Shown here: one piece after another, positions 1 through 64,000 of the stretch
How the letters are laid out: every line of letters starts with the position of its first letter
Position numbering within the stretch: the stretch's first letter is position 1
Origin: a virus
IMG/VR virus record: IMGVR_UViG_3300005288_000003
Span: 33,841-97,840 of that record
DNA: 64,000 bases
Strand: one strand, 5' to 3'
Position numbers and translations under genes: made by a program
Notes under the pieces: model-generated
Database searches by the model: none
What the model was told of the DNA's origin: nothing
Seen by the model: only the letters and a program-made list of their open reading frames with translations

Positions 1-674
1 CCGATACCACCGGGAAAACCCTCAGTAGCAAATACACGATCAGATTGGAACTCAGAGTAGGAGTATTCAACACCAACAGTTTTAGGAAGAAGGTTCCCAA
101 CGCCACCAAGCCCGAACAGAAGTCCTCGCTCGACAGCGGATAGAATTTTACCGATACCAATACGGGCACGAGCGCCCGTAAGTTCGGTGATTGTTACTTG
201 CGAAGCTCCGAAGAGGAACTTGTAAGCTTCAATGACATCCTCTGGAGTTGCCATTGTTCTGTTCTTGATGATCTTGGCCTTGAGCAGCAATCTATATTCA
301 TCATCAGATGGTTCACGGCTCAATCCAGTTGGAGCGCCAATAGAGTACCAAGGGGCACCAATGGAAGGGTCTGTAAGAGAACCGAAGCTCCCACCTTGTG
401 TTGCACCTTGGAACCCGAAGTATTCAAATAGCTCAGAGTAGACAAGACCGCGTGGGCGCCCAATGATGATGCCAATGACATCCAACTGAACTCCTACCGC
501 TGTATCCAGAGAGCGAAGAGTCATTACATCTTCCATTACTTCCTGTAGTTCGCTCTTGCCTTCGATAAGCAGTTTCAGGTACTTGTCCATAACGGGCTTA
601 CCACGGAACTCATCGGTGATCCGCGCTCTTGCAACGTCTAGAAATTGTTCAGTTTGAAATTCATTAATAGCCAT
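1..674 (-). CDS. Baseplate protein (DUF2612-like), runs off the window edge
   Basis: Own translation MAINEFQTEQFLDVARARIT...LDTAVGVQLDVIGIIIGRPR...YFGF; follows baseplate J. Confidence 0.75.
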   Translation of the reverse strand, partial: MAINEFQTEQFLDVARARITDEFRGKPVMDKYLKLLIEGKSELQEVMEDVMTLRSLDTAVGVQLDVIGIIIGRPRGLVYSELFEYFGFQGATQGGSFGSLTDPSIGAPWYSIGAPTGLSREPSDDEYRLLLKAKIIKNRTMATPEDVIEAYKFLFGASQVTITELTGARARIGIGKILSAVERGLLFGLGGVGNLLPKTVGVEYSYSEFQSDRVFATEGFPGGI

Positions 675-687
675 CTTGCCTCCTGCG

Positions 688-2142
688 TTATGAAATTGTT
701 ACGGTGATGTTAGCTGGAAGGAAGGTAGCAACTTCGTCGAAGTCGATAGCGATGTTACTTGTTCCAGTTGGACTTGGACTTGTGCCGATGTACAGCGAGT
801 TGACCATGTGTCCCGGTACAGCGTTGATCGGAGTGTAAAGACGTGAATAAACTACATCGTCACTGATGAAGTTACCTGCCTCGCCGAAGTCAATCAAGTT
901 CTGTCTGATCTGTGCAGTAGCATCACCCGCCAAAGTCCCCAAGCTTGTGATGTCTACGGAGATATAGATTGGAACCTCTGTAGGACGCTTGTACGAAACG
1001 TTATGTACAAATCCAATGCTGTCTACAATCTGCACCGTAGTTTCGCCGTAAGAAAGAATACCCGTTGGCTTGTTTGTCCAGATGGCTTTACCGATATCAG
1101 TTGGAAGTCCACCAAGAACAATCGGCATGAACGCTTTAGGCGGAACACCTTCTGCGCTTGTGAACTCTGTGTCGTTCTCGTAAACGATAACGTCTGTGAC
1201 ACCTGCAACGTTACGAAGGGCGTCGATCAGGGCTTCAAGGATATTGGTCGATTGAACGAACTTGCTGTTACGGAAGCGCTCGCGAAGCTCAGGGTCAGTT
1301 TCTTGGAGACGACCTGTAGTCGCAGCTACTGGGTTGACGATACTATCCCAGCCAGAGATAGGCACGGAGATTGTGTCGATGGACATTGTAGGTTGCGGGA
1401 ACGGGCCAACCTGATCATCCTGTGCAATCCCAAGCTTAATCACTTTCTCAATGCGAAGGTTCAGGCTAACAGAGAACGTGGCGATCTGGAATGGATCTGT
1501 ACGTGATACGAATAGTCTACCATCCTGATAGTAAGTTGTAAAGAGGGAAGAGAACAAAGTATCGATTTCTGCCTTCAAAAGTGCCAAAATAGATGATTGT
1601 GTCGCTCCAACTCCAGAGTTTACCGTTGCATCGATATAGTTCACACCGTCTGTTGAGTAGCTGAATGTGTAGTCTGTGTTGTCCAATGTTGAAAGAACTA
1701 CCAGACCGACGCCAGAAGCATTCTGCGGAGACAGCACTACTGGGTTGAGGATGCTGAACACACGCTGTGTAGTGCTGCTGTAAGCCTTCCCAAGCGGGCT
1801 TGAGATTATAGCGTTGATATCCCCTTCCAACAGCACTTGGGCACGAGTAGGCTGAGCAACAAGGCGGTTGATGCCTGACAAAGCAACGATGTTATCCAGC
1901 GATACACCGATGGCTGTGTTTGGGTTGAAGCTGTTGTAGATTTGTTGAAGAGCTTCCCATAGAGAAGCTTCCGATGGTGCCATAACGCCGATCATACGAC
2001 CGAGAGCAGAGTTGTCACTTACGTCAACAACATCCCCAGCAGGTACAAGGTCAGCGAAGATATCTGCTGCACGTGTACGGCTGTCGTTAAGTACATCATC
2101 AATTGTTTTGATTTCCAAGCCAGTTGCGGACAAACCTGCCAT
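688..2142 (-). CDS. Baseplate J-like wedge protein
   Basis: 484 aa; ETDPELRERF and VAGVTDVIVYEN motifs; position in baseplate module. Confidence 0.85.
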   Translation of the reverse strand: MAGLSATGLEIKTIDDVLNDSRTRAADIFADLVPAGDVVDVSDNSALGRMIGVMAPSEASLWEALQQIYNSFNPNTAIGVSLDNIVALSGINRLVAQPTRAQVLLEGDINAIISSPLGKAYSSTTQRVFSILNPVVLSPQNASGVGLVVLSTLDNTDYTFSYSTDGVNYIDATVNSGVGATQSSILALLKAEIDTLFSSLFTTYYQDGRLFVSRTDPFQIATFSVSLNLRIEKVIKLGIAQDDQVGPFPQPTMSIDTISVPISGWDSIVNPVAATTGRLQETDPELRERFRNSKFVQSTNILEALIDALRNVAGVTDVIVYENDTEFTSAEGVPPKAFMPIVLGGLPTDIGKAIWTNKPTGILSYGETTVQIVDSIGFVHNVSYKRPTEVPIYISVDITSLGTLAGDATAQIRQNLIDFGEAGNFISDDVVYSRLYTPINAVPGHMVNSLYIGTSPSPTGTSNIAIDFDEVATFLPANITVTIS

Positions 2143-2143
2143 G

Positions 2144-2512
2144 TTAGACTCCTACGTCGATGGTAATTGGAAGCGATGCCGTGTTATCTGACACTCGCAC
2201 TTGGAATGTCATGGAATAGCCACGGTCGCTTGGTGATAGTGAGGATTCAAACGATAGGATTTCAATTACGTCGGTATCCGTAGAAATGATCCGTTGGAAG
2301 ATCAAATCGATTGTTACCTTGCTTCGAATCTTACCGAAGATTTGTTGGAAGTATGGAACCCCGACTGTTGTGTCAAGGAACCATTCCCCGAGGAACGTGT
2401 ACATTGTGATCTTTAGGCGCTGTGCCACAACATCAACAAGAAGCTGTGTAACTGGGCACTTACCGTTCACGAACACAATGTCGTGTGTATCTTTGTTGAG
2501 TAGCAAATCCAT
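2144..2512 (-). CDS. Baseplate wedge / sheath initiator (gp25-like)
   Basis: Start moved to MDLLLNK after AAGGA; GEWFLDTTVGVPY motif. Confidence 0.75.
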   Translation of the reverse strand: MDLLLNKDTHDIVFVNGKCPVTQLLVDVVAQRLKITMYTFLGEWFLDTTVGVPYFQQIFGKIRSKVTIDLIFQRIISTDTDVIEILSFESSLSPSDRGYSMTFQVRVSDNTASLPITIDVGV

Positions 2513-2522
2513 CTTGTATTCC

Positions 2523-3284
2523 TTATGCGGTTGGGATGCCAGAAGTACCAGACCCCGGAGTGACGCCAATGTGTTTGTGCGTTGCGAACACAATACCGTT
2601 GAAGGTCGATGTACCAGTCTGTGTATAGTTGCCAGAGTGAGTGATGTTACCCGCCCATGTCGTTGTGTCTGCGTTGATGTTCAACTGTGGTGTGTTGATT
2701 GTGTATGACTCTGTTGCGTTGATAACACCAGTCTTACAGTTGACAGTAACAGCCTGTTCGGTGTTGATGATCAGTTGTCCATCTTGTTTCAACTGGATCA
2801 TCACTTCTGTTCCAGAAGCAAGGTTGTGAGCAATTACCAAGTCTGTCTTTGGGTTGTGTGGATACTTGCGGATCGATGGTCTGTTTGGACTACGGGAGAA
2901 CGAGAACAGGCCGGGAATAGCTACAGCATCTTGGTCAGAGAACTTTCGGTAATCGTTTGGTGTTGTTGGTTGTCCGTTGCCAATCTTGAAGTTATCCATT
3001 GAGCGTTGGGAGAAGACACACATTACTGTATCACCAACATTAACTGGAAAGCTTACAAGGCTTGTGGACGAACCGGGAAGAAGAACAGGTACACCAAGAA
3101 TCTGTGTGTGTTCATCAGATGTACCGTCTTTGTATAGGGTGTTGATGCTTGGTTGGACATCAACCCGTTGGTTTTCAAATGTACCGCTTACATTCGTGAC
3201 CACGCATGGCAGAGCTGTGTAAATCTCTGCCATGTTAATCTGGAACTGAGTCTGAATGAAGTCGGTCAATAGAGCTTCCATCAT
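2523..3284 (-). CDS. Baseplate central spike (Gp138-like)
   Basis: N-terminal OB-like VDVQP...PVNVGD...FSQR, beta-helix repeats, C-terminal HKH metal motif. Confidence 0.85.
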   Translation of the reverse strand: MMEALLTDFIQTQFQINMAEIYTALPCVVTNVSGTFENQRVDVQPSINTLYKDGTSDEHTQILGVPVLLPGSSTSLVSFPVNVGDTVMCVFSQRSMDNFKIGNGQPTTPNDYRKFSDQDAVAIPGLFSFSRSPNRPSIRKYPHNPKTDLVIAHNLASGTEVMIQLKQDGQLIINTEQAVTVNCKTGVINATESYTINTPQLNINADTTTWAGNITHSGNYTQTGTSTFNGIVFATHKHIGVTPGSGTSGIPTA

Positions 3285-3300
3285 AGTAGGAATTCCTTCT

Positions 3301-4221
3301 TCATAGGAGGTCTTGTGCCTCTACTTCGGATGTGAAACATTCAACATACCAATCGTTCCCACGGAAGTCTCCAGAGAAACGAGTAGAGTTGATACGGTAG
3401 ACGCCAGTGATAAAGTCAGATTCGATCTTCACGATTCGTCCGGGGATGCACTCTGTGTTCAACAGAGCTTTGAATTGCACACCTTTACGGCGCTTCTTAT
3501 CCTTCTTCATCTTTCTACCTTGTTCAGTTGTATGGAACGGAGCATCGATCAAGCCAGTCTGTTCGCTGATGACAGGAGCAAGGACAGTATCTTTTGTGTA
3601 GAGTCCGTTTTCATCTGAGACGCTGAGTACGCCACCAGAGACAGTGAACTCCATATTCTGTGCTTCACAGAGCTTCCGCAGCATCTGTGCAGGCGTTCCG
3701 TTGAGAGTCCAGCCAAACACGATAGGGTTGTTCAAGTTCGTGCCTGTGTAAGCTCCACGAGCGACGTTAGGCATCTGCTTACGAATCTCTTCGATCACTT
3801 GTTCAACTGTCTCACCGGGAGATACCAGACCCTTCAACTTCTCATGGTTGAGGTCGCTGTAACCTTCACCCATCCGCACCTGAGTTACAAACTCAGTGCC
3901 ATGCTTTACTGTCTTCACTTCTACTACATTTCCTTGTGCAACTACCCTTGCACCTTCATCCTCATACCCGACAGAGAAAGTGCATTCGAGGTAATCGCCT
4001 TGCAGAAGCTGGATATGATCACGAGACAGATTGTAGATTTCGATTGTGGCTGAATTACCGTTGGTGCGTTTTGAGTCGGATGTTTTGGAAATGTCGAAGG
4101 TGATTTGAAGTCCTGTGTTAACGGCACCATCCGCATCAGGGATTCCACCAGTGATTCGAATACCATTACCAGTTTTATAGTCACCAACAATCAGGTCATA
4201 CACTCTGTTTCGTTGTGTCAT
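3301..4221 (-). CDS. Baseplate hub protein
   Basis: 306 aa; ATIEIYNLS and TGLIDAP motifs; upstream of spike. Confidence 0.75.
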   Translation of the reverse strand: MTQRNRVYDLIVGDYKTGNGIRITGGIPDADGAVNTGLQITFDISKTSDSKRTNGNSATIEIYNLSRDHIQLLQGDYLECTFSVGYEDEGARVVAQGNVVEVKTVKHGTEFVTQVRMGEGYSDLNHEKLKGLVSPGETVEQVIEEIRKQMPNVARGAYTGTNLNNPIVFGWTLNGTPAQMLRKLCEAQNMEFTVSGGVLSVSDENGLYTKDTVLAPVISEQTGLIDAPFHTTEQGRKMKKDKKRRKGVQFKALLNTECIPGRIVKIESDFITGVYRINSTRFSGDFRGNDWYVECFTSEVEAQDLL

Positions 4222-4222
4222 T

Positions 4223-4567
4223 TTATACCTCCGTTAGATAGACGTAGTAGAGTTTGAAGAACTCCGGTACGACACTGGAGTCCTGTGTGATTTGTACATC
4301 GATAGCTGCGTTAACTGGCATCAACAGGAAGTAACCAGTAAGGCCACTCTCTTCGAGGCTATAATCGACCAGCATAGGATACTGAGCAACTAGAGCAACA
4401 CCAAGAACAAGCGGAGTCTGATCCTCTCTTCGGATATCCATGTGCCACTGTCCAGCTCTTCCATTCCAATAGAATGTGAACTGCCATGAAACACCTTCAA
4501 GAGAGATACCGTAGCGGTACTTATCTTCATCGTACAACGGCATTTCAACGTATACGGTACTTGTCAT
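4223..4567 (-). CDS. Virion/baseplate protein
   Basis: 114 aa; FYWNGRAGQWHMDI; synteny. Confidence 0.65.
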   Translation of the reverse strand: MTSTVYVEMPLYDEDKYRYGISLEGVSWQFTFYWNGRAGQWHMDIRREDQTPLVLGVALVAQYPMLVDYSLEESGLTGYFLLMPVNAAIDVQITQDSSVVPEFFKLYYVYLTEV

Positions 4568-5310
4568 GGTGTTCTCCCGTCGTCAAAAATCTTAGCAGCA
4601 CTAGATTTCTTGGCGTTTTTAGTTGGACCGTTCGCAGCGTCGTCACCAGACTTAGTTGAAGTCTTTGTTGTCGCTCCAGTCTTACGTCCCTTGTTTGGTG
4701 TTGTCTTGATCTTGATGACTACGTTCTCGACATTCGTGTAGACAGCTTGCTCCATTGTCATGTTGGGGAACAAACCTTCACCTGTGTCAGTGTCCTCTGC
4801 AAAAGAGAGCGATGTAAACGAGACATTAGCCCAAGAGCGAGATACAAGGTTGGTATTGTACTCTACCAAAGTGAACGACTCTTTCTTCTCGAACATGTCG
4901 ATGAGGTCGAATCGAACAGCATGTGCCGTCTTCACTTTTGTCTGCGGAGTTACTGTGACAGTTGGGATTGTGTTTGCTGTAAACTGCGATACAATCTCAG
5001 GAAGAAAACTTCGCCACTTAGCGCCTTCGTTGGTAATCTTAACTGGAATCGTTGTTTGTGTGTTGTTTGTAAACTGCTTATCTGTAACACTTACCCAACC
5101 TTCATCGGATGGTCTGTTCAAATTGAAGTCAGCATCAGACAATACAGCTTTCAGTGTAAACTTCTTGTTATCCGTAATCGTGTGGTCAGAAATAAATGCA
5201 CCCCTTGCCAATGGATGCTTTGTGATTGTGGCGTTGTACTGTTCCTCGACGTTTGTAATAGCGTCGAAGTAGAGCACATCGCCGTTGTCACGGCGAATAG
5301 CGTAAGTCAT
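4564..5310 (-). CDS. Distal tail / tube initiator-like protein
   Basis: ITKHPLARGAFISDH motif; directly after tape measure. Confidence 0.65.
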   Translation of the reverse strand: MTYAIRRDNGDVLYFDAITNVEEQYNATITKHPLARGAFISDHTITDNKKFTLKAVLSDADFNLNRPSDEGWVSVTDKQFTNNTQTTIPVKITNEGAKWRSFLPEIVSQFTANTIPTVTVTPQTKVKTAHAVRFDLIDMFEKKESFTLVEYNTNLVSRSWANVSFTSLSFAEDTDTGEGLFPNMTMEQAVYTNVENVVIKIKTTPNKGRKTGATTKTSTKSGDDAANGPTKNAKKSSAAKIFDDGRTP

Positions 5311-7664
5311 TATTTGGTTTCCTTGGTGTTGATCATCGCGTCACGAAGAACGTTAGCCATAGCCTCTTTAACCATTCCGGGCATCAGTGCCATGTTACTG
5401 GTCAGCTCTTGTGCGTTAGCACCCCCGATGGTTACAGGCATTGTCACTTCGATTGGAGGAATACGCATAGCATCTTGCACAATGAATGCTTGTTTCAGTT
5501 CTTCCAGTTTCGCCACCAGCTCTTCCGGGTTGAACGAGTTAGTTGGAACATCTGTCTGCCCCGGCAATGAAGCTGCTGATTCTGCTGTGTACTTCTCTTG
5601 CAGTTGAGCGTCTACCCACTCTGGCCCCATTACAGTAGCTAGCATGTTACGGGCGTTGGCCTCGACTGTTGTACCAGAAGAGTTTGTTTGCTGAGCGTAT
5701 TGTCCGGCCTTCACAAATCGAGTAACAGCAGCGTTGAAAGTTTCCATCAAGGCCGTCAATTCACGCATTGTGTTGACCAGCATTTCAGGGAAGCTCAATC
5801 CCTGCAAGCCGCCAGCAAGTTCTATCGCCATGTCCAGTGCAGCTTTCAGGTTGTCTCCGAAAGTCTTAGCAGCAGTTGCCATATTGTCCATAGCAGTCTG
5901 TGCTTCTGGCGACTGAGAAAGCCAACGGCCAAACAGGGAATCACCTCCCTCTGAATAAGTGATCAAGTCGTCCAGTGCAAGAGCGATCAATCCGATAGCA
6001 GCAGCGACACCACCAAATGGCATCATTACAACTCCGGCTGTTACGCCTAGAGCTGCAAGTTGCCCACCAGTCATTCCAAACAAGGCAGCGATACGTGGAA
6101 GTTGTCCAAGCAAAGTACCACCAACGTTGATAACTGCGTTGATAGGTTCGATCAGCAAGTTGAATGCTTCCCCTAGTGCTTTCACACCCGGCTCTGCGTC
6201 CCGCATACCATCTGCCATTGCTCTAAAGAACTTACCCATACCCTTGTCGAAGCCAGCGTCGGAGAAGACCGCTACAGTGTCAGAGAAGGCGTTGTTCATA
6301 CGGGCTTGTTCAGCAGCCGTAGATTTCATAGCCTTTTCAAGAGCACCACCCTGACGGGCACGAGCAGCAAGAATAGCAGCAAACTTCTCTAGAACGGCGC
6401 CAGACTTAACGTCACCATTCTTCATTGCATCCATCAACTTACCAACAGCCTTATCATCTGTACCGAATCCAGCAGCCTCGGCCATCGCTGACTCTGCCCC
6501 CGGCATACGTTCCGAAAGTTGTCCTTTCAGTTCTTCGGACATTACTTGGCCTTTGTTCATCATCTGTTCAATGGCTTTCATCGAACCTTTCATGGACTCT
6601 GTATCAAGACCCATTACACGTCCGTATTCAGAAACACCTTGGAATACAGATTGAACACCTTCCGTTGACATGCCAGATGTTTTACCAGAAGCAAGCATCT
6701 TGTTATACGATGGAGCGGTTTGACGGTAGTCCATACCAATCTTATTGGACAGGTCTTTCACCCACTTGCTTTGTTCCTGACCAGCTTCCTCGCTGCCCAT
6801 TACGGCAGTCATGGCGTTCTTCTGGCCTTGCATTTGTTGGTTGATCTGGTTGAGCTGACTGAATGCGAATGCAGCACCAAGGCCGGGAATCGCTCCACGC
6901 ATGAAGCCCATACCTGCACCAGCGATACCACCGCCTAGAGCGCCTTCACGTGCGACTCTACGGGCAGCTCCAGCCTTACCACCGCCACTGCCCCCACCAT
7001 TAACTACTTTCGTGCGAACAGTGAACTCGTGGTTGCTGATAGCTGCTCTGATTTGGGCACGTAGTGCTTGTTGGTCAACAGCCAGTTTCAGTTTCGGGTC
7101 TTTCAAGTCGATTGTCATTGCACCGACCTTGCCCTTCGCTGCCATCAAACTTCTACGGACGTTGGCAATGAAACGAGCTTGGCTAATGTCAGCATCGATC
7201 TTGAGTTTGTATTTAGATTCAGTACCTTTCTTCCAGCTACGAAGTGTAGCGTCTGCCACCTTTGTATCGATCTGTAGAGGAATCTTAACTTGCATCTGGC
7301 TAAGTAGGGTACGGATGAAACGCTTCTGTCCTACAAGGTCTGCCACATCAACTTTGATGTTGGACAAACGGATCGGAGTCTTGTCGAGGCGATCACAGAT
7401 TTTCTTGCTGGCCGCCATCAGAGCTTCTTCGCTTACAGCGAAGTTTCTGAAAGTGATCTTAGCATTGGTAGCCTTTTCCAGTTGGGCACGTAGCGTTCTT
7501 GAGTCGAGGCTGACCTTGATGTTGAATTTCTTATTTGCTGCAACTCCGAATTGTTGGAGCATGGTTGTTACACCAGCCAATCTCTTTTCGAATGCAGCAA
7601 GAGGACGGGCGTCTACGTTAAACTTCAACGTACCCGTTAGTCTTGCGATTTCTTCTTGGATCAT
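5310..7664 (-). CDS. Tape measure protein
   Basis: 784 aa, Ala/Gly-rich; QMMNKGQVMSEELKGQLSERMPGA motif; hydrophobic segment. Confidence 0.9.
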   Translation of the reverse strand: MIQEEIARLTGTLKFNVDARPLAAFEKRLAGVTTMLQQFGVAANKKFNIKVSLDSRTLRAQLEKATNAKITFRNFAVSEEALMAASKKICDRLDKTPIRLSNIKVDVADLVGQKRFIRTLLSQMQVKIPLQIDTKVADATLRSWKKGTESKYKLKIDADISQARFIANVRRSLMAAKGKVGAMTIDLKDPKLKLAVDQQALRAQIRAAISNHEFTVRTKVVNGGGSGGGKAGAARRVAREGALGGGIAGAGMGFMRGAIPGLGAAFAFSQLNQINQQMQGQKNAMTAVMGSEEAGQEQSKWVKDLSNKIGMDYRQTAPSYNKMLASGKTSGMSTEGVQSVFQGVSEYGRVMGLDTESMKGSMKAIEQMMNKGQVMSEELKGQLSERMPGAESAMAEAAGFGTDDKAVGKLMDAMKNGDVKSGAVLEKFAAILAARARQGGALEKAMKSTAAEQARMNNAFSDTVAVFSDAGFDKGMGKFFRAMADGMRDAEPGVKALGEAFNLLIEPINAVINVGGTLLGQLPRIAALFGMTGGQLAALGVTAGVVMMPFGGVAAAIGLIALALDDLITYSEGGDSLFGRWLSQSPEAQTAMDNMATAAKTFGDNLKAALDMAIELAGGLQGLSFPEMLVNTMRELTALMETFNAAVTRFVKAGQYAQQTNSSGTTVEANARNMLATVMGPEWVDAQLQEKYTAESAASLPGQTDVPTNSFNPEELVAKLEELKQAFIVQDAMRIPPIEVTMPVTIGGANAQELTSNMALMPGMVKEAMANVLRDAMINTKETK

Positions 7665-7679
7665 AACAGCCTCGCTGAA

Positions 7680-7922
7680 TTATCTCTGTGCCGCTTGAGC
7701 CTGTTCTGCTTTGATGCGAGCTAGTTCATCAAACTCCATCTTCACTTCAAGGATTTCAAGCATGTTGTGTAGGTCTTCCACGTTGCAAACTGTGTCAAGC
7801 TCCACGTAAGTTGCCATCGGTCTTTCGGCAGTCAGGACAAGATAGATTTCCCAGTCTTGTCCGAACTTCTCTTGTAGCCGAGCTACACGGGGATGAACAG
7901 TCTGTGGCTCCCCGCTATTTAC
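7680..7922 (-). CDS. Tail assembly chaperone, -1 frameshift extension (gpGT-like)
   Basis: 80-codon open -1 frame (VNSGEPQTVHPRVARLQEKFGQDWEIY...AAQR) reachable from G-GTT-TTT at 7943-7949; absent from the ORF track. Confidence 0.65.
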   Translation of the reverse strand, partial: VNSGEPQTVHPRVARLQEKFGQDWEIYLVLTAERPMATYVELDTVCNVEDLHNMLEILEVKMEFDELARIKAEQAQAAQR

Positions 7923-8275
7923 ACGGCGGAACCGAGTAGAGTAAAAACCGAGCCGAAGTTGAATTCGACTACCTCCTTCACCAACAGGAATAGTTTGTCG
8001 TACTCACCAGCAAACTCCATGTCGAAGTTGATGCCAACACTGCCCTTCGAGCATGTGCTAACCAGTTCAACGATCAGTTGTTCAACGTTCTGGTCGAGAT
8101 TATCGAACAGGATATTCAGAGCTGCACCAAGATCACCACCACCTTGCAATGTTGCAAAGGAAGGGCCGATCAGTTTGGTAAGTTGTTTCAGTACGCGAGT
8201 ACCACGCATTGCAGGGAAGTGTGTGAGTAGGTATTCTGTGCCAAGGATGGTCACGTGTTTTTGGCCGATTGCCAT
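7919..8275 (-). CDS. Tail assembly chaperone
   Basis: 118 aa between tube paralogues and tape measure; slippery site near 3' end. Confidence 0.75.
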   Translation of the reverse strand: MAIGQKHVTILGTEYLLTHFPAMRGTRVLKQLTKLIGPSFATLQGGGDLGAALNILFDNLDQNVEQLIVELVSTCSKGSVGINFDMEFAGEYDKLFLLVKEVVEFNFGSVFTLLGSAV

Positions 8276-8289
8276 ATTATGTTCTCCTG

Positions 8290-8820
8290 TTATAAATTAA
8301 GGAAGTCAGTAGCTGAATCGACAAGCTCAGCGCCTTTGCCAGAGATATAGTCGATAGCACCAGATGCAGTGTCGAGTAAGTCGAATCCTTGTCGTGCGTT
8401 ACCGCCAATACCACCTGCGAGGAAGTCTAGGCATTCGATTTCCCACTTGTATGTCGCCATGTCACCACACAATCCGATGTCTGGATAGGCGCCAAGGAAG
8501 CATTCCGTGGATTGGTAATACGTTGATCCACTTTTGTCGCTCACAGCGAACTCAAGGCGTGCAGATTGTGTGCGACGGTCTTGGACAAGGATCGAGGTAA
8601 AGATGTCGTTCGTGATGGAGGTTTGCAATGTTTCGACAGTAACAGTTGCATACAGGTCGCGGTTATACACACGGGTGTGTTTCCCACGGATTCCACGGAC
8701 CACTCTGAAAGGGCGGGCGCCCTTCCATTGAAGATTTACAGACACAATGCCTGTGAGAATGTAACCGCAAAGGATGAGTTTAACATCCGCTGGGCTATAT
8801 GTCAAGATATCAGAAGCCAT
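8290..8820 (-). CDS. Tail tube-like protein (DUF3277-like paralogue)
   Basis: TYSPADV N-terminus and LQTSITN motif shared with neighbours. Confidence 0.7.
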   Translation of the reverse strand: MASDILTYSPADVKLILCGYILTGIVSVNLQWKGARPFRVVRGIRGKHTRVYNRDLYATVTVETLQTSITNDIFTSILVQDRRTQSARLEFAVSDKSGSTYYQSTECFLGAYPDIGLCGDMATYKWEIECLDFLAGGIGGNARQGFDLLDTASGAIDYISGKGAELVDSATDFLNL

Positions 8821-9324
8821 TTAAAATACCCCGAACTGTTTAAGGATTGGAAGGGTGCTGCTGGCAACCAACAGGGAATCTTCGATAGCGCTGGTGTCTT
8901 CGTTACCGCCGATGGTGAACACCACATCTGAGCAGCCGAATACCCATTTACGTTCTGACATTTCAGTTCCAAAGTCTACGTCTGGAATCGATTCTACCCA
9001 CGCCGAAGCTGCTAGGAAGTTTGTCTGTCCACGTCCATCTTTGATGAACAATGGGAATTTACCCATGTGGGTAGTTGAGTCAATGTTGTAAAGCATGGAC
9101 AGGATGTTGTTGCTGGATGATGATTGCATCAGCGTCAGTTCAACTCTGTATCCTGTGTCGTCGAAGTACATGCGGGCAATCTCACCGTCCATAGCTCTTA
9201 CCTTATAGAACGGTTTGCAGTCTTTTATAATTCGAATGAATGTGCCGTCAATGTATCCTGTAACGGAGTGCATCCCCGCGAGGGTAACTGTTACGTCGGA
9301 AGGCGAGTATGTCGATAGTGCCAT
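8821..9324 (-). CDS. Tail tube-like protein (DUF3277-like paralogue)
   Basis: TYSPSDV, LMQSSSSNNILS, IKDGRG motifs. Confidence 0.7.
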   Translation of the reverse strand: MALSTYSPSDVTVTLAGMHSVTGYIDGTFIRIIKDCKPFYKVRAMDGEIARMYFDDTGYRVELTLMQSSSSNNILSMLYNIDSTTHMGKFPLFIKDGRGQTNFLAASAWVESIPDVDFGTEMSERKWVFGCSDVVFTIGGNEDTSAIEDSLLVASSTLPILKQFGVF

Positions 9325-9338
9325 TTTATTTTCTCCAA

Positions 9339-9373
9339 TAAAAAGGGGCCGCCATCGTTAGATGGAAGCCCCA
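9339..9373 (-). terminator. Intrinsic terminator after tail tube gene
   Basis: GGGGC/GCCCC hairpin followed by T-run on - strand. Confidence 0.7.
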
Positions 9374-9379
9374 GCGATG

Positions 9380-9907
9380 TTAACCAATCCACTTAGCGTC
9401 GATTGAACCACCCAGTGTCGTAATAACGTCTTGGTCTTCTGGTGAGAGAACCGCGTTACCACCGATGTAGGTGTCAAGGTTGTGAGCGTGCAATACCCAG
9501 TCACGTGTCTGCATCGAGTTAGCGAATGCAGAGTTTGGAACTACACCAACATAAGCGTCGTCGCTAAAGAAGCGGCTACGGCCAGAGGCGTCTGAGATTT
9601 GCAGAGAGAACAAACCAGAGCTGTTACGGGTAGCCGCGTCGTTTGCGTAAAGCAAAGACAGGATATCGTTAGAAGCAGAAGTTTGTTGCAGGCTCAAAGT
9701 GACTTTAGCACTTTTGTTTGCGTTGTAAATACGTGTCGATGTGTTGTCAGCACCAGTGTACATGGTGAATGTTTCAGCAACACGTTCGATTTGTACAATG
9801 CTGTCTTCACTGTACCCGCTCACAATGTGAGCAATACCCGAAGAGCGTTGTGTGATAACGACGTTCACATCATTTGGAGCGAACGTTGCTAGACGTTGAG
9901 TAGCCAT
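9380..9907 (-). CDS. Major tail tube protein (DUF3277-like)
   Basis: Directly after sheath; TFAPNDV and LQQTSASNDILS. Confidence 0.8.
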   Translation of the reverse strand: MATQRLATFAPNDVNVVITQRSSGIAHIVSGYSEDSIVQIERVAETFTMYTGADNTSTRIYNANKSAKVTLSLQQTSASNDILSLLYANDAATRNSSGLFSLQISDASGRSRFFSDDAYVGVVPNSAFANSMQTRDWVLHAHNLDTYIGGNAVLSPEDQDVITTLGGSIDAKWIG

Positions 9908-9938
9908 TGATTATCTCCTGTTAGGGATGTAACCGTAA

Positions 9939-11225
9939 TTAAACGGTTACAGTTCCACGGATTTTGACGAAGTGGATAGCACCAGCCAGACGTGCTTCGA
10001 ATGTGATGCCGTCGAAGATACGCTGCGCTCGCAGGTTAGCCGAAACAGACAGTACATCTGGAACAGTAACGATTGGAGCTGGGCTTTCGGCCAGACCACC
10101 TGCACGAATACCATCATTCAACTGGGCACGGATTTCGGCCTCGATGATTGCAGCACCGGCTGATGTGTAAGGGATTTTCTTGCTGTTTGCCATACGGAAC
10201 CACAGGCGTTCTTTCATGCGTTGTTCCAGCCAGTCAACGAAGACCATAACGTCGATCCACTCACCACCGAACATCTTACCGCCGATAGTTGTGTTCAGAC
10301 CACCAACAGTTTCGTAGGTGTTCCCGTTTTTGCCTTGGATGTGCTGTGCTTCGGTATCCGACAACTTGCTGACCGAGAAGCCGCTCAGTGTCTTATACGC
10401 CCATGTGTTCGAGCCCGGTTGTTCTTGCAGTTGGTATCCGACCCACGAGCATTCAGGGAACATTGTATCAGCGTCAGCCGACCATAGTCCGAATGTACGT
10501 TGGTATGTCAGAGCTTTCAACTTGCTGAATACATCGTCTGTAGCAGTTCCTTTGACATCTAGATCAGCAGATGAAGTACCGAATACTTTCTTCTGTGCTT
10601 CGATAACACCAGCTACGGCCAGTACATCAGCTTCGAGGTGAGATTCGATTGTCAGAGCATACCAAGTGTTGTTAGCACTTTGAACTGCTGAGATGGTGTC
10701 TGGCCAGCTTTCAGTAGATGGCTGCGAAGACTTGCTCAGGTTAGGTGAGACTTTCAACGACCAATCCACAGTCGAAGTGATTGTCAGAGTACCGTCGAGG
10801 TTGTCTACAACACTAACGCCAGTAACTGGAGTAACAGTGTAGGCTGCTTTCAAACCTGTAGCGATCTGAATAGCTGTGTCAAGTGCTGCTGCTGTGTACG
10901 AGATAGTTACGCCACTGATTGTCAGAGTGTAGCTAGTCGAAGCGATAACGCTTACCACGTTAACAGTTGCACCCGGAATCTGACGACGACCGATTACAAT
11001 GTTGGCAGGCTTGAGGGTTTGTCCGAACAGTTTGCTAGCCGCGATGTAAGCTGTGTCCGTCGAGGCGAAGTCATCAGCTACAGCAAGCAAGCTGCTGTAT
11101 ACACGGGCACGTTCAACAAAGTTGGTGTGTGCAGAAATGAATAGAGGGACGTTGAAATTGGTCTGAGCAACCGCAGCAGTTTCGCGGCTGATCTGGATGT
11201 CAATGATGTCCGTAAGTTGAGTCAT
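9939..11225 (-). CDS. Tail sheath protein (DUF3383-like)
   Basis: TWAYKTLSG, GEWIDVM, KIPYT, LAGAIHFV motifs. Confidence 0.9.
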   Translation of the reverse strand: MTQLTDIIDIQISRETAAVAQTNFNVPLFISAHTNFVERARVYSSLLAVADDFASTDTAYIAASKLFGQTLKPANIVIGRRQIPGATVNVVSVIASTSYTLTISGVTISYTAAALDTAIQIATGLKAAYTVTPVTGVSVVDNLDGTLTITSTVDWSLKVSPNLSKSSQPSTESWPDTISAVQSANNTWYALTIESHLEADVLAVAGVIEAQKKVFGTSSADLDVKGTATDDVFSKLKALTYQRTFGLWSADADTMFPECSWVGYQLQEQPGSNTWAYKTLSGFSVSKLSDTEAQHIQGKNGNTYETVGGLNTTIGGKMFGGEWIDVMVFVDWLEQRMKERLWFRMANSKKIPYTSAGAAIIEAEIRAQLNDGIRAGGLAESPAPIVTVPDVLSVSANLRAQRIFDGITFEARLAGAIHFVKIRGTVTV

Positions 11226-11239
11226 GTTGATGCTCCTGA

Positions 11240-11818
11240 TTATGGATTAGGGTTTGTTGTAACGTCAATGTCATTGATGATGATATGATCCGGTTCTCGC
11301 CCAGCATCATGGTAGATGCCTGTAAGTCCAGTGAACTCAATCCAGTCAATGTCATCTACTGTCATCGAGCAGTATGCGAATGTCACGTCCAGTTGATAGA
11401 CCATGTACATATCTGTTTCGCGTCTGACGGGCAGCCGTCTTGCTGACATCTTCTTGTGCAAAGACAAGTTGTTCAGCTTCATCAGCTCAAACCCTTTCGG
11501 GGTTCTCATTGCTAACTCAAGTTGCTGTGCCATTTCCGCAGTTGTAGTGTTTGCATCATACTTCCCATGGAACTCGAACCTGACTTGCGTCAAACTGTCC
11601 TGAATGGTTGTAGTGATGGCATCGCCTGTGAGCGGGTTGATCTTCCCAAGGTGGGATGTGTATTGCTGTCCAATGACATCAAGCTTTCGCACGTTAATTA
11701 CGCAATAAGGCGTCGTGGGTTCAGGGCCGTTGGTGTATGCAAAGATCGTTGTCCACGTAGGGAACAATCCATTCACAAGTTTGTATAGAGCGTCTTCGAG
11801 GTCTTGATAGATGTTCAT
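11240..11818 (-). CDS. Tail terminator / neck protein
   Basis: Start MNIYQ; position before sheath. Confidence 0.65.
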   Translation of the reverse strand: MNIYQDLEDALYKLVNGLFPTWTTIFAYTNGPEPTTPYCVINVRKLDVIGQQYTSHLGKINPLTGDAITTTIQDSLTQVRFEFHGKYDANTTTAEMAQQLELAMRTPKGFELMKLNNLSLHKKMSARRLPVRRETDMYMVYQLDVTFAYCSMTVDDIDWIEFTGLTGIYHDAGREPDHIIINDIDVTTNPNP

Positions 11819-12183
11819 GTCAGTTCCACCCGCATGCAAATTGCTTTGTAGTGGTTAAGGACACCCATCGCGTAGTTGATGACTTTCATCACCTCGTATT
11901 TATCGCCTTGCCAAATGAACTGGTCAGCAGCGTGACCGTTTGGCCCCTCTTTCAGTTCGAACAGTTCAGTCCCTTTAGTGTAAATCTTCAAGCAGGCTTT
12001 CGATCTGTCCGACTCTGGAAGTAGGATGGTGTCGGATGATTTCAACACCGGCTGTACGTTGCATACAACCTGAACAAGCGAATCAGTACCGGGGACAGGA
12101 CGACCGTTGACATACGTCGTAGATGTTCTGCGGGTAATGTCGAGTGTTACTCGCCCGGTAGAGAGCAATGGTGGGTAAAGCAT
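11815..12183 (-). CDS. Head closure / head-tail adaptor
   Basis: VQP...LLPESDR...DQFIWQGDKYEV pattern. Confidence 0.7.
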   Translation of the reverse strand: MLYPPLLSTGRVTLDITRRTSTTYVNGRPVPGTDSLVQVVCNVQPVLKSSDTILLPESDRSKACLKIYTKGTELFELKEGPNGHAADQFIWQGDKYEVMKVINYAMGVLNHYKAICMRVELT

Positions 12184-12193
12184 GGTATCACTC

Positions 12194-12658
12194 CTATCGG
12201 TGGATTTGGAACTTGACCGAATTCATCATGAACTCTGTGTCTCGTAGTGGCGTGTTACGTCCACCTTTCTTCTCGATAGTCTTCGGAGAGTTGCTACCGG
12301 GATAGTTGAGGATCGTTGTTTTCATTTGCTCGGCAACACCGTCACCAAGTTGTTGAAGCAATCTTTGAATTGCACGACCGTTAGTCAATGCACTCTCGAA
12401 GATGGCCTTCATCATGCTAGTCATGTGCTTCTGTGTTGAGGCAGCCATGAAAGTCTCTTCCATAAATGGTCGAGTTGGGTTATGTACAGTACCGAATTCG
12501 TTGTAGTAGGCAACTTGAGCGACAGGCAGGTTATCATTCTCAGGACCGTATCTGTCTTCCTCAAAGAAACCGATATCGACTTCCGTACCATTTAATTGGG
12601 CCAGCCGCTTTTGCAGGGCTGGAAGCTTTCGAGTTTCTACTTTAAAAGTAAAGCCCAT
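12194..12658 (-). CDS. Neck / tail completion protein
   Basis: Start MGFTFK after AGGAG; NEFGT...PTRPFM...NSPKTI...PLRDT. Confidence 0.7.
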   Translation of the reverse strand: MGFTFKVETRKLPALQKRLAQLNGTEVDIGFFEEDRYGPENDNLPVAQVAYYNEFGTVHNPTRPFMEETFMAASTQKHMTSMMKAIFESALTNGRAIQRLLQQLGDGVAEQMKTTILNYPGSNSPKTIEKKGGRNTPLRDTEFMMNSVKFQIHR

Positions 12659-13097
12659 TGCAGGCTCCTTCGCAGTTTCCCGAAAGCAGGATGTTTCGTT
12701 GTTCGATCTTGTAGACACCAATTCCAATACGGAAGTTGTCAGGATCGTTTCTGTTAGCTAGCATGTCTGAACGAGAGATACCACCAGCATATGGAACAGC
12801 TAGGCTGATCGCAATGTTCGGGTCTTTCAGAATCAGTTGCAATGCTTTCATGTAGTTGCTGAACCAGTCACCACCATAGACTTCAATGTCTCCAGTGCGT
12901 TCACGGGTCATGCGAGTTAGTTTGAACAGGATGGCCCGTACAGCATCCATCGTTGCTCTGTTCTCATTCCCGTTGGCTGCGTCCAAGAAGTATTGGTAAT
13001 CAGCATCCGTCAGGTATTCGATGTCATCCCAAATATCTCCGACATTCAAACGAATGCGGTCAACTGGGTTGTTCTGTGGATCGCCTGTATATGGCAT
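12642..13097 (-). CDS. Head-tail connector
   Basis: YTGDP...DRIRLNVGD motif; follows capsid gene. Confidence 0.7.
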   Translation of the reverse strand: MPYTGDPQNNPVDRIRLNVGDIWDDIEYLTDADYQYFLDAANGNENRATMDAVRAILFKLTRMTRERTGDIEVYGGDWFSNYMKALQLILKDPNIAISLAVPYAGGISRSDMLANRNDPDNFRIGIGVYKIEQRNILLSGNCEGACNGLYF

Positions 13098-13117
13098 GGT
13101 GTTCTCCTAAAACAATG

Positions 13118-13141
13118 AAGGGGCGCTACAAGAGCGCCCCG
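13118..13141 (-). terminator. Terminator after major capsid gene
   Basis: GGGGCGCT/AGCGCCCC hairpin. Confidence 0.65.
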
Positions 13142-13146
13142 TTCAA

Positions 13147-14205
13147 TTAGGCACCAACGATACCCTTAACGATCAACTGTGGGCGACGTAGGACGCTCAG
13201 GAAGTTGGACTCGGTTTGGATTTCGATCATTTGACCACGACCGTCACCGTATTCAAAGGCGTACATTTCTTGCCCTTGGGTGTTGATGAAGTCGAAGTGA
13301 TCCGCTGGAGCGTGGTAAGTAACGAAGTTGTCGCTCGAACCTTGGTTGCTTGGCAGGAAGTAGCACTCGCCAACTGGGATGTAACGCACGCCATCTGGAC
13401 CAACACCACGGTATTCCACGTAGGTGATGTTCGCGATAGTGAACTCACGGTAGCGGTCGTCGTAGCCATTGGCTTTCAGACGATCTTTCAGGATTTGTGG
13501 CGATTGCTGGTGAGCAAGGTACAAAGCCTTCATGGTTGGGTGGCCGATCAACTTCGAGAAGAACTCTGGCGAAGCGATAGCGTAGATGTCACCACGGATT
13601 GAACCGTCGTGTGCGTTGTCCTGAATCGCAGCGAAGACTTGTTCGGTCTTGGCGATGATGTCAGTTGTTGCTGTGTTCAGTTCGAAGTCAACAGTTGTAC
13701 GTGTTGCACCGAATTGAGTGTACCAGTCGTAAGTGACTGTGCCGTTTGGAGCGTAGGCAGTACCAGTTGTGATGGTGTGCCAGATAGCTTTTTCTTTTGT
13801 AGCCGACCAGCTTTGACGGATGGTTTCCAGTTTACGGGCACGAACTGCTGCCAGTGTTTCCAGAACGTCTTGACCGAACGCACGCTTACCTTGGATGTCA
13901 CGCGGGGTGATAGCATCGTCAAGTGTGAAGTGTGGAACAGCAAAGCTCATCATACGACGGCTGTGGTCTGCCGACACTTGGTGACGTTGGCCACGGTGTA
14001 CGTCAGTTACCAGACCGAAGCCCTTGGTGATTTCTTCCAGAGTGATCGACTCTTGGTTAGTCGTATCCATGTTGAAGATACCGAGTTGTTGGCCCAGTCC
14101 CCAAACGTTCGGGATGATCATCAGTGGAGCTGTCAGGTCGGTGTATTCGTAGTTGTCGCCATTGAAGCTACGAACTGCGGCCTTAGCGATTTGAACTTGA
14201 GACAT
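13147..14205 (-). CDS. Major capsid protein (lambda gpE-like)
   Basis: 352 aa; IQGKRAFG and IQTESNFLSVLRRPQL. Confidence 0.9.
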   Translation of the reverse strand: MSQVQIAKAAVRSFNGDNYEYTDLTAPLMIIPNVWGLGQQLGIFNMDTTNQESITLEEITKGFGLVTDVHRGQRHQVSADHSRRMMSFAVPHFTLDDAITPRDIQGKRAFGQDVLETLAAVRARKLETIRQSWSATKEKAIWHTITTGTAYAPNGTVTYDWYTQFGATRTTVDFELNTATTDIIAKTEQVFAAIQDNAHDGSIRGDIYAIASPEFFSKLIGHPTMKALYLAHQQSPQILKDRLKANGYDDRYREFTIANITYVEYRGVGPDGVRYIPVGECYFLPSNQGSSDNFVTYHAPADHFDFINTQGQEMYAFEYGDGRGQMIEIQTESNFLSVLRRPQLIVKGIVGA

Positions 14206-14221
14206 TTATATGCTCCTTGAA

Positions 14222-14605
14222 TTAGTGGATTGCAACGTCGATTTGATCGACAGCGAAGATTTGCAGGGTAGCCAGCTTGGTGAAAGCCGTTGCCTTGTTG
14301 GCGTCCGATACACCAGCTCCGAATACCAAAGCACGCTTACCAACTTTCGCTTTACCGCGAGCCAGTAGCAAGGCTTTGCTGAATTCAGCAGCAGATGGAC
14401 GAGTCAGGTCGTCGATCAGAATGTAAGTTGCGTCACCTACAGTTGCAGGAACAACCAGTTGGAAGGCGCTGTCCAATACCGAACCAGTGAGGGTGGCGTT
14501 GGTTTGTGACTTGTTGATCACTTCGCGAGTAGTACCGCTGTCAGGGAATTCTTCCCATTTCAGCCAGTTGCTCAGACGCTGAGTGTCAGATGCGTAAATA
14601 GCCAT
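14222..14605 (-). CDS. Head decoration protein
   Basis: 127 aa directly upstream of MCP. Confidence 0.7.
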   Translation of the reverse strand: MAIYASDTQRLSNWLKWEEFPDSGTTREVINKSQTNATLTGSVLDSAFQLVVPATVGDATYILIDDLTRPSAAEFSKALLLARGKAKVGKRALVFGAGVSDANKATAFTKLATLQIFAVDQIDVAIH

Positions 14606-14624
14606 TGTTTATTCTCCGTAGAAA

Positions 14625-15509
14625 TTATTTGCCGTATTTGGCTTTGAGGATGCGAGTTGTTGCGTCAACTTCATCGGCAGTTTTTGCACCGTCACCAGCA
14701 ACGCCAGCTTCGTTAAACATTTCCGACTCGGATTCAGCAGCTTTTTGTACAGCGAAAGTTTCAACAACAGCAGCGAATGCTTCTGCGTCCAATGGAGCCA
14801 GAGACTTCATCAGTGCTTCAACTTTGTCAGCAGCGACTACAGCAGCTAGTGCTTCTTGACGTGATTTTTGAACAGCGGCAACAGCAGCAGTTTCGAATTC
14901 AGCAAGTTTGGCTTCGGCAGCTTTCAGCACTTCTGCTTGAGCGTCCAGCGACTTCTGTACTTCGGCAACAGCATCAGCCACAGCTTTGGTCACGAATTCT
15001 TCGTGAGCCGATTTCAGGATGGTTTCCAAGGGAGTGTCCTCTTGTTCGATTTGGGTTTGTTCTGGAAGAGCAGCGAACGCTTTCTCCAGCATTTCTTGAT
15101 CAGCCATAAGGGCCAGATGTTGTTCTGGAGTCAGAGCTGCAAGAGCCTTCTCCACGTCTTGAGCTTTGTATACCGATTTCATAATGCTGATGGATTCAAC
15201 ACGAGAGTCGATGTAATCTTTCTCGTTGGTATCAGGATACTCGGTGCGGCCATAGCCCATAACAGCAGAAAGAACTTCTGCATCATCCCAGTAGAGTCCG
15301 AAGAACTTACGAAGGAATTCAGGGAATTGCATTTCGACAGTAACCGATGTGGCCTTGTCTACTTGCTCTTGTGTAATGTCGAATGTCGCTTTGGTGATAA
15401 GAGTTGTGATCCCATTGGCTGGGCCACCTTGGTGCTTACCGACCAGAGCTACGTGAGCGCCTTCGTGTTCGAACTTGATGTCCGTTAGGCGACGTGTGGC
15501 TTTTGTCAT
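14625..15509 (-). CDS. Scaffolding / head maturation protein
   Basis: HVALVG...GPANG N-terminus; Ala/Glu coiled-coil C-terminus. Confidence 0.65.
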   Translation of the reverse strand: MTKATRRLTDIKFEHEGAHVALVGKHQGGPANGITTLITKATFDITQEQVDKATSVTVEMQFPEFLRKFFGLYWDDAEVLSAVMGYGRTEYPDTNEKDYIDSRVESISIMKSVYKAQDVEKALAALTPEQHLALMADQEMLEKAFAALPEQTQIEQEDTPLETILKSAHEEFVTKAVADAVAEVQKSLDAQAEVLKAAEAKLAEFETAAVAAVQKSRQEALAAVVAADKVEALMKSLAPLDAEAFAAVVETFAVQKAAESESEMFNEAGVAGDGAKTADEVDATTRILKAKYGK

Positions 15510-15967
15510 TCTGTAAGTTCCTCTACGGTTGCCATAGCGCCAATAGAGACGCCATTGATATCACCTGTCTTCACACCTTCCCACATAGCATCAGAGGCTT
15601 CTGTACCTTCGGGGAAGTGCCACCATTGCAGCCATGTACCCTTCTGTACAGTCACTCCGTTATCCAGATTGAAAGTTGCAGGGGCGATGAACGATTGAAC
15701 AATGTCAGCAGATTGTGTTTCGATCTGGTGGAAAAGGTTAGCTACTTGACAGTGTGTGTTGAAGTTGTTGCAAGCCTTCTCTACTTCGACTGCGGTATAT
15801 GTATCACCGTGCAAGTCTACAGTGTCAGGCTCCAACACAACAAAGAGCGCCATGCGCTTTTCATCATCAAGTGCTTTTGTAACTTCTACTTGAGGCTCTT
15901 CTTTGGCTGAACCGCCGAAGTGCTTCTCAATGAGGGCTGCGATGCCCTCAATAAGTGCGTTGCTCAT
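15506..15967 (-). CDS. XkdF-like prohead protease
   Basis: VLEPDTVDLHGD, NLFHQ, VKTGDINGVSIG motifs. Confidence 0.75.
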   Translation of the reverse strand: MSNALIEGIAALIEKHFGGSAKEEPQVEVTKALDDEKRMALFVVLEPDTVDLHGDTYTAVEVEKACNNFNTHCQVANLFHQIETQSADIVQSFIAPATFNLDNGVTVQKGTWLQWWHFPEGTEASDAMWEGVKTGDINGVSIGAMATVEELTE

Positions 15968-15975
15968 GATAACTC

Positions 15976-17418
15976 CTATGCGTTATTCGCGGCAGAGTTA
16001 TCTCGGCCACTAGCTGTTTTGGATGCACCATTACCAATTCCGGCTTGTCCAGCTTGGCTTTGTCCGCCCATGATTTCATCTTCCTTTACAGGAGCGTCAT
16101 CAGGACGACGAACGATCTTGAGACTATCGCGAATCTTGTTCATAACAGGACGGTCGCGTTCAAGACCACCAACACTGCCAATACGTTGAATGGCTTTGGA
16201 GAACTCATCAAGGTCAACTTCGTCAAGATCACCGTAGACTAGCTTTGGAAGCTTAACGTCTGGAGATACACCGTTCATTGCGAACAGTTGTTTAACGAGG
16301 TCGTTGTTCAGCACATCTTGGATTTCTTGTAGGCGGGCTTCGATAGCCATCGCCATGATGTTTGTTTTTGCACCAGCCAGAGAGTAAGAACCAACTTGGT
16401 CTTGACCCATCTTCAACATGTCAGCAAACAAGACCATTAGGATTTTGTTGTCCCAACGCTTGATGATTGCGTCCGTGTCGTACATCTTCCCGCCCATAGT
16501 CGAAGTTAGTTCGAACTTGAACAGAGGTTGACGTGAATCAGGATCGAATGCTTGGGGAAGGATCAAACCACTTTGTTCGTTCATCTGGATATTCCGAATG
16601 ACGTTCTTGTAGTATTCGTAGATCGCTTTCTCAGCGTCAGTTGCGTCTGCACTCATGTAACGTGGCGGAAGATACAGGGTTGGCATACCGTTCATGTCAC
16701 GGGTCACACCAACTGCTTCCTGTTCTTCGATCAGGGTACGATATTTCCAAGCGTGGTATGCAGCACGGAGAGGACTATTTCCTTCCGGGTTGTCACGCTT
16801 TACATCGACTCTGAAATGCAGGAATTTCTTGCGAGGGATGTCAATTGTTCCCGTTGCGTTCAGTAGCTTGGCATAACGGTCTGTACCGTCTGTGATGCAC
16901 GCTAAGCTCTGCTGGACACCGATAAGGTCACGCCCGTCATCCGAGTATAGCCATTTGTTTACCGTTGCCTGTGAGCGAACTGGGAGCTTCTTGAAGCCTA
17001 CCTTGTTGTCGTTGTATTGGGAGCCATTGTCCCATGTGCGACGGCGGTAGACTTTCTCGTTAATGCAATACCCGTAGGTAAATGCACTGGTAACTTCTTG
17101 GATGAAAGATCGCCAACTGTGATCCATGTCGTGCATGGCTTCTTCGAGGAATTTGGCATTGGCTTTCATTTCAGCGGATGGGTCGATTCCAGTATCAACG
17201 ATCCATTCAACGCGGCTCACCATCATTTCGAACAACGAAAGAGCGGCTGCGATTGTGGCATCTTGTGCCATAAGTTGGAAAGTTCTGTTGGCTTCGGGGA
17301 AGCGAAGTTCTTTACGAGCTTCTTCCTGAATTCGACCACCGTGTTGTTTGAGTCCTACGACACCCAACTCACCCAGTCGAAGACGGGGGATAGATGCCTT
17401 TTCGATAACTTCGGTCAT
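15976..17418 (-). CDS. Portal protein
   Basis: 480 aa after TerL; NPEGNSPLR and GSYSLA motifs. Confidence 0.9.
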   Translation of the reverse strand: MTEVIEKASIPRLRLGELGVVGLKQHGGRIQEEARKELRFPEANRTFQLMAQDATIAAALSLFEMMVSRVEWIVDTGIDPSAEMKANAKFLEEAMHDMDHSWRSFIQEVTSAFTYGYCINEKVYRRRTWDNGSQYNDNKVGFKKLPVRSQATVNKWLYSDDGRDLIGVQQSLACITDGTDRYAKLLNATGTIDIPRKKFLHFRVDVKRDNPEGNSPLRAAYHAWKYRTLIEEQEAVGVTRDMNGMPTLYLPPRYMSADATDAEKAIYEYYKNVIRNIQMNEQSGLILPQAFDPDSRQPLFKFELTSTMGGKMYDTDAIIKRWDNKILMVLFADMLKMGQDQVGSYSLAGAKTNIMAMAIEARLQEIQDVLNNDLVKQLFAMNGVSPDVKLPKLVYGDLDEVDLDEFSKAIQRIGSVGGLERDRPVMNKIRDSLKIVRRPDDAPVKEDEIMGGQSQAGQAGIGNGASKTASGRDNSAANNA

Positions 17419-17427
17419 GGCCTCGCC

Positions 17428-18903
17428 TTAATAAAGTCTGAATGGGTTCGTCTGTGTCATCACTGGAACAGTGAAGTCAGGCAAGTGAATGTCTGTAGAC
17501 AAGTTGTTGAATGCGTCCGATGTGGCGTCCACCATGTCGTCTTTGATGTTGCGAGAACCGTCAAAGCGAACTAGCTCAGAAATGTAATCTCCGTTCCATT
17601 CTCCAACTACCATCTGCACGCCACCAGCTTCTGCAACAGCAGCGAAGGGAGCGAATCGGGTAACTTTGGATTTGTTGGTGGCTTTCATTCGAGCGTAATA
17701 GCCATAGTCGGCCAAGTCTCGAATCAACTGGGCAGCATAAGCTTTACCAGCAGCACCGGGGTCTTGCGGAATGATGATAGTTACATCGTCGCCATCTTGT
17801 TTGGCAGTTTCAAGGATGAGGTCGAATACGCCGCCATGCCTGCGTCTGTCACGCACCACATGTTCGATGGTATACATACCGGATCGATCTTTCGACATCA
17901 ATACACCAGCAGTCCAGTCGGGCTCAGGGTTCGTGTCGGAAGGCATTGTACCGCTAATGTCCCAAGCTCTTACACGCTTACCTGCGTTCAGGGGCGGCAT
18001 TGGAATCTTGTGAACCCACTCTTCTTTGAAGTATCCGCTACCTTCTTCTCGGGCAAGCCAACTACCGTGAAGTAGACGTGCTTTCTCTACACGACCCAAA
18101 CCTTTGAGCATCGCAACATAGCCGGGATCGGCTTTGCACAATACAGGGTTGTCGTATACGTTACCTGAAATGAAGCAGAAACTAAGAGGTTGACATTGAT
18201 CGTGGTGATCGACTGGAAGGCCGGGAGTGTGATACTTCTCATACACTTCTTCCCATGAAGCACCCCAGTGCATCTTGTCGTTCAAACGGACAAACCATCT
18301 TGTAACGCCGTCACGTTCGGGGATTGGAATTCCAGTATCTGGATCAAGCCACCATTCGAGCCAATGACGCAAGAAGCTGTCATAGTCCGGGTTACATGTG
18401 ATTTTCATGTGTGGTTTTACGGAACAAGCCGGGTTACGCATACGAGATAGCAAGTATACGACCATAGCTTCTTCGAATTGTTGTCCTTCGTCAACGAGGA
18501 ACTTACTTACCTCCCAACCTTGGAAGTTGTCCTTGGCTTTGAGGTCTTGGAAGTGACGGAGGAATACCTTAGCTCCGCTAGAGAAAGCGAAGTGGTCTTG
18601 TTTTGCTCTCCACTTAACCTTCGGATCAATCAACGAGAAAAGAGCCATTGCTTTTTCTAGAAGACCACCGGGGCCAGTGAGTTGTGGGGTTGTTCTACGA
18701 ACGAGAACGCCACGGAAATTTGGATCGTGGACATGTTTCAGAAAGTCCATTACGCCTAAGTAGGATTTACCTGCCCCAGCCGCTCCACCAAATACAGTGA
18801 TGTTTGCGTCTGCGTGCATGAAGTCATATTGCTTTGGTGACTTTGGCCCGATGATGTTTGGGTTCAAATCGAATACTGGATATTCTTTTGGCTTGAGAAC
18901 CAT
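17428..18903 (-). CDS. terL: Terminase large subunit
   Basis: Walker A GGAAGAGKS, Walker B FLVDE, RAWD and DDMVDA nuclease motifs. Confidence 0.95.
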   Translation of the reverse strand: MVLKPKEYPVFDLNPNIIGPKSPKQYDFMHADANITVFGGAAGAGKSYLGVMDFLKHVHDPNFRGVLVRRTTPQLTGPGGLLEKAMALFSLIDPKVKWRAKQDHFAFSSGAKVFLRHFQDLKAKDNFQGWEVSKFLVDEGQQFEEAMVVYLLSRMRNPACSVKPHMKITCNPDYDSFLRHWLEWWLDPDTGIPIPERDGVTRWFVRLNDKMHWGASWEEVYEKYHTPGLPVDHHDQCQPLSFCFISGNVYDNPVLCKADPGYVAMLKGLGRVEKARLLHGSWLAREEGSGYFKEEWVHKIPMPPLNAGKRVRAWDISGTMPSDTNPEPDWTAGVLMSKDRSGMYTIEHVVRDRRRHGGVFDLILETAKQDGDDVTIIIPQDPGAAGKAYAAQLIRDLADYGYYARMKATNKSKVTRFAPFAAVAEAGGVQMVVGEWNGDYISELVRFDGSRNIKDDMVDATSDAFNNLSTDIHLPDFTVPVMTQTNPFRLY

Positions 18904-18952
18904 CGTGCCTCCTTGCTGTAAGGTTAATGGGAATGTCCCGCTTTATGTGAGT

Positions 18953-18980
18953 AGTATAACCCGGAAGTTGAGTTTGTCAA
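18953..18980 (-). promoter_or_regulatory. sigma70-type promoter upstream of terL
   Basis: TTGACA-N16-TATACT. Confidence 0.7.
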
Positions 18981-19012
18981 CCCCCGAGTGTAACATTTAT
19001 CCAATCAGACTG

Positions 19013-19225
19013 TCAAGCCTTCAATGCAGCAATAATTGCGTTAATAGCAACCTTGTTTGCATTCGCCAAAGCTTGTGCCGTTGGTAGGTCAGTAGCGTTC
19101 GCAGTTGTAACTGGAGTTAGGGCAGCAACAGCAGCAGCCACTCCAGAGTCGATGAACGCTCCAGCTTTGATACCTTCAAGCAGTCCAAGTTGTGCAACCA
19201 GTGCGTATTGTTCCGATGTAGTCAT
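19013..19225 (-). CDS. Small Ala-rich protein, head-fibre-like
   Basis: Start MTTSEQ; ATDLPTAQALANANKVAINAIIAALKA tail. Confidence 0.55.
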   Translation of the reverse strand: MTTSEQYALVAQLGLLEGIKAGAFIDSGVAAAVAALTPVTTANATDLPTAQALANANKVAINAIIAALKA

Positions 19226-19275
19226 TTTGATTTCCTTGAGTTGAGTGTGCCGTGATGGCAAATTGTAGAAACGAG

Positions 19276-19296
19276 AAAACCCACGCGAGGTGGGTT
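19276..19296 (-). terminator. Terminator closing the tRNA array
   Basis: AACCCAC-CTCGC-GTGGGTT followed by T-rich tail. Confidence 0.7.
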
Positions 19297-19362
19297 ATCT
19301 TGACAAGACGTATCGGCTAAGGTAGCTCTTGGCTACATGCGAGTGCTCCGATTGTCTATGTT

Positions 19363-19434
19363 TGGAGCAGAATGTCAGAATCGAACTGACCTCATCAGCT
19401 TGGAAGGCTGGGCGCTCACCTTGAGCAATCCTGC
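19363..19434 (-). tRNA. tRNA-Gly(TCC)
   Basis: Acceptor GCAGGAT/ATTCTGC, loop CT-TCC-AA, GTTCGATT, TCCA end. Confidence 0.85.
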
Positions 19435-19788
19435 ATGAATTTCTCTATGACAGTTGGCACAGACCAGAATACACTTATCAACTTCTGCTAGCATCCTTTC
19501 GACGGTAGAGTAGTTGTTGATCAGACTCGATGGTTTGTTCTCTTTAACAGACGGGTCTACATGATGGAACTCCAGAGCCGCACTGCACTTATCGTATCCA
19601 CAGATAGAACAACTATCTCCGAACAGCTCGTACAGAATGCGACGCTTTTCTTCCACAAAAGAACGTCTGTTGTTTTCCTCGCAAGGTATGCACAAAGGTT
19701 TGTACTTTTGCTTACCGGAGGTTTGTTTGCCATTTGTATAGAACTCTGTCAAAGGTTTCACATCGAGGCAGGTTTTACACTGCTTCAT
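19375..19788 (-). CDS. HNH endonuclease with Zn ribbons; 3' end overlaps tRNA-Gly
   Basis: CxxC pairs, LEFHHVDP, CILVCANCHREIH; start MKQCKTC after GAGG. Confidence 0.85.
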   Translation of the reverse strand: MKQCKTCLDVKPLTEFYTNGKQTSGKQKYKPLCIPCEENNRRSFVEEKRRILYELFGDSCSICGYDKCSAALEFHHVDPSVKENKPSSLINNYSTVERMLAEVDKCILVCANCHREIHAGLLKVSAQPSKLMRSVRF

Positions 19789-19812
19789 GTTTACCTCATT
19801 CAGTTTGTAATT

Positions 19813-19889
19813 TGGTGGGGCCGGAACGAATCGAACGTTCGACCTGTGGGGTTTCAAGCCACCGCTCTAACCTACTGAGCTACAACCCC
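19813..19889 (-). tRNA. tRNA-Phe(GAA)
   Basis: Cloverleaf; loop TT-GAA-AC; ACCA end. Confidence 0.85.
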
Positions 19890-19894
19890 TTGTG

Positions 19895-19970
19895 TGGAGC
19901 CATCTATGGGAGTTGAACCCATCTATTACTGGTTTGCAATCAGCACCCTAGCCGCTCAGGCAAGATGGAC
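19895..19970 (-). tRNA. tRNA-Cys(GCA)
   Basis: Loop TT-GCA-AA; U discriminator; CCA. Confidence 0.85.
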
Positions 19971-19976
19971 ATAATT

Positions 19977-20053
19977 TGGTGGATACAGGTGGGGATCGAA
20001 CCCACGACATCCGCATTGCAAGTGCGGCGCTCTCCCATCTGAGCTACTGACCC
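19977..20053 (-). tRNA. tRNA-Ala(TGC)
   Basis: CCGCA-CT-TGC-AA-TGCGG; G3:U70; bulged acceptor stem. Confidence 0.9.
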
Positions 20054-20060
20054 ATGTGTT

Positions 20061-20134
20061 TGGGGTGACGCAGAGATTCGAACTCTTTCAACCGGGTCAC
20101 AACCGGAAGTCTCAGCCAGAGAGAACGACGCCAC
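20061..20134 (-). tRNA. tRNA-His(GTG)
   Basis: CCGG-TT-GTG-AC-CCGG; C discriminator; CCA. Confidence 0.85.
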
Positions 20135-20136
20135 AG

Positions 20137-20248
20137 TCAAGCGTGTTGCTTATCGCGTTTGCTGCCGCTTTCTCCCAGCGATACCCGAAGGCTTGATAGG
20201 ACGGTACGATGTCTGCCCTCACTGCACGAATGCTTTCGGGTATAACAC
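20137..20248 (-). ncRNA. Putative structured RNA in tRNA spacer
   Basis: ATACCCGAAAGC/GCCTTCGGGTAT stem, GTGTT/AACAC closing stem, extra hairpins; no ORF. Confidence 0.45.
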
Positions 20249-20262
20249 CTTTTCAACAAAAT

Positions 20263-20324
20263 TGGGTGCAGGACCGGGAGTGCATGCCCGAATTTCCCAA
20301 CCGTCTCCTTGACAGTTGCCTACA
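20263..20324 (-). ncRNA. tRNA-like mini-RNA lacking a D-arm and anticodon loop
   Basis: TGTAGG/CCTGCA-C-CCA, T-like arm TCGGG/CCCGG, one 8-bp hairpin with AAGGA loop. Confidence 0.55.
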
Positions 20325-20328
20325 TAAT

Positions 20329-20402
20329 TGGTCAGGGTGGAAGGTAACGCTCCTTCTTCTCAGGATTCCAAATCCAGCACATCACTTTAATGCTTCACCG
20401 AG
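20329..20402 (-). tRNA. tRNA-Pro(TGG), atypical T-loop
   Basis: Loop TT-TGG-AA; T-loop AGCGTTA; ACCA. Confidence 0.75.
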
Positions 20403-20407
20403 ATAAA

Positions 20408-20533
20408 TCATTTCGTGATTCGAATACCGAACCACCAGAAGTCGATCCTTACGGACCAACGAGAATCGTTTTGTCCAAAGCCAACTCGCACCATACGGTT
20501 GTTGGGTTCCATTTGCACTTTATTGAATCTCAT
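20408..20533 (-). CDS. Small hypothetical protein (41 aa) inside the tRNA array
   Basis: AGGAG RBS; MRFNKVQMEPNNRMVRVGFG. Confidence 0.55.
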   Translation of the reverse strand: MRFNKVQMEPNNRMVRVGFGQNDSRWSVRIDFWWFGIRITK

Positions 20534-20552
20534 TTCATACTCCTGTTTAAAT

Positions 20553-20637
20553 TGGTGGTTGTTCAAGGACTCGAACCTTGGATGTATCATTGTGCCGGGT
20601 TACAGCCGGTTCTCTTCGCCGCTAGAGTAAAACAACC
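20553..20637 (-). tRNA. tRNA-Tyr(GTA)
   Basis: CCGG-CT-GTA-AC-CCGG; long variable region; ACCA. Confidence 0.9.
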
Positions 20638-20645
20638 ATTTAAAT

Positions 20646-20722
20646 TGGCAGGCAATAGAGGACTCGAACCTCCCATCTGCTGGTTAACAGCCAGCGACCC
20701 ACGCCCGGTGAGATCATTGCCT
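20646..20722 (-). tRNA. tRNA-Asn(GTT)
   Basis: GCTGG-CT-GTT-AA-CCAGC; GCCA. Confidence 0.9.
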
Positions 20723-20729
20723 AGAAATC

Positions 20730-20799
20730 TTCCACGTATGTTTTGGCTCGCCGTGGAACGAGGGGCCGAGATTTTTATTCCGCTTCGGACGCAGAGCGG
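20730..20799 (-). ncRNA. Two tandem H-type pseudoknots
   Basis: CCGCT/AGCGG + CCGA/TCGG; CTCG/CGAG + TTCCACG/CGTGGAA; A-rich linkers. Confidence 0.5.
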
Positions 20800-20823
20800 T
20801 ACAGTGGGGAGCAACCCAGTGTT

Positions 20824-20904
20824 TGGTTGCGAAGGGTGGAATCGAACCACTTGCGTCCGGTTATGAGCCGGTTGACACTTGCCTTGCGTCTTAGCGCCCT
20901 CGCA
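20824..20904 (-). tRNA. tRNA-Met/Ile2(CAT)
   Basis: CCGG-CT-CAT-AA-CCGG; enlarged D region; ACCA. Confidence 0.8.
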
Positions 20905-20910
20905 TTTGTT

Positions 20911-20986
20911 TGGTTGCCGGAGCAGGGCTTGAACCTGCGACCTACCGCTTATCAAGCAGTTGCTCTACCAACTGAGCTATCCGGCA
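20911..20986 (-). tRNA. tRNA-Ile(GAT)
   Basis: Canonical cloverleaf; loop TT-GAT-AA. Confidence 0.95.
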
Positions 20987-20992
20987 TTAAAT

Positions 20993-21066
20993 TGGTGCCC
21001 CATCACGGAATCGAACCGCATTCTCAACGTTACAAAGGTCATGTAATACCAATATACTAAAAGGGC
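20993..21066 (-). tRNA. tRNA-Thr(TGT)
   Basis: Loop TT-TGT-AA; ACCA. Confidence 0.85.
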
Positions 21067-21070
21067 ATGT

Positions 21071-21207
21071 AGCCCCTTACGAGGGCCATGCGGGCGTAGT
21101 TGCATCATGCTTGAGCCTTACCACAGGCCCACTTTACCGCGTTGATGTTTGCGGGATAAGCCTACCGAGATGGCTTTCTCATTGCGACATTTCTGTCCTC
21201 GGGCAAC
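21071..21207 (-). ncRNA. Putative multi-stem structured RNA in tRNA spacer
   Basis: CCGAG/CTCGG enclosing GACA-GAAA-TGTC; CCGC/GCGG; GCCCTC-GTAA-GGGGC; GTTGC/GCAAC. Confidence 0.5.
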
Positions 21208-21211
21208 AAAT

Positions 21212-21286
21212 TGGCGGTTTATAAGGGAGTTGAACCCTTCCCTCTGGCGTGACAGGCCAGTGTACTAACCGATATACTAATAGACC
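21212..21286 (-). tRNA. tRNA-Asp(GTC)
   Basis: CTGGC-CT-GTC-AC-GCCAG; GCCA. Confidence 0.9.
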
Positions 21287-21290
21287 AAAT

Positions 21291-21367
21291 TGGTACTCTG
21301 CCGGGGACTCGAACCCCGTTCATGAGGGTGAAAACCTCATATCCTAAACCGCGTAGACGAGCAGAGC
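21291..21367 (-). tRNA. tRNA-Glu(TTC)
   Basis: TGAGG-TT-TTC-AC-CCTCA. Confidence 0.9.
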
Positions 21368-21377
21368 ATTTGTTTCT

Positions 21378-21503
21378 TTACTTGGCAGAAGGTGGTTTAC
21401 CCGGCTTGCCTTTGTTCGGATGACGACCTTTAGGGTCTTTGCGAGAAGCCTTGTCAACCGGAGCGTGTTCTTTTGTAGCATCGTAATACTTCGACATCTT
21501 CAT
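21378..21503 (-). CDS. Small basic protein (~40 aa) inside the tRNA array
   Basis: AAGGAG RBS; MKMSKYYDATKEHAPVDKASRKDPKGRHPNKGKPGKPPSAK. Confidence 0.55.
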   Translation of the reverse strand: MKMSKYYDATKEHAPVDKASRKDPKGRHPNKGKPGKPPSAK

Positions 21504-21522
21504 TTCTCCTTTGTTTTGAATT

Positions 21523-21598
21523 TGGTACAGATGATAGGATTCGAACCTATCTGGTACGCCTTCGTAGGGCGCTGCCTATCCAATCGAGCCACACCTGT
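21523..21598 (-). tRNA. tRNA-Arg(ACG)
   Basis: GCGCC-CT-ACG-AA-GGCGT. Confidence 0.9.
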
Positions 21599-21620
21599 AT
21601 ATCTTGTTGCTATAAGGAGG

Positions 21621-21648
21621 ATTCTACACGACATTTGCACAATGTCAA
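21621..21648 (-). promoter_or_regulatory. sigma70 promoter inside the tRNA array
   Basis: TTGACA-N16-TAGAAT with AT-rich upstream element. Confidence 0.75.
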
Positions 21649-21662
21649 GCGTTTATTTAAAA

Positions 21663-22113
21663 TTATTTTAGATTGTGATCAAATTCCCAATGGCAGTTCG
21701 GACAAAGAAGCATCAGGTTACTGCGGGCATTGATCACACTCAGCATCGTATCGTCAGGGAAGTCAGCCACTGCTCTGATATGTGCAACCTCTACGTGCTT
21801 ATCATATCCACACTTTTGACATAAAAACAGGCTCAGCAGCTACAGAGGCTCTTGCTCGACTGCGAACTAAAGCATAGGCGGAAGACCTATGATGTTTCTC
21901 GTAGATAGCTTCTGCAAGCGTCATATCCTTCACGATGTGAGCACTATGTTCATCACAGACAGTTCTTCGACCGCTTACAGGGATTGAACATACTTTACAC
22001 GCTCTTTGTACTCTGGCTCTCTTCGGCGTCTTGTTCGTCACTGTTGTGGCACAAGTCCTACTGCAATATTTTCTATTCTTTGTGGGCGTTCCACAATTTC
22101 CGCAATCGATCAT
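21663..22113 (-). pseudogene. HNH endonuclease split by a +1 frameshift
   Basis: Removing one T from GTTTTTA (~21822-21828) restores LCQKCGYDKHVEVAHI...NLMLLCPNCHWEFDHNLK. Confidence 0.75.
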
Positions 22114-22126
22114 GATGCTCCTTATT

Positions 22127-22201
22127 TGGTAGACCTGCTTGGGATCAAACCAAGACTAACTCTTTAGAAGAGAGTTGTGCGATTCACTACACTACAAGTC
22201 C
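22127..22201 (-). tRNA. tRNA-Arg(TCT)
   Basis: ACTCT-CT-TCT-AA-AGAGT; T-loop TTTGATC. Confidence 0.85.
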
Positions 22202-22223
22202 AGAAGGCTCCTGCACATCCACT

Positions 22224-22346
22224 GTACCAATCCAGCATGCTGCTATCACAATCAAGACCCTTAATTCGAGGACGACATTTATAGCACGCAGTCGTCTGTG
22301 CGTCAACACCCTGAGTTGGTTTCAGAGTCATACCAAGGCGCGGTAC
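22224..22346 (-). ncRNA. Pseudoknot-containing structured RNA
   Basis: ACGCA/TGCGT + GACGAC/GTCGTC; TTGGT/ACCAA + ACTCTGA/TCAGGGT; GTACC/GGTAC closing. Confidence 0.5.
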
Positions 22347-22349
22347 GTT

Positions 22350-22425
22350 TGGAAGAGGATACTGGAATCGAACCAGTCTAAACGGAGTCAAAGTCCGGTG
22401 CCTAACGCCAATCGGCCAACCCTCA
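22350..22425 (-). tRNA. tRNA-Gln(TTG)
   Basis: CGGA-CT-TTG-AC-TCCG. Confidence 0.9.
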
Positions 22426-22480
22426 ATTAAATAGTACCGGCCATCAGGAAAGACATGGCCATGCCCTCCATCCGACCTAG

Positions 22481-22563
22481 TTGACTTCCTCTGTATTCTT
22501 TGTAGGCTCCAATACCCAGTATCACCTGCCGGGGCTCGAACCCGGTATACAGTTACTCATCAA
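22481..22563 (-). ncRNA. Circularly permuted tRNA-like RNA (YrlA/Y-RNA-like)
   Basis: T-arm CCGGG-TTCGAGC-CCCGG lies 5' of a short hairpin and a D-like arm; all closed by CTGTAT/ATACAG. Confidence 0.55.
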
Positions 22564-22567
22564 TGTT

Positions 22568-22654
22568 TGGTGCCCCCAGTCGGACTCGAACCGACACGCA
22601 TATTTCAGCCACAGGGTCTAAGCCTGCTACGTCTACCAATTCCATCACAGGGAC
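22568..22654 (-). tRNA. tRNA-Leu(TAG)
   Basis: GCAGG-CT-TAG-AC-CCTGT; variable arm. Confidence 0.9.
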
Positions 22655-22668
22655 GTGATATTTCAATT

Positions 22669-22742
22669 TGGTGCTTCTTGATGGAATCGAACCACCGTAG
22701 CCACCGTGTAAGGATGGCGTTCTACCATTAAACTAAAGAAGC
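22669..22742 (-). tRNA. tRNA-Val(TAC)
   Basis: CCATC-CT-TAC-AC-GGTGG. Confidence 0.9.
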
Positions 22743-22743
22743 T

Positions 22744-22828
22744 TGGTCGGGATAGTGAGACTCGAACTCACATGGCCGAAGCCCACAGGGTTTGAACCTG
22801 CTGCGAATACCAGTTCCGCCACATCCCG
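22744..22828 (-). tRNA. tRNA-Leu(CAA)
   Basis: GCAGG-TT-CAA-AC-CCTGT; variable arm GGC-TTCG-GCC. Confidence 0.9.
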
Positions 22829-22834
22829 TTTATT

Positions 22835-22923
22835 TGGAGGCTAGTGTGAGATTCGAACTCACGAGCCGTTTCCGACTGTCGGTTTTCAAGACCGGTGCTT
22901 TTTATCCACTCAGCCAACTAGCC
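22835..22923 (-). tRNA. tRNA-Ser(TGA)
   Basis: CGGT-CT-TGA-AA-ACCG; long variable arm. Confidence 0.9.
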
Positions 22924-22929
22924 ATGTTT

Positions 22930-23019
22930 TGGTAGCGGATGTAGGATTCGAACCTACGGGGCCATTTCTGACCCGACGCTTTAGCAAAGCGTTAGATTAA
23001 GCCACTCTCTCAATCCGCT
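22930..23019 (-). tRNA. tRNA-Ser(GCT)
   Basis: ACGCT-TT-GCT-AA-AGCGT; long variable arm. Confidence 0.9.
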
Positions 23020-23026
23020 ATAAATT

Positions 23027-23103
23027 TGGTCGGACGCCTCGGACTTGAACCGAGTAAGGCCGGATTAAAAGTCCGGTGCCGGGACCACTTTAGCTTGCGT
23101 CCA
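23027..23103 (-). tRNA. tRNA-Lys(TTT)
   Basis: CCGGA-CT-TTT-AA-TCCGG. Confidence 0.9.
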
Positions 23104-23137
23104 ATGTGGAGCATTAAATCACATGGGATATATCGTG

Positions 23138-23455
23138 TCAACCATGTAGTTGGAAAATTGTTGCTGATGGTGCTTCACCGTTGCCGACATCTTCACCCTC
23201 GCCACGAGCGATAGCCTTCAAAGCCTTGTCAGCCTTCAATAGAGCTACATACATGTTGGCGATGTCCTGTGCCATTTTGAATTGCTTCTCTGGCGTCAGG
23301 TTGTCTGCGGTTGCTGCTTCGACCATACGATTCAGAGCAGGGCCAAAGGCGCGCTTGAGGATTCGTAGGCCACCATCTAGTTCTGAGCGTTCTGCTGACT
23401 TCGCTAGAGCTTCCTCTCGCGTCGGTCTGCCACCCTTGTTTGGTGTTGTTGACAT
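23138..23455 (-). CDS. Hypothetical protein, possible terminase small subunit
   Basis: N-terminal KGGRPT, helical, same strand upstream of terL; function is a guess. Confidence 0.45.
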   Translation of the reverse strand: MSTTPNKGGRPTREEALAKSAERSELDGGLRILKRAFGPALNRMVEAATADNLTPEKQFKMAQDIANMYVALLKADKALKAIARGEGEDVGNGEAPSATIFQLHG

Positions 23456-23568
23456 ATGTCATCGTTCCTTCAAATAGGTGTGATCCGTGGAATTACTCGG
23501 TGAAAGGAGGAGAACACCAAAACCCGGATCACATAAACTGTAGAGACATTATCTGTCTGTATGTGATG

Positions 23569-23597
23569 ATTGTAACATCAGTTCTTGCACCTGTCAA
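23569..23597 (-). promoter_or_regulatory. sigma70 promoter
   Basis: TTGACA-N17-TACAAT. Confidence 0.75.
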
Positions 23598-23618
23598 TAG
23601 CACAGAAGAAATATAATG

Positions 23619-23819
23619 TCAATAATCTGTTGTTGATGATTTCATGGCTGTCACACCATCGATGGGATACCGCCCGCCTACATACTCTCTTTCAGGTGCG
23701 GAATGCTTGCTCATAAATTGGCATGCAAAACACAAATCTTCTTCTTGTTTTGTATCTGGATTATATCGAGGGATTTCATGTTTTGTTAGCGCGTTATTAC
23801 ATGCTCTGCATCGGGACAT
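23619..23819 (-). CDS. Small zinc-finger protein
   Basis: CRAC...LCFAC; AAGGA RBS. Confidence 0.65.
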   Translation of the reverse strand: MSRCRACNNALTKHEIPRYNPDTKQEEDLCFACQFMSKHSAPEREYVGGRYPIDGVTAMKSSTTDY

Positions 23820-23901
23820 GGATTGGTTCCTTCTATTGGTTTGTTATTTCACATAGTCTCCTTCTATATTTCATATGATGATGGATTGTATGTGGATGGG
23901 T

Positions 23902-23929
23902 TAAGTGGTTGATTTATAAGATGTTGATC
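23902..23929 (-). promoter_or_regulatory. Two tandem IHF-like sites
   Basis: AATCAA-CCAC-TTA (matches WATCAAN4TTR) and GATCAA-CATC-TTA. Confidence 0.4.
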
Positions 23930-23950
23930 TTATGGGGATAGATTCTTAAC

Positions 23951-24224
23951 GGAAGGTAGACTCAGCCCAAGGGATCGCCATACACAAAAGTGCCTAAGAC
24001 GAAACCTTGGTCTACCTTCCACAAGTTCTCATGAGGATGAGTTCTTGAACGGCCTGTATGGACAGGAGACAGCGTTTGCTGTCAGGTTCTGGTCATTCCC
24101 TCCGAAGAGGTCAGCTCCACGCTATAACCAGATGAGACTCAGCTTGCCCGTGTGGAATCCTCTTCATGGGCTACATCGTTGGCCGGTGAGTGATGCTTTC
24201 GCAGACATATCTCTCCAACGACAT
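23951..24224 (-). ncRNA. Large multi-hairpin ncRNA or leader
   Basis: Seven consecutive stems, including cTTCGg and GAAA tetraloops, right after a consensus promoter. Confidence 0.6.
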
Positions 24225-24229
24225 TCACG

Positions 24230-24258
24230 ACTATAACCGACAAGCGGCTTAATGTCAA
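24230..24258 (-). promoter_or_regulatory. sigma70 promoter (leftward)
   Basis: TTGACA-N17-TATAGT. Confidence 0.8.
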
Positions 24259-24281
24259 GCAATATATCTCATTCCAGTGTA

Positions 24282-24310
24282 TTGACAACTCAGATAGGCA
24301 GTGTTACTAT
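24282..24310 (+). promoter_or_regulatory. sigma70 promoter (rightward)
   Basis: TTGACA-N17-TACTAT. Confidence 0.75.
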
Positions 24311-24341
24311 CGAGCTTCAATTCACAGAAAGGAGAACTACA

Positions 24342-24776
24342 ATGACAGAATTCGTTGATGTAGTAGAAGTCAATCCGATAGTGTTTGTCAACAAAATTGT
24401 TGAACAGATTGCGAAAGGCTTCTACGTGCAGAACACAATCGCTGGATACCCGCTGGTTGGCCTGCCTTACCAAATCCGGCTCTTCGAGACTGACGAACCA
24501 GAAGTCCGCAACAAACTGGACAGCGAGGTTCACACAGTCGTCGTTGAAGGCTACGACATCATGCGTTGGTTGCTCGACGTGCAAGACGTGGCCCTGCAAG
24601 GATTCGTTATGTCGCTCACAGGAGCCTCTGTAGACAACTACAAGAGCGTTACGATGTCCAAGCCTGCACCCGTCAAGTTCGACCTCGGAATCGTCGCAGA
24701 GAAGCCTGTAGAAGCTCCAGCAGCTAAACCGAAACGTACAACCAAATCTAAACCAACTCAAGGAGAAACAGAATGA
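24342..24776 (+). CDS. Hypothetical protein
   Basis: Start MTEFVD after AAGGAG. Confidence 0.75.
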   Translation: MTEFVDVVEVNPIVFVNKIVEQIAKGFYVQNTIAGYPLVGLPYQIRLFETDEPEVRNKLDSEVHTVVVEGYDIMRWLLDVQDVALQGFVMSLTGASVDNYKSVTMSKPAPVKFDLGIVAEKPVEAPAAKPKRTTKSKPTQGETE

Positions 24777-25165
24777 CCGAACAAACCAAGCCAGTAAAAC
24801 TGACCAAAGCTCAGAAAGAGTTCTTCGGAACTTTCGCATCTAATGCTGTCGAGAACATCCTCGGCCCAGTGCTGGAATTCAAAGGTGTTGAAATTACCGC
24901 TGAACAAGTGCGTGAAGTTGTTAAGACTTTGGATCTGACCGACCTGACCAACGCAATTGGCCGTGCATTCATCGAACGTGTGGACTTCAAAACCATCCTG
25001 AAAGTTGACAAGTTCATGAAGAGCGAAGAGTTTGCCAGTGTTGTTGCAGCTTCTACCGAAGTGAACGGATTGGTGCAAGGTGAGCTGGTACAAGTTGTTG
25101 CTCCGCTCATCCCAAGTGATGAACCCGAGCCAAGTGCAGAAGAACTGGCCGATCTGGCCGCGTAA
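24773..25165 (+). CDS. Hypothetical protein
   Basis: AAGGAG RBS; followed by GGGCGC-TTCG-GCGCCC hairpin. Confidence 0.75.
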   Translation: MTEQTKPVKLTKAQKEFFGTFASNAVENILGPVLEFKGVEITAEQVREVVKTLDLTDLTNAIGRAFIERVDFKTILKVDKFMKSEEFASVVAASTEVNGLVQGELVQVVAPLIPSDEPEPSAEELADLAA

Positions 25166-25204
25166 TCCATAAGGGCGCTTCGGCGCCCTCTGTTCGGAGG
25201 TGAC

Positions 25205-25963
25205 ATGAAACGCAATCAACAACAAGTCAAAAGTCGTCGTGAAGCAACCAAAGAAGAACGTGGCCGCACCGTCAAAGAGAAGTTTGTAGAAGCTCGTGAA
25301 GATGGACGCACCAAAGCCAACACCAAGCCTCTGGTTCCACGCAACGAGAAACAAGCACACTACATCCGCTCCATCAACGAAAACCCGCTCACCATCGCCA
25401 CCGGCTACGCTGGTACTTCCAAGACCTATATCCCTACTGTCATGGCCTGTGACGCCTACCTGAAAGGCGAAATCGACAAGATTGTGTTTGTTCGTCCGAA
25501 CGTATCCAACTCCAAGTCGCTCGGTATGTTTAAAGGGTCGGCTGTAGAGAAGATGGAAATGTGGCTGATGCCTGTTATCAACATCCTCCGTGATCGTTTG
25601 ACCGCTGGTGGACTTGAAACAGCAATCGAGAATGGCAACATCCAGTATGTTCCTCTGGAAGTTATCAAAGGTTTCAGTGCTGAGAATTGCTTCTTTATCG
25701 TAGACGAAGGTGAAGACATCACCATCGAAGAAGCGATCAAGATCGTAACTCGCCAAGGCCGTAACTGCAAAATGGTTATCTCGGGTGACGTTGGACAATC
25801 TGAACTGAAAGAACGCAGTGGTTTGAAATTCATCACGCACATGGTGCAAAAGTACAGCAACTTGAAGGCTGGCTTTGTTGACTTCAACCACGTAAACGAT
25901 ATCGAACGTGATGATTCCTGCAAACAATGGATCATCGCTCTGGCGAAGGAGGGTGTACAATGA
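25205..25963 (+). CDS. phoH: PhoH family ATPase
   Basis: GYAGTSKT, FIVDEGED, MVISGDVGQSE, DIER motifs. Confidence 0.9.
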   Translation: MKRNQQQVKSRREATKEERGRTVKEKFVEAREDGRTKANTKPLVPRNEKQAHYIRSINENPLTIATGYAGTSKTYIPTVMACDAYLKGEIDKIVFVRPNVSNSKSLGMFKGSAVEKMEMWLMPVINILRDRLTAGGLETAIENGNIQYVPLEVIKGFSAENCFFIVDEGEDITIEEAIKIVTRQGRNCKMVISGDVGQSELKERSGLKFITHMVQKYSNLKAGFVDFNHVNDIERDDSCKQWIIALAKEGVQ

Positions 25964-26541
25964 GTGAGAAACCAAGTCGTATTCTTGTAAAAGAACACAT
26001 CAGCAACGAATACAATTGCCGTATCGCACGGTACATCACAGACGCAGACGACTTCGATGATGAATTCGCCCTGATGTTCGGTGCTGGCCCTAACGATAGC
26101 ATCAAGTTCATGATCACTTCTGGTGGTGGTAGCCTTGACACGTGCAACCTACTGACCAAAGCAATCCGTGAAACTCAAGCTCACACCATCGCGTATATCG
26201 GCTCTACCTGTGCTTCTGCTGCTACCGCTATCGCCCTCGCGTGCGAAGAGTGGGAAGTGGACAGCCAATCGAGCTTCATGATCCACACCGCTTCGCTGGG
26301 TGTGTTTGGTAAGGCTCCAGAGATTGAAGTGGAACTGGCTCACAAGCTCAAACTGGTCCGTCGTTTCATCGAGGACACCTACACAGGCTTCTTGACACCA
26401 GATGAAATCGAGGAAGTGCTGCGTGGACAGGACAAATACTTCGAAGGCGATGAGCTGGTAGCTCGCCTGACAGGGTACGCCGAATACCGTGATGCTCTTC
26501 GTGAAGCACAACGGCTTGACAGCCAAGCAGAAGCAGCATAA
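25960..26541 (+). CDS. ClpP-like protease
   Basis: ITSGGGS, CASAA (catalytic Ser), FMIH. Confidence 0.85.
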   Translation: MSEKPSRILVKEHISNEYNCRIARYITDADDFDDEFALMFGAGPNDSIKFMITSGGGSLDTCNLLTKAIRETQAHTIAYIGSTCASAATAIALACEEWEVDSQSSFMIHTASLGVFGKAPEIEVELAHKLKLVRRFIEDTYTGFLTPDEIEEVLRGQDKYFEGDELVARLTGYAEYRDALREAQRLDSQAEAA

Positions 26542-26607
26542 GATGCGCCCCATAGCTCGTTACCTACAAGGTAGCGGGCTTTCTTTACGCCTTTAGAAGA
26601 GGTACAG

Positions 26608-27081
26608 ATGCAGTATTGTGAAAACAGTCCGAGTGGATTGGTAGATAACTCCGGTAACGTTATTGGTTGGCAGAAAAGCCGAGGAAATTGGCACGTAAAA
26701 GTGGATGGCGTAGATACAGAAGCACATAGAGTTATATGGGAAATGTTCCATGGGCCTATTCCTGACGGGATGGTGGTAGATCATGAAAACAGGGATGCTT
26801 CTGATAACTTAATCTCGAACTTGAGAATTGTGACTCAAGCAGTTAATACTCGAAACCGTAGAATGAGTAAACGGAATGTATCCGGTCACACGGGAGTATT
26901 TCACAATGAAAAGAGAAATCGATGGGAAGCCTCGTGGCGAGAGGATGAAAAGACTCGCACAAAGACGTTCTCATGTTCCACGTATCATGATGCAAAGGAG
27001 AGAGCGATTGCTTACAGAATTATGCAGATTGACAGATTAAATACATTAGGGTATGGTTACACCGCCACACATGGCGTATAA
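26608..27081 (+). CDS. HNH endonuclease with AP2-like domain
   Basis: AHRVIWEMFHGPIP, VDHENRDASDNLISNLR, SGHTGV. Confidence 0.9.
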   Translation: MQYCENSPSGLVDNSGNVIGWQKSRGNWHVKVDGVDTEAHRVIWEMFHGPIPDGMVVDHENRDASDNLISNLRIVTQAVNTRNRRMSKRNVSGHTGVFHNEKRNRWEASWREDEKTRTKTFSCSTYHDAKERAIAYRIMQIDRLNTLGYGYTATHGV

Positions 27082-27107
27082 TTCTCACCTGTAATATAGG
27101 AGTAGGC

Positions 27108-27377
27108 ATGAGCAAGCAGAAAATCACCACCGTAACATTCGCTGAGTTCGCACATTATGAGTTCATTCCACCAGCCACGTTCTTCATTCAGAACGCACTG
27201 GGCGAGTACATCTTCATCCATACAGCAAATCGTGCAACAGCACAAGCATGGGTCGACGAAAACTACGGCAAGGGTCGCTACACTGTGAAAGCTTCGAAGC
27301 TCCAGAAAGGCAAAGAACTTGGGGAAGGCAGCAAACCTGCTTTCGGAACCGCAACCCGCAGAGGGCAAAAGAAATGA
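27108..27377 (+). CDS. Hypothetical protein
   Basis: AGGAG RBS; 89 aa. Confidence 0.7.
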   Translation: MSKQKITTVTFAEFAHYEFIPPATFFIQNALGEYIFIHTANRATAQAWVDENYGKGRYTVKASKLQKGKELGEGSKPAFGTATRRGQKK

Positions 27378-27583
27378 TCCTGATCGACGACGCAATTCAA
27401 CAACTGCTTGACGTTCGTAAAGAACATGGTAACATCCCGCTGATCTTCGGTGACTGCAATGCGATGCACAAGGTCAACTGGATCGAACCCGTCGCTATCG
27501 AAGACCTGAACGAGTTTTACCTCGAAACAGCACCAGATGATGGCGAAGACGAAATAGAAAAGAACGCGGTACTGATCGGATGA
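27374..27583 (+). CDS. Hypothetical acidic protein
   Basis: Start MILIDD in ATGA overlap. Confidence 0.65.
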   Translation: MILIDDAIQQLLDVRKEHGNIPLIFGDCNAMHKVNWIEPVAIEDLNEFYLETAPDDGEDEIEKNAVLIG

Positions 27584-27783
27584 ACCGTGCCAAGGCAAAG
27601 CTCATGCGAGCCAGACGGAAGCGAGGACGCTGCCATTGCAGCGGCCCTGAACACTCGAATTGCGAAGTGACTCAGGAAATCCGACAGCCGGGAACCCGTG
27701 ACATGGATCGCCGCGACTACGAGAAAGACCTCGCAGAAGCAGAGCGTGAAATGGAGGATACATTCAATGATGAACAAGTATGA
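27580..27783 (+). CDS. Hypothetical protein
   Basis: Coupled ORF, 67 aa. Confidence 0.55.
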   Translation: MNRAKAKLMRARRKRGRCHCSGPEHSNCEVTQEIRQPGTRDMDRRDYEKDLAEAEREMEDTFNDEQV

Positions 27784-28180
27784 CAAGCTCTACATGTCGT
27801 TTGCCGAGGCGGCAGCCTCTGAGTCTCACTGCCCTCGCACGCAGGTTGGCTGTGCTGTGGTATTGGACTCGGGAGTCGTCAGTCCCGGTTTCAACGGTCA
27901 CGCCTCGGGTGGCCCTAACGTATGGGAATATTCAGAAACTGGGAATCCAGAGGTCGTCCATGCTGAGCTTAATGCTTTGGGAAAATGCTTGGAGCAGGGA
28001 CTCTCCGCGAAAGGTGCAAGTGTCTATGTCACACTCAGTCCTTGCCTCCCTTGCGCGATGCTGCTAGTCCGTGCAAAAGTTAAGCGAGTGGTGTATCGTG
28101 ACGATTACCGTCTGACCGAAGGGTTGGACTACCTGAAAAAATACAACGTGGAGGTGGATAAATATGTTGACCCTGAATGA
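27767..28180 (+). CDS. dCMP deaminase
   Basis: HAELNA and PCLPC zinc motifs. Confidence 0.9.
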   Translation: MMNKYDKLYMSFAEAAASESHCPRTQVGCAVVLDSGVVSPGFNGHASGGPNVWEYSETGNPEVVHAELNALGKCLEQGLSAKGASVYVTLSPCLPCAMLLVRAKVKRVVYRDDYRLTEGLDYLKKYNVEVDKYVDPE

Positions 28181-28688
28181 CCGCTGGGAAGCAATGACCA
28201 GCCAAGAGCAAGACGCTGTTCGTGCATTGCACGCTGTGTTGGCTCAAACGAAAGCACATCCAGAGCTGCATGCTGATCCTGTGCAAGTGATCGAAGATAT
28301 CGAGTTCACCCTGCAAGGGTTGTGGAAATTCGACCGTAGTGTTAACCACCACACTCACTGGCTCGACATAAAGGGCTGCAAATGTCCTAAAATGGACAAC
28401 CGTGATCACTGGGGCACTGGACGTATCACTGTCAGCAACTGCAAATGGCACTGGGAAGAACCAGAACCGAAGACCTATGTTGTTGCATTGATTTCCAGTT
28501 CGTGCGATCATTACCTCGACACCTTCAAAGTGAAGCACCCGAACGATCTGGTTGAAGCGATGAAGGAACACTACGGTGATGAGTTCTATCACATGGATCA
28601 AGTGGACATCACATCCCCTGACGGCGGTAACGCTGCTCGTGCAGAACGTGCTGTATTGAATGCAATTGAAGAAGGAGAAGACGAATGA
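28164..28688 (+). CDS. Hypothetical protein
   Basis: GGAGG RBS; GCKCPKMDN motif. Confidence 0.7.
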   Translation: MLTLNDRWEAMTSQEQDAVRALHAVLAQTKAHPELHADPVQVIEDIEFTLQGLWKFDRSVNHHTHWLDIKGCKCPKMDNRDHWGTGRITVSNCKWHWEEPEPKTYVVALISSSCDHYLDTFKVKHPNDLVEAMKEHYGDEFYHMDQVDITSPDGGNAARAERAVLNAIEEGEDE

Positions 28689-28921
28689 TCGTTGTAGACG
28701 TTTCCGGCCAAGCACTGGCCGTTGGTGACAAGGTGGCATACTGCCTCGGCGGCAAGGGCACGCAAATGCGTGTTGGTGAAGTGTTGCGAATGACGACCAA
28801 ATCGGTTATCATCAGTGGTTCTGAAATGCGCTATCAGTGGGCAGACGGCAAGTACAATCACGTCCTCACGCCAGTTGAAACAGTGCGTGCGTTTGACGCC
28901 GTATCGAGGATCATCCAATGA
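28685..28921 (+). CDS. Small SH3/KOW-like protein
   Basis: DVSGQALAVGDKVAY. Confidence 0.65.
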   Translation: MIVVDVSGQALAVGDKVAYCLGGKGTQMRVGEVLRMTTKSVIISGSEMRYQWADGKYNHVLTPVETVRAFDAVSRIIQ

Positions 28922-30120
28922 TGCTCGTTGAACTGTTCGGCAAAGACAAAGGTGGCAAGTACAAGGTTTGGGCTATCGGGACAACCGAAAGCGGCGACCT
29001 GACCATTGCCCACGGCCAAGAAGGCGGTAAGATGACCGTCAAGATGGAAAAGATCAAGCCGAAGAATGTGGGCAGAGCAAACGAAACCACGCCTGAGCAA
29101 CAGGCAGACCTCGAAGCTCAAGGTCGTATCAAGAAGCAGATCGACAAGGGCTATCGCCACACCAAAGAAGAACTGGAAAACCTCCCTGTTCTGGCTATGC
29201 TGTCGAAAGACCATACCAAAGACGGCAAGGAAGAAAACATCGACAAAGGTGTGTTCATTTCCGATAAGCTGGACGGTGTACGCTGCCTTGCGAAGTGCAA
29301 GCTGGCAGAAGGCATCAAGGTCGTCACTCTGGAAAGCCGTACCGGCCAACCCTACGATGTGCCTCATGTCGTCGAAGAGCTGATGAACATTATGGAGCCG
29401 GGGGACATTCTAGATGGCGAGCTGTACGTTCATGGCCCAAGCCTGCAAGAAATCACATCTGCTGTGAAGCGTACAGACCCTGAAAAGAAGATTGCTGCTG
29501 CCTACAAGAAGATGCAGAAGGCTTGCGGTGGAGACGGTTATGCTGATGCAGAGGCTGAATATGCCGAAGCGATTATGATCGAATCCTTGAGGAAGGACTT
29601 GGAATTCCACGTGTTCGATTTGGTTGTGATGGACACTCCGTTCGAAGAGCGGCTGGAAATGCTTACCGAGTATGCGAATAGCCGATTCCTCAATGATGTG
29701 TATTCCTATGTAACAATGGTCACATATCGGTACGTTGACAACCTTGCAGACCTGACAACACAGCTTCACTGGTGTATCGAACGTGGCTACGAAGGTATCA
29801 TGTATCGCACCAAAGACGGCCTGTACGAAAGCGGCAAGCGTTCTGCTGGTCTGTGGAAGTTCAAGCTGTTCATGGACTCCGAGTTCCTGATTCTGGACGT
29901 TGAACCGAAGAAAGATGACGGCTCTGCGTTTGTTGTGCGAAATGACTTGAATGAAAGAACGTTCTCGGTTACACTGGGCTCCATGCTTGAACGAGCTGAG
30001 TTCCTTGCGAACAAAGAGCTTTACACCGGTAAGCTGATTACTGTACAGTATCAGGCTCGCTACAAAGATACGCTCCTGCCACAGTTCCCGACTGGCAAAG
30101 CAATCCGTGACTACGAATAA
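28918..30120 (+). CDS. lig: ATP-dependent DNA ligase
   Basis: KLDGVRC, LDGELY, FHVFD, EGIMYR, KFK motifs. Confidence 0.95.
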   Translation: MMLVELFGKDKGGKYKVWAIGTTESGDLTIAHGQEGGKMTVKMEKIKPKNVGRANETTPEQQADLEAQGRIKKQIDKGYRHTKEELENLPVLAMLSKDHTKDGKEENIDKGVFISDKLDGVRCLAKCKLAEGIKVVTLESRTGQPYDVPHVVEELMNIMEPGDILDGELYVHGPSLQEITSAVKRTDPEKKIAAAYKKMQKACGGDGYADAEAEYAEAIMIESLRKDLEFHVFDLVVMDTPFEERLEMLTEYANSRFLNDVYSYVTMVTYRYVDNLADLTTQLHWCIERGYEGIMYRTKDGLYESGKRSAGLWKFKLFMDSEFLILDVEPKKDDGSAFVVRNDLNERTFSVTLGSMLERAEFLANKELYTGKLITVQYQARYKDTLLPQFPTGKAIRDYE

Positions 30121-30130
30121 GGAGAAACAA

Positions 30131-30571
30131 ATGACTGATGCAAATGCTGTAATTGATACTGTAGCAGAAGAATTCATCCCGGTAGATACCACTGTAGTTC
30201 AAGTGCGTTCGATCCTGAACTTCATGTACGCACTCGGGTACGTTCTCGATGGGACTGTTAAGACTGCCCGCTTCTTCACAGAAGCTGCTGATGGTCAAGC
30301 TAACCGCTACCTGAGCGTGAACACAGCCATCCGCCTGCACAACATGCCAGCTCATGGTTGGGAGTTGGTTGAAGTGAAGGGCGACTTGGTTGCAAAGCCG
30401 AAGGGCGTGAATCTGAAAGCTGGCTACACTCCAATCGGTGTGCGTCTCGCTATCGCCAGTAAGCTGGTAGATAAGGCAAAAATCAGTGTTAACCGCACTG
30501 GACAGATCGTGACACAAGATGTTATGATCAAACCTCTGAACGTAGCTGTACTCCAGCTCGTAGAAGGTTGA
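30131..30571 (+). CDS. Hypothetical protein
   Basis: Start MTDANA after AAGGAG. Confidence 0.7.
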   Translation: MTDANAVIDTVAEEFIPVDTTVVQVRSILNFMYALGYVLDGTVKTARFFTEAADGQANRYLSVNTAIRLHNMPAHGWELVEVKGDLVAKPKGVNLKAGYTPIGVRLAIASKLVDKAKISVNRTGQIVTQDVMIKPLNVAVLQLVEG

Positions 30572-30578
30572 TGCACAC

Positions 30579-30605
30579 GCCCGCCCACAAGGCGGGCATT
30601 CCTTT
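30579..30605 (+). terminator. Terminator (same hairpin as at 38705)
   Basis: GCCCGCC-CACAA-GGCGGGC. Confidence 0.65.
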
Positions 30606-30627
30606 GCCTATAGAAAAGGAGAGACAC

Positions 30628-31086
30628 ATGATCGAACTGACACCAGAAGTGATCCTGATCAATAAAGCCAAACGCTTCGCTACAGAGAGACACGCAGGGC
30701 AGATGTATGGCAATGAGAAGTACACGTACCATCTGGAGCAGGTTGTCGCCAACGTTGCAACTCGTATGAAGGGCGATCCTTTACTCTCGACGTATATTGC
30801 TGCGGCTTGGCTGCATGACGTCATGGAAGATTGTGGCGTAAAATACGACGAGATTAAAGAGCTGTTCGGGAGTACTGTAGCCAATGCAGTTTACCGCTTG
30901 ACTAGGACAGATGACCTGTCTTATAATGAATACTTAGTCCAGTGCATTGAGTTCCATGTGTCGCGGGAAGTGAAAATCTGCGACACTATGGCCAACTTAA
31001 CGGAGAGCTTCAAGAGTGGCAACGCCAAAGGGCTTGCGAAGTATCCGAAACAACTCGATATGCTGCTGAAAGGAGAAGTAGAATGA
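30628..31086 (+). CDS. HD-domain small alarmone hydrolase (SpoT/Mesh1-like)
   Basis: FATERHAGQ...YTYH...AAWLHDVMED...VKICD. Confidence 0.8.
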   Translation: MIELTPEVILINKAKRFATERHAGQMYGNEKYTYHLEQVVANVATRMKGDPLLSTYIAAAWLHDVMEDCGVKYDEIKELFGSTVANAVYRLTRTDDLSYNEYLVQCIEFHVSREVKICDTMANLTESFKSGNAKGLAKYPKQLDMLLKGEVE

Positions 31087-31262
31087 GTGAACTGACAGAC
31101 GAAGAACGCGCAGTCTTATTGATGCAGCTTCGTACACAATTGAAACGTGCCCGAGAAGACTTCAAATACTTGGGCTTCGGCTATGAAGTGCTGGACGCCG
31201 TGAGCGAACTACGAGATTTCGTGGAATTTGAATTGGACGAAATGGAGGTGGAATATGAGTGA
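31083..31262 (+). CDS. Hypothetical protein (59 aa)
   Basis: AAGGAG RBS; MSELTDEERAVLLMQLR; below track cutoff. Confidence 0.6.
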   Translation: MSELTDEERAVLLMQLRTQLKRAREDFKYLGFGYEVLDAVSELRDFVEFELDEMEVEYE

Positions 31263-31830
31263 CGTACAAAAGTGGTGGACAAGTGACCTGCATGTTGACC
31301 ATCGAAACATTATCGAATACTGCAACCGTCCGTGGACGTTTGACCAGCAAGCAGAAGAAATCATCAAGCGCTGGAACAGCCGTGTCGGCCTGTACGATGA
31401 CGCATACCACTTGGGCGACTTCGTGTTCGCCGGTAGCAAGGGCTTGCAGAAGACTTTGGATGTCATTAAGGAACTGAACGGCAACATCACGTTCATCCGT
31501 GGCAACCACTGTCAAGATGGCCTGTGGGAACTGATCGAGCGTGCTAACCTGCCACACGTGAAGGAGATTTGCCACTACAAGGAAATCACCGTCGAGCGTA
31601 CCAAGATTTGTATGTTCCATTATCCAATGGAAACTTGGAACAAGGCACACCACGGTGCATGGCACTTGCATGGTCACTGTCACGGTAGCTTACCACCACG
31701 AGGAAAAAGATTGGACGTAGGGATTGACAACCACCCTGATCGTCAGATATTCTCGCTGGCTGAAATCAAAATTCACATGGCGAAACAAGAGTTCGCTGTA
31801 GTCGACCACCATACGGGAGAACGCGAATGA
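31255..31830 (+). CDS. Calcineurin-like metallophosphoesterase
   Basis: SDLH, LGD, GNH, HYP, HGHCH motifs. Confidence 0.9.
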   Translation: MSDVQKWWTSDLHVDHRNIIEYCNRPWTFDQQAEEIIKRWNSRVGLYDDAYHLGDFVFAGSKGLQKTLDVIKELNGNITFIRGNHCQDGLWELIERANLPHVKEICHYKEITVERTKICMFHYPMETWNKAHHGAWHLHGHCHGSLPPRGKRLDVGIDNHPDRQIFSLAEIKIHMAKQEFAVVDHHTGERE

Positions 31831-32024
31831 ACGAATATGTCTACGTTGTAACTAGCGTTGAAATGGGTTGGGATTGCGTTTGCGGTGTTTACAAAACAGC
31901 AGAAGCAGCGTATCGTAGCTGCTTTCGCTACGACGAAACTGGCATGACGCTGGAAGAAATGGAAGCTCTCGTTGAAGATGGCGACACTTCCTATGTAGTC
32001 CACACCAAACGACTGGAGGCATAA
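31827..32024 (+). CDS. Hypothetical protein
   Basis: Coupled 65-aa ORF. Confidence 0.6.
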   Translation: MNEYVYVVTSVEMGWDCVCGVYKTAEAAYRSCFRYDETGMTLEEMEALVEDGDTSYVVHTKRLEA

Positions 32025-32025
32025 A

Positions 32026-32925
32026 ATGTTTCAAGAACTGATTGACCAAGGGCTGGTAAAACAAAAGCGCTACGACAACGGTCTTTCCGTTTTCAAGTAT
32101 TCTCGTGAAGTGTTCTACCGTGCCCTGTGGAACACCAACCCTCTGCTGCTGGAAGCTCGTGGCATGGTGCTGGCGGACGATGGAACCAAGGTCATCTGGC
32201 CTTTCACCAAAGTCTTCAACCATCACGAGAACGGCACTGAGCTGGACTTGGATACTGTGGTCATTGCTCCACGTAAAGTGAACGGCTTCATGGCTGCTGC
32301 TCGTTACTGGAATGGTGAGCTGGTTGTCTCGACGACTGGTACACTCGATAGTGACTTCGCCAAACTGGCACGTACACACATCGAAGCGTTGCCAGAATTT
32401 GAATTCGTGAACGGTTTGGCTACAAACTATACACTGTTGTTTGAAATCTGTGATGTCTCTGATCCGCATATTATCGAAGAAGAGGCTGGTGCATACCTGA
32501 TCGGCGCTCGCGACATGGCAACTGGACAAATGCTGACAGAAGGGCATCTGGACATTATGTCTCGCGCTTGCGGTGCTAAGCGTCCTGCTCTGTTTCACGG
32601 TACGTTCCGCCAAGTGCTTGAACTGTTAGACGACTGCAAGCACGAAGGCTACATGGTAAGGCTGGCTACGCCAGAACAGACAACAGTCATGAAACTGAAA
32701 TCGCCACATTACCTCACGAAGAAATTCCTGATGCGGATGGGGCAAAAGAAAGTGGATGCGATGTTCGATGACAAGGAAGAATTCCTCAAGACGATTGACG
32801 AAGAGTTTTACCGTGTCGTGCACTTCATCACTCGCTGGTTCACAGCGGACAACTGGATAGCATACAGCGACCAACAACGTCGCGAGGTTATCGAAGCCTA
32901 TTTCGAAGGACTAAGGGGAGAATGA
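32026..32925 (+). CDS. RNA ligase 1 (T4 Rnl1-like)
   Basis: EARG, PFTKVFN, KVNG adenylation motif, LLFE, EGY, KLKS. Confidence 0.85.
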   Translation: MFQELIDQGLVKQKRYDNGLSVFKYSREVFYRALWNTNPLLLEARGMVLADDGTKVIWPFTKVFNHHENGTELDLDTVVIAPRKVNGFMAAARYWNGELVVSTTGTLDSDFAKLARTHIEALPEFEFVNGLATNYTLLFEICDVSDPHIIEEEAGAYLIGARDMATGQMLTEGHLDIMSRACGAKRPALFHGTFRQVLELLDDCKHEGYMVRLATPEQTTVMKLKSPHYLTKKFLMRMGQKKVDAMFDDKEEFLKTIDEEFYRVVHFITRWFTADNWIAYSDQQRREVIEAYFEGLRGE

Positions 32926-32926
32926 A

Positions 32927-33346
32927 ATGACTATCAAAATGCGTTTGGACACTGAAGGGTTGCGTGCCCTGATCAAAGAAAACCCGCAACTCGAAATCGA
33001 GATTGGCAAGGAAGTGCTGAATAATATCAACACTGACACCATCAAGGGCAAGATCGAAGGTCAGATTGAGTCCTGCCTGAAAGGCTTGGTTCAAAACGCT
33101 GGCACAAGCTGGACTCCGCGTTGGGTTGCGAAAGCCCCTGAGCTGACTCAGGCCGTGAAAGATGCTGCTCAAGTGGTTATCAACGAGCAACTAGAAGCGA
33201 GTATTGCTCGTGCAGTCGAACAAGCTGTCGGTCGTGAGATTGGTGTACAAACTGCCCGTCTCCGTCGTGAAATGCTCGATGCAATCCGTGAGCTGATCAC
33301 TCCAGAAGTGGCACGTGACATCGTTCGGGAGAAGATTCTGCCGTGA
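32927..33346 (+). CDS. Hypothetical protein
   Basis: 139 aa, helical. Confidence 0.7.
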   Translation: MTIKMRLDTEGLRALIKENPQLEIEIGKEVLNNINTDTIKGKIEGQIESCLKGLVQNAGTSWTPRWVAKAPELTQAVKDAAQVVINEQLEASIARAVEQAVGREIGVQTARLRREMLDAIRELITPEVARDIVREKILP

Positions 33347-33573
33347 CCGTCCCGTTGGAAGAGCTGAAAGAATTCCAGAAGAAGTTGGCTGCTTCGGTAG
33401 CCTTCTCTGGTGATGTCGAATATGGGCTGATTGCAGCTGTGCTGCATCCCCTGAACAAATACGTGGAGGAAATTGAACGTGTCGAAGCTCTATTTGATTC
33501 GAGGGCTTCCCGGCAGCGGGAAGAGTACACTGGCTGCGGAACTGGCGACTGCCTTGGGTGTGCCACATTATGA
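33343..33573 (+). CDS. Hypothetical protein overlapping the kinase gene
   Basis: GTGA-coupled start; 100-nt overlap with next gene. Confidence 0.45.
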   Translation: MTVPLEELKEFQKKLAASVAFSGDVEYGLIAAVLHPLNKYVEEIERVEALFDSRASRQREEYTGCGTGDCLGCATL

Positions 33574-33874
33574 GCATGACGCTTATCTGTACACAGACGA
33601 AGGTGAATACCTTTGGACAGAGGGTCGGATGGCTTACGCCTATCGGGCTTGCCTACGGGACACAGCGGCTGCGATGGGCACAGGTAATGACGTTGTTGTC
33701 TCGAACGTGTTCCCGACCAGCCGTTCCATGCGGAACTACCGCAAGCTAGCAGAGAAATACGGCTATGCCGTGGCATATGTCGTCGTCGAGAATCGCCGTG
33801 GCGGAATGAACATACACAATGTCCCTCAAGAAGCTCTTGACGGAATGCGTGCATCGTTTCAGGTGGAACTATGA
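33473..33874 (+). CDS. P-loop kinase (polynucleotide kinase-like)
   Basis: LIRGLPGSGKST; VVSNVF; HNVP. Confidence 0.85.
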   Translation: MNVSKLYLIRGLPGSGKSTLAAELATALGVPHYEHDAYLYTDEGEYLWTEGRMAYAYRACLRDTAAAMGTGNDVVVSNVFPTSRSMRNYRKLAEKYGYAVAYVVVENRRGGMNIHNVPQEALDGMRASFQVEL

Positions 33875-34083
33875 GCCAGAGTAAAGCACAGTCGCTGAAA
33901 GAGACGCTATCGAACACCTTCATTGGTACAATCGGCAGCTTCTTGATCACATGGGTGACGTTATTCTTCATCAAAGACATCGTTCTTGCCTCTGCAATCA
34001 CCACAATCGCTTGCACAGTCTGGAGTATCACACGCGGGTACGCTGTACGTCGCTATTTCAACAACAAACAGGAGGCAAAATGA
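33871..34083 (+). CDS. Small membrane protein
   Basis: Two hydrophobic segments; RGYAVRRYFN. Confidence 0.7.
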   Translation: MSQSKAQSLKETLSNTFIGTIGSFLITWVTLFFIKDIVLASAITTIACTVWSITRGYAVRRYFNNKQEAK

Positions 34084-34478
34084 GCATCGTAAGAACCCGC
34101 ACCGAACAAGTGATCGACGTTTCTGACTGGGATCAACTGGTAATCGACACCTACGGGCGTCCGTACAGCTTCCAGCAACAAGATGGCTGCAAATATCGTG
34201 GGCGTGAAACCCTGCACGTTGTATCCGATCCAGATCACGTTGACGAATACGAGAACGAAACTGTCCCCGAGATTGTAAACGGTGATGAAATGGGTGTAAG
34301 CTTTGCAGCATGGCTTGCCCGTGACCCGAAACAAGGCTTGCCGGGACGGGAAGACCGTTTTGGACTGGAGCTATGGTGGGAGCGTAACTTCTATCCGACT
34401 GCCGAGGCTATCGCTCACGACCTGTTCAAGCGCGGTTTGCTGCCAGAAGGTACTTACACAATCGACATCGATTGGTGA
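34080..34478 (+). CDS. Hypothetical protein
   Basis: Start MSIVRT after GGAGG. Confidence 0.7.
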   Translation: MSIVRTRTEQVIDVSDWDQLVIDTYGRPYSFQQQDGCKYRGRETLHVVSDPDHVDEYENETVPEIVNGDEMGVSFAAWLARDPKQGLPGREDRFGLELWWERNFYPTAEAIAHDLFKRGLLPEGTYTIDIDW

Positions 34479-34507
34479 TTGACAACAGGGGCCAGACTCG
34501 CTACACT
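34479..34507 (+). promoter_or_regulatory. sigma70 promoter
   Basis: TTGACA-N17-TACACT. Confidence 0.7.
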
Positions 34508-34535
34508 GGCCCCCACACAAACAAAGGAGAACAAC

Positions 34536-35375
34536 ATGACAGACTTCAACGAAGACCTGTTCCACACAACCAACCTTGCACCACGTACACGAATCTCCAC
34601 TCGCCAATTCCTGTTTCCGGGCGGTGAAGTAGGGATCAACATGAACGTAGAGGCATCTGGCTTTACCTTAGTCACCGATGTCACCCTACACGCAAGAGCC
34701 TCTAGCTCGGACAACTTGATGGGTATGTTCATGGCTACTGACGCTCTTGAGCGAATCTACCCAAACGCACGTATCCACCTTGACCTCCCATACATTCCGT
34801 ATGCCCGTCAGGACCGCGTATGCAACGCTGGAGAGGCTTTGAGCATCAAGGCTGTAGCTCGGCTCATCAACGCACAGAACTACGCCTCAGTGACCGTTGT
34901 AGACCCTCACAGCCCCGTTAGCGTAGCGCTCATCGACCGTGTACGAGTGATGGATCAGTTCGAGGTATTCAGCAGCATCAAACAAGACTGGCACAACTGG
35001 ACAATCGTCGCTCCTGATATGGGTGCATCGAAAAAGGTCGAAGACTTCGCCAAGCGTGTCGGTGCAGCGGGCGTCATCTGCTTCAACAAGACGCGTGAAC
35101 TGTCAACTGGCAAAATCACCGGCATGAAATGCCTTGACGTGATCGAGCCAAATGGGCGATACTTGGTGCTCGACGACATCTGTGACGGTGGCCGGACATT
35201 CATTGAGCTGGCGGAACACTTCAACCACGGCATTCCTCTGGAACTGGCTGCAACCCACGGGATTTTCTCGAAAGGTGTTGACTGTGTGACTAAGGTGTAT
35301 GATAAGGTACACACCACCAACTCGTTCCACGGCGGTTTGCTCCCAGCAGACAAGCTGAACATCATCACTGTATAA
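34536..35375 (+). CDS. PRPP synthetase-like protein (Adps of NARP1)
   Basis: FPGGE, PYARQDR, DPHS, APDMGA, LDDICDGGRTF, THGIFS. Confidence 0.9.
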   Translation: MTDFNEDLFHTTNLAPRTRISTRQFLFPGGEVGINMNVEASGFTLVTDVTLHARASSSDNLMGMFMATDALERIYPNARIHLDLPYIPYARQDRVCNAGEALSIKAVARLINAQNYASVTVVDPHSPVSVALIDRVRVMDQFEVFSSIKQDWHNWTIVAPDMGASKKVEDFAKRVGAAGVICFNKTRELSTGKITGMKCLDVIEPNGRYLVLDDICDGGRTFIELAEHFNHGIPLELAATHGIFSKGVDCVTKVYDKVHTTNSFHGGLLPADKLNIITV

Positions 35376-35385
35376 GGAGAGAAAC

Positions 35386-35886
35386 ATGCTCGAAGGTATT
35401 ATCGTTTGCGTAGTTCTGATTCTGGCTCTGGTTGTCGTGTATCTCTTCAACCGTCCGAAGATTGTCGTAGATAATCTGCCACCAGTGACTGTGAAAGTTC
35501 CAATGCCAGAAGTGAAAGCTCCGCGTCAACCTGCTGCAAGCACGAAATACGGAGTCCCTTATGGCACGTACAAGACTCCCGAGAAGATTCAGGAGGAACG
35601 TGAAGAGCGTGAGTGGATTCGTAGCTCGGCTCTGCGTCAACAACAACGCGAGGAAGAGGAAGATCGTCGCCGCCGTGACCGTTATGACGACATTGCGTAT
35701 GATTCGACTCCTGACCTGTTGACCACTGCCGTCACTGCAGCTGCTGCTGTAATCGTTGCAGAAACTTTGTACGATTCTTTTGTTGACACGAGTCCAGCGC
35801 AGGAGTACAGTTCTCCTACACCGGCTTACGAGCCAACTTACAGCGAACCATCTTCGAGCTACGACAGTCCGTCGAGCTGGGACTAA
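35386..35886 (+). CDS. Membrane-anchored protein with Ser/Asp-rich tail
   Basis: N-terminal transmembrane segment; low-complexity C-terminus. Confidence 0.7.
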   Translation: MLEGIIVCVVLILALVVVYLFNRPKIVVDNLPPVTVKVPMPEVKAPRQPAASTKYGVPYGTYKTPEKIQEEREEREWIRSSALRQQQREEEEDRRRRDRYDDIAYDSTPDLLTTAVTAAAAVIVAETLYDSFVDTSPAQEYSSPTPAYEPTYSEPSSSYDSPSSWD

Positions 35887-35901
35887 CACAGGAGAAACAC
35901 A

Positions 35902-36678
35902 ATGTTCAAACGTACTGCACTGATTGCCCTCGCCGCTGCGGTTATTGGCTACGCTGCCATGCCGCACACGGCGGAAGCTGCTGGATACAAGAGCAGCCGT
36001 TCCAGTTCGTTCAGCTCTAGCCGTTCTTCGTCTTCGTACTCTCGCCCAAAGGCCATTGCACCTAGCCGCAGTTCAACACCGTATAGCCGGCCAACGCCAG
36101 TAACAACACCGATTCGTCGCCCAACAGCTTCGAGTCCATATCGTGGGCAATCAGCGACTGACGGCTATCGCAAACCGAGCACACCTTATGGCGGTCGTCC
36201 TGCCTATCGTGCCCCAGCTCGCCAAGTATCCTCGCCTTTGGCTCGGTCGCGGTCAAGCTACGCCCCGCGTACAACTGTGATCAACAACTACGGCTCACGT
36301 AATAGCTACAGCCGTGGATACGGTGGTTATGATCGTGGTCACTACGGCGGTGGTTACGGCGGTGGCATGATGGGTGGCGGTGGTCCCGGTCTTGGTTCGA
36401 TGTTGCTGGCTGGCGCTGGTGGTGCAATCGTAGGCAACATGCTCTACAATAGCTTCCATACTCCAACTGCAAGTGGAACAACCCGCACCACGGACACTGT
36501 AACTCCTGTGCAAGCTGACGAAATCCGTCAGGAACAACGCATCGAAGACAAGCTGGATCAAGTGAACGAGAAGTTGGACAACCAAGCAGCTCCGGCTGGC
36601 ACACAGGGCTATTCTCTGCCGTCTGATGCACCGTTGATGATGTCTCCATCGTTTTACCAACTGGGAGGTGGTCTGTGA
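35902..36678 (+). CDS. Exported Ser/Arg/Gly-rich low-complexity protein
   Basis: Signal peptide ending AEA; SR-rich tract; glycine-rich hydrophobic segment. Confidence 0.75.
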   Translation: MFKRTALIALAAAVIGYAAMPHTAEAAGYKSSRSSSFSSSRSSSSYSRPKAIAPSRSSTPYSRPTPVTTPIRRPTASSPYRGQSATDGYRKPSTPYGGRPAYRAPARQVSSPLARSRSSYAPRTTVINNYGSRNSYSRGYGGYDRGHYGGGYGGGMMGGGGPGLGSMLLAGAGGAIVGNMLYNSFHTPTASGTTRTTDTVTPVQADEIRQEQRIEDKLDQVNEKLDNQAAPAGTQGYSLPSDAPLMMSPSFYQLGGGL

Positions 36679-36851
36679 TTATCCCAACAGCGCTTGCAAG
36701 TACACCAGCAAACGGTGAGATTGAAGTGAACAACTATCACGTCGATCCGAAGTACATTTCGCTGTGGCAAGACTCTGATCTGATCATTGTCTACGCTGAC
36801 CAAGTAGACTCTCTGATCGAAGAGCTGCAAAAGTTCAAAGAAAACGCTTGA
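36675..36851 (+). CDS. Hypothetical protein (58 aa)
   Basis: GGAGG RBS; GTG start; below track cutoff. Confidence 0.5.
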   Translation: MIIPTALASTPANGEIEVNNYHVDPKYISLWQDSDLIIVYADQVDSLIEELQKFKENA

Positions 36852-36875
36852 CCTGACGGGCTAATCTGCTAAGAT
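36848..36875 (+). promoter_or_regulatory. sigma70 promoter
   Basis: TTGACC-N16-TAAGAT. Confidence 0.6.
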
Positions 36876-36904
36876 GGCCCAACACAAACACAAAGGAGAG
36901 ATAA

Positions 36905-38698
36905 ATGAAACCTTTTGCACCCCACATGGTTGACGTATACAAGATTGGTCATGCGGACATGTACACCGAAGGCACCGACTTCCTGTACAGCAACTTAACC
37001 CCGCGTTCTGACAAATACTTCCGTGCTTCTGGTGTCTCGAAGATGTACGACGGCAAGATGGTCGTCTTCGGTACTCAAGGCTCGATCATGGAAATCGCTG
37101 AAGACTGGAACGATTCGTTCTTCTCGCAACCAAAAGAGAAAGTGATTCGCCGCTACCGCCGCCGCGTCAATGGCGTGATCGGTGAAGGCAAAGTGTCTAC
37201 CGCTCGCATGGAAGCTCTGCACGACCTCGGCTACCTGCCGCTGGAAATCAAGACCATCGACGAAGGCGCTCGCATCGGGATGAAAGTTCCAATGCTGACC
37301 ATCAAGAATACCCTGCCTGAATTCTTCTGGCTGGTGAACTATCTGGAAACCGCTCTGTCCGATCAAATCTGGCAGCTCGCCACCAACGCGACTATCGCAT
37401 ACGAGTACAAACGTATTCTGATGGCAGCGGCTCTGCGTACTGGCGCTGCAACTGAAGGCGTGCTGTTCCAAGGTCACGACTTCTCGATGCGTGGCATGCC
37501 GGGTTACATCGCAGCTTCTCGTTCCGGTTCAGGTCACTTGGCCTCGTTCTCGGGTACTGACACTGTTGGTGCAATCGACTACATCGAAGACTATTACGGT
37601 GAAGGTCTGGATTTGGATGCCTACTTTATCGCTGGTTCGATCCCTGCAACTGAACACGCTGTTAGCTCTAGCAACATCCTGACTCGTGCTGCACGTCTGG
37701 AAGCTGCGTTCACTGGTGAGATGGGTGAAGAGTGCCGGGATCTGCGTCTGGAAGCTGAAACAGAGTTCCTGATTCACTACATCACCAAACTGAATCCGAA
37801 TGGCTTCTGCTCGTATGTAGCAGACACCTACGATTACTTCGGCGTACTGACAGAGGTGCTGCCACGGGCTTACCCTCAAATCATGGCACGTGATGGCCGA
37901 CTGGTGATCCGTCCTGACTCGGGTGATCCGCTGAGCATCATCTGCGGCACCATTGACAAGGTTTATGCGACACTGGGTGAAGCTCTCGACGAAGAGCGTG
38001 ACTCTCACTTCGAACGGGCTGCTGAAGACTGCGAAGGCTCGTATAATATGGGTGCAGACTACTACGAGACTCTGGTGTACATCACTGAAGAATCAAAGTA
38101 TTACAACATCAAGACTAAGTTCGAGTACAACCGTCACGACAAGCAATACTACTACATCGACAACTACAGTTCCGATTGTGGTGAGCCTGTTGCGACAGAA
38201 GTACAACCTTCGGCTGAAATGAAAGGCTCGATCCAACTACTGTGGGAAACCTTCGGCGGTACTGTGAACGAAGCTGGCTTCAAAGAACTGGACTCGCATA
38301 TCGGTCTGATCTATGGTGACTCGATCACTCTGTCACGTGCCCAAGCGATCACTGACCGTCTGGAAAAGCTGGGCTTTGCATCGACCAACGTTGTGTTCGG
38401 GATCGGTAGCTACACCTACCAGTGCAACACTCGTGATACCTTCGGTACTGCGATGAAAGCGACTGCCACTGCTATCAATGGTGAGCTGTTCGAGATTTAC
38501 AAAGATCCGGCGACCGGCGACAAACTGAAGCAATCTGCACGGGGGCTGTTGCGTGTTGATCTGATCGATGGCGAATACGTTCTCCGCGATCAAGTGTCTG
38601 CCGAAGAAGAGCATGGCGGTGAGCTGAAAGTTCGCTTCCGTGATGGCCACTTCTTCAACGTCACGAACATTGACACCATCCGCCAACGTTTGGCATAA
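36905..38698 (+). CDS. NAMPT-like protein (Namat of NARP1)
   Basis: DVYKIGH, HDFSMRG, SIPATEH, RPDSGDP, LIYGDSI, GIGSYTYQ. Confidence 0.9.
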   Translation: MKPFAPHMVDVYKIGHADMYTEGTDFLYSNLTPRSDKYFRASGVSKMYDGKMVVFGTQGSIMEIAEDWNDSFFSQPKEKVIRRYRRRVNGVIGEGKVSTARMEALHDLGYLPLEIKTIDEGARIGMKVPMLTIKNTLPEFFWLVNYLETALSDQIWQLATNATIAYEYKRILMAAALRTGAATEGVLFQGHDFSMRGMPGYIAASRSGSGHLASFSGTDTVGAIDYIEDYYGEGLDLDAYFIAGSIPATEHAVSSSNILTRAARLEAAFTGEMGEECRDLRLEAETEFLIHYITKLNPNGFCSYVADTYDYFGVLTEVLPRAYPQIMARDGRLVIRPDSGDPLSIICGTIDKVYATLGEALDEERDSHFERAAEDCEGSYNMGADYYETLVYITEESKYYNIKTKFEYNRHDKQYYYIDNYSSDCGEPVATEVQPSAEMKGSIQLLWETFGGTVNEAGFKELDSHIGLIYGDSITLSRAQAITDRLEKLGFASTNVVFGIGSYTYQCNTRDTFGTAMKATATAINGELFEIYKDPATGDKLKQSARGLLRVDLIDGEYVLRDQVSAEEEHGGELKVRFRDGHFFNVTNIDTIRQRLA

Positions 38699-38704
38699 TG
38701 AACA

Positions 38705-38729
38705 GCCCGCCCACAAGGCGGGCTTTCTT
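38705..38729 (+). terminator. Intrinsic terminator
   Basis: GCCCGCC-CACAA-GGCGGGC-TTTCTT. Confidence 0.8.
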
Positions 38730-38752
38730 ACCCCTAAATAAAGGAGAACACA

Positions 38753-38980
38753 ATGTCTGAAATGAAATCCCGTGTAAAACTGAAAGTAACTGGATTCGGT
38801 GATAACCATCGTTGCACAGTTCTCGGTCAAGTAAAGATCGGCTTCTTCTACGAGACAATCTACCAACGTGAGCTGACCTCTGGCGGGAATAACATCGATG
38901 TCCTAATCCAACGTGCGAAAGACGCTATCGCTGCCTTCAAGAGCGCGGGCTTCAACGAAGAAGGAGTGATCGACCTGTGA
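38753..38980 (+). CDS. Hypothetical protein
   Basis: AAGGAG RBS. Confidence 0.65.
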   Translation: MSEMKSRVKLKVTGFGDNHRCTVLGQVKIGFFYETIYQRELTSGGNNIDVLIQRAKDAIAAFKSAGFNEEGVIDL

Positions 38981-39450
38981 GCCTGACATACAAAGCTGGT
39001 TGCCTGATCGAAGCTCTGGACAAAGGTGAAGTGAGCGCTATCGCACACCAAGCCAACTGCCAGAACACCATGAAGAGTGGCGTTGCTAAAGCCATCGTAG
39101 AACGCTGGCCTGCTGTAGCAGAAGCTGACCAAGCCACGATCAAGGGCGACCCTGACAAGCTAGGTACTCTGAGCTTCACGCCTGTTTTCTGTGATGACTG
39201 CGAGATTCGTCCTGTGTTTAACCTCTACGGCCAGTACACCTACGGACGTGAGAAGGGCGTTGTCTACACTGACTTAAAAGCCCTCGGAAATGCTTTGCAT
39301 CAAATGAAACTTTTCCTTGACAGCATCGGCATCAAGCGCGTAGGATTACCGAAGTTGGGAGCAGGGTTGGGTGGTGCGAAGTGGGAGGATGTTGAATCCG
39401 CCATCATCACTGAACTCGCTGGTCTTGATGTAACCATTTATTCCAAATAA
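38977..39450 (+). CDS. Macrodomain protein (ADP-ribose processing)
   Basis: HQANCQNTMKSGVAKAI, NLYGQ, LPKLGAGLGGAKW. Confidence 0.85.
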   Translation: MSLTYKAGCLIEALDKGEVSAIAHQANCQNTMKSGVAKAIVERWPAVAEADQATIKGDPDKLGTLSFTPVFCDDCEIRPVFNLYGQYTYGREKGVVYTDLKALGNALHQMKLFLDSIGIKRVGLPKLGAGLGGAKWEDVESAIITELAGLDVTIYSK

Positions 39451-39460
39451 GGAGAACATA

Positions 39461-39811
39461 ATGAATCTGCAATCCATCCAAAAGCGTGTCGAAGAACTGT
39501 CAGCAGAGCTGATCACCATCAGCAACGATCTGTCCTTCCTGATTCAAGGCGATGTTCAACGCAATCCTGTAGAAGTCGAGCGTTTGCGTCACTTCTCCGA
39601 AGTCAAAGAGGGCGATAAGCTCCGCTTCGATGCCATCTTCAACGATATCTGCGGGCAACGCCACGATGCAGGAGAATACGAGGTATACGAAGTTGAAGAT
39701 GCAGGGTACGAAGGTTCCTATGATGTTGCACTTCGTCGAGGTGGCGGCCTCATGTGGCTGGACTTCTCGGACGTATCTTCTTCTGTCCGTGTAACCAAGG
39801 TGAGTGCATAA
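39461..39811 (+). CDS. Hypothetical protein (coiled coil plus SH3-like)
   Basis: AAGGAG RBS; VKEGDKLRF. Confidence 0.65.
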   Translation: MNLQSIQKRVEELSAELITISNDLSFLIQGDVQRNPVEVERLRHFSEVKEGDKLRFDAIFNDICGQRHDAGEYEVYEVEDAGYEGSYDVALRRGGGLMWLDFSDVSSSVRVTKVSA

Positions 39812-39812
39812 C

Positions 39813-40391
39813 ATGAAACTGTTGAAATTTGCTGGTCTGGCTGGCGCTCTAGCTTTCTCCACTATCTTCCTAACTGGTTGTGAACAGGAGAATCCAGAAG
39901 AAACAGCGAAGGACGAAGCGGACATCGACGCCAATACGCGTGCTGCAATGAACCAAGAAGAAGTGGAGCTGAAAGAAGAGCTTACAAAGGCTCAAGCCAA
40001 AGACCCTTCGATCAAGGATATGTACTACGGCACTGACGACGAAGGTAATAAGGTGGTTCACGTCATCCGTGAAGTGAAAGACCCTGCTACTGGTCAAGCA
40101 CAGGCACATGACACCACCGCTCCAATGCTGCAAGGTATGGTGCTGGGTATGCTGATGTCGAACATGATGAACGGTGGTATGGGTGGTGGCTACGCCACTC
40201 GCAGCTACCCAATGAGCGAAAGCCGTAACTACCGTAACCAAGCGACCAGCCGTTACAGTGGCTACACCCGTTCGATTCAGGCTCGCTCATATGTGTCCGC
40301 ACGTCCGGGTAGCGCCTACAGCACACGCTCCGCTGGTGCATTCTCCAGCAGCAACTCTGCCCGCTCTGGCGGTTACTCGGCAGGTGGTTAA
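39813..40391 (+). CDS. Lipoprotein, YgiB/DUF1190-like
   Basis: Lipobox LTGC; PMLQGMVLGMLMS; S/R/G-rich end RSGGYSAGG. Confidence 0.65.
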   Translation: MKLLKFAGLAGALAFSTIFLTGCEQENPEETAKDEADIDANTRAAMNQEEVELKEELTKAQAKDPSIKDMYYGTDDEGNKVVHVIREVKDPATGQAQAHDTTAPMLQGMVLGMLMSNMMNGGMGGGYATRSYPMSESRNYRNQATSRYSGYTRSIQARSYVSARPGSAYSTRSAGAFSSSNSARSGGYSAGG

Positions 40392-40569
40392 TGGAGTTCT
40401 GTATCTGGATGGCCTTAGCATTCTTCTGCGGATATATGATGGCGAAGGCTTGACACTAACCAAGGGATTCCGTAGAATCCCTCTCACACAAGGAGACAAG
40501 ACATGACTTTTGGTACTTTCCTGCTCATTCTTCTCATCATCGTCATCCTCTCGTAATAGGAGCCAGTAA

Positions 40570-41847
40570 ATGCAAGTAGTGACTAAGCCAATCAAGTTCG
40601 ATCTGGAAACTGTGGTAGCCGAGGAAGTTCCTTTTCTGTCCACGTTCTACCGCTATCGTGGCGAGCTGAACCAAGACGTTTGCGATCTGCTTGCATTTCC
40701 TGTGGCGAACAAAGCGGCTATGCCGTTCTACACCATCAAGGAATCGACCACATACACGCTGAACACGCAGTTCGAAGACTACTACAAAATGATGGTAGCC
40801 GCCCTCAAGATCGCTTTTGCGGATCGAGAGTTGATGGATAAGTATTTCGACTGCCACTTCTGGCGTAAACATGGTGATCGCTTCCTGCCTTATGCAAAGG
40901 CAACGTTTGACCGCAAGCATCCAGCCCTTTATGGCCGCTACGATGCCTGCTTTGATCCTGTAACCGAGAAACTGAAAGGTATCTACGAATTCAACGGTGA
41001 CACTCCTGTAATGCTGTTCGAGTCCGTAAACCTGCAAGCACGCTTGTCCAAGCAACTCGGGGCAGACCAATATAACAATTGGTGGGAAATCTTCGGACAT
41101 AAGTTCGCAGATGGTTATAAGAACGTGGCTGTAGCGTGTGGCACCGACTACGTTGAAGACATGGCAACCTGCGAAACCGTGGCACAAGCGTTTGGCGAGG
41201 CACGAAGCGACCGAAATGTCAGTTTCCTCGACCTGAAAGAGCTGGACTACGATCACATGAACCTGTCGAAGCCGTGGATCGCACGTGACAGCTTCAAACC
41301 GCTGGATGCAATCTATGTGCTGAGTCCATGGGAAGAAATGGTGGACAATTTCCCTACAATGTTAGATCACTGGGAACACTGGATCGACAATGTGCATCTG
41401 TTCGAGCCTGCATGGCGCTGGTTCTTGGCTCACAAAGGCATGACTGCCCTGTGTACCTACCTGTGCGATACACGTCCTGCTTTCTGCCGGGAACACCTTG
41501 CAGGGGCACGAATTCTACTACCGACCTACTTGAAGCGTCCTTCTGGTGCTTTGGGTAATCACTGGGTTGAAAAGCCTGTGGTTGGTCGTCTATCGAACAA
41601 CATCAGAATCTGGAAGGATGGCGTTGTTGTGAGTGACACTGGCGGATATTACAGCGACGAATGCACAGTGTTCCAAGAATACACGCCACCGCGTAAGGTG
41701 GAAGGCCGTAACAACTTCATCCTCGGGATGTGGATGTGTGGAGAGCATAGCGCTTCCCTGTGTGCCCGTGAGTTTGATAGTGAGGTTCTATCGATCAGCA
41801 ACGAACGATGGATTCCCCACATTGTGGTGCCAGATGCGGACGCCTAA
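40570..41847 (+). CDS. Glutathionylspermidine synthase-like ATP-grasp ligase (YgiC/YjfC-like)
   Basis: LYGRYD, EFNGDTP, PWE, EPAW, KPVVGR, VFQEY; no amidase domain. Confidence 0.85.
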   Translation: MQVVTKPIKFDLETVVAEEVPFLSTFYRYRGELNQDVCDLLAFPVANKAAMPFYTIKESTTYTLNTQFEDYYKMMVAALKIAFADRELMDKYFDCHFWRKHGDRFLPYAKATFDRKHPALYGRYDACFDPVTEKLKGIYEFNGDTPVMLFESVNLQARLSKQLGADQYNNWWEIFGHKFADGYKNVAVACGTDYVEDMATCETVAQAFGEARSDRNVSFLDLKELDYDHMNLSKPWIARDSFKPLDAIYVLSPWEEMVDNFPTMLDHWEHWIDNVHLFEPAWRWFLAHKGMTALCTYLCDTRPAFCREHLAGARILLPTYLKRPSGALGNHWVEKPVVGRLSNNIRIWKDGVVVSDTGGYYSDECTVFQEYTPPRKVEGRNNFILGMWMCGEHSASLCAREFDSEVLSISNERWIPHIVVPDADA

Positions 41848-42169
41848 CTATCCGATCCCGCTCCTTGCTGAGATAGTGCGGAACAAGTGGAAGGCGACTC
41901 CCGATCAAGTGATGCAAGTGATATCTGCCTTCGGGGACTACAGAAGCGCTTGCAGTCATTTTGAATCACAGGTATACTCGCTGACTCACGAAAGGAACCG
42001 TCTCAGAGCTGAGAATGAGTTCCTGATTCGGTTGTTCAATGTCAAACAGGAGGAATTCGATGTATCGGGATGCAGTGGAATACAAGCCGGGACACTGGCT
42101 GGCGCCGGGGAGCGAAGCTCTGGAGCTGTACAAAGCGAAGAAGTGGAAGGAACTGGAAGCCCTTCTTAA
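41834..42169 (+). CDS. Hypothetical protein
   Basis: Start MRTPNY. Confidence 0.5.
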   Translation: MRTPNYPIPLLAEIVRNKWKATPDQVMQVISAFGDYRSACSHFESQVYSLTHERNRLRAENEFLIRLFNVKQEEFDVSGCSGIQAGTLAGAGERSSGAVQSEEVEGTGSPS

Positions 42170-42209
42170 ACAAACAGACGCTGCATGGCGTAAACTGGAG
42201 GGACGATGA
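42060..42209 (+). CDS. Hypothetical protein (49 aa)
   Basis: AGGAGG RBS; MYRDAVEYKPGHWLAPGS; below track cutoff. Confidence 0.55.
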   Translation: MYRDAVEYKPGHWLAPGSEALELYKAKKWKELEALLKQTDAAWRKLEGR

Positions 42210-42778
42210 AGTTTTACACTGGCGTGGGGAGCCGCGAAACCCCTGACAACATCCTTGAAATGATGGAGAAACTGGGCAAGAAGCTCGCCACTGATGGCTG
42301 GACTCTTCGCTCAGGAGGCGCTAAGGGCGCTGATGCTGCATTTGAACTGGGATGGTTCGACTGGTATGCAAACCAAACTCCGTGGCCCGCTGCACCACAG
42401 GCAGAGATTTACATCCCGTGGCAAGGTTATAACGGCCATGATCGTGATGGTTGCTTTGGTGCGAACATCAACCCGGAACTGGACAGTCCAGAGCTGTACA
42501 TGGTAGCTACAGGCATTGCAGAGCATATGCACCCTAACTGGGCAGCTTGCAAGCGTGGAGCCAGAGCCATGCACTCACGTAACGTCTATCAGGTGCTGGG
42601 ACAAGACCTCAAAACTCCGAGCAAGATGCTTGTGGCATGGACGAAACTCACCCGTAAGGGCGAGCCAATGGGCGGAACAGCTACAGCGATCCGTTTGGCA
42701 GAAAGACACGGAATCGCTTGCTTCAACCTCAACAAAGAGGTAGACTTCGAGCGTATTCAAATTTACTTGGGAGGATAA
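42206..42778 (+). CDS. SLOG/DprA-like nucleotide-binding protein
   Basis: YTGVGSRETP, LRSGGAKGADAAFE, RNVYQVLG, GGTATA. Confidence 0.8.
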   Translation: MKFYTGVGSRETPDNILEMMEKLGKKLATDGWTLRSGGAKGADAAFELGWFDWYANQTPWPAAPQAEIYIPWQGYNGHDRDGCFGANINPELDSPELYMVATGIAEHMHPNWAACKRGARAMHSRNVYQVLGQDLKTPSKMLVAWTKLTRKGEPMGGTATAIRLAERHGIACFNLNKEVDFERIQIYLGG

Positions 42779-42779
42779 C

Positions 42780-42941
42780 ATGCTACGACTGATCAAATTC
42801 CTGTTCACAGGCTCTTGGCACGAACACAGTTGGAAAGTGATTCATCAAGGGACGCTTGGGCGTGGAGGCAACGTGCGAGGTTATCGCCACATCCTGCAAT
42901 GCACTGGCTGTGGTAACGTTAAACACAAGGATTCCATCTGA
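42780..42941 (+). CDS. Small Zn-ribbon protein (53 aa)
   Basis: GGAGG RBS; HEHSW...QCTGCG. Confidence 0.55.
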   Translation: MLRLIKFLFTGSWHEHSWKVIHQGTLGRGGNVRGYRHILQCTGCGNVKHKDSI

Positions 42942-43201
42942 TGAGCCACGGTGGAATGACAGCAGAACAGGCGGAAGCCTACAAGATTCAACTCGGCAGC
43001 TACGTGAAGCCTGCAAGTCGTGATAGAATCCATGAAATCCGTAACCAAACGGGCGAAGGACTCATGGCCTGCAAGCGTATGGAAGAAAAGGAACGCATGT
43101 TGGCAGCCATCGAGGAAGTGAGATTCGAGGCTGGAACAGACTACAATAGTGCTATGCACACCGTGCTAGACGTGTTACAATACCTCGTGGAACGCACGTA
43201 G
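42941..43201 (+). CDS. Hypothetical protein with EF-Ts-N-like motif
   Basis: IHEIRNQTGEGLMACKR. Confidence 0.6.
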   Translation: MSHGGMTAEQAEAYKIQLGSYVKPASRDRIHEIRNQTGEGLMACKRMEEKERMLAAIEEVRFEAGTDYNSAMHTVLDVLQYLVERT

Positions 43202-43224
43202 CGTTCCGTTTTAGGAGAAACACA

Positions 43225-43551
43225 ATGGCTACTCGTATTATCGTCGCAATGTACGCATGGATCGCAGAAAGCACCAACCAAATGCCTTCGAGTAACTGGT
43301 GGATCAATGTCACTGATGGTGGCTTGCCAGCTTGCGATCAATACGTCATCGACCGTAACGCTTCAACACCTTCAAACGTCAAGGCAGCCGTCTCACAGTA
43401 CCACGTGTACTTTGCTGATGGTGGTCATGCACGTTACAAGCTGCGTTACGATATCGTGAACGCTTGGAACAGCTACAGCCCAATCCAAGCTAATCTGGCT
43501 CCAGTTCCGTTGCTTCCTAAGCCGGAATGGGAAGTGCAGGAAGGTATCTAA
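43225..43551 (+). CDS. Hypothetical protein
   Basis: AGGAG RBS. Confidence 0.7.
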   Translation: MATRIIVAMYAWIAESTNQMPSSNWWINVTDGGLPACDQYVIDRNASTPSNVKAAVSQYHVYFADGGHARYKLRYDIVNAWNSYSPIQANLAPVPLLPKPEWEVQEGI

Positions 43552-44054
43552 TGCTCAGTCCCGAGGAACTTGAAGCTTTAAGCGAGCGAATCGGGGCGAA
43601 TGCAGATAGAATGATCAGTAGAGTGACAAGAAAGCTCTATTCGTTCAGTGAAGGGAGCGCTGGCCCAAAGCCAGCCTCCTTTATCAACTGCATTCAGCCT
43701 GAAATGACAGATGTTGTGTACGAAGATGATGAAAGTTGGCCTTTGTGGCTGGATGATGCTGTTCAAGGCGTTGCACGGTTGGATTGGTACGGCTTAAGGG
43801 AAGAACAACGTCCCTTATCTACCAAGAAAATTGTTCAATGTTTCGCTTTACTTGAGACTATAAACACGAGTACAATCTCGCATCTGTTGAAAGTGGAACG
43901 TAGACAGGCAGCACGGTACTTCAAAGCTTGCGAGCTTTTGCACGAAAGGCTGATTGACAACTACTGCGACGACAGTGTAAGATCGATGCGCTACCCTGCG
44001 GTGTTCATTTACCCACGGGAGCAACAACAAATTACAGACTTAGGGGAGGAATAA
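43551..44054 (+). CDS. Hypothetical protein, possible HTH
   Basis: INTSTISHLLKVERRQAARY. Confidence 0.6.
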   Translation: MLSPEELEALSERIGANADRMISRVTRKLYSFSEGSAGPKPASFINCIQPEMTDVVYEDDESWPLWLDDAVQGVARLDWYGLREEQRPLSTKKIVQCFALLETINTSTISHLLKVERRQAARYFKACELLHERLIDNYCDDSVRSMRYPAVFIYPREQQQITDLGEE

Positions 44055-44056
44055 CG

Positions 44057-44269
44057 ATGGAAGATTTATTTGGATGGTTAATTGGAGTGGTTCTGGGTTT
44101 TATTATTGGGGCCAGCGTTGTAATGGGCGTAAATAGCGTTGAAATCTCAAAGGCCCAAACTGCATGTGCAGACAATGGTGGCCTTAGTAAGATCACTGGT
44201 GCCTTGCTCAGCTCGACGAGCTGGAAATGCAATAACGGTGCTGTGTTCAGCCCTAAAGCGGAGGAATGA
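44057..44269 (+). CDS. Small membrane protein
   Basis: N-terminal transmembrane segment; CADNGG...CNNG. Confidence 0.65.
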   Translation: MEDLFGWLIGVVLGFIIGASVVMGVNSVEISKAQTACADNGGLSKITGALLSSTSWKCNNGAVFSPKAEE

Positions 44270-44272
44270 AGA

Positions 44273-44563
44273 ATGAGTAAGCAAGTATTGGTACAGTTCT
44301 TTTGGGACTGCGGGCGCATGGGCGATGTTGAGGGTCTGTTCGTAACAACCGAAGAAGAGCTGGAGCGTGCCTATGGCAAGCAAGTCTATTTCGGTGAAAT
44401 CCTTGGCAAGCACAGTGAAGTGTACGGCACTCTGGATCGTGAAGACATCACTCTCGTGACTGATGATCAAGACTTCATCACTCGCATTGTAGACTTGCTT
44501 GGCACTGACCTTTCGGGCTACAATCCGCTCGATAAGCTTCAAGAGTCGGACGAAGAAGAGTAA
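44273..44563 (+). CDS. Hypothetical protein
   Basis: WDCGRMGDVEGLF...YFGEILGKHSEV. Confidence 0.7.
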   Translation: MSKQVLVQFFWDCGRMGDVEGLFVTTEEELERAYGKQVYFGEILGKHSEVYGTLDREDITLVTDDQDFITRIVDLLGTDLSGYNPLDKLQESDEEE

Positions 44564-44625
44564 TTCGGAATCCCTTTCACGCAAAATTTTCGGGGCCAGT
44601 GGCCCCCTCATAAAAGGAGAGAATA

Positions 44626-45150
44626 ATGATTCGATATTTCAACGTAGGTGATCGCGTAGAGCTGATCGAAGATTACGGCACCCGTAAACGCGGAGCGCGT
44701 GGAACTGTTCGGAAAGTAGATGGTCCGTATGATCACGACATCATCAGCGTAACTATGGACGAAGCCAACATCCACGGCGACTCTACTATGGATTGCTTTA
44801 ATCGTCGGTTGAAACTGGTGCCACAAGTGACTATTGCTCCAGCACCCCGTGCCCCTCTACCAGATGCCCTGTACCTCGTAACACAATCGGCTGATCGCAT
44901 CTTCCCACGCCGTTCGTATGATACCATCCTCAAATCGTTGATGGAAGAAATGGGCGAGCTGTCTACTGAAATTGCGATTGCACAGGGCACCAAGAAACGC
45001 GCTCCTTCTTCTGACGGTGTAAAGGGCGAAGCGGTTGATGTGTTCGTAGTTGCTGTAGACATGCTGCGTGCAGCTTGGGGCGATGAACTGTTCACCACGG
45101 CCTTCACTGATAAAGTGAAGAGCAAGCTTGCGAAATGGGAGCGTGTGTAA
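44626..45150 (+). CDS. SH3/KOW domain fused to MazG-like NTP pyrophosphohydrolase
   Basis: FNVGDRVEL N-terminus; LMEEMGELS...GEAVDV. Confidence 0.7.
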   Translation: MIRYFNVGDRVELIEDYGTRKRGARGTVRKVDGPYDHDIISVTMDEANIHGDSTMDCFNRRLKLVPQVTIAPAPRAPLPDALYLVTQSADRIFPRRSYDTILKSLMEEMGELSTEIAIAQGTKKRAPSSDGVKGEAVDVFVVAVDMLRAAWGDELFTTAFTDKVKSKLAKWERV

Positions 45151-45575
45151 TGGTTGAAACAACCTACCGTCTCGCGCTGATGCTCTTGTTTGTCCTGATG
45201 TTCTTCGGCGGTGGAAGCATGCAATCGAAGACGTACAGATTCGAAGTGGAGAAGCCACGTCAGATGTTGATGGTGGACGCATTCGAATACTACAATGATA
45301 CGGGCAAGCCCGGTTGGACAGGTATCTTCCGCGATAAAGAGTTCAACACACGGATCGAGAATCCAATTGAGCCAAAGACATATCGTGACTTTGTAGCCAG
45401 CAACTCTGCACCAAGAGACATGGTAGTGAAGGCCAGCCTGATGGAAGTGAAAGATCCAAAGGCACCACACGCGAGTGCGGTGATTGCCAAGACATTCATG
45501 TTCTTCGGCTTCGTGGGTTTCTTCTGGAACCTCATTGCTGTATTCTTCTACCGTGATCCTTGGAGGTTTAACTGA
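45150..45575 (+). CDS. Membrane protein
   Basis: Hydrophobic segments at both ends. Confidence 0.65.
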   Translation: MVETTYRLALMLLFVLMFFGGGSMQSKTYRFEVEKPRQMLMVDAFEYYNDTGKPGWTGIFRDKEFNTRIENPIEPKTYRDFVASNSAPRDMVVKASLMEVKDPKAPHASAVIAKTFMFFGFVGFFWNLIAVFFYRDPWRFN

Positions 45576-45664
45576 TAGTGCGTGCGTGTGCGGCACGCGT
45601 AAGCGTGCTGTGTAAATGAACAATAGGGAGGCATGGTGCCTCCCTTTTTCAATGGAGAAATAAA

Positions 45665-46021
45665 ATGGCTATTCCAGAATTCAACTGTGTGGACATCGAC
45701 ACACCTATCTATCCGAACCCTTCAATGGGCCACTTCGGGCAAGTGATCAACCTGTATGTGGAAAACCCTGAATGCACAGATGCTGAACGCTCTGCCTTCT
45801 CTGCTCTGGTGCTACAGCTTCCACCACCAATGCAGCACGGAATCCGCACACGTGTATGGCGATTCTTCTACCCTGATGTTCCATATCCGGGCTTGACAGT
45901 GGGTATGCGTGATGTTACAGTGACGGCTTCAAACGAGGTGCTTGTCCCTTACGATGATTTCGTCATGGCTAACGTGCCGTGGGATAAGCTGGGGATGAAT
46001 CTTTGTGGAGGAATCTGTTAA
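45665..46021 (+). CDS. Hypothetical protein
   Basis: GGAG RBS. Confidence 0.65.
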   Translation: MAIPEFNCVDIDTPIYPNPSMGHFGQVINLYVENPECTDAERSAFSALVLQLPPPMQHGIRTRVWRFFYPDVPYPGLTVGMRDVTVTASNEVLVPYDDFVMANVPWDKLGMNLCGGIC

Positions 46022-46215
46022 TGACTACCGTGTGCTCAGTCTGTTCCGCGATTGAGCCAGAGCCGTGGTTTGAACAACCGATGAATGAGACTATACGTGC
46101 CTACGCACATGCATACGTGCTCCCTGTGTGCGTGTATTTTCCTTCAATGGAAGCGGCCCTTGCACACTGGGGCAATGATTTCAACAAGGAGGATTTCCCT
46201 GATGAGCTGGCTTGA
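46021..46215 (+). CDS. Hypothetical protein
   Basis: GGAGG RBS; MTTVCSVC. Confidence 0.5.
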   Translation: MTTVCSVCSAIEPEPWFEQPMNETIRAYAHAYVLPVCVYFPSMEAALAHWGNDFNKEDFPDELA

Positions 46216-46447
46216 AGTAACATCCATGATGGCACCAAAAGAAGAACGTGCGTATTGGCTTGCACGTATCACCGAGGCAACAGAAGAGTGGGGAGGAATG
46301 CCTGTGAACTGTCGATACATGCCGTCCCTTGAACGCACTCCTGCATTGCGTCAGATGTTGAAAGATAAGGTGGTGGTACAAGTGCGACTCGAAAGGCAAT
46401 GGGCACGTAGTCGTTCCCGAAGAACTGTATTGAGGATTCCAGAATGA
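46202..46447 (+). CDS. Hypothetical protein
   Basis: AAGGAGG RBS; MSWLEV. Confidence 0.55.
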   Translation: MSWLEVTSMMAPKEERAYWLARITEATEEWGGMPVNCRYMPSLERTPALRQMLKDKVVVQVRLERQWARSRSRRTVLRIPE

Positions 46448-46568
46448 AACAGGCAGGTGATACAATAGGTGGGTGGATGTGGTATGTCGCACAAGTGAAG
46501 GCAGCCAATCCAACAGCGATCATTGACTATAAAGTCTTAATGCAACAATACATAAAAGGAGTGAAACT

Positions 46569-46751
46569 GTGAACACTGTATACATCGTAGGTGAAGCTGA
46601 AATCGGCACAGAAGAAATCGTTGCAACCATCCGTGTTATGGATAGCGAAGAAGCAGCGGAGGCTGTACGCTTGGAATGGGTCGATCACTTGAAGCGACAC
46701 AATCTGAGTGACAAATACCAAGCTGTTGTGCAAGAATGGGCCATCCTGTGA
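46569..46751 (+). CDS. Hypothetical protein
   Basis: AAGGAG RBS; GTG start. Confidence 0.55.
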   Translation: MNTVYIVGEAEIGTEEIVATIRVMDSEEAAEAVRLEWVDHLKRHNLSDKYQAVVQEWAIL

Positions 46752-46969
46752 TGTGTCCTGAATGCGGCTTATCTGACACACACAAAATGTCTTGCAGTAA
46801 GAGACATGCGAGTCTGAAAGCTATCCGGGATCGTATCGCAGGTGCTGTGCAATTCATGCACCCAACACGAGGCATGGTGTGGCTGTTGAAAGACGGAAGC
46901 ATCATGTCAAAAGAAGAATACAAGAAGCTCATGAGACAGACGTGGGCTTTCTGGTTAGGAGGGAGATAA
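46751..46969 (+). CDS. Hypothetical protein with CPEC...HKMSC motif
   Basis: Coupled ORF. Confidence 0.55.
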   Translation: MCPECGLSDTHKMSCSKRHASLKAIRDRIAGAVQFMHPTRGMVWLLKDGSIMSKEEYKKLMRQTWAFWLGGR

Positions 46970-47187
46970 TGAAACATCCTGATATACGTGTGAACGGATA
47001 CCCTGTTGTCATGTCGTTGATGATGGTGACAGAACCGGGAGAGGGTTGGAAGGGCAGCACCTTCATTGGAGAATATCGCTGCACCAAAGACTTGAACGCT
47101 GCAATTGCGGAACACAAAGACAATGTACCAATCGGGTGGATGTTAGAAGTTGACTTTCAGGATGACATCGACTACCCTCTCTCCTGA
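46969..47187 (+). CDS. Hypothetical protein
   Basis: GGAG RBS; MKHPDI. Confidence 0.6.
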   Translation: MKHPDIRVNGYPVVMSLMMVTEPGEGWKGSTFIGEYRCTKDLNAAIAEHKDNVPIGWMLEVDFQDDIDYPLS

Positions 47188-47215
47188 TTTCTACCCCCCG
47201 CCGAAATTTTAAAAT

Positions 47216-47242
47216 AGCCTCCTTCATTGGGGGCTTTCTTTT
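47216..47242 (+). terminator. Terminator ending the + strand block
   Basis: AGCCTCC/GGGGGCT hairpin + TTCTTTT. Confidence 0.7.
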
Positions 47243-47411
47243 GTCTGGTTAAAAAGTAACCACTGGCGTTTAGCTAGCCACCAAGGCCATTCCTCCCCAA
47301 ACCCAGTTTTACATTTCAGGTACTCTCCTAAATCCTAATCGGATTTATATTTTAGGGACTTAACAAAAGCTAAGCACCCCTATAGCTGGCCGCCGTAATT
47401 TGAAAATAAGT

Positions 47412-47427
47412 TGGCACGCATCCTGCA
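47412..47427 (+). promoter_or_regulatory. sigma54 -24/-12 motif
   Basis: TGGCACGCATCCTGCA (GG-N10-GC). Confidence 0.6.
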
Positions 47428-47454
47428 TAAATCATCACTCATTCGCTAGTGGTT

Positions 47455-47470
47455 CGTTCCACGTGGAACA
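47455..47470. promoter_or_regulatory. parS: parS site
   Basis: CGTTCCACGTGGAACA; one mismatch to TGTTCCACGTGGAACA. Confidence 0.75.
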
Positions 47471-47669
47471 TAGCCCGCCCGGTGATGCCTTCGGCGTCAA
47501 ACCTTCTGCCCTTTGCACACATACAAACACTTATAACAAAAGGGGTATATAAGAACTGATATTGTGGTCGCACTATATATAGAGAGCTGTACACCTCGGA
47601 TAGCTCGCACTCTGAGGGACATACACACCACACTACGGTAGCACACCATAGGACATTGCACACACAACA

Positions 47670-47765
47670 TGGCACACTGTGTGCATCACTACACATGGCA
47701 TGCCCTATGCATAGCGTTTCATTTATCGTGTGCGATATTGCGATTGACATGCATATTATGTGCCA
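47670..47765. promoter_or_regulatory. Three clustered sigma54 -24/-12 motifs
   Basis: TGGCACACTGTGTGCA (+47670), TGGCATGCCCTATGCA (+47696), TGGCACATAATATGCA (-47765..47750). Confidence 0.55.
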
Positions 47766-48208
47766 CTCACACACCACACCCCTCCATAGGCTACCCCTAT
47801 CACCCTGTTCGCATCGATTGGAATGTATTTCTTGACACGCCAGTGTAAGTGTGATCGTTTTGCTTAGACATCACGTGGTGCTGCCCAAGCTCCGGCGAGT
47901 GAGAAACCCATATAGCATGTTTTGAAGGGTTATTGACCTATGGCCAGCCATAGGGCGAGATTCACTGTAGGCCACGGCCTACGGGGCTCACAGAGCTTTA
48001 TAGAGGGTTATTTAGGGCTCCGCCCTGATGGTCATACTCTGTCGTCTTCGACAGGTTTTGAAACCCTTTTCAAATGGTATAACAATATATTTATTTATAT
48101 GTATCCCTTCTATAGAGGGTAATGCTTTCGCCTTCGGCTTGTGGTGCAAAACCTACAGCGGAGCTGTGAGGGTATACCCTTTCACCTTCGGTTAATGTGC
48201 AAGAATGC

Positions 48209-48233
48209 AAAAGCCCCGCACTAGCGGGGCTTT
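48209..48233. terminator. AAAAGCCCCGC/GCGGGGC terminator family (also ~51378, ~53001, ~57556)
   Basis: Same stem repeated after - strand genes. Confidence 0.75.
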
Positions 48234-48248
48234 GTTTCACGTGGAACA
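48233..48248. promoter_or_regulatory. parS: parS site
   Basis: TGTTTCACGTGGAACA; fits TGTTNCACGTGNAACA. Confidence 0.8.
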
Positions 48249-48250
48249 TT

Positions 48251-48523
48251 TCAAGGCAAACGCAAACCCTTGCCATCGGTGATGATGATTTGAGAGCCAA
48301 ACCCAACGACACAACCTGTCTCGCCTTGCGAGTGTGCTTTAAGGCATGTTTCGATTACAGACATGCTATCTGAGGTTGTTGGCACTTCTTGCCATTTGGT
48401 TGTAGTCCAGCCGAAAGAGGAGTGATAGAAACCCTCCTTCACAAACCATACGCCATCCTCACGACGAGCGTATTTATAGCCGTCATTGCCGATGCGAGTG
48501 AAAGCTAAGTTTGCCTTTGCCAT
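48251..48523 (-). CDS. Hypothetical protein
   Basis: GGAG RBS; own promoter and terminator. Confidence 0.7.
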   Translation of the reverse strand: MAKANLAFTRIGNDGYKYARREDGVWFVKEGFYHSSFGWTTTKWQEVPTTSDSMSVIETCLKAHSQGETGCVVGFGSQIIITDGKGLRLP

Positions 48524-48613
48524 AACGTGCTACTCCGTCAAGGGGGCGAACCATTTCGCCTCTTCCTTGGTTAGCATTCTACACACGTGCAAACCACTGT
48601 GCAACATTCTTTT

Positions 48614-48898
48614 TCACGGAATGTCGTTATCTGCTACTTTCTCACAAGTGAAGTCATAGTCTGTCAACGTGCTAAGCTCTTCACGAACGCCGAAACGATC
48701 AAGGTATTTTTGGGCTAACTCTTGGTTCAATGCCTTGAGCTTGCCGGACTGTTCAAAGGTGAAAGCTTTCCCGAATAGGTCGCTTTCTACATACAATGTT
48801 TCATTGCATGGGGCTTGTGTGTGCCACTCTGTATCTGTGGCGATAACGTAGCCATTGCAGTTGGCGAAAGAGCACAGGGTAAGAATCAGAGCGTACAT
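48614..48898 (-). CDS. Exported protein (DUF1482-like N-terminus)
   Basis: MYALILTLCSFANC; AAGGAGG RBS. Confidence 0.65.
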   Translation of the reverse strand: MYALILTLCSFANCNGYVIATDTEWHTQAPCNETLYVESDLFGKAFTFEQSGKLKALNQELAQKYLDRFGVREELSTLTDYDFTCEKVADNDIP

Positions 48899-49134
48899 TA
48901 TTTAGCCTCCTTTGAGCGAAGCGAAACACCTTTCGAAAGGTTGCACAGAGTCAGAAGGATGAAAGCCCCAAGACAGATAGCGATAATATCGTACATTACG
49001 AAAGACTCCACAAGGTGAACAGGACAACAATGAAAGCGGGATAAAGGAGAATGGTACGTGTGGATAACATTTTGAAGCCTCCTAAGTGTGTGAAGCCATT
49101 GTACCAACTTCACACACAAGATGGAAGCTTTATT

Positions 49135-49332
49135 TCACACTACTCGCCAGCCTTCCAAGGTATGACGGCAAGACAGAGCGGCGGCGTTGTAGCCATTTGC
49201 TTTAGCTTCACGTTCGATAATGGCACGCACTTTGCGGGTATTTTCTTTGCTGTAGGTTGTACCAACTTCGGCAAGAATTTTTGCATCGGTGGCGTCTTTG
49301 AAGGCTTCGAACTTAGCGTGAGATTCGTTCAT
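49135..49332 (-). CDS. Hypothetical protein
   Basis: 65 aa, downstream of a promoter and structured leader. Confidence 0.6.
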   Translation of the reverse strand: MNESHAKFEAFKDATDAKILAEVGTTYSKENTRKVRAIIEREAKANGYNAAALSCRHTLEGWRVV

Positions 49333-49482
49333 GTTCTTTACTCGTTTGTGTGTGGGTGTGCTAGGCGCTGTAACCGCTTTTCTGCCTAGCTCGCGGGATG
49401 GTTCTGACGGCCATCAAGTCGGAGGCTTCTGCCACCCTATCAGCGCTTTTTAAGAGTTATCGCTGCTTTCTCTGTATGGCCC

Positions 49483-49510
49483 ATTCTACAGGAACTAGAA
49501 TGGGCGTCAA
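49483..49510 (-). promoter_or_regulatory. Early-type sigma70 promoter (representative of ~10 in 48.5-57.9 kb)
   Basis: TTGACG-N16-TAGAAT; shared CCTG-TAGAAT. Confidence 0.75.
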
Positions 49511-49522
49511 CCATTTATTTCA

Positions 49523-49768
49523 TCAACCCGAAACTATTTTACACAGCATTCCCCGAGGCATGATGAACTGCAAAGCGAATTGCTGTGCATCCTCAAGCTG
49601 TGCAAAGCTTTCAAACTTCCAACCAACATCAACGCCACCCGAAGAAGTCGAAACTTCATAGGATGGCACGTGGATTGCTTCCATACCCGGCTGTGCCGTT
49701 GTTTGAAAGATGTTCGCCACTTTGACGGATTCAAGGTTAGCGTTGGTGAACGTTTGAATCTTTTTCAT
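49523..49768 (-). CDS. Hypothetical protein
   Basis: 81 aa; own promoter. Confidence 0.65.
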   Translation of the reverse strand: MKKIQTFTNANLESVKVANIFQTTAQPGMEAIHVPSYEVSTSSGGVDVGWKFESFAQLEDAQQFALQFIMPRGMLCKIVSG

Positions 49769-50017
49769 GGCCCTAGCCTCATTGGTTGGGTGGCTGTTTG
49801 CTTCCCTATGTCGGCCATTCTACAGGATTGGTCTACCCTGTAAACAACTATTTTCGTATAAGCACACGAAAAACCCAAACCCAAAAGCATAAGGCGAATA
49901 CAGCTAGAACAGGGTGCTCAATTCCACACATTTCAGAGTCTCACATTTTTCGATGTTGTGTCAATAGGCTTTTTAAACGCTCTGTAGTGCGTTCCATTCG
50001 TTTGCTTTTTTTTCATG

Positions 50018-50200
50018 TCACGCCTCTTTCGGCTCATAAGGCCAACCCTGTCTAGACCATGCTTTAAAGCGTTCCTCTGTAGCTAGAACATGGTTAGCGT
50101 CAAAGCATAAACCTTGCGTAAAGGGGGAGCCGTACAGGGTACGGCTGACAGTCAACCAAACCCCCGCCCTACGTGGCAACCGTTTAAAGACTAGCCCCAT
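50018..50200 (-). CDS. Hypothetical protein
   Basis: Coupled ORF. Confidence 0.5.
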   Translation of the reverse strand: MGLVFKRLPRRAGVWLTVSRTLYGSPFTQGLCFDANHVLATEERFKAWSRQGWPYEPKEA

Positions 50201-50658
50201 TACAGGGATTGGCCCTTGGCCCTTTCTGTGCCTTTCTTCGCTTCTGGCGTGGCCTTGGGGGCTTCTGGAACGTCGCCTAGAGCGTCGTCAAGCTTCTTTT
50301 CCAAGAAGTCTATGGCCTTACCGCCAATGCGTTGCCCTGTCTCACTGGTGACGGCCTTGTAAGTTACGCCACTGCCGACGATGATAGCCAAATCCTTTTG
50401 GGATGGCACAAGGTAAGTTAGGCAACCGAGGACTAGACCAACGATCATAGACCACTTAGACAACGTGGCAAACGTTTTAAATCCGGGTTGTTTCATCTGT
50501 TCGGCGGTTGTCCGCTTCGTGTCAATGGCAGAGAAAGAAGCGGCAAACAAGATGATACCGAACAACAAAGCGCCTCCCCAAAAGGCGCCCCAACCGAGGG
50601 CCAGCAACGCAGCAAGCTTTTCAACCATTACGAAAACATAGATTACAAACCATTCCAT
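50200..50658 (-). CDS. Membrane protein
   Basis: 2-3 hydrophobic segments. Confidence 0.7.
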   Translation of the reverse strand: MEWFVIYVFVMVEKLAALLALGWGAFWGGALLFGIILFAASFSAIDTKRTTAEQMKQPGFKTFATLSKWSMIVGLVLGCLTYLVPSQKDLAIIVGSGVTYKAVTSETGQRIGGKAIDFLEKKLDDALGDVPEAPKATPEAKKGTERAKGQSL

Positions 50659-51173
50659 TACAGCAAACTCCTAAGGATTAGAGGGATAAAAGGTGTTACA
50701 GGGTAAAAGGTTTCACATTGGCACGCTTCAAAGCTTCCATTGCTACCAGCCTTACGGCGTGCTTGAGCTTCTGTCATACCGTAGTGGACTGCTGCCGTAG
50801 GTTGAACCCCAGCCACGTCAGACAATTCAGTGTATTGTGACGATGCTTGATAGGTGGCGAGAAACTGTTCAAGCGTTGTATATTTCCAGTTTGCACCACG
50901 TAGCGACCACGTTGGGCATTCGTTGAACATATCTTGATAGGTGCGGTTGTCACCTTGTACCAACTGCCAGCCTGTGCCAGTGCTACGGGGTTGGTCTGTC
51001 TTATAGTTGCCGGTAAAGTTGAAACCGCCCAAATCGAGTTGAAAACTCACAACCTTAGAACCTTCGGCGTCTGTGTAGAAGCCATAAGTGCCGCTCTTAG
51101 CGATGAACACGCGAAAGCCAGAAGCTTTGATGTTCTTTGCCAGTTCGCTGGTAGCTTCGATTTTCCAAGACAT
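50658..51173 (-). CDS. Hypothetical protein
   Basis: Start MSWKIE after AAGGA; promoter at 51225-51252. Confidence 0.65.
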   Translation of the reverse strand: MSWKIEATSELAKNIKASGFRVFIAKSGTYGFYTDAEGSKVVSFQLDLGGFNFTGNYKTDQPRSTGTGWQLVQGDNRTYQDMFNECPTWSLRGANWKYTTLEQFLATYQASSQYTELSDVAGVQPTAAVHYGMTEAQARRKAGSNGSFEACQCETFYPVTPFIPLILRSLL

Positions 51174-51416
51174 GATTGCGTTTCCTTTCAATTGGTAGAA
51201 GCTTATTCGCTTCTGATGTTGGTCATTCTACAGGGTGTGACATCCGTGTCAACACAATTTTAAAGCGAAGTTGAAAACATTATGAACAGAGATATCAGCC
51301 ATACAATGAACAATGTTGTCAAGATGATTATTGTGATTTTCTCTATAAGCGTCATACAACCTACCTCCCTAGAGACGAAAAAGCCCCGCTGGTTAGGCGG
51401 GGCGAAGGGTTGTAGC

Positions 51417-52874
51417 TTATGCCGCTTCTGGTTTTTCAGCGGTGCGGCTTGGTAGTTTCAACATCCAGCGAATCATGTCACCGATGATCGGGTAGATATC
51501 GTTGTGGCGAGTGGCGAACCGCATCCACTTATTCTGGACATCAAAGACACCGATAGAGCGTGAACTGTCACCGCCATCCGGCAGGTAGTCACGAAGGCCG
51601 GTAAGCTTGGCTCTGATGCGTTCTTGCTCAGTCATTTCATAGAACCGCCATACCGGATTAGTGTGGCTGAAATTGACTTGACTCAAGTTTTGCAGAAGGC
51701 GTTCCAAGTCTTCTGTAGCTGTTTCATCCCGACGACGACCGTACCCAAGGTCGTACACGAGTTTTGCAATGGCCTTGACGACTACAGGCTGTGCTAGCAC
51801 CGTGTTAGCCTTTGCCCCTTGCTCACCAAACCCCGGAACGTTAGCAATAGCGCCCCACATACGGCACGCTGTAGCATATTTCTCTTCTACATCGGCAGGC
51901 GTGGCACTGGCGATGCTGGTTTTGTTCAGGAACAGGATAGCGTTTGTTGCTGCCAAGTCGCGGAACGTCCAGCGGCCTGTATCCTTTGCCCAGTTGGTTT
52001 GGTCGCCATCTGCTACATCGTCCCAATCCAGAATGTGAGGTAACAATTCACTCTGGATAAACTGGTTAACAGGGTTGGCGCTGTCAAACTTAAGTGCTAG
52101 ACTACGCTCCACCTTTTTAGCAAGGTTGTTCAGGTCGTGAAACAGTTGTTGCTCTTCCCGAACGCCAAGCCCTAGATGAATCTCGACAGCCACCTTACTG
52201 AAACCCCGTGCCACTTCGTCGCATTCGTCCCAAGCTGCCAGCACTTCGGTTGGAATGGTTTCCTTGAAATTACCTTCAAAGAGTTTCGGCTTGCGTGGAT
52301 ATTTCCGATTCAACCTGATTTCAGTCAGGAATTCGAAAACCAAATCCATCGCATAGCGTCTGTGCTGGCCATCGATCACGTACAGCATGTCACGTTGCCC
52401 GAGGAACACCTTGAAGCATGCGGTTTCGCCGTCCGCTTCCATTCGTTTACCTTCGATGCCAGCGCCACCGGGTTCAACGGTGCGAAGGTTGCACACGATA
52501 GGCTGCAAGCTCATGTAGGTTTGTGGCCCCATTACCCTTTGCAGTTCGTGCAGTGCCGGCGACTCAGGCTTGTGGAAGTTGCGACGGTATTCAATAGCCG
52601 CTGCAATCATGCCCCGAAGGATGTACTTAGCAAGGCCGGTGGCGTGAGCTTCGTTCAATGGCCGCTGTGTGGCTGGCGAGCCATCGGGTTGACGTTCGTT
52701 CGCTACCTTGCTCATAGCGTAGAAGTCTTTCATTGGAATCAGGGCGATAAAGGTACGGTGCCCCAAATTGTGACCAATGAACACCTTTTCAGGTCTGACT
52801 TGAGAGTCAGCTTCTTTCAACAGGTTGTCGATGGAAGTGAGTGGAGTAGGGAGCGATTCATTTGGCATGAACAT
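51417..52874 (-). CDS. DGQHR/DndB-family protein (ParB/Srx-like fold)
   Basis: QRPLNEAH, YVIDGQHRR, EQQLFHDLN motifs; AGGAG RBS; own promoter and terminator. Confidence 0.85.
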   Translation of the reverse strand: MFMPNESLPTPLTSIDNLLKEADSQVRPEKVFIGHNLGHRTFIALIPMKDFYAMSKVANERQPDGSPATQRPLNEAHATGLAKYILRGMIAAAIEYRRNFHKPESPALHELQRVMGPQTYMSLQPIVCNLRTVEPGGAGIEGKRMEADGETACFKVFLGQRDMLYVIDGQHRRYAMDLVFEFLTEIRLNRKYPRKPKLFEGNFKETIPTEVLAAWDECDEVARGFSKVAVEIHLGLGVREEQQLFHDLNNLAKKVERSLALKFDSANPVNQFIQSELLPHILDWDDVADGDQTNWAKDTGRWTFRDLAATNAILFLNKTSIASATPADVEEKYATACRMWGAIANVPGFGEQGAKANTVLAQPVVVKAIAKLVYDLGYGRRRDETATEDLERLLQNLSQVNFSHTNPVWRFYEMTEQERIRAKLTGLRDYLPDGGDSSRSIGVFDVQNKWMRFATRHNDIYPIIGDMIRWMLKLPSRTAEKPEAA

Positions 52875-53040
52875 GGCATTTCTCCTAGAACGTTTGGTTT
52901 GCCTTTCGGCTTGGGCTCGGCTGTTTGCCTTGCTTGATTAAGAGACTAGCACCCCTAGAATGAGAGTCAAGGATTATTTTCAATTATTTTCTATGGAATG
53001 AAAAAGCCCCGCTAGGCGGGGCTTTCCTCAGGCTATTGCA

Positions 53041-53346
53041 TCAATCATGCCAATCTACATCAACATCGTTCGAAGCGGCTAGCTGGCCCTGCAAGCTGTT
53101 TTGTAGCTCTTCTTGAAACTCTACCTTGATCGCCTCAAACATCCCCGGCGACAGTTGGCGAAGAGCGCCCCCCGGCTTGACGTTCAAACCACAAATCGTC
53201 ACTTCGCTATAAGTGGCGTTCAAATGCTCTTCAAGCTCCTGATCCGTCACTTGCACAACCCCCAGCTTCACGTCATACCCACGGAAAGCCTTAACAGCAC
53301 CTAACGACAGCAAAACAACCTTATTCATACTGCCCAATCTATACAA
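53041..53346 (-). CDS. Hypothetical acidic protein
   Basis: EVTICGL...ALRQLSP; promoter at 53401-53428. Confidence 0.65.
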   Translation of the reverse strand: MYRLGSMNKVVLLSLGAVKAFRGYDVKLGVVQVTDQELEEHLNATYSEVTICGLNVKPGGALRQLSPGMFEAIKVEFQEELQNSLQGQLAASNDVDVDWHD

Positions 53347-53469
53347 CTCCTATGGTTGCCGGTGGCTGCCTTTCTGGCTTATTCCTTCCCGGTGACGAAC
53401 ATTCTACAGGGAATCAGGGCCACGTCAACTAGAAAAACTCTAATTAAATCAGTGGCCCTAGATGGTTAG

Positions 53470-53808
53470 TTAATCTTCTTTGTCGTCTTCAAAGATGTAT
53501 TCGGTGCCACCTACCTTGCAACTGGTCATTTTCGACAGCGTGACGTTAACCCAAGGATAGGGATTGCCCGCTGCGATTTTGTCCGGGTCGGCGGCGGTAT
53601 ACATGTCCGGGTTAGCTGCTACCGGGTTGGCCTTGACATCATCTTTCGTGCCGCTTGTCAAGGCTTTATTCATCCATTGTTTCAGAACCCGATGCGTGGT
53701 AGTGCCATCCTTTTTAATCCACGTCACACCCATCATCTGGCCTTTGTTGCCGTCCAGAATTTCCCGCTTCTGTTTGATGGTAGCGCCTTTGATAACTACT
53801 GTGTTCAT
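53470..53808 (-). CDS. WYL_2/DUF2693-like SH3-fold protein
   Basis: GVTWIKKDGT motif. Confidence 0.6.
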   Translation of the reverse strand: MNTVVIKGATIKQKREILDGNKGQMMGVTWIKKDGTTTHRVLKQWMNKALTSGTKDDVKANPVAANPDMYTAADPDKIAAGNPYPWVNVTLSKMTSCKVGGTEYIFEDDKED

Positions 53809-53996
53809 GATCTGTAAGCCTCGGTTAGTCTTCGGAGTCAGCCACTAGCAGGATAGGGAAATCGAAGTTATCAGACTCGGCTTCGAAGACTTCCTGTGTG
53901 TCTGTGGTGAAAGGATACCACACCTTCGCCACCTGTACACAACTATTTTTACGGTAAATTTTCCAATACATTTTGTTATCTTATAACCTTTACATT

Positions 53997-54332
53997 CTAG
54001 GCGTAGCAGGCGGCTCCCGCTGGCGTTACATACTGTGAACTATGCCAGTATATGCCCCACACTGTTAGCAGGGCTTGTAAGTGGCGTGTAGTGCCTTGCC
54101 CGCGCATCTGTGGGCATGTTCTCTTATAGTAAATCTCGCCATCTGGATTCAGTAGAACACCGCTGTATCCGATGTTATGCGCTACTGACTTGAAAACTAC
54201 AATCCGATACCGCCCTACATGGTCACGAAAAAGCCTGATAACGCGGCCATCTGCTAGGGTAGAGACTCTTTGCAGGGTCTCAAGGCCGGTTAACATACAC
54301 TGATTCAGCGCGTTATAAACCGATTGATTCAT
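53997..54332 (-). CDS. Hypothetical protein with GNAT-like acetyl-CoA motif
   Basis: TCPQMRGQGTTRHL. Confidence 0.5.
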   Translation of the reverse strand: MNQSVYNALNQCMLTGLETLQRVSTLADGRVIRLFRDHVGRYRIVVFKSVAHNIGYSGVLLNPDGEIYYKRTCPQMRGQGTTRHLQALLTVWGIYWHSSQYVTPAGAACYA

Positions 54333-54338
54333 GCCCTA

Positions 54339-55031
54339 TCAACCCCGTGCTATCACTTCAACGGACTTTGCCGCTGTACCATGAGCGCGAAAGCCGATAA
54401 TATAATCACGTTTTGCATCTTGACAAAGGCCACACTTAACGCAATTCACTTTGTCGGTATTCTCAGCAGGGCAGATAACAACCTTATTCCCGGCTGGAGT
54501 GTAGGACACTTTCTCAGCATCACGCGGCATAATTACAACAACTGGAGCAACATTTAAAGCTTTCAACTTATCAGCATGATTAACATCGTTGCCGCTTAAG
54601 TTGATTGTAAAGCCTTTAGCGTTTGCATCTTTCACACAAGCACGATTCAAACCATTTTCAAGTGTATCGTAGTGTGTATATGTAAAGCCACGTTTGCCCT
54701 TGTTTGCGTTTACAAGTTCAAGCAACTTGACATGATCGATACGGCCTGTACCTTCTACGCCGTTCAAATCACCGGCCTGATTGTGACGCCACAAACTGCC
54801 ACGCGACAGCGCTTTAACTTGCTTGATGAATTGCGGCCATTCTACAGCGTTCTTACTTTCACCAGCATCCAGCTTGCGCCAGTGCATACCGACAGGACCA
54901 TACTTTGCATAACAGCCTTTCACCTTAATAGGGCAAGCATCAGGGCATGTCGAACTATTCGAGGTGGATACTGGCATTGGACCGGTCTTAGTGTTGCCGC
55001 TAACTGGATTCAGAACGTAGAACGAAGACAT
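54339..55031 (-). CDS. Cys-rich putative Fe-S protein (gp88/radical-SAM-like)
   Basis: CPDACP..GCYA, RHNQAGD, FTYTH, ICPA..CVKCGLC, GFRAHG. Confidence 0.65.
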   Translation of the reverse strand: MSSFYVLNPVSGNTKTGPMPVSTSNSSTCPDACPIKVKGCYAKYGPVGMHWRKLDAGESKNAVEWPQFIKQVKALSRGSLWRHNQAGDLNGVEGTGRIDHVKLLELVNANKGKRGFTYTHYDTLENGLNRACVKDANAKGFTINLSGNDVNHADKLKALNVAPVVVIMPRDAEKVSYTPAGNKVVICPAENTDKVNCVKCGLCQDAKRDYIIGFRAHGTAAKSVEVIARG

Positions 55032-55099
55032 TAAAGCGTTTCCCGTGCATTGCTGTGTGTTTGTTTATGTCGCTGATTTTACAGGGTTTTTGTAGCTGG

Positions 55100-55501
55100 T
55101 CAAGCTTTATTTACACACCAGAACCAGAACAGAACCACGATAAACAACAACCATTTAAAAGATTTGTCATTGACATTTGACAGCAGCCAGAAGCGGGCTA
55201 GAGTTACTTTAGAAGGTGACGGATAAAACGGCATGGCGTCATAATCCGGCTCTTCTACTGGCTTCCCTTTGTCACGCTTTCGAATGATTGCAGCTCTATC
55301 AGCTTGCAGCCTTTCGAGTAATTCAAAATACAACTCGGACGGCATACCTTTTGCATTGTCTCGCTCTAGCTCTCTTTCGAGTTTATCTAGATCATCCAGC
55401 TTTTTAGCGGTTGGATCGATTCGATAACGCAAGGGTAAGGGAGGAACCTTTGAAGACTCCCCACTTCGACGGATAGCAGCCACTAGATAGCGACGTACCA
55501 C
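55100..55501 (-). CDS. Hypothetical protein with C-terminal membrane anchor (start uncertain)
   Basis: Helical body; WLLFIVVLFWFW. Confidence 0.55.
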   Translation of the reverse strand: MVRRYLVAAIRRSGESSKVPPLPLRYRIDPTAKKLDDLDKLERELERDNAKGMPSELYFELLERLQADRAAIIRKRDKGKPVEEPDYDAMPFYPSPSKVTLARFWLLSNVNDKSFKWLLFIVVLFWFWCVNKA

Positions 55502-55700
55502 GTGCCCTTCGACTTGTACAGTTTACACGGTGTGCCAGCCTGAGCGTGTGCGGCTGCTACTGTGAAAGCGGATACAGCGTTAGGGTGTGGAAGAATATTT
55601 GAGTACAAGCTGAGTACCTTGTCTAGTTGGTGTGCCGAAGATTCTACAGAGACAAAGAAGCCCCGTCAACCTCTTATTTACAGGTTTGCGGGGCTTTCTT

Positions 55701-55862
55701 TTATTCTTCTATGCCCATTGCCGGGGCTACAGGTTGAAACTCAAACGAGCGGCGACCTGTTGAAGATTGGCGGCGTGTACGGCTAGCCTTGCGGGTCGCC
55801 TTCTTGTATTGTTCGTATTCACGAGCTGTAGCGAAATCGTTTACAGTTGCTTTGCGAGACAT
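55701..55862 (-). CDS. Small basic protein (53 aa)
   Basis: MSRKATVNDFATAREYEQYKKATRKASRTRR; between a promoter and terminator; below track cutoff. Confidence 0.6.
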   Translation of the reverse strand: MSRKATVNDFATAREYEQYKKATRKASRTRRQSSTGRRSFEFQPVAPAMGIEE

Positions 55863-55932
55863 TTAAAGCCCTTACTTCTATTTATGATTTGGTTGTGCCG
55901 ATTGTATAGGGAACCGGCTACCCTGTCAACGC

Positions 55933-56481
55933 TTAGAAGCGCTTTTGAACGCGGCTCAATACTTCCAATACCTGAGCTTTGTCGAGGTCGCCCATTCGCA
56001 ACTCTTGCTCAATGCGTTCTGCCTTGCTGTCCAGCTTCTGAGCTACCCGCACATTGATAAACGCACGAGTGAGAAAGGATTGTGCGGCCACTTCGTCGGT
56101 AATGCCAATCTTTACCAACTGGCTAGCTGCGTGGTCGAAAGTGGCTTGCACTTCTTTGCAAACTTTGCTAGCGACCGGCGTGAAGACTTTAGCAATTACC
56201 ACACCCTTACCGCCAGCCATCCGCACCTTATCTGCTGCTACTTGACGTTTGAACGTAGACAGGCGATGAAAGTGCATACCATGCGTGCCGCCGATTTCCT
56301 TTTCCAGAATGGTGGCCAGTTGGCTTGGGGTTTTCTTTACACTTTCCATCGCACCGGCCAACAAAGTACGATCGTCTTTCTGAAACGCCAACCCGGCACC
56401 GTTGCCAGACATTGGGGCATTGCATACAACAGCACGGGCTTGAGCTTGGGCGTACATTTTAACAAAGGTAACTACTTGCAC
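55933..56481 (-). CDS. Hypothetical protein
   Basis: AGGAG RBS; own promoter. Confidence 0.7.
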   Translation of the reverse strand: MQVVTFVKMYAQAQARAVVCNAPMSGNGAGLAFQKDDRTLLAGAMESVKKTPSQLATILEKEIGGTHGMHFHRLSTFKRQVAADKVRMAGGKGVVIAKVFTPVASKVCKEVQATFDHAASQLVKIGITDEVAAQSFLTRAFINVRVAQKLDSKAERIEQELRMGDLDKAQVLEVLSRVQKRF

Positions 56482-56541
56482 TTCTAAATTCTCCTAATGA
56501 ATGATTGTGTGTCGCCATTCTATCGACGGCGATTCAGCATG

Positions 56542-56835
56542 TCAAGCGAAAGTTATACGGCGCCCGCCAATCGACAGTGCTTTGATTGTTTCCATGTTGA
56601 CATTCCGCACCTGATCGCGGCCTTGATCATCCTTTCTATTCAGAACGACCTTGACATATTTTTCAATGTGTGCGGTAGTGTCAGCACCACCTTTACCTAC
56701 CTTGCGAACATGCCCGTTCAAGGTACGCTCTGTGCCGTCCTTTTTAACGAACGTCACACCCAACCATTTAGAACCATTCGCCTTGATCATCGCTGCGATT
56801 TGCTGTGAGACAACATCTGTTTTCACTACTTGCAT
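56542..56835 (-). CDS. WYL_2/DUF2693-like SH3-fold protein
   Basis: GVTFVKKDGTERTL...RNVNMETI. Confidence 0.65.
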   Translation of the reverse strand: MQVVKTDVVSQQIAAMIKANGSKWLGVTFVKKDGTERTLNGHVRKVGKGGADTTAHIEKYVKVVLNRKDDQGRDQVRNVNMETIKALSIGGRRITFA

Positions 56836-57103
56836 TTGAAACTATTCCTCTTTGTTTGTGTGTGGCCCATTCTACAGGGTGGCTTTACCTTGTAAAGCAT
56901 TATTTTCATTCTTTCTACATTCTTTTTCGCCTCCTTACATACCAGCTTACATACCAGCGTGAGCGCATGCGAATACCACGAGAAATTATTTTCTGCAAGG
57001 GGTTGCATCGCTACGCTTGCCTAGGTAGAATCATACACAGCGGGCAACGGAGCACGGAGTGCGACCACCGGAGACAAACAGGGAGGGAGCCTGCGATTTA
57101 GGT

Positions 57104-57296
57104 TGGCATGGAAATTGCCTTGCTATAGTGTGCCAAAAGAATTTGAAAATAGTTGTTGACTCTGTGATTCAGGGGTGTAAAATTGGCCCATGATTTCAAG
57201 CTGGCCCTCGATGGGGTCGGTGCCCTCTCGCCTATAGCGCAGTCTAGCGAGGCGCATTCCTGCCCGAATGGTTTACATTCTGGCACGGGGATTGCT
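57104..57296 (+). promoter_or_regulatory. Two sigma54 motifs plus a rightward sigma70 promoter
   Basis: TGGCATGGAAATTGCC (57104), TGGCACGGGGATTGCT (57281), TTGACT-N16-TAAAAT (~57156). Confidence 0.6.
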
Positions 57297-57590
57297 ACCT
57301 CCTGTTCGTGACCAAAACGCTTTGTTCGGTCAAAAATAGATAGCTGCCTATTCAATTTAGTTAGCGGGCTAAGCAATTAGTTAGCTCCCTATCTACCGAA
57401 ATCTGCATATTATGCCCGTAATCTGAGAGGGCGTGTACAGAATTTCAGAAACCGTGAAACCCCTGTGAAAAACGCTTTAGTCCCCATTTTTCTGTAAAAA
57501 TCTGTCTAGTCCTAAAAATCTGCCCGGTCCCCATTTTCCTGAACAACACCCAACAAAAAGCCCCGCAGTGCGGGGCTTCTCTTTGTTCTG

Positions 57591-57800
57591 TCATCCGTTG
57601 GAACGCAGGCTCTCATCATAGGTATAGCCTGCTCCCAAAGCCACTGGAACACCGAAGCACAAGGCCAGAGTAACGAAGAGGAACCGACCTACCGGCTCCC
57701 ATGTCATTGGGTTCCAGACGCCACTGATGAAGGCACAGCAGAACCAGACGAAGACTACACAGGTAATTAAAGCGATGCCACAGACAGACAGAGTACGCAT
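57591..57800 (-). CDS. Small membrane protein
   Basis: Start MRTLSV after AAGGAG; two hydrophobic segments. Confidence 0.65.
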   Translation of the reverse strand: MRTLSVCGIALITCVVFVWFCCAFISGVWNPMTWEPVGRFLFVTLALCFGVPVALGAGYTYDESLRSNG

Positions 57801-57982
57801 TGGGTTGCTCCTTGTTAAGTTGATGTGGAGCATACTACAGGGTGTTAACGGGCTAGTCAAACCTTTTGCGAAAATAATCTGAGCCACAAAAATAATCTGG
57901 ATAAATAATCGCTTTGCTCAAAGTAATCTTTTGGTAAAAATAAAGCCCCACCATAAGTAATGGCAGGGCTTCAATGTGCGGC

Positions 57983-58222
57983 TCACGCCGCGTTCTTCTG
58001 GTTGACAATCTCTTGGACGGCTGCGATTCGAGCATCAATCCATCGACGGCGATAGAGATTGAAACACTTCACCAGTTCATCCTCTAGCGACTTGAGTTCC
58101 AGCTTCAAGTCTCGGATCGATTTCGCATGCAAGAGCGCCAACTCTCTTTCGGTTAGCATATCCGTTGCCTCTATAAAGAGAACATCATTGTCCTCGGGAG
58201 CATGATACCACGATTGGATCAC
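57983..58222 (-). CDS. Hypothetical protein
   Basis: 79 aa, coiled coil. Confidence 0.6.
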   Translation of the reverse strand: MIQSWYHAPEDNDVLFIEATDMLTERELALLHAKSIRDLKLELKSLEDELVKCFNLYRRRWIDARIAAVQEIVNQKNAA

Positions 58223-58236
58223 ATCGTCAAGCTATA

Positions 58237-58419
58237 TCACATTTCCTTGACAATTGCAAAGCACATCAGACCAGATAGCACCATTAGCAACGAGCAGAAG
58301 CCAGCGACGATGAACTCTGCACCATACATTGCAGGCATTTCAGATGCGATAGCACCGCCGATGAAGACACAGAACGCTCCGAAGAGGATCATGATCAGTG
58401 CCATAATAACGTCCGTCAT
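58237..58419 (-). CDS. Small membrane protein
   Basis: Start MTDVIM; hydrophobic. Confidence 0.6.
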   Translation of the reverse strand: MTDVIMALIMILFGAFCVFIGGAIASEMPAMYGAEFIVAGFCSLLMVLSGLMCFAIVKEM

Positions 58420-58613
58420 CACAATCCCCAAATCAGTGCGATGATGCCAATGACACCAGCAGCGATGAATGTAATACCAGCGATTGCGCCCGGTGCTGCG
58501 ATCCACAGGGGACTGCGACTGTAGTACGTGCCGTTGGCGTCGTCTACGAACATGATAACCAGTAAGATTGCCAGTGCAGTCATCGAGATTTTCAAGCAAG
58601 TCAGTGAAATCAT
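58419..58613 (-). CDS. Small membrane protein
   Basis: Two hydrophobic segments. Confidence 0.6.
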   Translation of the reverse strand: MISLTCLKISMTALAILLVIMFVDDANGTYYSRSPLWIAAPGAIAGITFIAAGVIGIIALIWGL

Positions 58614-58801
58614 TCTTTATCTCCTTCTAGATGTTGTTTGAGTGCCATGAGCGAGCTGAATTCCTCGCTGCGTATCTTTCCTTCACAACCACGTGGACGG
58701 TAATGCCACTTGCCATTCTCCTTGTATATCCGGCCTAGCTCTTTCTTGTGCCATTTGACCTTGATATATTCACCAGTTGGGATTGTTTGGTAGTTGATCA
58801 T
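58610..58801 (-). CDS. Hypothetical protein
   Basis: AAGGAG RBS. Confidence 0.65.
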   Translation of the reverse strand: MINYQTIPTGEYIKVKWHKKELGRIYKENGKWHYRPRGCEGKIRSEEFSSLMALKQHLEGDKE

Positions 58802-58853
58802 TCCGTTCTCCTTTCGTGAAGAAGCCCTGCGAAAGCAGGGCTCGTTGGGTTGA

Positions 58854-59846
58854 TTACGCTACGAGAGTGTAACCGGCCAGTTGTTCGTTCACCAGCCAGA
58901 AGCCGTAGCAATCGTTCGATTCCAGCTTGTAGGTGTGGTCGCTGTCATGGGCGTCAACACGAATCACAGCGTATTCCCGACCGTTGGTGTGCTCACTGCT
59001 ATCAGCAGTCGATACAGTCAGCAGCTTGGAACCCAGTTTCAGTACGCCAGCTTCGTGAGCTTGCAGACCAGTCAGAGTACCGGCAGACTCACCGATGAAC
59101 TGGATACCGTGCTTGGCCAGACGACCAACCAGAGCGATGCGACGAACTTCAACAGCATCCACCTTAGCTTGTGCAGCGGTTACAGCGGCTTCTGCTGCTG
59201 CCTTCTCGGCTTTCACACCGTCCAACTCGGTACGCAGTGCAGCCAGTTGTTCGTCGAGAGTTGGAGCTGGAGCTTCTGCAACCACTTCCCATACCCAGTC
59301 ACCCCAGTTCTGGCTACGGTGGATCACATCTTCTTTGGCAATGATTCCACCATCGATGCAATCATAAACCCCACCAATAACGAAGCCCCAGTGACGATGC
59401 CCACGGTTGTCGCTGACCAGTTTCACTTTCATGCCCTGCTTCACATCTTCACGCTTGATTCGACGAGCAGGGGCAGCGTCTTTCTCTACCACCAGTTCCA
59501 GTTCATCGATCAGACCGTAGTCACGACCACCTTCCTCGAAGACCACATAGATGGTACGCCCGGAAACTCGGTACACTTCGCCAATCTGGCCTTTGTACTT
59601 GCTCAGGAACACCACAGAGCGGATCACTTTCACTTTGGAACCTACGACGATAGAGGTCGAGGTTACACGTTCGAGGTCAACAGGACGACCGTAGTCTTCA
59701 ACACCATCGTCGAAACGGACGTGAACGATTTCATCACCGCGAGTCAGACGAGTAACAGTACCCAGTTTGCCTTTGTTACCCGAGTAGAACAGACTCCCGC
59801 CAGCGCCAATTACACGAACGCGAGTGCCAGTAGTGAATTGAGTCAT
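58854..59846 (-). CDS. Multi-KOW/SH3-repeat protein with coiled coil
   Basis: Repeated G-x-(R/K)V(R/K)VI...G.V...V.F...DYG...LE.V modules. Confidence 0.75.
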   Translation of the reverse strand: MTQFTTGTRVRVIGAGGSLFYSGNKGKLGTVTRLTRGDEIVHVRFDDGVEDYGRPVDLERVTSTSIVVGSKVKVIRSVVFLSKYKGQIGEVYRVSGRTIYVVFEEGGRDYGLIDELELVVEKDAAPARRIKREDVKQGMKVKLVSDNRGHRHWGFVIGGVYDCIDGGIIAKEDVIHRSQNWGDWVWEVVAEAPAPTLDEQLAALRTELDGVKAEKAAAEAAVTAAQAKVDAVEVRRIALVGRLAKHGIQFIGESAGTLTGLQAHEAGVLKLGSKLLTVSTADSSEHTNGREYAVIRVDAHDSDHTYKLESNDCYGFWLVNEQLAGYTLVA

Positions 59847-59925
59847 TTGTAATCTCCTTTGTTTGTTTGTGTTGGGCTATTGTGCCCGTTCAGATGTTTC
59901 GTGTCAACAACTTATTTCATGTTTC

Positions 59926-60360
59926 TTACTTTAGGTAAGAGAACTTCTCTTTGTACAGATGCACCAGACCATCTTGTGTTGCTGTGAGCTGGCTCATACA
60001 TGTGACGAACATGAAGCCCTTGGGACATACGACGTTGGTGGTGTCTACCAAAACTTCCACGGTGTTCTTGGTGCCGATATAAGTAATTGTAGTTTCCAAT
60101 TTCAAATTCATATCCCGTTCCAACATCGAGGTGCCTTCTACATCAGCCCAGCCAGCACTGATTGTACCAGCTACGTCAGCGATTGGATAGGTGCCCAGCT
60201 CATAACTTTTACCTTGAGTTTTGCCAGTGACTTTCACTACAGCTTGTTCTGCTGTAACTTCACCGACGTTTACAACACCAGAGTTGCTACGGATGATGAC
60301 ATCTTTTGTACAGGCTGTCAACATCAAAGCTGTGATGCCGATAAAGAGAAGACGTTTCAT
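59926..60360 (-). CDS. Lipoprotein
   Basis: Lipobox LTAC. Confidence 0.7.
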   Translation of the reverse strand: MKRLLFIGITALMLTACTKDVIIRSNSGVVNVGEVTAEQAVVKVTGKTQGKSYELGTYPIADVAGTISAGWADVEGTSMLERDMNLKLETTITYIGTKNTVEVLVDTTNVVCPKGFMFVTCMSQLTATQDGLVHLYKEKFSYLK

Positions 60361-60740
60361 GCGTCCAGCTCTTTCAACAGTGCAGCTACCAGAATCTGAC
60401 GCTGACGGTTCAGGCCGCTCTTCACGCGCTCAGCAGCTTCAATGGTAGCGTCTGCTTCTGCGATGCGAGTCTGCTCAGCCTTGATCAGTACGTTGATTGC
60501 ACGGATTTTGTCAGCGTTGCTCTCTGGCTTGACAGCTTCAAAGCTACGGCCATCTACACTTGTCTGGCGACCGACGTGCGGGAGTGTCGTGGTAGCGTCT
60601 GTTAGGGTTTCTTCGGTAGTGTACCGACCAGAGCCAGTGATGCTGTGGATGGTTACGATCTTGCCCTTGTGAACCGGATGGAAGCCCCAGCCACCAACAG
60701 TAATCTTTACTTTCTGTCCTACTGCGAATTGTTGAGCCAT
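60357..60740 (-). CDS. KOW/SH3 plus coiled-coil protein
   Basis: FAVGQKVKI...GKIVTI. Confidence 0.7.
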   Translation of the reverse strand: MAQQFAVGQKVKITVGGWGFHPVHKGKIVTIHSITGSGRYTTEETLTDATTTLPHVGRQTSVDGRSFEAVKPESNADKIRAINVLIKAEQTRIAEADATIEAAERVKSGLNRQRQILVAALLKELDA

Positions 60741-60940
60741 TAGATTGTTTCCTCCATTAAATCGTTAAGTTCCGTTTCGATTCCCTTGAACTGTTCATGG
60801 GTAATCGTCATATCTGCGAACCAAGCACCAGCAGCTCCACGAGCCATGCTGATATAGTGTCGCTTTGTTTCTTCGATGTCTGATTTGACCACTTGATCAA
60901 TATACCAGCGAACATGTGCAATCTTTTGATCGGTTGTCAT
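60740..60940 (-). CDS. Hypothetical protein
   Basis: Coupled ORF. Confidence 0.6.
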   Translation of the reverse strand: MTTDQKIAHVRWYIDQVVKSDIEETKRHYISMARGAAGAWFADMTITHEQFKGIETELNDLMEETI

Positions 60941-61302
60941 TTCTTGCCTTCGATTCGTTTGATGGTCTTCGAGAATACACGAACGCCCATCTTGAGTCCA
61001 GCAACACCAGCCTTTTCGACTTGTGCTTTCAGTTGATTTGCAGCGTAGCTACACGCTACCACGTTCCCTTTGATGTAACCCTTGTTGCAATCGATGCGGT
61101 CAATGGTTAGATCGCTACCACGAAGAGGCAAGCCATGTCGCGGTTTAGTCAAGCCCAAGCCAGTGTAATGACACTTCTTGGCACTCAGGATGTTCTTCAT
61201 CGACTGGAAGGTCATGTTGAACTCGATACCACGTTCCTTGGCGTTATCTGCTTTGCGGCGGAGCTTGTCAGCTACATACAGGTCGAAGGATGCGTCGGTC
61301 AT
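60937..61302 (-). CDS. HNH-like (His-Me finger) protein
   Basis: CHYTG...TIDRIDCNKGYIKGNVVAC...NQLK; start MTDASF after AGGAG. Confidence 0.7.
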   Translation of the reverse strand: MTDASFDLYVADKLRRKADNAKERGIEFNMTFQSMKNILSAKKCHYTGLGLTKPRHGLPLRGSDLTIDRIDCNKGYIKGNVVACSYAANQLKAQVEKAGVAGLKMGVRVFSKTIKRIEGKK

Positions 61303-61394
61303 TGTGTTTCTCCTAAGTGATGGTTGTTTGCGTATGCAGGCTATCTTAATGGGAGCTGACATCCTTGTCAACTACTTCTCCATTTATTTGTTGG

Positions 61395-62729
61395 TTATTT
61401 ACGAGCTACCAACTTGAACTCACTGGCTGGACGGCGACGTGGGTAATCAACATCGTCTTTGATGCGGATGTGTGGGCCGCTTGCGTTGCACATCGCAGTG
61501 ATAGTGTAGCGCTCGCCGTAGGTGATGTCCCAGCCAGCTTCCAGAGCCTGTACAGTGTCACCAGCTTTCCACTCGCTAGCTGGAACAGAAGCCAGATCAG
61601 GTGCAGCTTCGTGGAACTCAAAGCAACCACGCTCTACACAGCCACGCATTGCATCACCGCCGCCGTCAACAACACAAACAGCACCGTAACGCTTCGACAC
61701 TACATACACACCACCAACGGTGATGTTGGCAAGGCCCTTACCTTCACGGGTGATGCACTTCACTTTGTCGCCATCTTGCCATTCCGAGACTGGTTTACCA
61801 GTCTTCACCAGTTTGCCACCTTCGACCTTGAAACCACCGGCCTTGATTCGATCCAGCTTGGCTTGTTTCTCGATGTTCAGTCGAGCCACATCACGGTTCA
61901 GACCCTCAATGGTAGTCAGCCTGCCAGCAACTCGGCCTTCCAGAGCTTTCACTTCGTCCAGTACAGCGTTCAGTGGGTTGACATCAACCACAACACCCGG
62001 AATTGCAACCTGCGTCTCGGCGGTGGCGTAGCGTTGTTCACGATACGGTGTGAAACGACCACCATTGAAGTAGAACCAGTTGCCAGCTTCGTCCTGTTTG
62101 TGCCAATTAGAAGCGTGCTGTTCGTTCATGCTGTAGTGGGTTGCACCAACCGGAGCATCAGTCCATTTAACGCCAGCCTTCGGGCCTTCTGGAACCTTCT
62201 GTACATCGCTCAGTTTCAGCCACAGGCTCTTAGCACCTTCACCAAAACGCGGCGTGGTCGAACCATCGTCAAGCTTGAACTTGATATATTCGCTACCGAA
62301 GTAGGTGATGAACTCTTGATCCAACAGCTTCACGGTGTCGCCCACTTTCAGACCAGCTTTCTCGGCTGGAGTGCGAGTGTCTGGCTTGCGACCAATGGTG
62401 ATTTCGGTCAGGTCGAGGTATTGAGTCTCGCCATATTGTTCAAACAGTGGCGAACTCGAACGATCATCGCGTTTGAAGACAGCTTCTTCGCCAACTCGAA
62501 AGGCGTGTGGGCACTTGATGCCCACGCCAACAACAACGATGTCCCCGAGTTTCAGACCAGCACGAGTTGCTGGGGTTTGTTCCACCAGATCACTCTCATA
62601 CACAGCGTAGTAATTACGGTCTTTCATGCGGACGCCCCATAGGCCAGTACCAACGTCTTCAACGGTGCCGGTCATTGTTTCACCGTGACGACGGAAAGTG
62701 ATCGATTGGCCTTTTTCGAAAGTAGTCAT
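61395..62729 (-). CDS. Multi-module KOW/SH3-repeat protein
   Basis: Repeated GLK(L/V)GD.V and SEW..GD.V modules, APVGATHY module, coiled coil. Confidence 0.75.
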   Translation of the reverse strand: MTTFEKGQSITFRRHGETMTGTVEDVGTGLWGVRMKDRNYYAVYESDLVEQTPATRAGLKLGDIVVVGVGIKCPHAFRVGEEAVFKRDDRSSSPLFEQYGETQYLDLTEITIGRKPDTRTPAEKAGLKVGDTVKLLDQEFITYFGSEYIKFKLDDGSTTPRFGEGAKSLWLKLSDVQKVPEGPKAGVKWTDAPVGATHYSMNEQHASNWHKQDEAGNWFYFNGGRFTPYREQRYATAETQVAIPGVVVDVNPLNAVLDEVKALEGRVAGRLTTIEGLNRDVARLNIEKQAKLDRIKAGGFKVEGGKLVKTGKPVSEWQDGDKVKCITREGKGLANITVGGVYVVSKRYGAVCVVDGGGDAMRGCVERGCFEFHEAAPDLASVPASEWKAGDTVQALEAGWDITYGERYTITAMCNASGPHIRIKDDVDYPRRRPASEFKLVARK

Positions 62730-62743
62730 GTATTTCTCCTTTG

Positions 62744-62971
62744 TTAGTTAGTTTGGATTGTTACGTTGATGCCGAGATTGTACGTCCATTTCAGAAGTTG
62801 GTCAACAGAAAACTTGTCTAATTTCTCATTGAACAAGTCGCTAACACGGGGTTGGGAAGTCTCCAACAGATAGGACATATCCGTTTGATTCATCCCGTGC
62901 TTTACTGCATAACGTATGATCGAGTGTATCAGGTTCGATTTGGTGATGTCAATGAATTCTTCGACAATCAT
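62744..62971 (-). CDS. XRE-family HTH protein
   Basis: MNQTDMSYLLETSQPRVSDL...FSVDQL. Confidence 0.8.
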   Translation of the reverse strand: MIVEEFIDITKSNLIHSIIRYAVKHGMNQTDMSYLLETSQPRVSDLFNEKLDKFSVDQLLKWTYNLGINVTIQTN

Positions 62972-63189
62972 TTATGCTCCTGATATACATGAGTGTCAAC
63001 CGTCAAACTGAATGGTGACACTTTACACACGTTGTACATGCCTGTCAAGGCACACGCTAGAACAATTACACCAATGATCGATGTAATGCCTTCATTGAAT
63101 AGCTTGCCTGCGAAAGCCAGAGCGCCGCCGAGGATGATGAAGTACAGACAGACAACTACCAGTACGAGCCAGCCAAGGATAGCGAGCAT
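62968..63189 (-). CDS. Small membrane protein
   Basis: Two hydrophobic segments. Confidence 0.65.
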   Translation of the reverse strand: MLAILGWLVLVVVCLYFIILGGALAFAGKLFNEGITSIIGVIVLACALTGMYNVCKVSPFSLTVDTHVYQEHK

Positions 63190-63467
63190 TAGCCCACCAG
63201 TGCCTTGAGAGCAGCCAGAGCTTGCTCCACGTTAGCGATTGCAGCTTTGACAGTCTTCGCTTCAACAGCGGATTGTGCTACCAGTTCCAGTTCGCTTGCT
63301 GCACCGTAATCCCGTTCACCATCGTGGTCAAAACGGACGTAGACAGCGGAGCCACTCAGTTGTTCGACGGTGCCAACTTTACCGAAGTTACGATCATAGA
63401 ACGCACCCCCACGGTCGATCACTTTGACACGTTGGCCAACTTTCACATCACGGATATTCATGCTCAT
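63189..63467 (-). CDS. Single KOW/SH3 module plus short coiled coil
   Basis: KVGQRVKVI...GKVGTV...VYVRFD...DYG..ELELV. Confidence 0.75.
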   Translation of the reverse strand: MSMNIRDVKVGQRVKVIDRGGAFYDRNFGKVGTVEQLSGSAVYVRFDHDGERDYGAASELELVAQSAVEAKTVKAAIANVEQALAALKALVG

Positions 63468-63479
63468 TGTATTTCTCCT

Positions 63480-63704
63480 TTAAAGTGATTTGAGGGTTTC
63501 GATGGTGATTTGCACACCGTCTTGTACAATCAACGGGAAGCTCCGCAAGAAGCCGATTCCCATTTCAGAACACAAGTCTACCAATTGATCGACGTTGAAG
63601 TCAACATCCAATTGCTTGTATTCGTAGCTTACGCCCTTGGCGTCGAGGACGCTCTTTGCAGTGGTGCAAGAAGGGCAGTTTGTTTTACCGTAAATCGTAA
63701 TCAT
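63480..63704 (-). CDS. Glutaredoxin
   Basis: IYGKTNCPSC, SFPLI. Confidence 0.9.
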   Translation of the reverse strand: MITIYGKTNCPSCTTAKSVLDAKGVSYEYKQLDVDFNVDQLVDLCSEMGIGFLRSFPLIVQDGVQITIETLKSL

Positions 63705-63718
63705 TTATTTCTCCTGTG

Positions 63719-63934
63719 TCAATCGTTTTCTTGATCTTCATTTTCGCCTGCCATTTCTAGCAGATCGTTTATATGACGATCACCCAACCAAGTGCGAAGG
63801 TAGTGCAGCTCCTTGGCATCAGCGATCAATTGAACCACATCTTCGGGATCAATGCAACCGATTGCGTTGTAGTTATTTTCGACGGTTTCAATCGTCCATT
63901 CTTTCGTCCAGTGGCTCATACTAGCGTGGCTCAT
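63719..63934 (-). CDS. Hypothetical protein (start uncertain)
   Basis: MSHASMSHW start arises from a 15-bp tandem duplication. Confidence 0.5.
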   Translation of the reverse strand: MSHASMSHWTKEWTIETVENNYNAIGCIDPEDVVQLIADAKELHYLRTWLGDRHINDLLEMAGENEDQEND

Positions 63935-64000
63935 ACTAGCTTGCCAACGAGGCAGATAGTGAGGACACATGCAGCGAAGGTGTTTGCAACCCACGCCTTG

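Follow-up and report, generated by a model that had tools for sequence, protein, structure and literature searches.

The 22 tRNAs, two HNH genes and two micro-ORFs are probably not all that the minus-strand tRNA operon of an Otagovirus-like Pseudomonas phage encodes: several independent families of structured RNA other than tRNA appear to lie among them and to be released by tRNA processing. The proposed families are E7 (~140 nt, a T-arm mimic), E2 (~110 nt, a three-way junction) and E1 (a structured 3' trailer), and E4 and E5 are probably further ones. Across the related arrays compared, these elements are conserved, keep a fixed place in the array and show compensatory base-pair changes as well as conserved unpaired bases. 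We infer that they are co-transcribed, excised and stable. Because the elements lie flush against tRNAs, tRNA processing should free each of them: RNase P would cut where the next tRNA begins, the preceding tRNA would be trimmed at its 3' end, and what lies between, its ends closed by a stem, would become a discrete small RNA like RNAC and RNAD of T4.

The operon spans positions 19262..23103 of the window, the 64,000-nt stretch of viral DNA analysed here, and all features described below lie on its minus strand. ARAGORN, Rfam and homology delimit 22 tRNA genes (23103-19363) with non-tRNA modules between them. ARAGORN called 18 of the tRNAs, Lys, Pro and His were added by Rfam and relaxed ARAGORN, and tRNA-Met(CAT) was assigned through homology. 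The order (Lys, Ser, Ser, Leu, Val, Leu, Gln, Arg(TCT), Arg(ACG), Glu and Asp in the first half; Thr, Ile, Met, Asn, Tyr, Pro, His, Ala, Cys, Phe and Gly in the second) recurs in ~17 related arrays. The array is a mosaic, with 69% to 99% identity to any single relative depending on the segment, and tRNA gain and loss in this cluster are on record (PMC9796965).

A first-pass annotation of the window had described closely packed tRNAs interrupted by seven longer spacers without ORFs (S1 to S7, numbered by increasing position), and both observations hold. Twelve tRNA junctions measure 1-14 nt, the long gaps are where it had placed them (142, 148, 528, 155, 145, 188, 150, 193 and 378 nt, plus a 101-nt trailer), and the ORF list contains no credible ORF in any of the seven spacers. 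Four further long gaps, which the annotation had rightly left off its list, hold two HNH genes, one of them split, and two conserved 41-aa micro-ORFs. The split homing-endonuclease gene (21663..22113; ORF list) is broken into two frames (22113-21802 and 21770-21663), the second piece carrying the HNH motif CPNCH as read from its translation. The micro-ORF at 21378..21503 is basic, is preceded by an AGGAG ribosome-binding site and has 17 residues invariant across eight phages (protein alignment A16); the other, at 20408..20533, has a Trp-rich C-terminus and 30 of its 41 residues are invariant in three phages (alignment A17). A promoter scan placed a sigma-70 promoter, TTGACA-16-TAGAAT (11/12 matches), upstream of tRNA-Arg(ACG) at 21621..21648, in a region 79-93% conserved among relatives, and a terminator scan placed an intrinsic terminator with one covarying stem pair at 19278..19296. 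The best explanation of the layout is a tRNA operon that is polycistronic and has one terminator and, inside it, at least two sigma-70 promoters.

E7 fills the 142 nt between tRNA-Leu(TAG) and tRNA-Gln (22426..22567); spacer S7 (22481-22563) covers only the first of its two domains. This domain comprises a short covarying closing stem (3-4 bp), an internal loop, a 6-bp stem and a T-arm-like hairpin. The closing stem and internal loop were read off alignment A12, where the loop is of the AGUA/GAA type in seven of 11 homologues and absent from the other four. The T-arm-like hairpin is nearly invariant, its G-C core being fixed in 9-11 of the 11 homologues; it comes without an anticodon arm or CCA, the sequence downstream of it varies by subgroup, and no D-arm conservation was found across the 11 sequences of A12. 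The second domain is a hairpin enclosed by a stem. Model R2 matched 11 related arrays once per genome (E<1e-11). In the alignment 91.5% of cells pair, against 33-45% on sliding; such percentages run high in several of our alignments, because these were made to fit the structure of the model itself. Compensatory changes affect 15 of the 23 pairs, and none of 500 shuffles attained any of five measures, which strongly supports a real structure.

Covariation also argues strongly for a real structure in E2 (S2), a predicted three-way-junction RNA of ~110 nt at 20150..20261. Its 7-bp closing stem joins UUUUGYUG to CAGCAAA and surrounds two arms with variable inserts and conserved junction bases, and an invariant tail, ACGCGAU, forms the 3' end. 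Model R1 matched 13 related arrays, again one per genome; 94.6% of cells pair, compared with 34-64% on sliding, and nine of 17 pairs are compensatory (eight of 17 in an independent MAFFT and RNAalifold run). The covariation score was reached by none of 500 shuffles and the pair counts by 4-5 of 500. E2 contains no tRNA-like sequence, and the Rfam tRNA model gives it no score.

E1 (S1; 19306..19362), which lies directly 3' of the last tRNA, appears to be a conserved, Y-shaped structured trailer ahead of the operon terminator, a proposal for which the evidence is moderate. It is 66-87% conserved in 13 arrays, irrespective of which tRNA is last. Among the 11 sequences of alignment A6, pairing reached 96%, against 34-49% on sliding, and six pairs are compensatory, mostly separating two clades, so they reflect few independent events; two of the five measures were not significant.

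Support for E4 and E5, conserved in only 3-4 phages, is weak and at most suggestive. E4 (20723..20827, including S4), identified by identity and covariation between tRNA-Met and tRNA-Asn, would form three hairpins. Most relatives have the first of these, which bears a CUCCCC loop; the window shares the remainder with three phages only, with identities of 81-95% to UAVern, ventosus and Bitten. The last helix of E4 has three compensatory pairs, a statistically weak result from four sequences. E5 (S5; 21067..21211), a multi-branch RNA predicted from an RNAalifold alignment, sits between tRNA-Asp and tRNA-Thr in three arrays only (the window and relatives L012 and L023) and includes a hairpin with the conserved loop UGUGGUAA. 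Eight of its 29 pairs are compensatory, all owing to the divergent L023 copy; against L012, E5 is 99% identical over 99 nt, while the rest of the array is 72-95% identical. By contrast with these partly shared modules, S3 (20262..20328, between tRNA-Pro and E2; folding z = -0.94) has no similarity in any related array and no structure support: it is an unconserved, lineage-specific insertion.

S6 reads as a composite, in which an invariant sigma-70 promoter is combined with two hairpins and with two tRNA genes that have been cut short. Directly 3' of tRNA-Gln is a small candidate hairpin with a conserved GCGCCUU loop region (22331..22345; read by eye in alignment A1). A second hairpin (22309..22327) presents an invariant 9-nt loop, AAACCAACU, on a freely covarying 5-bp stem; all five pairs are compensatory in alignment A14, 96% of cells are paired, and none of 500 shuffles matched its covariation score and pair types, which supports a real structure. 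It stops 2 nt ahead of the -35 hexamer of a putative sigma-70-type promoter, TTGACG-17-TATAAA with a TG extended -10 (22278..22306), read directly from the sequence and in invariant columns of A1. The promoter is invariant in the relatives, where it is predicted to fire ~14 nt upstream of tRNA-Trp, and its -10 is bracketed by an inverted repeat with two compensatory changes; the consensus scanner did not list it, since the -10 has A in its sixth position. Then follow the tRNA remnants. At 22237..22261 only the 5' part of a tRNA-Trp is left, which can be aligned as far as the anticodon stem with tRNA-Trp(CCA), intact in six relatives; the anticodon and T-arm are lost. A second tRNA-Arg(TCT) is represented at 22202..22236 by its first 35 nt, which break off immediately past the anticodon (alignment A18) and are 95% identical to L012:8320-8357; this fragment adjoins an intact but divergent tRNA-Arg(TCT) (22201-22127). 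Deletion, and insertion of a tRNA-Arg plus HNH cassette, probably left these remnants. These Trp and Arg(TCT) fragments make the 3' third of S6 the only spacer segment recognizable as tRNA pseudogene; tRNA models and homology identified no tRNA or tRNA pseudogene in E1, E2, E4, E5, E7 or S3.

The spacers are thus not the single uniform class that the first-pass annotation had taken them for: S6 is composite, S3 unconserved and S7 part of a larger element. Its panel of structured RNAs survives for E7, E2 and the S6 hairpin, moderately for E1 and weakly for E4 and E5, and falls away for S3 and for the part of S6 made up of promoter and tRNA remnants; S3 and S6 are ordinary spacers. The covariation it had looked to across related phages is strong in S7, S2 and the S6 hairpin, moderate in S1, weak in S4 and S5 and absent from S3.

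Its statement that the spacers fold compactly found no thermodynamic support. As delimited, none of S1-S7 has a better single-sequence folding energy than its shuffles (z of -1.88, +0.37, -0.94, +0.10, -0.53, -0.93 and -0.86 for S1 to S7), and the same applies to E2, E7, E4 and E5; E1 together with the terminator is the sole exception among the folds scored (z = -2.99). This test is weak, however, since the known T4 rnaD RNA fails it too. Covariation, whose absence the annotation had named beside poor folding as a ground for refutation, is present, while for most spacers folding is no better than in shuffles. A coding control, a gap from the same 11 phages, yielded six pairs, none of them compensatory. 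E2, E7 and E1 contain no conserved ORF, and indels in the structured elements among relatives are not multiples of three. The Rfam scan that had been proposed, with 4227 models, returned only tRNA-clan matches and noise in the array: the spacers match none of the models, and no self-cleaving ribozyme, riboswitch, type III antitoxin or other catalogued family was found there. We found no transcriptome paper on these phages in the literature.

The structures could instead act in cis, in processing or insulating the tRNA precursor, and be broken down after release of the tRNAs without any function in trans; their proposed roles would be to prevent misfolding of neighbouring tRNAs, to position cuts by RNase E, RNase III or RNase P, or to block exonucleases. 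We regard this as possible but rather unlikely. The elements do always adjoin particular tRNAs (tRNA-Pro or tRNA-Ala comes before E2, tRNA-Gln after E7, and the last tRNA before E1), E1 is located where a 3' trailer and terminator are expected, and the hairpin ahead of the S6 promoter stands at a transcription-unit boundary. Insulators, however, require pairing rather than a given sequence, yet the T-loop and the motifs AAACCAACU, ACGCGAU and UGUGGUAA are invariant. Moreover, most tRNA junctions of the array manage with 1-14 nt and no structure, and E4, E5 or E2 is missing from the corresponding junction in several relatives, which keep the tRNAs. A quite different origin, as leftovers of turnover in the tRNA cluster (tRNA genes in decay and the recombination scars of homing endonucleases) whose structure was inherited rather than selected, would fit the truncated tRNA genes within S6, the mosaic array with its gain and loss of tRNAs, the unconserved S3 and an E7 T-arm that could be tRNA-derived. 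It holds for S6 and S3 only. As an account of the spacers generally it is very unlikely, since pairing-preserving double changes across 11-13 diverged phages are a signature of selection that the coding control does not display, and E2 is not tRNA-like; covariation argues against it for both E2 and E7.

The first-pass annotation had favored decoys or regulators directed against host defenses; such RNAs could be antitoxin-like, or a tRNA mimic could serve as a sink for nucleases that cleave tRNAs. Defenses that target tRNAs are known to be countered by phage tRNAs (PMC10264068, PMC11555353), so the locus has a fitting theme for decoys; E7 offers a T-arm mimic without anticodon arm or CCA, and the elements are variably present among relatives, as is typical of accessory counter-defense genes. 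Still, the Rfam search shows no similarity to a known antitoxin or decoy RNA, R1 and R2 match one place each in the 64-kb window, both inside the array, and the observations fit any other protein-binding RNA equally well. We give this specific role very little credence. Our best guess is that the processed structured RNAs are ligands of some protein involved in tRNA metabolism or translation, given E7's copy of a T-arm and the resemblance of conserved loops and junctions to recognition surfaces. A bolder version would make the Otagovirus-like tRNA operon a production line for at least 3-5 unrelated processed small RNAs, of which E7 (a T-arm-bearing tRNA mimic that a sarcin-ricin-like clamp closes) and E2 would target, in trans, host proteins that handle or cleave tRNAs, as decoys or hijackers complementing the phage tRNAs against tRNA-targeted immunity; we consider it improbable.

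Functional RNAs cut from tRNA precursors have a bacterial counterpart in E. coli 3'ETS-leuZ, which reportedly acts in trans (a finding attributed to Lalaouna et al., 2015). This host RNA works as a sponge for Hfq-dependent sRNAs via a single-stranded seed. E1 and the terminator resemble it in where they lie and in overall shape, with a structured trailer and then a terminator hairpin. YrlA and other Y RNAs (RF02553) are tRNA-mimicking noncoding RNAs often found in phage tRNA clusters (Chen et al., 2014, PMC4201824). As in E7, a closing stem formed from both ends encloses a T-arm module, and the T-arm comes first in E7's module just as the T stem-loop of YrlA precedes its D stem-loop. RF02553 nevertheless gave no match in the array (E up to 10) or in eight relatives (E up to 0.01), Ro60/TROVE (PF05731) had none in the complete 97.8-kb phage genome although controls were positive, and no Ro-binding motif GNCGAA(N)G (PMC4201824) was seen by eye in the 5' parts of 11 E7 homologues (A12). 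Nor is a clear D-arm conserved among the E7 homologues.

Although the first-pass annotation had not recognized these RNAs as a described system, T4 RNAC and RNAD are already small stable RNAs of a tRNA cluster, with a role that is unknown (PMC3014915, PMC9697503), and were seen as discrete RNAs by northern blot (PMC9697503). The principle is therefore known from RNAC/RNAD and 3'ETS-leuZ; the E families themselves have no Rfam match. The T4 genes rnaC and rnaD (119 and 139 nt) are likewise non-tRNA noncoding genes within a phage tRNA cluster, on the same strand and 1-6 nt from their neighbours, beside a homing-endonuclease gene, and rnaC has a T-arm-like hairpin comparable to that of E7. E2 and E7 have no sequence or overall structural homology to them: with filters off, R1 and R2 found in the T4 region only a 15-nt T-arm match of 11.5 bits (maximum ~12 bits). 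T4 has two such RNAs at the cluster end, whereas here up to five distinct modules are spread along the array, in a phage of a different family with a Pseudomonas host. Seen by analogy, E2, E7 and E1, known here from their sequences, would be RNAC/RNAD-like in kind and layout, and the T4 pair is their closest known case.

Comparative sequence analysis provides solid support for two new structured RNA families, E7 and E2, in the tRNA arrays of Otagovirus-like phages, which probably hold further families. The phage from which the window derives has a complete genome of 97.8 kb with direct terminal repeats. Its tRNA region is similar to those of the Otagovirus-like Pseudomonas phages phiPsa374, VCM, PPSC2, M5.1, UAVern, ventosus and Bitten, and no close relative was visible (top terminase match 87% at the protein level).

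ARAGORN called 18 tRNAs on the minus strand. Rfam added tRNA-Lys (23030-23103) and a sub-threshold tRNA-Pro, and relaxed ARAGORN settings recovered Lys, Pro(TGG) (20402-20329) and His(GTG) (20135-20062). Together with tRNA-Met(CAT) (20903-20828), which was not detected by default ARAGORN or Rfam and which we assigned from its homology with the relatives' tRNA-Met genes, the array totals 22 tRNAs. The D-arm region of this tRNA-Met is much enlarged, and the same odd form is kept in PPSC2 and in the related array L016. The same tRNA order recurs in about 17 related arrays drawn from GenBank phages, IMG/VR and metagenomes. Identity to any single relative swings from 69% to 99% depending on the segment, indicating that the array is a mosaic in which recombination is frequent. 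Twelve junctions measure 1-14 nt, confirming the short tRNA spacing seen in the first-pass annotation; the long gaps measure 142, 148, 528, 155, 145, 188, 150, 193 and 378 nt, with a trailer of 101 nt.

Genes account for four of the long gaps, all correctly omitted when seven spacers (S1 to S7) were singled out as structured RNAs. The stop codon of an HNH homing-endonuclease ORF (19788-19375) falls within tRNA-Gly (19434-19363), an overlap likewise annotated in M5.1 and KoPa-4, and a second HNH gene (22113-21663) is frame-split. Two micro-ORFs of 41 aa each have a ribosome-binding site and are conserved at the protein level, one (21503-21378; basic, motif YDATKEHAP...KGRHPNK) in eight phages and the other (20533-20408; motif RIDFWWFG) in three. 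The seven spacers themselves hold no credible ORF, as had been claimed. Small peptides considered in S2, S5, S6 and S7 were rejected, their ORFs extending into tRNAs and their indels not preserving frame. In the GenBank records of relatives (Bitten, VCM and Psxphi15; L001, L005 and L011), several "hypothetical protein" CDSs of 30-60 aa overlap structured RNA elements or tRNAs and are probably annotation miscalls. Several GenBank records fill the long gaps of phage tRNA arrays with spurious small ORFs, a practice that should be avoided.

One well-supported element, E7, occupies the entire gap from tRNA-Leu/Val to tRNA-Gln (22426-22567), of which S7 (22481-22563) is only a part. Its covariance model, R2, matches 11 arrays at E<1e-11, with one copy per genome and a single match in the whole 64-kb window. 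Pairing holds in 91.5% of cells across the 11 sequences, compared with 33-45% once partners are slid; compensatory change affects 15 of 23 pairs, and none of 500 shuffles attained the observed value on any of five measures. As read from the alignment, domain 1 has a freely covarying closing stem of 3-4 bp, an internal loop in which AGUA faces GAA in 7 of 11 homologues, and a 6-bp stem followed by a T-arm-like hairpin that hardly varies. Domain 2, read in the same way, is a stem enclosing a hairpin whose sequence is swapped among lineages while its pairing is retained. E7 is not recognised as a YrlA RNA: the T-arm fits, yet the Rfam model gives no match. A Ro60/TROVE gene is absent from the complete phage genome. 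YrlA itself has been tested for T-loop modification by TrmA and TruB, for cleavage by RNase P and for addition of CCA (PMC4201824). A pattern scan of genome contigs for domain 2 was too unspecific to speak to host homologues: among 80 fetched of at least 120 matches there were no Pseudomonas genomes, and R2 confirmed 0 of 80 loci.

The second family, E2 (20150-20261), includes S2 and forms a three-way junction. It has a 7-bp closing stem and two arms whose inserts vary; the bases at the junction are conserved, and the 3' tail does not vary. Its covariance model, R1, has a single match in the window and one in each of 13 arrays, in every case immediately 3' of tRNA-Pro or tRNA-Ala. Pairing extends to 94.6% of cells, with compensatory change at 9 of 17 pairs; the covariation score was attained by 0 of 500 shuffles and the stricter pair counts by 4-5 of 500. 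A hammerhead-like core (CUGAAAA) was considered and discarded: Rfam finds no match, and neither the lengths of the junction strands nor a required G agrees with that motif. Searches of the entire phage collection by blastn with E2 or E7 returned nothing at E<0.01; both are too short and diverged for such a search, and finding their homologues required synteny and covariance models. When the gap holding a micro-ORF was taken through the same alignment and RNAalifold procedure in the same 11 phages, this coding control gave six pairs, none compensatory, and near-zero energy. Neither relatedness nor the pipeline therefore explains the covariation of E2 and E7.

Other spacers offer graded support. 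E1, corresponding to S1, is a Y-shaped structure lying between the array's last tRNA, whichever tRNA that is, and the intrinsic terminator of the operon. In E1, 96% of cells pair and six pairs are compensatory; the changes mainly separate two clades and only three of the five measures reach significance, leaving moderate support for the structure. A metagenome scan with the E1 pattern returned 15 stretches, of which only two were real arrays. S4 lies within a 105-nt element common to only three phages (81-95% identity), with one helix carrying three compensatory pairs and weak statistics at n=4 sequences. The first hairpin of this element stands directly 3' of tRNA-Met and recurs with differing stems in most relatives, which otherwise bear a different, promoter-like element at the site. 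For S5, a 99-nt stretch (21091-21189) is 99% identical to positions 9003-9101 of the IMG/VR phage L012, the rest of the array being 72-95% identical, which points to recent lateral exchange between phages. A third, only distantly related copy in L023 allowed a three-way alignment, in which 8 of 29 pairs stay paired through compensatory change, among them pairs of a hairpin whose loop is conserved. All of these changes come from the L023 copy, and the covariation is suggestive of a structure in S5. S3 has no similarity to anything in related arrays; VCM carries a same-size, unrelated insertion at this site. The possibility that S3 is a tRNA remnant was rejected, as it resembles no tRNA and no relative.

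S6 is a composite. It comprises a small hairpin 3' of tRNA-Gln, a second hairpin with an invariant 9-nt loop whose five stem pairs all covary (0 of 500 shuffles), and an invariant promoter, TTGACG-17-TATAAA with an extended -10, that drives tRNA-Trp in relatives. The segment 22271-22303 corresponds to the promoter spacer and -10 region. An inverted repeat surrounds the -10 (22271-22300), with arms in the spacer and at about +1 that covary between clades (GACGAC/GUCGUC versus GGAGAC/GUCUCC). A second, unrelated promoter-like site with the same architecture lies 3' of tRNA-Met in arrays L012, L016, L004-L006, L009, L027 and L043. In the tail of S6 (22202-22261), the first ~25 nt of tRNA-Trp are joined at a short motif common to both genes to the 5'-terminal 35 nt of a tRNA-Arg(TCT), a fragment that ends immediately 3' of the anticodon. 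Downstream (21663-22201) lies a tRNA-Arg(TCT) that is intact though divergent, and beyond it the split HNH gene. An ARAGORN scan of the 64-kb window found no tRNA-Trp. This arrangement suggests a deletion, together with insertion of a cassette at the anticodon region of the old Arg gene.

The spacers had also been described as folding compactly, which folding energy did not bear out: the seven score z = -1.88 to +0.37 against dinucleotide shuffles, and with corrected boundaries the S1 trailer plus terminator alone is significant (z = -2.99). In the same test, the stable T4 RNAs rnaD and rnaC score -0.83 and -4.57. Since a known stable RNA scores only -0.83, the single-sequence test has little power, and folding energy alone is no ground for dismissing gaps in phage tRNA arrays. 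Rfam found only tRNAs in the window's array (E up to 10) and in eight relatives (E up to 0.01), which excludes recognisable members of catalogued ribozymes, riboswitches, antitoxin RNAs, tmRNA, Y RNAs, GOLLD and ROOL.

Altogether, this shows RNA-level pairing under selection, unpaired bases that are conserved, modules that keep a fixed place abutting tRNAs, promoters inside the array and a terminator at its end. The modules would be co-transcribed with the tRNAs and excised by RNase P and 3' trimming, and their paired ends would then be expected to stabilise the released products. We consider it reasonably likely that they are real, released RNAs, and favour trans-acting small RNAs that may bind proteins involved in tRNA metabolism or in translation. 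The same modules could instead work only in cis, as processing elements, a reading we hold to be somewhat unlikely. The spacers might also be debris, a reading that fits S6 and S3 alone and is very unlikely for the set. The first-pass annotation picked up something real but grouped unlike elements: of the single panel of structured RNAs that it proposed, S2 and S7 stand as covarying families, S6 is ordinary (promoter and tRNA pieces) and S3 is unsupported.

The earlier proposal went further, casting the freed spacers as decoys or regulators against host defences. Both tRNA-targeting defences and phage tRNA counter-measures are on record (PMC10264068, PMC11555353), but nothing in this analysis ties E2 or E7 to such defences, and the idea as stated is highly improbable. 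A broader version, in which processed E7 and E2 would act in trans on tRNA-handling or tRNA-cleaving host proteins as decoys or hijackers, is unlikely. For E2 and E7, boundaries and consensus structures are now available, together with the single-stranded bases that are conserved and the variants that occur naturally among 11-13 Pseudomonas phages, culturable or sequenced. Families of lower certainty and a conserved hairpin adjoining a promoter are described as well. Many relatives exist as isolates that infect P. syringae, P. fluorescens or P. putida, which makes deletion and pull-down work feasible; among the isolated relatives, UAVern, Kremar, M5.1 and Bitten have model matches for both E2 and E7.

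The idea, put forward earlier as a leading candidate for novelty, has precedents. Release of a functional spacer RNA through tRNA processing is an established principle, exemplified by E. coli 3'ETS-leuZ, and the closest known case is T4 rnaC/rnaD. The T4 RNAs (species 1 and 2), with which non-tRNA RNAs first became known in phage tRNA clusters, are small RNAs of unknown role (PMC3014915), detected by northern blot as late RNAs (PMC9697503). In the T4 tRNA cluster, rnaD and rnaC lie directly 3' of tRNA-Arg and adjoin the segB homing endonuclease, a layout as in the window. They have no homology to the window's RNAs, and the sole shared feature is the T-arm-like hairpin that ends rnaC, like that of E7. 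The old question of T4-type tRNA-cluster RNAs gains a new, tractable system.

Follow-up and report, generated by a model that had tools for sequence, protein, structure and literature searches.

What does a phage keep in a stretch of some 400 nucleotides that separates two diverging operons and appears to hold no gene? We asked this of a Pseudomonas phage whose genome of 97,840 bp has direct terminal repeats. The window, by which we mean the whole stretch of DNA that was analysed, is 64,000 nucleotides long and covers bases 33841-97840 of that genome; positions below are those of the window unless the genome or another contig is named. The nearest sequenced relatives of this phage are ventosus, UAVern, and Bitten, and more distant ones fall in Otagovirus (PE09, phiPsa374), Flaumdravirus (KIL1), and Pakpunavirus (PaP1, PAK_P4, K5, K8). 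PAK_P1/PaP1-like Pakpunaviruses and Otagoviruses are studied as therapy and biocontrol agents. The transcriptome papers and sequence records for PAK_P3 and PAK_P4 list promoters, antisense RNAs, and other small RNAs, with no dedicated regulator and no RNA at this locus, where the PAK_P4 record gives a promoter alone.

A gene-free gap between divergent operons

A preliminary description made from the sequence alone had placed a change in gene orientation at this site and had seen no credible open reading frame in the roughly 400 nt next to it. Both statements hold. Leftward genes and a tRNA array meet rightward genes at ~24250-24340, where the coding strand switches, with the following arrangement:

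23019-19363, minus strand: array of 18 tRNAs, ~3.7 kb, largely untranslated
23619-23819, minus strand: first gene of the leftward operon (66 aa, CxxC motifs), ATG at 23819, synteny kept in relatives
24258-24230, minus strand: sigma-70-type promoter TTGACA-N17-TATAGT, matching 11/12 consensus positions
24282-24310, plus strand: divergent promoter-like site TTGACA-N17-TACTAT of the rightward operon, found by promoter scan
24342, plus strand: ATG of the first gene of the rightward operon

The leftward operon runs from the 66-aa gene through a 105-aa gene into the tRNA array. In all relatives examined the same order is found: tRNAs, a gene of ~105 aa, a gene of ~65 aa, a gap of 400-470 nt, and then rightward genes that include PhoH and ClpP. 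Between the ATG codons at 23819 and 24342 there are only open reading frames of 30-63 aa, none of them supported, and relatives differ within the gap through indels of 1, 4, and 6 nt and through compensatory base pairs, the pattern of non-coding sequence. A Pfam search of the genes flanking the gap returned nothing informative and left the 66-aa gene without a family. Its product, whose position is conserved in relatives, starts MSRCRACNN and carries a second CxxC, and it may be a small zinc-ribbon protein.

We also noted further promoter-like sites on the leftward side. One, an 11/12 match with an extended -10 TG, lies at 23569-23597 on the minus strand, just past the stop of the 66-aa gene (23619) and before the 105-aa gene; more 11/12 sites occur in the tRNA region at 21648 and 18980. 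From these matches, the leftward unit may have several transcription entry points.

The gap specifies a conserved structured RNA on the minus strand

The leftward TTGACA-N17-TATAGT reported in the preliminary description is present as listed above. Its -35 TTGAC is unvaried in 11 homologous phages, and in the PAK_P4 record the corresponding position is annotated as a putative promoter. We infer that the RNA begins near 24223, 2-3 nt ahead of the first helix, P1; the promoter adjoins P1 in both copies of the element (see below) and in all relatives examined. From this point a multi-helix RNA extends over ~24223-23951, and a repeat element carries it to 23928, giving a length of about 275-310 nt. 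The elements of this fold, all on the minus strand, are these:

24224-24088: 5' domain, made up of P1, P1a, P2, P3, and P3b, supported by covariation
24221-24215 with 24182-24176: P1, supported by covariation
within the 5' domain: P1a, GAG/CUC, with the invariant strands GGAGAGAUAUGUC and CACUCACCGG
24171-24168 with 24149-24146: P2, GCCC/GGGC, supported by covariation
24156-24152 with 24120-24116: pseudoknot PK1, P2-loop UCCAC with GUGGA of the P3 internal loop
24132-24125 with 24095-24088: P3, supported by covariation
within the 5' domain: P3b, CCUC-UUCG-GAGG with a UUCG loop, supported by covariation
24087-24084: linker J3/4, ACCU (with P4 and P5, region 24087-24053)
24082-24069: P4, a variable hairpin that covaries
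24066-24053: P5, a variable hairpin that covaries
24047-24022: P6, CAAG..CUCAU/AUGAG..CUUG, carrying repeat R1; its lower stem covaries
24046-24027: repeat R1, AAGAACUCAUCCUCAUGAGA, inside P6 and matching R2
24020-23951: P7, a long hairpin with the 11-bp helix GGAAGGUAGAC/GUCUACCUUCC; four sub-helices covary
23947-23928: repeat R2, AAGAAUCUAUCCCCAUAAGA, a direct repeat of R1, 99 nt downstream

All eight stems named in the preliminary description are present in this fold and are supported by covariation (P1-P7 and P3b). Alignments of 11, 26, and 36 homologues agree on one consensus fold; the base pairs that change on both sides number 30 of 59, 39 of 55, and 43 of 55, respectively. Covariation had been proposed as a check on the RNA, and with 36 sequences it is clear: 96.1% of cells are paired compared to 72.6% in shuffles, the covariation score is 0.57 as against 0.16, none of 500 shuffles reached the observed values, and slid controls gave 0.05-0.10. 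Covariation in P6 was counted apart from that in the other helices. The 5' domain is the best-conserved part and is common to distant members, and within P7 the internal strands GUCUUAGGC, GUAUGGC, and CCUUGGG are invariant.

Folding of a single sequence cannot tell which strand is the RNA, because the opposite strand folds as well as the RNA strand does (z -3.2 to -3.6). The details of the fold argue for the minus strand: GNRA and UUCG loops (GAAA, GCAA, GUAA, UUCG) occur on this strand only, and reading the plus strand would turn four near-invariant G-U pairs into A-C mismatches. Together, these comparisons indicate that a genuine RNA, conserved and structured, is encoded in the gap.

A pseudoknot and a candidate competing helix

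The 5' domain is closed by the pseudoknot PK1, in which UCCAC, the 3' part of the P2 loop, pairs with GUGGA in the internal loop of P3. Its strands can pair over 5-6 bp in 26 of 26 sequences, with eight helix types among them. As an independent check, we looked at 14 metagenomic members that had not been used to propose PK1; a simple search found a matching helix in 11 of them, adding at least four helix types (e.g., GCCGUU/AACGGC and CCAGCC/GGCUGG). Further PK1 helix types were read directly in distant members.

A second long-range pairing would link the 5' domain to the 3' module. The ACCU of J3/4 (24087-24084) is complementary to AGGU in the 5' strand of P7 (24017-24014), and the two are paired in 93% of cases. 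One J3/4 position switches between C and U together with both strands of P7 (G/A in the 5' strand, C/U in the 3' strand), in a ratio of 13:12 and in several lineages. The helix is just 4 bp long and rests mainly on this one covarying pair; we treat it as a candidate alternative helix, the three-way covariation being the signature of competing helices. A base triple as the source of this correlation was rejected, as the register is that of an antiparallel Watson-Crick helix and not of a parallel pyrimidine triplex. Truncated folds of distant members gave no conserved alternative (antiterminator) helix.

Repeats that flank P7

In every member examined, R1 and R2 flank P7 as direct repeats, spaced 93-110 bp apart. 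They share a core of 5-13 nt in every member examined, of at least 8 nt in all except the copy in the window, and the core varies between members and even between two copies in one genome. We found no full complement of R1/R2 on the RNA strand within 1.5 kb at each locus or in the source genome. A 5-mer column scan for a partner returned only invariant strands that match the conserved arms, and none that follow the variable cores.

Could the repeats be operators, and the region a DNA-level control element or a chance fold? Such a reading takes R1 and R2 as operator-like direct repeats ~100 bp apart, and their spacing of about ten helical turns would suit it, as would the dyad arms CTCA/TGAG that each repeat carries in the Pseudomonas-phage group. 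The dyad is, however, absent in distant members, the cores differ between the two copies of a single genome, and RNA-type compensatory change runs across the whole region. We therefore regard control at the DNA level, or a fortuitous fold, as improbable in the extreme.

Two further observations concern these repeats. The motif ACUCA, complementary to the invariant P2-P3 linker CUGAGU, occurs in R1 in one subgroup (including the window) and in R2 in the other, and distant members have ACUCAG between P7 and R2; pairing with the linker is a possible long-range contact. In addition, an IMG/VR member (L029:8257-8605, minus strand) contains an extra, third repeat unit of the R type, GAAACUCAUACGAGAUAG, immediately behind R1. 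The core of this unit is similar to that in the PE09 lineage, which hints that repeat units have been exchanged between phages.

An uncatalogued family with two copies per genome

The preliminary description had called this RNA undescribed, and our searches agree. With Rfam 15 there is no non-tRNA match at the gathering score anywhere in the window, and at a permissive E-value the interval 23400-24500 yields only four snoRNA/osmY matches (E 0.45-4.7) that are at chance level and far below the gathering score. The literature on Pakpunavirus non-coding RNA, on RNA antiterminators, and on surveys of phage structured RNAs gave no description of it. By BLAST, the core (23937-24220) is found in 183 phage records, where it is annotated as nothing or as small hypothetical coding sequences and never as an RNA feature.

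The source genome holds a second, diverged, full-length copy. This copy, A, lies outside the window at genome positions 21982-22316 on the minus strand (also at L065:5982-6317) and was recovered first by profile HMM and subsequently by covariance model (E 1e-62); the copy in the window is referred to as copy B (genome 57742-58072). BLAST of the phage against its own genome with word sizes 7-11 returned only self matches and missed copy A. The promoter of copy A, TTGACA-N16-TAGAAT, is again an 11/12 match and stands at another divergent junction; a promoter of equal score sits back-to-back with it and points the opposite way. Searches of whole records with the model found exactly two copies in the source phage, KIL1, UAVern, Bitten, and Y1-MI, and PaP1, phiPsa374, and PAK_P4 also show two. 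In these two-copy phages, every copy is located where two promoters diverge and comes first in its transcription unit. The operon behind copy A in KIL1 and PAK_P4 extends to primase/helicase and lies opposite an RNA-ligase operon.

What follows the RNA differs between the copies. In copy A, R2 runs directly into the ribosome-binding site and AUG with no spacer and no AT-rich tract, and in 5 of 8 lineages (the source phage, UAVern, Bitten, Y1-MI, and KIL1) it overlaps the first gene's Shine-Dalgarno sequence and start codon. That first gene encodes a DUF4326 protein in the source phage. PaP1 and PAK_P4 carry a sigma-70-like promoter, TTGACA-N17-TAGAGT, directly after R2 of copy A and before the first gene.

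To reach more distant members, we used a 20-23-base motif from the invariant core, which retrieved 30 IMG/VR, 10 MAG, and 35 metagenome contigs. By covariance model, 34 of the 35 metagenome matches are members. The MAG matches are near the number expected by chance, with true members in a Marinobacter MAG and an Armatimonadetes MAG; the large open reading frames on these two contigs read as phage-like from their N-terminal motifs only. Distant members retain P1-P3, PK1, P4/P5, the R1-P7-R2 arrangement, and the invariant strands. Their P7 is a long A-tract/U-tract hairpin with a U-run, terminator-like on the RNA strand in all three that were tested (L052:6905-6922, L045:548-567, and L041:5577-5596) and, from its symmetry, possibly terminator-like on both strands. 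Here too the RNA precedes an operon, and on two contigs the first gene begins with a helicase-like motif, read by eye. The genes behind the RNA thus differ between members: tRNAs, DUF4326, the helicase-like first gene (by eye), and small ORFans.

The Nankokuvirus PAK_P3 (NC_022970) has no family member by BLAST, HMM, or covariance model, and its layout is without such junctions. We considered its sRNA1 as a homologue and rejected it, as none of the three methods gave a match and the genome layout is different. Otherwise alike in lifestyle and host, PAK_P3 is a natural comparison for the function of the RNA.

Taken together, the sequences define a well-supported, uncatalogued family of structured RNAs that sits as the leader of early operons.

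The sequence downstream of copy B and the proposed replication primer

Copy B is followed by a distinctive stretch in which the preliminary description had seen a G-poor, A/C-rich tract and two IHF-like sites. The elements between R2 and the 66-aa gene, on the minus strand, are these:

23928-23873: G-free, A/C-rich, unstructured tract, defined by composition
23863-23858: strong Shine-Dalgarno sequence AAGGAG, read from the sequence
23854-23849: start-stop AUG-UGA behind AAGGAG
23852-23844: two-codon open reading frame GUG-AAA-UAA behind AAGGAG, an alternative to AUG-UGA

The tract is as described, with zero G at 23873-23928 on the RNA strand. Over the 80 nt past R2, G makes up 9% compared to 27% in the RNA body, a composition common to most copy-B homologues; the tract is specific to copy B, and none lies behind copy A. 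The IHF-like sites fared less well. There is one exact WATCAANNNNTTR match to the IHF consensus, at 23902-23914 inside the G-free tract, and the whole 64-kb window has 3 such matches versus 2.35 expected by chance. Neither ventosus nor UAVern retains the site, the TTR half having been lost in the nearest relatives.

The divergence of gene orientation had led to the suggestion that the transcript primes replication at an R-loop origin, in which case it would hybridise to the AT-rich tract. The locus does have a strong promoter followed by such a tract, and it lies at a divergence point with a change in skew, although the skew change at 24000 tracks the coding-strand switch and does not discriminate between a leader and an origin. 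ColE1 RNA II owes its persistent RNA-DNA hybrids to G-rich stretches; the tract here has no G on the RNA strand, a composition that does not favour stable hybrids. Copy A is the same RNA without the tract, distant members lie in other contexts, the IHF matches are at chance level and not conserved, and selection acts at the level of the RNA fold, including its G-U pairs and pseudoknot. We consider a primer or origin function very unlikely, and this part of the preliminary description is not upheld.

The start-stop element behind AAGGAG (23844-23863) sits 25-30 nt ahead of the 66-aa gene. A two-codon open reading frame in this position (AUG/GUG NNN UAA) is kept in ventosus, UAVern, Bitten, PE09, phiPsa374, and IMG/VR relatives, and it recalls the bar minigenes of lambda and other start-stop elements.

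How the RNA may act

The other suggestion in the preliminary description, that of a large non-coding RNA or antitermination leader, fits what we find: a conserved structured RNA, absent from Rfam, located 5' of an early operon. Its fold, strand, family, place as a leader, and occurrence in two copies are established by computation, and from these we deduce a transcript, a gate, and a partner. Which of the two is it? Our judgement is about evenly divided for and against the reading we favour, in which the RNA is a cis-acting 5' leader that gates transcription or translation of the early operons. It draws on five features: the RNA is the first element of its operon, R2 lies at the ribosome-binding site in copy A, P7 is terminator-like in distant members, J3/4 and P7 offer a candidate competing helix, and the downstream genes are unrelated.

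According to this model, host sigma-70 RNA polymerase would start the leader ~3 nt before P1, and the first ~135 nt would fold during synthesis into a compact domain in which P1-P3 are locked by PK1. The near-invariant unpaired strands would most likely contact a conserved host component, such as the elongating polymerase, its factors, or a small ligand. Since the downstream genes differ between members, we infer that the partner is a general machine and not a metabolite tied to one pathway. As the output, the 3' module (P6 with R1, P7, and R2) would decide whether polymerase or the ribosome enters the operon. In copy A, R2 would provide the first gene with its ribosome-binding region. In copy B, R2 leads into the G-free tract, which could serve for Rho entry or as a standby site for ribosomes, and the gated unit would consist of two small genes and the largely untranslated tRNA array. 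Without translation, such an array would be open to Rho.

Terminator-like sites are not enriched downstream in the operons, and several additional internal promoter-like sites are found there, so that processive antitermination appears less necessary. P7 of copy B is without a U-run, and on the RNA strand in the window no terminator-like site follows it. The gating model leaves the identity of R1 and R2 unaccounted for, and a stable RNA released from a leader would look alike in sequence.

Indeed, the main rival is a stable, trans-acting RNA of ~275 nt, cut or terminated after P7, that would bind a host machine (polymerase, Hfq, RNase E, or the ribosome) or a defence system and divert it, its place at the head of the operon only ensuring early and strong synthesis. 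The size, the pseudoknot, and the invariant unpaired strands resemble those of stable functional RNAs, the terminator-like P7 of distant members would release such an RNA, and the adjacent tRNA array implies active RNA processing. The related phage PAK_P3 also makes abundant small RNAs derived from untranslated regions (PMC10914365). This proposal is harder to reconcile with copy A, where the element enters the ribosome-binding site without a spacer, and with the missing terminator after P7 in the window; in addition, two diverged copies, each with its own operon and copy-specific repeats, are more easily explained by action in cis. We see it as rather improbable, with perhaps a quarter of the weight.

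The leader reading includes, as a special case, a ligand-sensing riboswitch, with the 5' domain as aptamer for a metabolite or ion that reports the state of the host and P7/R2 as expression platform. Such an RNA would join a conserved domain with a pseudoknot to a variable platform, as is seen here, and the terminator-like P7 of distant members, the adjacency of R2 to the Shine-Dalgarno sequence in copy A, and the candidate J3/4-P7 helix could all belong to a switch. On the other hand, the downstream genes (tRNAs, DUF4326, helicase-like by eye, small ORFans) have no common theme, no Rfam riboswitch class matches, and ~135 nt plus a 170-nt platform is unusually large. We judge a riboswitch unlikely.

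Returning to the leader reading, its most far-reaching form would place these RNAs in a class of their own, that of large phage RNAs directly targeting the conserved expression machinery of the host, either as a pseudoknotted, put-like modifier of elongating polymerase or Rho or as a phage-only riboswitch, with the covarying repeats R1 and R2 taking part in a kind of switching or self-recognition for which known leaders offer no described precedent. We raise this tentatively, as a possibility with rather less than an even chance. For phages that time their early genes with the host polymerase alone, a conserved RNA of ~300 nt in front of both early operons readily suggests itself as a regulator, and it would also be a handle for engineering. 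RNA biology would gain a large and well-supported class of structured RNA carried by phages, one in which the repeat pair around the P7 hairpin has no ready explanation.

Comparison with known systems

Among promoter-driven structured transcripts upstream of an AT-rich stretch, ColE1 RNA II and the T4 origins oriF and oriG resemble the locus in layout; the tract in the window differs in being G-free in the RNA and is absent from copy A.

The small RNAs of PAK_P3 offer another comparison. RNA-seq and ONT-cappable-seq identified candidate non-coding RNAs derived from 5' untranslated regions, with sRNA1 and sRNA2 near tRNA genes (PMC4933390, PMC10914365). They share with the window RNA an origin in untranslated sequence, a related P. 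aeruginosa myovirus as source, and proximity to tRNA genes, whereas sRNA1 lies after three genes and not at a promoter.

Large RNA elements near the head of an operon are also known in bacteria and plasmids. conAn2 of conjugative plasmids and EAR of the Bacillus eps operons are cis-acting RNA antiterminators of 260-600 bp near the head of long operons; conAn2 belongs to Gram-positive plasmids, is poorly conserved in sequence, and needs the ConAn1 protein for long-range action (PMC8191782). The window RNA is like them in size and placement but has another context and other partners than conAn2 and EAR, and it differs from conAn2 in its neighbours, which show no informative Pfam family and among which no ConAn1-like gene was identified.

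Riboswitch and attenuator leaders such as the T-box, Mg2+, and cobalamin leaders likewise have a conserved, tertiary-folded 5' domain and a variable 3' part, which in our family is a terminator-like hairpin (distant members) or a ribosome-binding site (copy A). In contrast to these leaders, the window RNA belongs to no Rfam class and has no apparent ligand or gene theme, and copy B shows no canonical terminator/antiterminator pair.

Through contact with the zinc-binding domain of the polymerase beta' subunit, the put RNA of phage HK022 keeps the enzyme from pausing and terminating. Its two forms, putL and putR, are the closest analogy to the window family, a sequence-related pair of RNAs of ~70 nt with two stem-loops, one behind each early phage promoter; they are transcribed by host polymerase and act as folded nascent RNA with no dedicated protein needed (PMC9378689). 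The window RNA differs in its length of 275-310 nt, its at least eight helices, its pseudoknot and flanking repeats, the absence of any sequence likeness, and the operons behind it, which are not rich in terminators. What the two systems have in common is their arrangement, as the window family also comes as two paralogous copies, each behind an 11/12 early promoter.

Follow-up and report, generated by a model that had tools for sequence, protein, structure and literature searches.

In bacteria, the sigma-54 holoenzyme forms a closed complex on its promoters when no activator is present, and P. syringae, P. fluorescens and P. aeruginosa use this sigma factor widely. The leading ends of certain phage genomes are known to have a role during entry: in T7, the host promoters A1-A3, which belong to the sigma-70 class, are active without help and run in the same direction as the early genes, pull the genome into the cell, and T5 has a first-step-transfer region at its leading end. 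The use of sigma-54 by phages is almost undocumented. A literature search yielded one case, a single sigma-54-like promoter with a mapped start in the Pseudomonas aeruginosa phage YuA (Ceyssens et al. 2008, cited in PMC10914365, which re-mapped it by ONT-cappable-seq). In E. coli, about 135 sigma-54 sites are present in 4.6 Mb (Bonocora et al. 2015, PMC4591121); the intragenic ones are sense-biased (68%), and in both E. coli and Salmonella the holoenzyme binds intragenic sites without firing (PMC4591121). The hrpL promoter of P. syringae is also a sigma-54 promoter (PMC9923390).

Here, we describe a cluster of sigma-54-type sites in a 64-kb window, the whole stretch of DNA that was analysed, from the 97,840-bp genome of an Otagovirus-like Pseudomonas phage. 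The block under study (about positions 47412-57296 of the window) comprises early genes and a predicted terminal repeat and, by homology, forms the left end of the genome. This soil phage is uncultured, and its host would be a Pseudomonas; the recorded hosts of its relatives, which include P. syringae, P. fluorescens and P. aeruginosa, are Pseudomonas spp., a genus that carries rpoN (PMC9923390, and in part general knowledge). According to the list of open reading frames and a promoter scan, all credible genes of the block lie on the minus strand behind sigma-70 promoters, and a family search of the block left most of its proteins without a known family. Searches of the phage for sigma-54 (PF04552, PF04963) and for sigma-54 activators (PF00158, PF14532, PF00004) were negative; an enhancer-dependent promoter is marked by an AAA+ activator with a cognate upstream site, often together with an IHF bend.

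Like YuA, this is a Pseudomonas phage without a sigma-54 or activator of its own that carries the host-type -24/-12 element, and in YuA this element shows promoter activity. Whereas YuA has a single promoter before genes, here each genome has 10-14 candidate sites, which cluster in the terminal repeat and the early block; most of these run antisense and are followed by no gene, and relatives have face-to-face pairs. Bonocora et al. 2015 (PMC4591121) described E. coli and Salmonella sites with the same consensus and likewise in intragenic and antisense locations, some conserved and some noise; here, ten sites are found in 10 kb and three quarters oppose genes, unlike in E. coli. The core TGGCAC-N5-TTGCW with its strict spacing is that of the glnAp2, pspA, Pu and P. 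syringae hrpL promoters; unlike at these promoters, no upstream activator site, IHF site or downstream gene was recognised, and one site is too near the DNA end for an upstream enhancer. By analogy with the leading ends of T7 and T5, host-polymerase sites would lie just inside the terminal repeat, pointing inward, beside the earliest genes. In contrast to those of T7, they are of the sigma-54 type, would be unable to fire without an activator and are mostly opposed to the early genes.

The pattern TGGCAY-N6-TGC has 11 matches on both strands of the 97.8-kb genome, ten of them in the block. A sequence-only reading of the window had listed these ten, all of which are present, although the two on the minus strand lie at 47751 and 53038, one base off from its positions. 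Its non-exhaustive manual scan had found none outside the block, which is true for the 64-kb window; one more match lies in the rest of the genome. The expectation of 0.15 per 10 kb that it gave is arithmetically correct for uniform composition. Against a null of 2000 dinucleotide-preserving shuffles of the block, with a mean of 0.30 matches and a maximum of 5, the ten observed matches represent the enrichment that it had asked to see in a genome scan with shuffles and relatives, and the enrichment recurs in relatives. None of 300 shuffled whole genomes contained a 10.2-kb window with more than five matches. Altering the spacer gave one match (N5) or two (N7) across the genome and none in the block, where all ten sites have GG and GC exactly 10 bp apart, as in the sigma-54 core. 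For TGGCAY by itself, the block shows a mild enrichment (26 of 139). When sites were scored against TGGCACG-N4-TTGCW, with GG and GC obligatory and 12 scored positions, 12 of the 16 genome sites with at least 10/12 fell in the block, as did all four with at least 11/12 (two at 12/12, two more at 11/12); control spacers gave 0-2 sites at this higher threshold, none in the block.

The bases around the motif were examined in a pool of 43 block sites from six phages, with five non-block matches for comparison. TGGCAY is followed by G in 32 of the 43 (74%) versus none of the five, and TGC is preceded by T in 25 (58%). An A or T follows TGC in 37 (86%) and occupies the next position in 95%, versus one of the five non-block matches at the first of these positions. 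The base matrix of the 43 sites gave no signal of a -10-like element (TAnnnT) downstream; the sites are therefore not sigma-70 composites. Both the flanking preferences and the missing -10 hexamer are as expected for sigma-54. The positions that the search pattern left free follow the sigma-54 consensus, reportedly that of Barrios et al. 1999, in agreement with the type originally assigned to the motifs. The site lists in PMC4591121 agree with this consensus. The block sites are most likely genuine host RpoN sites.

Table 1. Positions in the window of the two non-coding hubs and the ten sigma-54-type sites of the block (score out of 12 consensus positions)
Feature	Coordinates	Strand	Sequence	Score	Remark
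Hub 1, predicted direct terminal repeat	47373..47852				Homology to exact 551-bp UNO-G1W1 repeat
Sigma-54-type site	47412..47427	+	TGGCACGCATCCTGCA	11/12	~40 bp inside predicted left end
Sigma-54-type site	47670..47685	+	TGGCACACTGTGTGCA	10/12
Sigma-54-type site	47696..47711	+	TGGCATGCCCTATGCA	10/12	Lineage-specific
Sigma-54-type site	47750..47765	-	TGGCACATAATATGCA	10/12	Faces two preceding sites
Sigma-54-type site	49221..49236	+	TGGCACGCACTTTGCG	11/12	Antisense in 65-aa ORF 49135-49332
Perfect sigma-54-type site	49664..49679	+	TGGCACGTGGATTGCT	12/12	Antisense in 81-aa ORF 49523-49768
Weak site	51902..51917	+	TGGCACTGGCGATGCT	10/12	Antisense in DndB-like gene
Site	53037..53052	-	TGGCATGATTGATGCA	10/12	Covers stop codon of ORF 53041-53346
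Hub 2, conserved non-coding, ~0.75 kb	56836..57591				Alignment with UAVern, ventosus, XD2
Sigma-54-type site	57104..57119	+	TGGCATGGAAATTGCC	10/12
Perfect sigma-54-type site	57281..57296	+	TGGCACGGGGATTGCT	12/12

Six of the ten sites are non-coding and lie in two hubs (Table 1). Hub 1 contains four of them, together with one host-type parS and a conserved GTCGCAYTATATATA element. It aligns, over 47,373-47,852, to the experimentally inferred terminal repeat of UNO-G1W1, a homology that supports the designation "terminal block" made beforehand; the repeat boundary in the window phage is the one predicted by this alignment. UNO-G1W1 has five sites of at least 10/12 inside its exact 551-bp repeat, and in the records of phiPsa374 and M5.1 the sites are repeated at both ends. 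Such sites are located in or at the terminal repeat, in the window phage as predicted from the alignment. Site 47412 is kept in UAVern (229), ventosus (L006 2707) and UNO-G1W1 (40), with a varying spacer and with TGGCA and TGC retained. The A/T-rich element upstream of it is the same as that before a sigma-70 core in hub 2 (repeat D6). Since this site is only ~40 bp from the predicted physical end, linear DNA leaves no room for an upstream enhancer. Homologues of site 47670 are present in UAVern (461) and ventosus (L006 2990), and site 47750 is kept on the minus strand of both (540 and L006 3039, respectively), while site 47696 is missing from the aligned UAVern position.

Hub 2, which is situated 10 kb inward from the terminal repeat, was characterized by alignment, a promoter and terminator scan and an RNAalifold consensus fold. 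Besides its two sigma-54-type sites it contains two sigma-70 promoters, both rightward (about 57,000-57,031 and 57,156-57,183), a GGA-loop hairpin, iteron-like repeats and a terminator (57,558-57,578). In relatives, the counterpart of site 57104 forms the left member of a face-to-face pair whose two sites abut, and in the window phage the partner is reduced to a GTGCCAA remnant (57,129-57,135); in four phages TTGGCAY and TTGC are invariant and the spacer varies. Site 57281 is identical in UAVern and differs by one or two spacer bases in ventosus and XD2, within surroundings that are well conserved in general. Stretches of hub 2 are probably transcribed from the sigma-70 promoters as structured RNA. 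The conservation of the hub 2 sites is not independent proof, as the enclosing stretches are conserved anyway.

The sites among the early genes are more heterogeneous. No homologous stretch for site 49221 was found in the relatives compared. Site 49664 lies ~80 nt from the start codon of the overlapping frame, and its 15-mer is common to Pyxpy02, M5.1, Ep020 and three IMG/VR relatives, whereas the ventosus copy has one change and the UAVern counterpart is degenerate; because of the overlap with the conserved peptide MEA(I/L)HVPS, protein constraint contributes to this conservation. Site 51902 is probably fortuitous; in the alignment, Pyxpy02, UAVern and ventosus have all lost its GG. Site 53037 precedes a terminator and is retained in Pyxpy02 only.

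Across 12 related genomes, about 62 of the 96 pattern matches fall in the repeat and early block, which make up ~11% of the genome, and eleven genomes besides that of the window phage show the same enrichment. Six sites are conserved among UAVern, ventosus, XD2, UNO-G1W1 and Pyxpy02, with varying spacers. The number of sites varies widely among relatives, and four of the ten (47696, 49221, 51902, 53038) are poorly conserved; at least these four are lineage-specific or fortuitous and need not have a function.

Eight of the ten block sites are on the plus strand, against genes that are all on the minus strand, and no plus-strand gene follows them for more than 35 kb. Both the opposed orientation and the general lack of a gene to drive had been recognised from the sequence, and they are borne out here. 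Only antisense or non-coding products are possible; no Rfam family was found, and a search for RNA or ChIP runs containing this phage gave none. Among the 43 pooled sites, 32 point inward. Furthermore, face-to-face pairs separated by only 1-3 bp are present in UAVern (11414/11432), ventosus (12153/12171 and 2990/3009), XD2 (12062/12080), UNO-G1W1 (424/441) and phiPsa374 (108/126), and with such a gap two polymerases would be unable both to use the pair. The inward bias favours promoters, while the abutting head-to-head pairs favour binding only.

We tentatively prefer, with a probability of about 0.45, the reading that the sites are selected host RpoN recognition sites and that the mostly inward-pointing ones are poised activator-dependent promoters. 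Selection would hold them in the two non-coding control hubs, with a few more antisense in early genes. As the phage provides neither sigma-54 nor an activator, the host holoenzyme would dock at them as a closed complex. The inward sites may then drive rightward non-coding or antisense transcripts that would collide head-on with the densely spaced leftward sigma-70 early units, and early-gene expression, or its shut-off, would thereby be coupled to the state of the host sigma-54 system. What the sequences show is the enrichment, the match to sigma-54, the conservation, the orientation and the position at the terminus; that polymerase occupies the sites, that it fires from them and that early genes are affected is our inference. 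Counted for promoters are the enrichment, strict spacing, consensus flanks, conservation, inward bias, the element upstream of 47412 and the YuA precedent, as well as a phage without sigma-54 or activator. Counted against them are the unrecognised activator boxes, the ~40 bp upstream of the first site, the abutting pairs, the general conservation of hub 2, the peptide overlap at 49664, the four weakly conserved sites and the variable site number. In the two hub alignments, no conserved box for an enhancer was recognised ahead of the sites, and no IHF site was recognised near them; host activators may act from solution or via sites that escaped recognition.

It is somewhat doubtful that the sites serve for binding only, as silent closed complexes that never fire and act as a roadblock or occluder of sigma-70 units, as a sigma-54 sink after replication, or as a cap or anchor near the DNA end. 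The sequence-only reading had taken the sites for binding sites and not promoters, a choice for which there is evidence on either side; the titration, shield and ratchet roles that it proposed are speculative. Face-to-face pairs that two polymerases could not use would fit such a role, as would the lack of a gene to drive, of an activator gene and of a recognised enhancer, and the presence of terminal-repeat sites at both virion DNA ends. Site 57104 also lies ~65 nt downstream of a likely sigma-70 start and just upstream of the second sigma-70 promoter, and stable closed complexes and sigma-factor competition are established for sigma-54 (PMC4591121). However, neither titration nor anchoring needs the inward bias (32/43), intragenic binding in E. 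coli has no detectable effect on overlapping genes (PMC4591121), and 10-14 sites per genome are few relative to cellular sigma-54 until replication has advanced.

Recognition by another factor is unlikely. Inverted TGGCA half-sites might serve as the operator of an early phage protein or of another host factor, or the motif might be an RNA hairpin in hub transcripts, with arms that only happen to look like the sigma-54 consensus. Inverted TGGCA...TGCCA arrangements are found in both hubs, RNAalifold places the hub 2 pair in a stem downstream of the covarying GGA hairpin, and among so many block proteins without a known family there may be an unfamiliar DNA binder. Yet many sites are solitary and not palindromic, and the arms match the 16-bp asymmetric sigma-54 consensus, up to 12/12, including positions unneeded for pairing. 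The stem arms are invariant, without covariation, and the spacing of paired arms varies (22-24 nt), unlike in a rigid dimer operator.

It can also be imagined, though this seems quite improbable, that the terminal repeat and early block are a purpose-built landing pad for sigma-54 polymerase, whose complexes act as protein devices instead of promoters. Closed complexes on the incoming DNA, tens of bp from the end and at face-to-face pairs, would gate or ratchet genome entry, or stop leftward early transcription at set points. After replication, they might soak up sigma-54 and so silence the host regulon (flagella, pili, type III secretion, RNA repair). The host-type parS in the same hub suggests a wider recruitment of host DNA-binding machines to the phage terminus.

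A by-product without selected function, arising by chance or from coding or RNA constraint in a TGGCA-rich region, would accord with the mild enrichment of TGGCAY alone, with the conserved codons that explain 51902 and 53038, both lost in some relatives, and with the partial 'biological noise' among E. coli intragenic sites (PMC4591121), but it is very improbable and already disfavoured by the controls, given ten matches versus 0.30 expected, shuffles that never exceed five, a single enriched spacing, six non-coding sites, the recurrence in eleven other genomes and consensus-like bases at unconstrained positions.

A directional cluster of sigma-54 sites at the terminus is a rarely described way of engaging host transcription. 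With phiPsa374, UAVern, ventosus, UNO-G1W1 and XD2 available as cultured phages, and with rpoN mutants at hand, experiments can address the question directly. The whole lineage, including the cultured phages, keeps this cluster in its terminal repeat and earliest genes. If the sites are occupied, either the early programme would be tied to a signal-dependent host sigma factor, or silent polymerase complexes would be used as DNA-bound devices; in either case, phage-host transcription control would gain a new layer.

Sites of the sigma-54 type are concentrated in the early block of this phage. The ten matches to TGGCAY-N6-TGC in the window all fall within 47412-57295; the whole genome contains 11, of which 10 fall in the 10.2-kb block, compared with a mean of 0.30 (maximum 5) in 2000 dinucleotide-preserving shuffles of the block. 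No 10.2-kb window of 300 shuffled genomes exceeded 5 matches. With the half-sites one base closer or further apart, 1 and 2 matches, respectively, occur genome-wide and none in the block. Sites were also scored by their match to TGGCACG-N4-TTGCW, with GG and GC obligatory, a consensus scoring with spacing controls that replaces a position-weight matrix and is not a calibrated matrix. Of the 16 sites scoring at least 10/12, twelve are block sites, as are all four that reach 11/12 or more, and control spacers yield 0-2 sites of at least 11/12, none of them there. The sequence-only reading had claimed ten clustered sigma-54 (-24/-12) sites in this block and had proposed scanning the whole genome against shuffled controls; the cluster is borne out by these counts, and the enrichment is spacing-specific.

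Several positions of the consensus are not fixed by the search pattern. In 43 pooled block sites from six phages, the base after TGGCAY is G in 32, the base before TGC is T in 25, and the first and second bases after TGC are A/T in 37 and 41, respectively. Five matches outside the blocks of two complete genomes have this G in 0/5 and A/T directly after TGC in 1/5. The unsearched positions follow the sigma-54 preferences TGGCACG-N4-TTGCW, reportedly described by Barrios and colleagues in 1999, and the motif is therefore of the sigma-54 type, as had been supposed from the sequence alone. ChIP-derived sigma-54 site lists agree with these preferences (PMC4591121). There is no -10-like hexamer at any fixed distance downstream of the sites, and the flanks of the ten are mutually unrelated. 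This rules out, on the one hand, a composite sigma-70 promoter in which TTGGCA would be the -35 element, or a middle promoter with a MotA-like box, and, on the other, a longer common or dispersed repeat. Neither type I restriction sites nor Chi-like motifs for end protection were retained as an explanation, since the motif fits sigma-54 at 12 positions; furthermore, phages avoid restriction sites rather than collect them.

The virus record comprises 97,840 bp in total (the window being bases 33,841-97,840), and its closest kin by megablast are Pseudomonas myoviruses of about 98 kb around the genus Otagovirus: Pyxpy01/02, UAVern, VCM, phiPsa374, M5.1, Kremar, ventosus, UNO-G1W1 and XD2. The block, for which the listing of data sets names no RNA set and, as DNA, the probable source soil metagenome alone, is the divergent early region of the genome, which in every annotated relative is a series of small hypothetical genes on a single strand (the - strand in window orientation). 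The early genes are preceded by strong leftward sigma-70 promoters sharing an A/T-rich upstream element, TTGAC, a 16-17-nt spacer and CCTGTAGAATG. The gene of the DndB-family protein has its own promoter and its own terminator. Apart from DndB, DUF7227 and sub-threshold matches, Pfam yielded nothing for 20 proteins encoded in the block or on its right flank. An Rfam search of 46.5-58.5 kb with permissive E-values returned just weak terminator-like matches, none of them to a family exceeding its gathering score.

The relatives' scan that had likewise been proposed, run on the whole records of eleven relatives, gives the same enrichment with varying strength. The repeat and early block hold 6 of 7 matches in UAVern, 8 of 10 in ventosus, 7 of 10 in XD2, 6 of 10 in both UNO-G1W1 and Pyxpy02, 5 of 13 in phiPsa374, 4 of 6 in M5.1, 4 of 5 in Kremar, 3 of 6 in Ep020, 2 of 4 in VCM and 1-2 of 4 in Psxphi15. 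Together with this phage (twelve genomes), about 62 of 96 matches fall in about 11% of the sequence; with many homologous sites among them, these counts are not independent. Seven IMG/VR relatives, found via the DndB-like gene, have 3-7 sites per 12-21 kb versus 0-2 with control spacers. From the per-site conservation pattern, about six of the ten sites look selected. UAVern, ventosus and UNO-G1W1 all retain site 47412, in which TGGCA and T/CTGC do not change but the spacer does; 57104 likewise keeps TTGGCAY and TTGC in four phages around a variable spacer. For 47670 and 47751, counterparts exist in UAVern and ventosus; 57281 is almost invariant, and its surroundings equally so. Four of the ten (49221, 49664, 51902 and 53038) lie within or at the end of early genes. 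One of these, the perfect intragenic site 49664, is found again with an identical 15-mer in Pyxpy02, M5.1, Ep020 and three IMG/VR relatives, in part because of codon constraint, as it covers the conserved peptide MEA(I/L)HVPS. Site 51902 has lost its GG in three relatives, 53038 is kept in Pyxpy02 only, and 47696 and 49221 are lineage-specific.

That the block is terminal, as the sequence-only reading assumed, is supported by homology. The assembly of UNO-G1W1 with a terminal-repeat pipeline gave a 544-bp repeat (PMC11256812); in the record of this phage, both ends carry one and the same 551-bp sequence. In the alignment, the start of that record corresponds to window 47,373 and the end of its repeat to about 47,852, which places sites 47412, 47670, 47696 and 47751 within the terminal repeat predicted for the phage of the window. 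By this homology, the latter would have its physical end at about 47,373, and site 47412 would lie about 40 bp from that end. The 105-bp "direct terminal repeats" of IMG/VR (window 63896-64000 / genome 1-105) sit at an arbitrary place within a gene arm and represent an assembly overlap, not a physical terminus. Five sites of at least 10/12 lie within the UNO-G1W1 repeat, and the records of phiPsa374 and M5.1 have sites duplicated at both ends. An upstream element, CTATAG...AATTTGAAAATA, precedes both site 47412 and the sigma-70 core of the second promoter in the non-coding region at 56836..57591 (repeat D6); the phage seems to put either core behind one upstream module. The GTCGCAYTATATATA element, single-copy in this genome, has several copies in the terminal regions of UNO-G1W1 (1-551) and Pyxpy02 (3625-4730), and may be a signal for packaging or one specific to the terminus, or else a phage-specific promoter. 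This genome has two parS palindromes only, one in and one adjoining the predicted repeat. In UAVern and ventosus, an extra parS precedes the start codon of the DndB-like (ParB-fold) gene by exactly 21 bp, for which reason the phage protein itself may bind parS; no parS was found before this gene in the window.

The 0.75-kb non-coding region with sites 57104 and 57281 has conserved counterparts in UAVern, ventosus and XD2, a phage of P. aeruginosa. Two sigma-70 promoters within it point rightward, and it also contains iteron-like repeats, a terminator and a hairpin. The hairpin, with GGA in its loop, has compensatory changes at three stem pairs in four phages, and G-U pairs point to the + strand. 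It is followed by further GGA motifs (ACGGAG, CCGGAG and AGGGAGGGAG), reminiscent of RsmA/CsrA-binding RNAs like RsmY and RsmZ. The region likely encodes a small RNA, for which Rfam gave no match. The repeats are kept in UAVern, ventosus and XD2, and the region may serve as an origin of replication or as an array to which a phage protein binds.

Features of the early block and of related phages (window positions unless a phage or sequence is named)
Feature	Position	Strand	Remarks
GTCGCAYTATATATA element	47567-47581		invariant in 5/5 aligned terminal regions
parS, host-chromosome-type palindrome TGTTCCACGTGGAACA	47455-47470, 48233-48248		at most 1 mismatch
parS in relatives	sequence L001 270, 1019, 6933; ventosus (L006) 2744, 3516, 5254, 9207; sequence L007 3947, 4559; Pyxpy02 (L003) 9558		at most 1 mismatch
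Early sigma-70 promoter family	49483-58230	-	at least 12 members; repeats D1-D4, promoter scan
DndB-family protein, stand-alone	51417-52874	-	Pfam E 3.7e-31; largest gene of the block
DUF7227 protein	54339-55031		Pfam E 1e-101; adjoins DndB-family gene
Putative small RNA	~57,036-57,100	+	downstream of sigma-70 promoter ~57,000-57,031
Iteron-like tandem repeats x3, CTGTGAAAAAC..TAGTCCCCA type	~57,465-57,535		directly before terminator of non-coding region
Face-to-face pairs	UAVern 11414/11432; ventosus 12153/12171, 2990/3009; XD2 12062/12080; UNO-G1W1 424/441; phiPsa374 108/126		-12 ends 1-3 bp apart

The sites are probably (about 0.75) true binding sites of the host RpoN. Neither a phage-encoded sigma-54 nor an activator was found (PF00158, PF14532, PF04552 and PF04963 were negative, and PF00004 gave one weak P-loop match in a 139-aa ORF), so host machinery would be needed. 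Eight of the ten lie on the + strand, opposing the - strand genes, as the sequence-only reading had it, and the + strand is geneless downstream for more than 35 kb; that reading had most sites with no gene to drive. Any product would be antisense or non-coding. Among the pooled sites, 32 of 43 point inward from the left end, against the early genes; E. coli intragenic sigma-54 sites have a sense-strand bias (PMC4591121). Within the RpoN reading, this inward bias and the common upstream module tentatively favour poised, activator-dependent rightward promoters. These would direct non-coding or antisense transcription against the leftward early units or, alternatively, the sigma-54 complexes themselves would oppose these units.

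It is rather unlikely that the sites serve for silent docking only, as roadblock, occluder, sponge or end-proximal cap. Face-to-face pairs in relatives, whose partner in the non-coding region of the window has decayed to GTGCCAA, are not usable by two polymerases at once and fit docking or occlusion better, as do the 40-bp distance of the first site from the DNA end and the absence of any recognised enhancer; however, the direction bias and the common upstream module favour promoters instead. Recognition by another factor, or a hairpin acting at the RNA level, would account for the palindromic cases, but is improbable, as it leaves the solitary sites and the asymmetric match at 12 positions unaccounted for. 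Every control speaks against a chance by-product, which is hardly credible.

Published precedent for sigma-54 sites in phages is thin. Phage YuA is reportedly sigma-70- and sigma-54-dependent, with one sigma-54-like promoter whose start is mapped (PMC10914365). In E. coli, intragenic and antisense sigma-54 binding is dense, a site occurring roughly every 34 kb (PMC4591121). A phage of P. syringae pv. actinidiae reportedly depends on lipopolysaccharide (10.1101/2022.06.10.495718), which may or may not hold for the phages treated here. A phage AAA+ protein that is activator-like and does not have the sigma-54-contact motif has been proposed to perhaps act on sigma-54 polymerase (preprint 10.64898/2026.10.06.757011); no counterpart was found in this phage. 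The motif and the host machinery are already known. In the literature searched, no description was found of a conserved, directional cluster of sigma-54-type sites in a terminal repeat and early block, as it occurs in these cultured phages.
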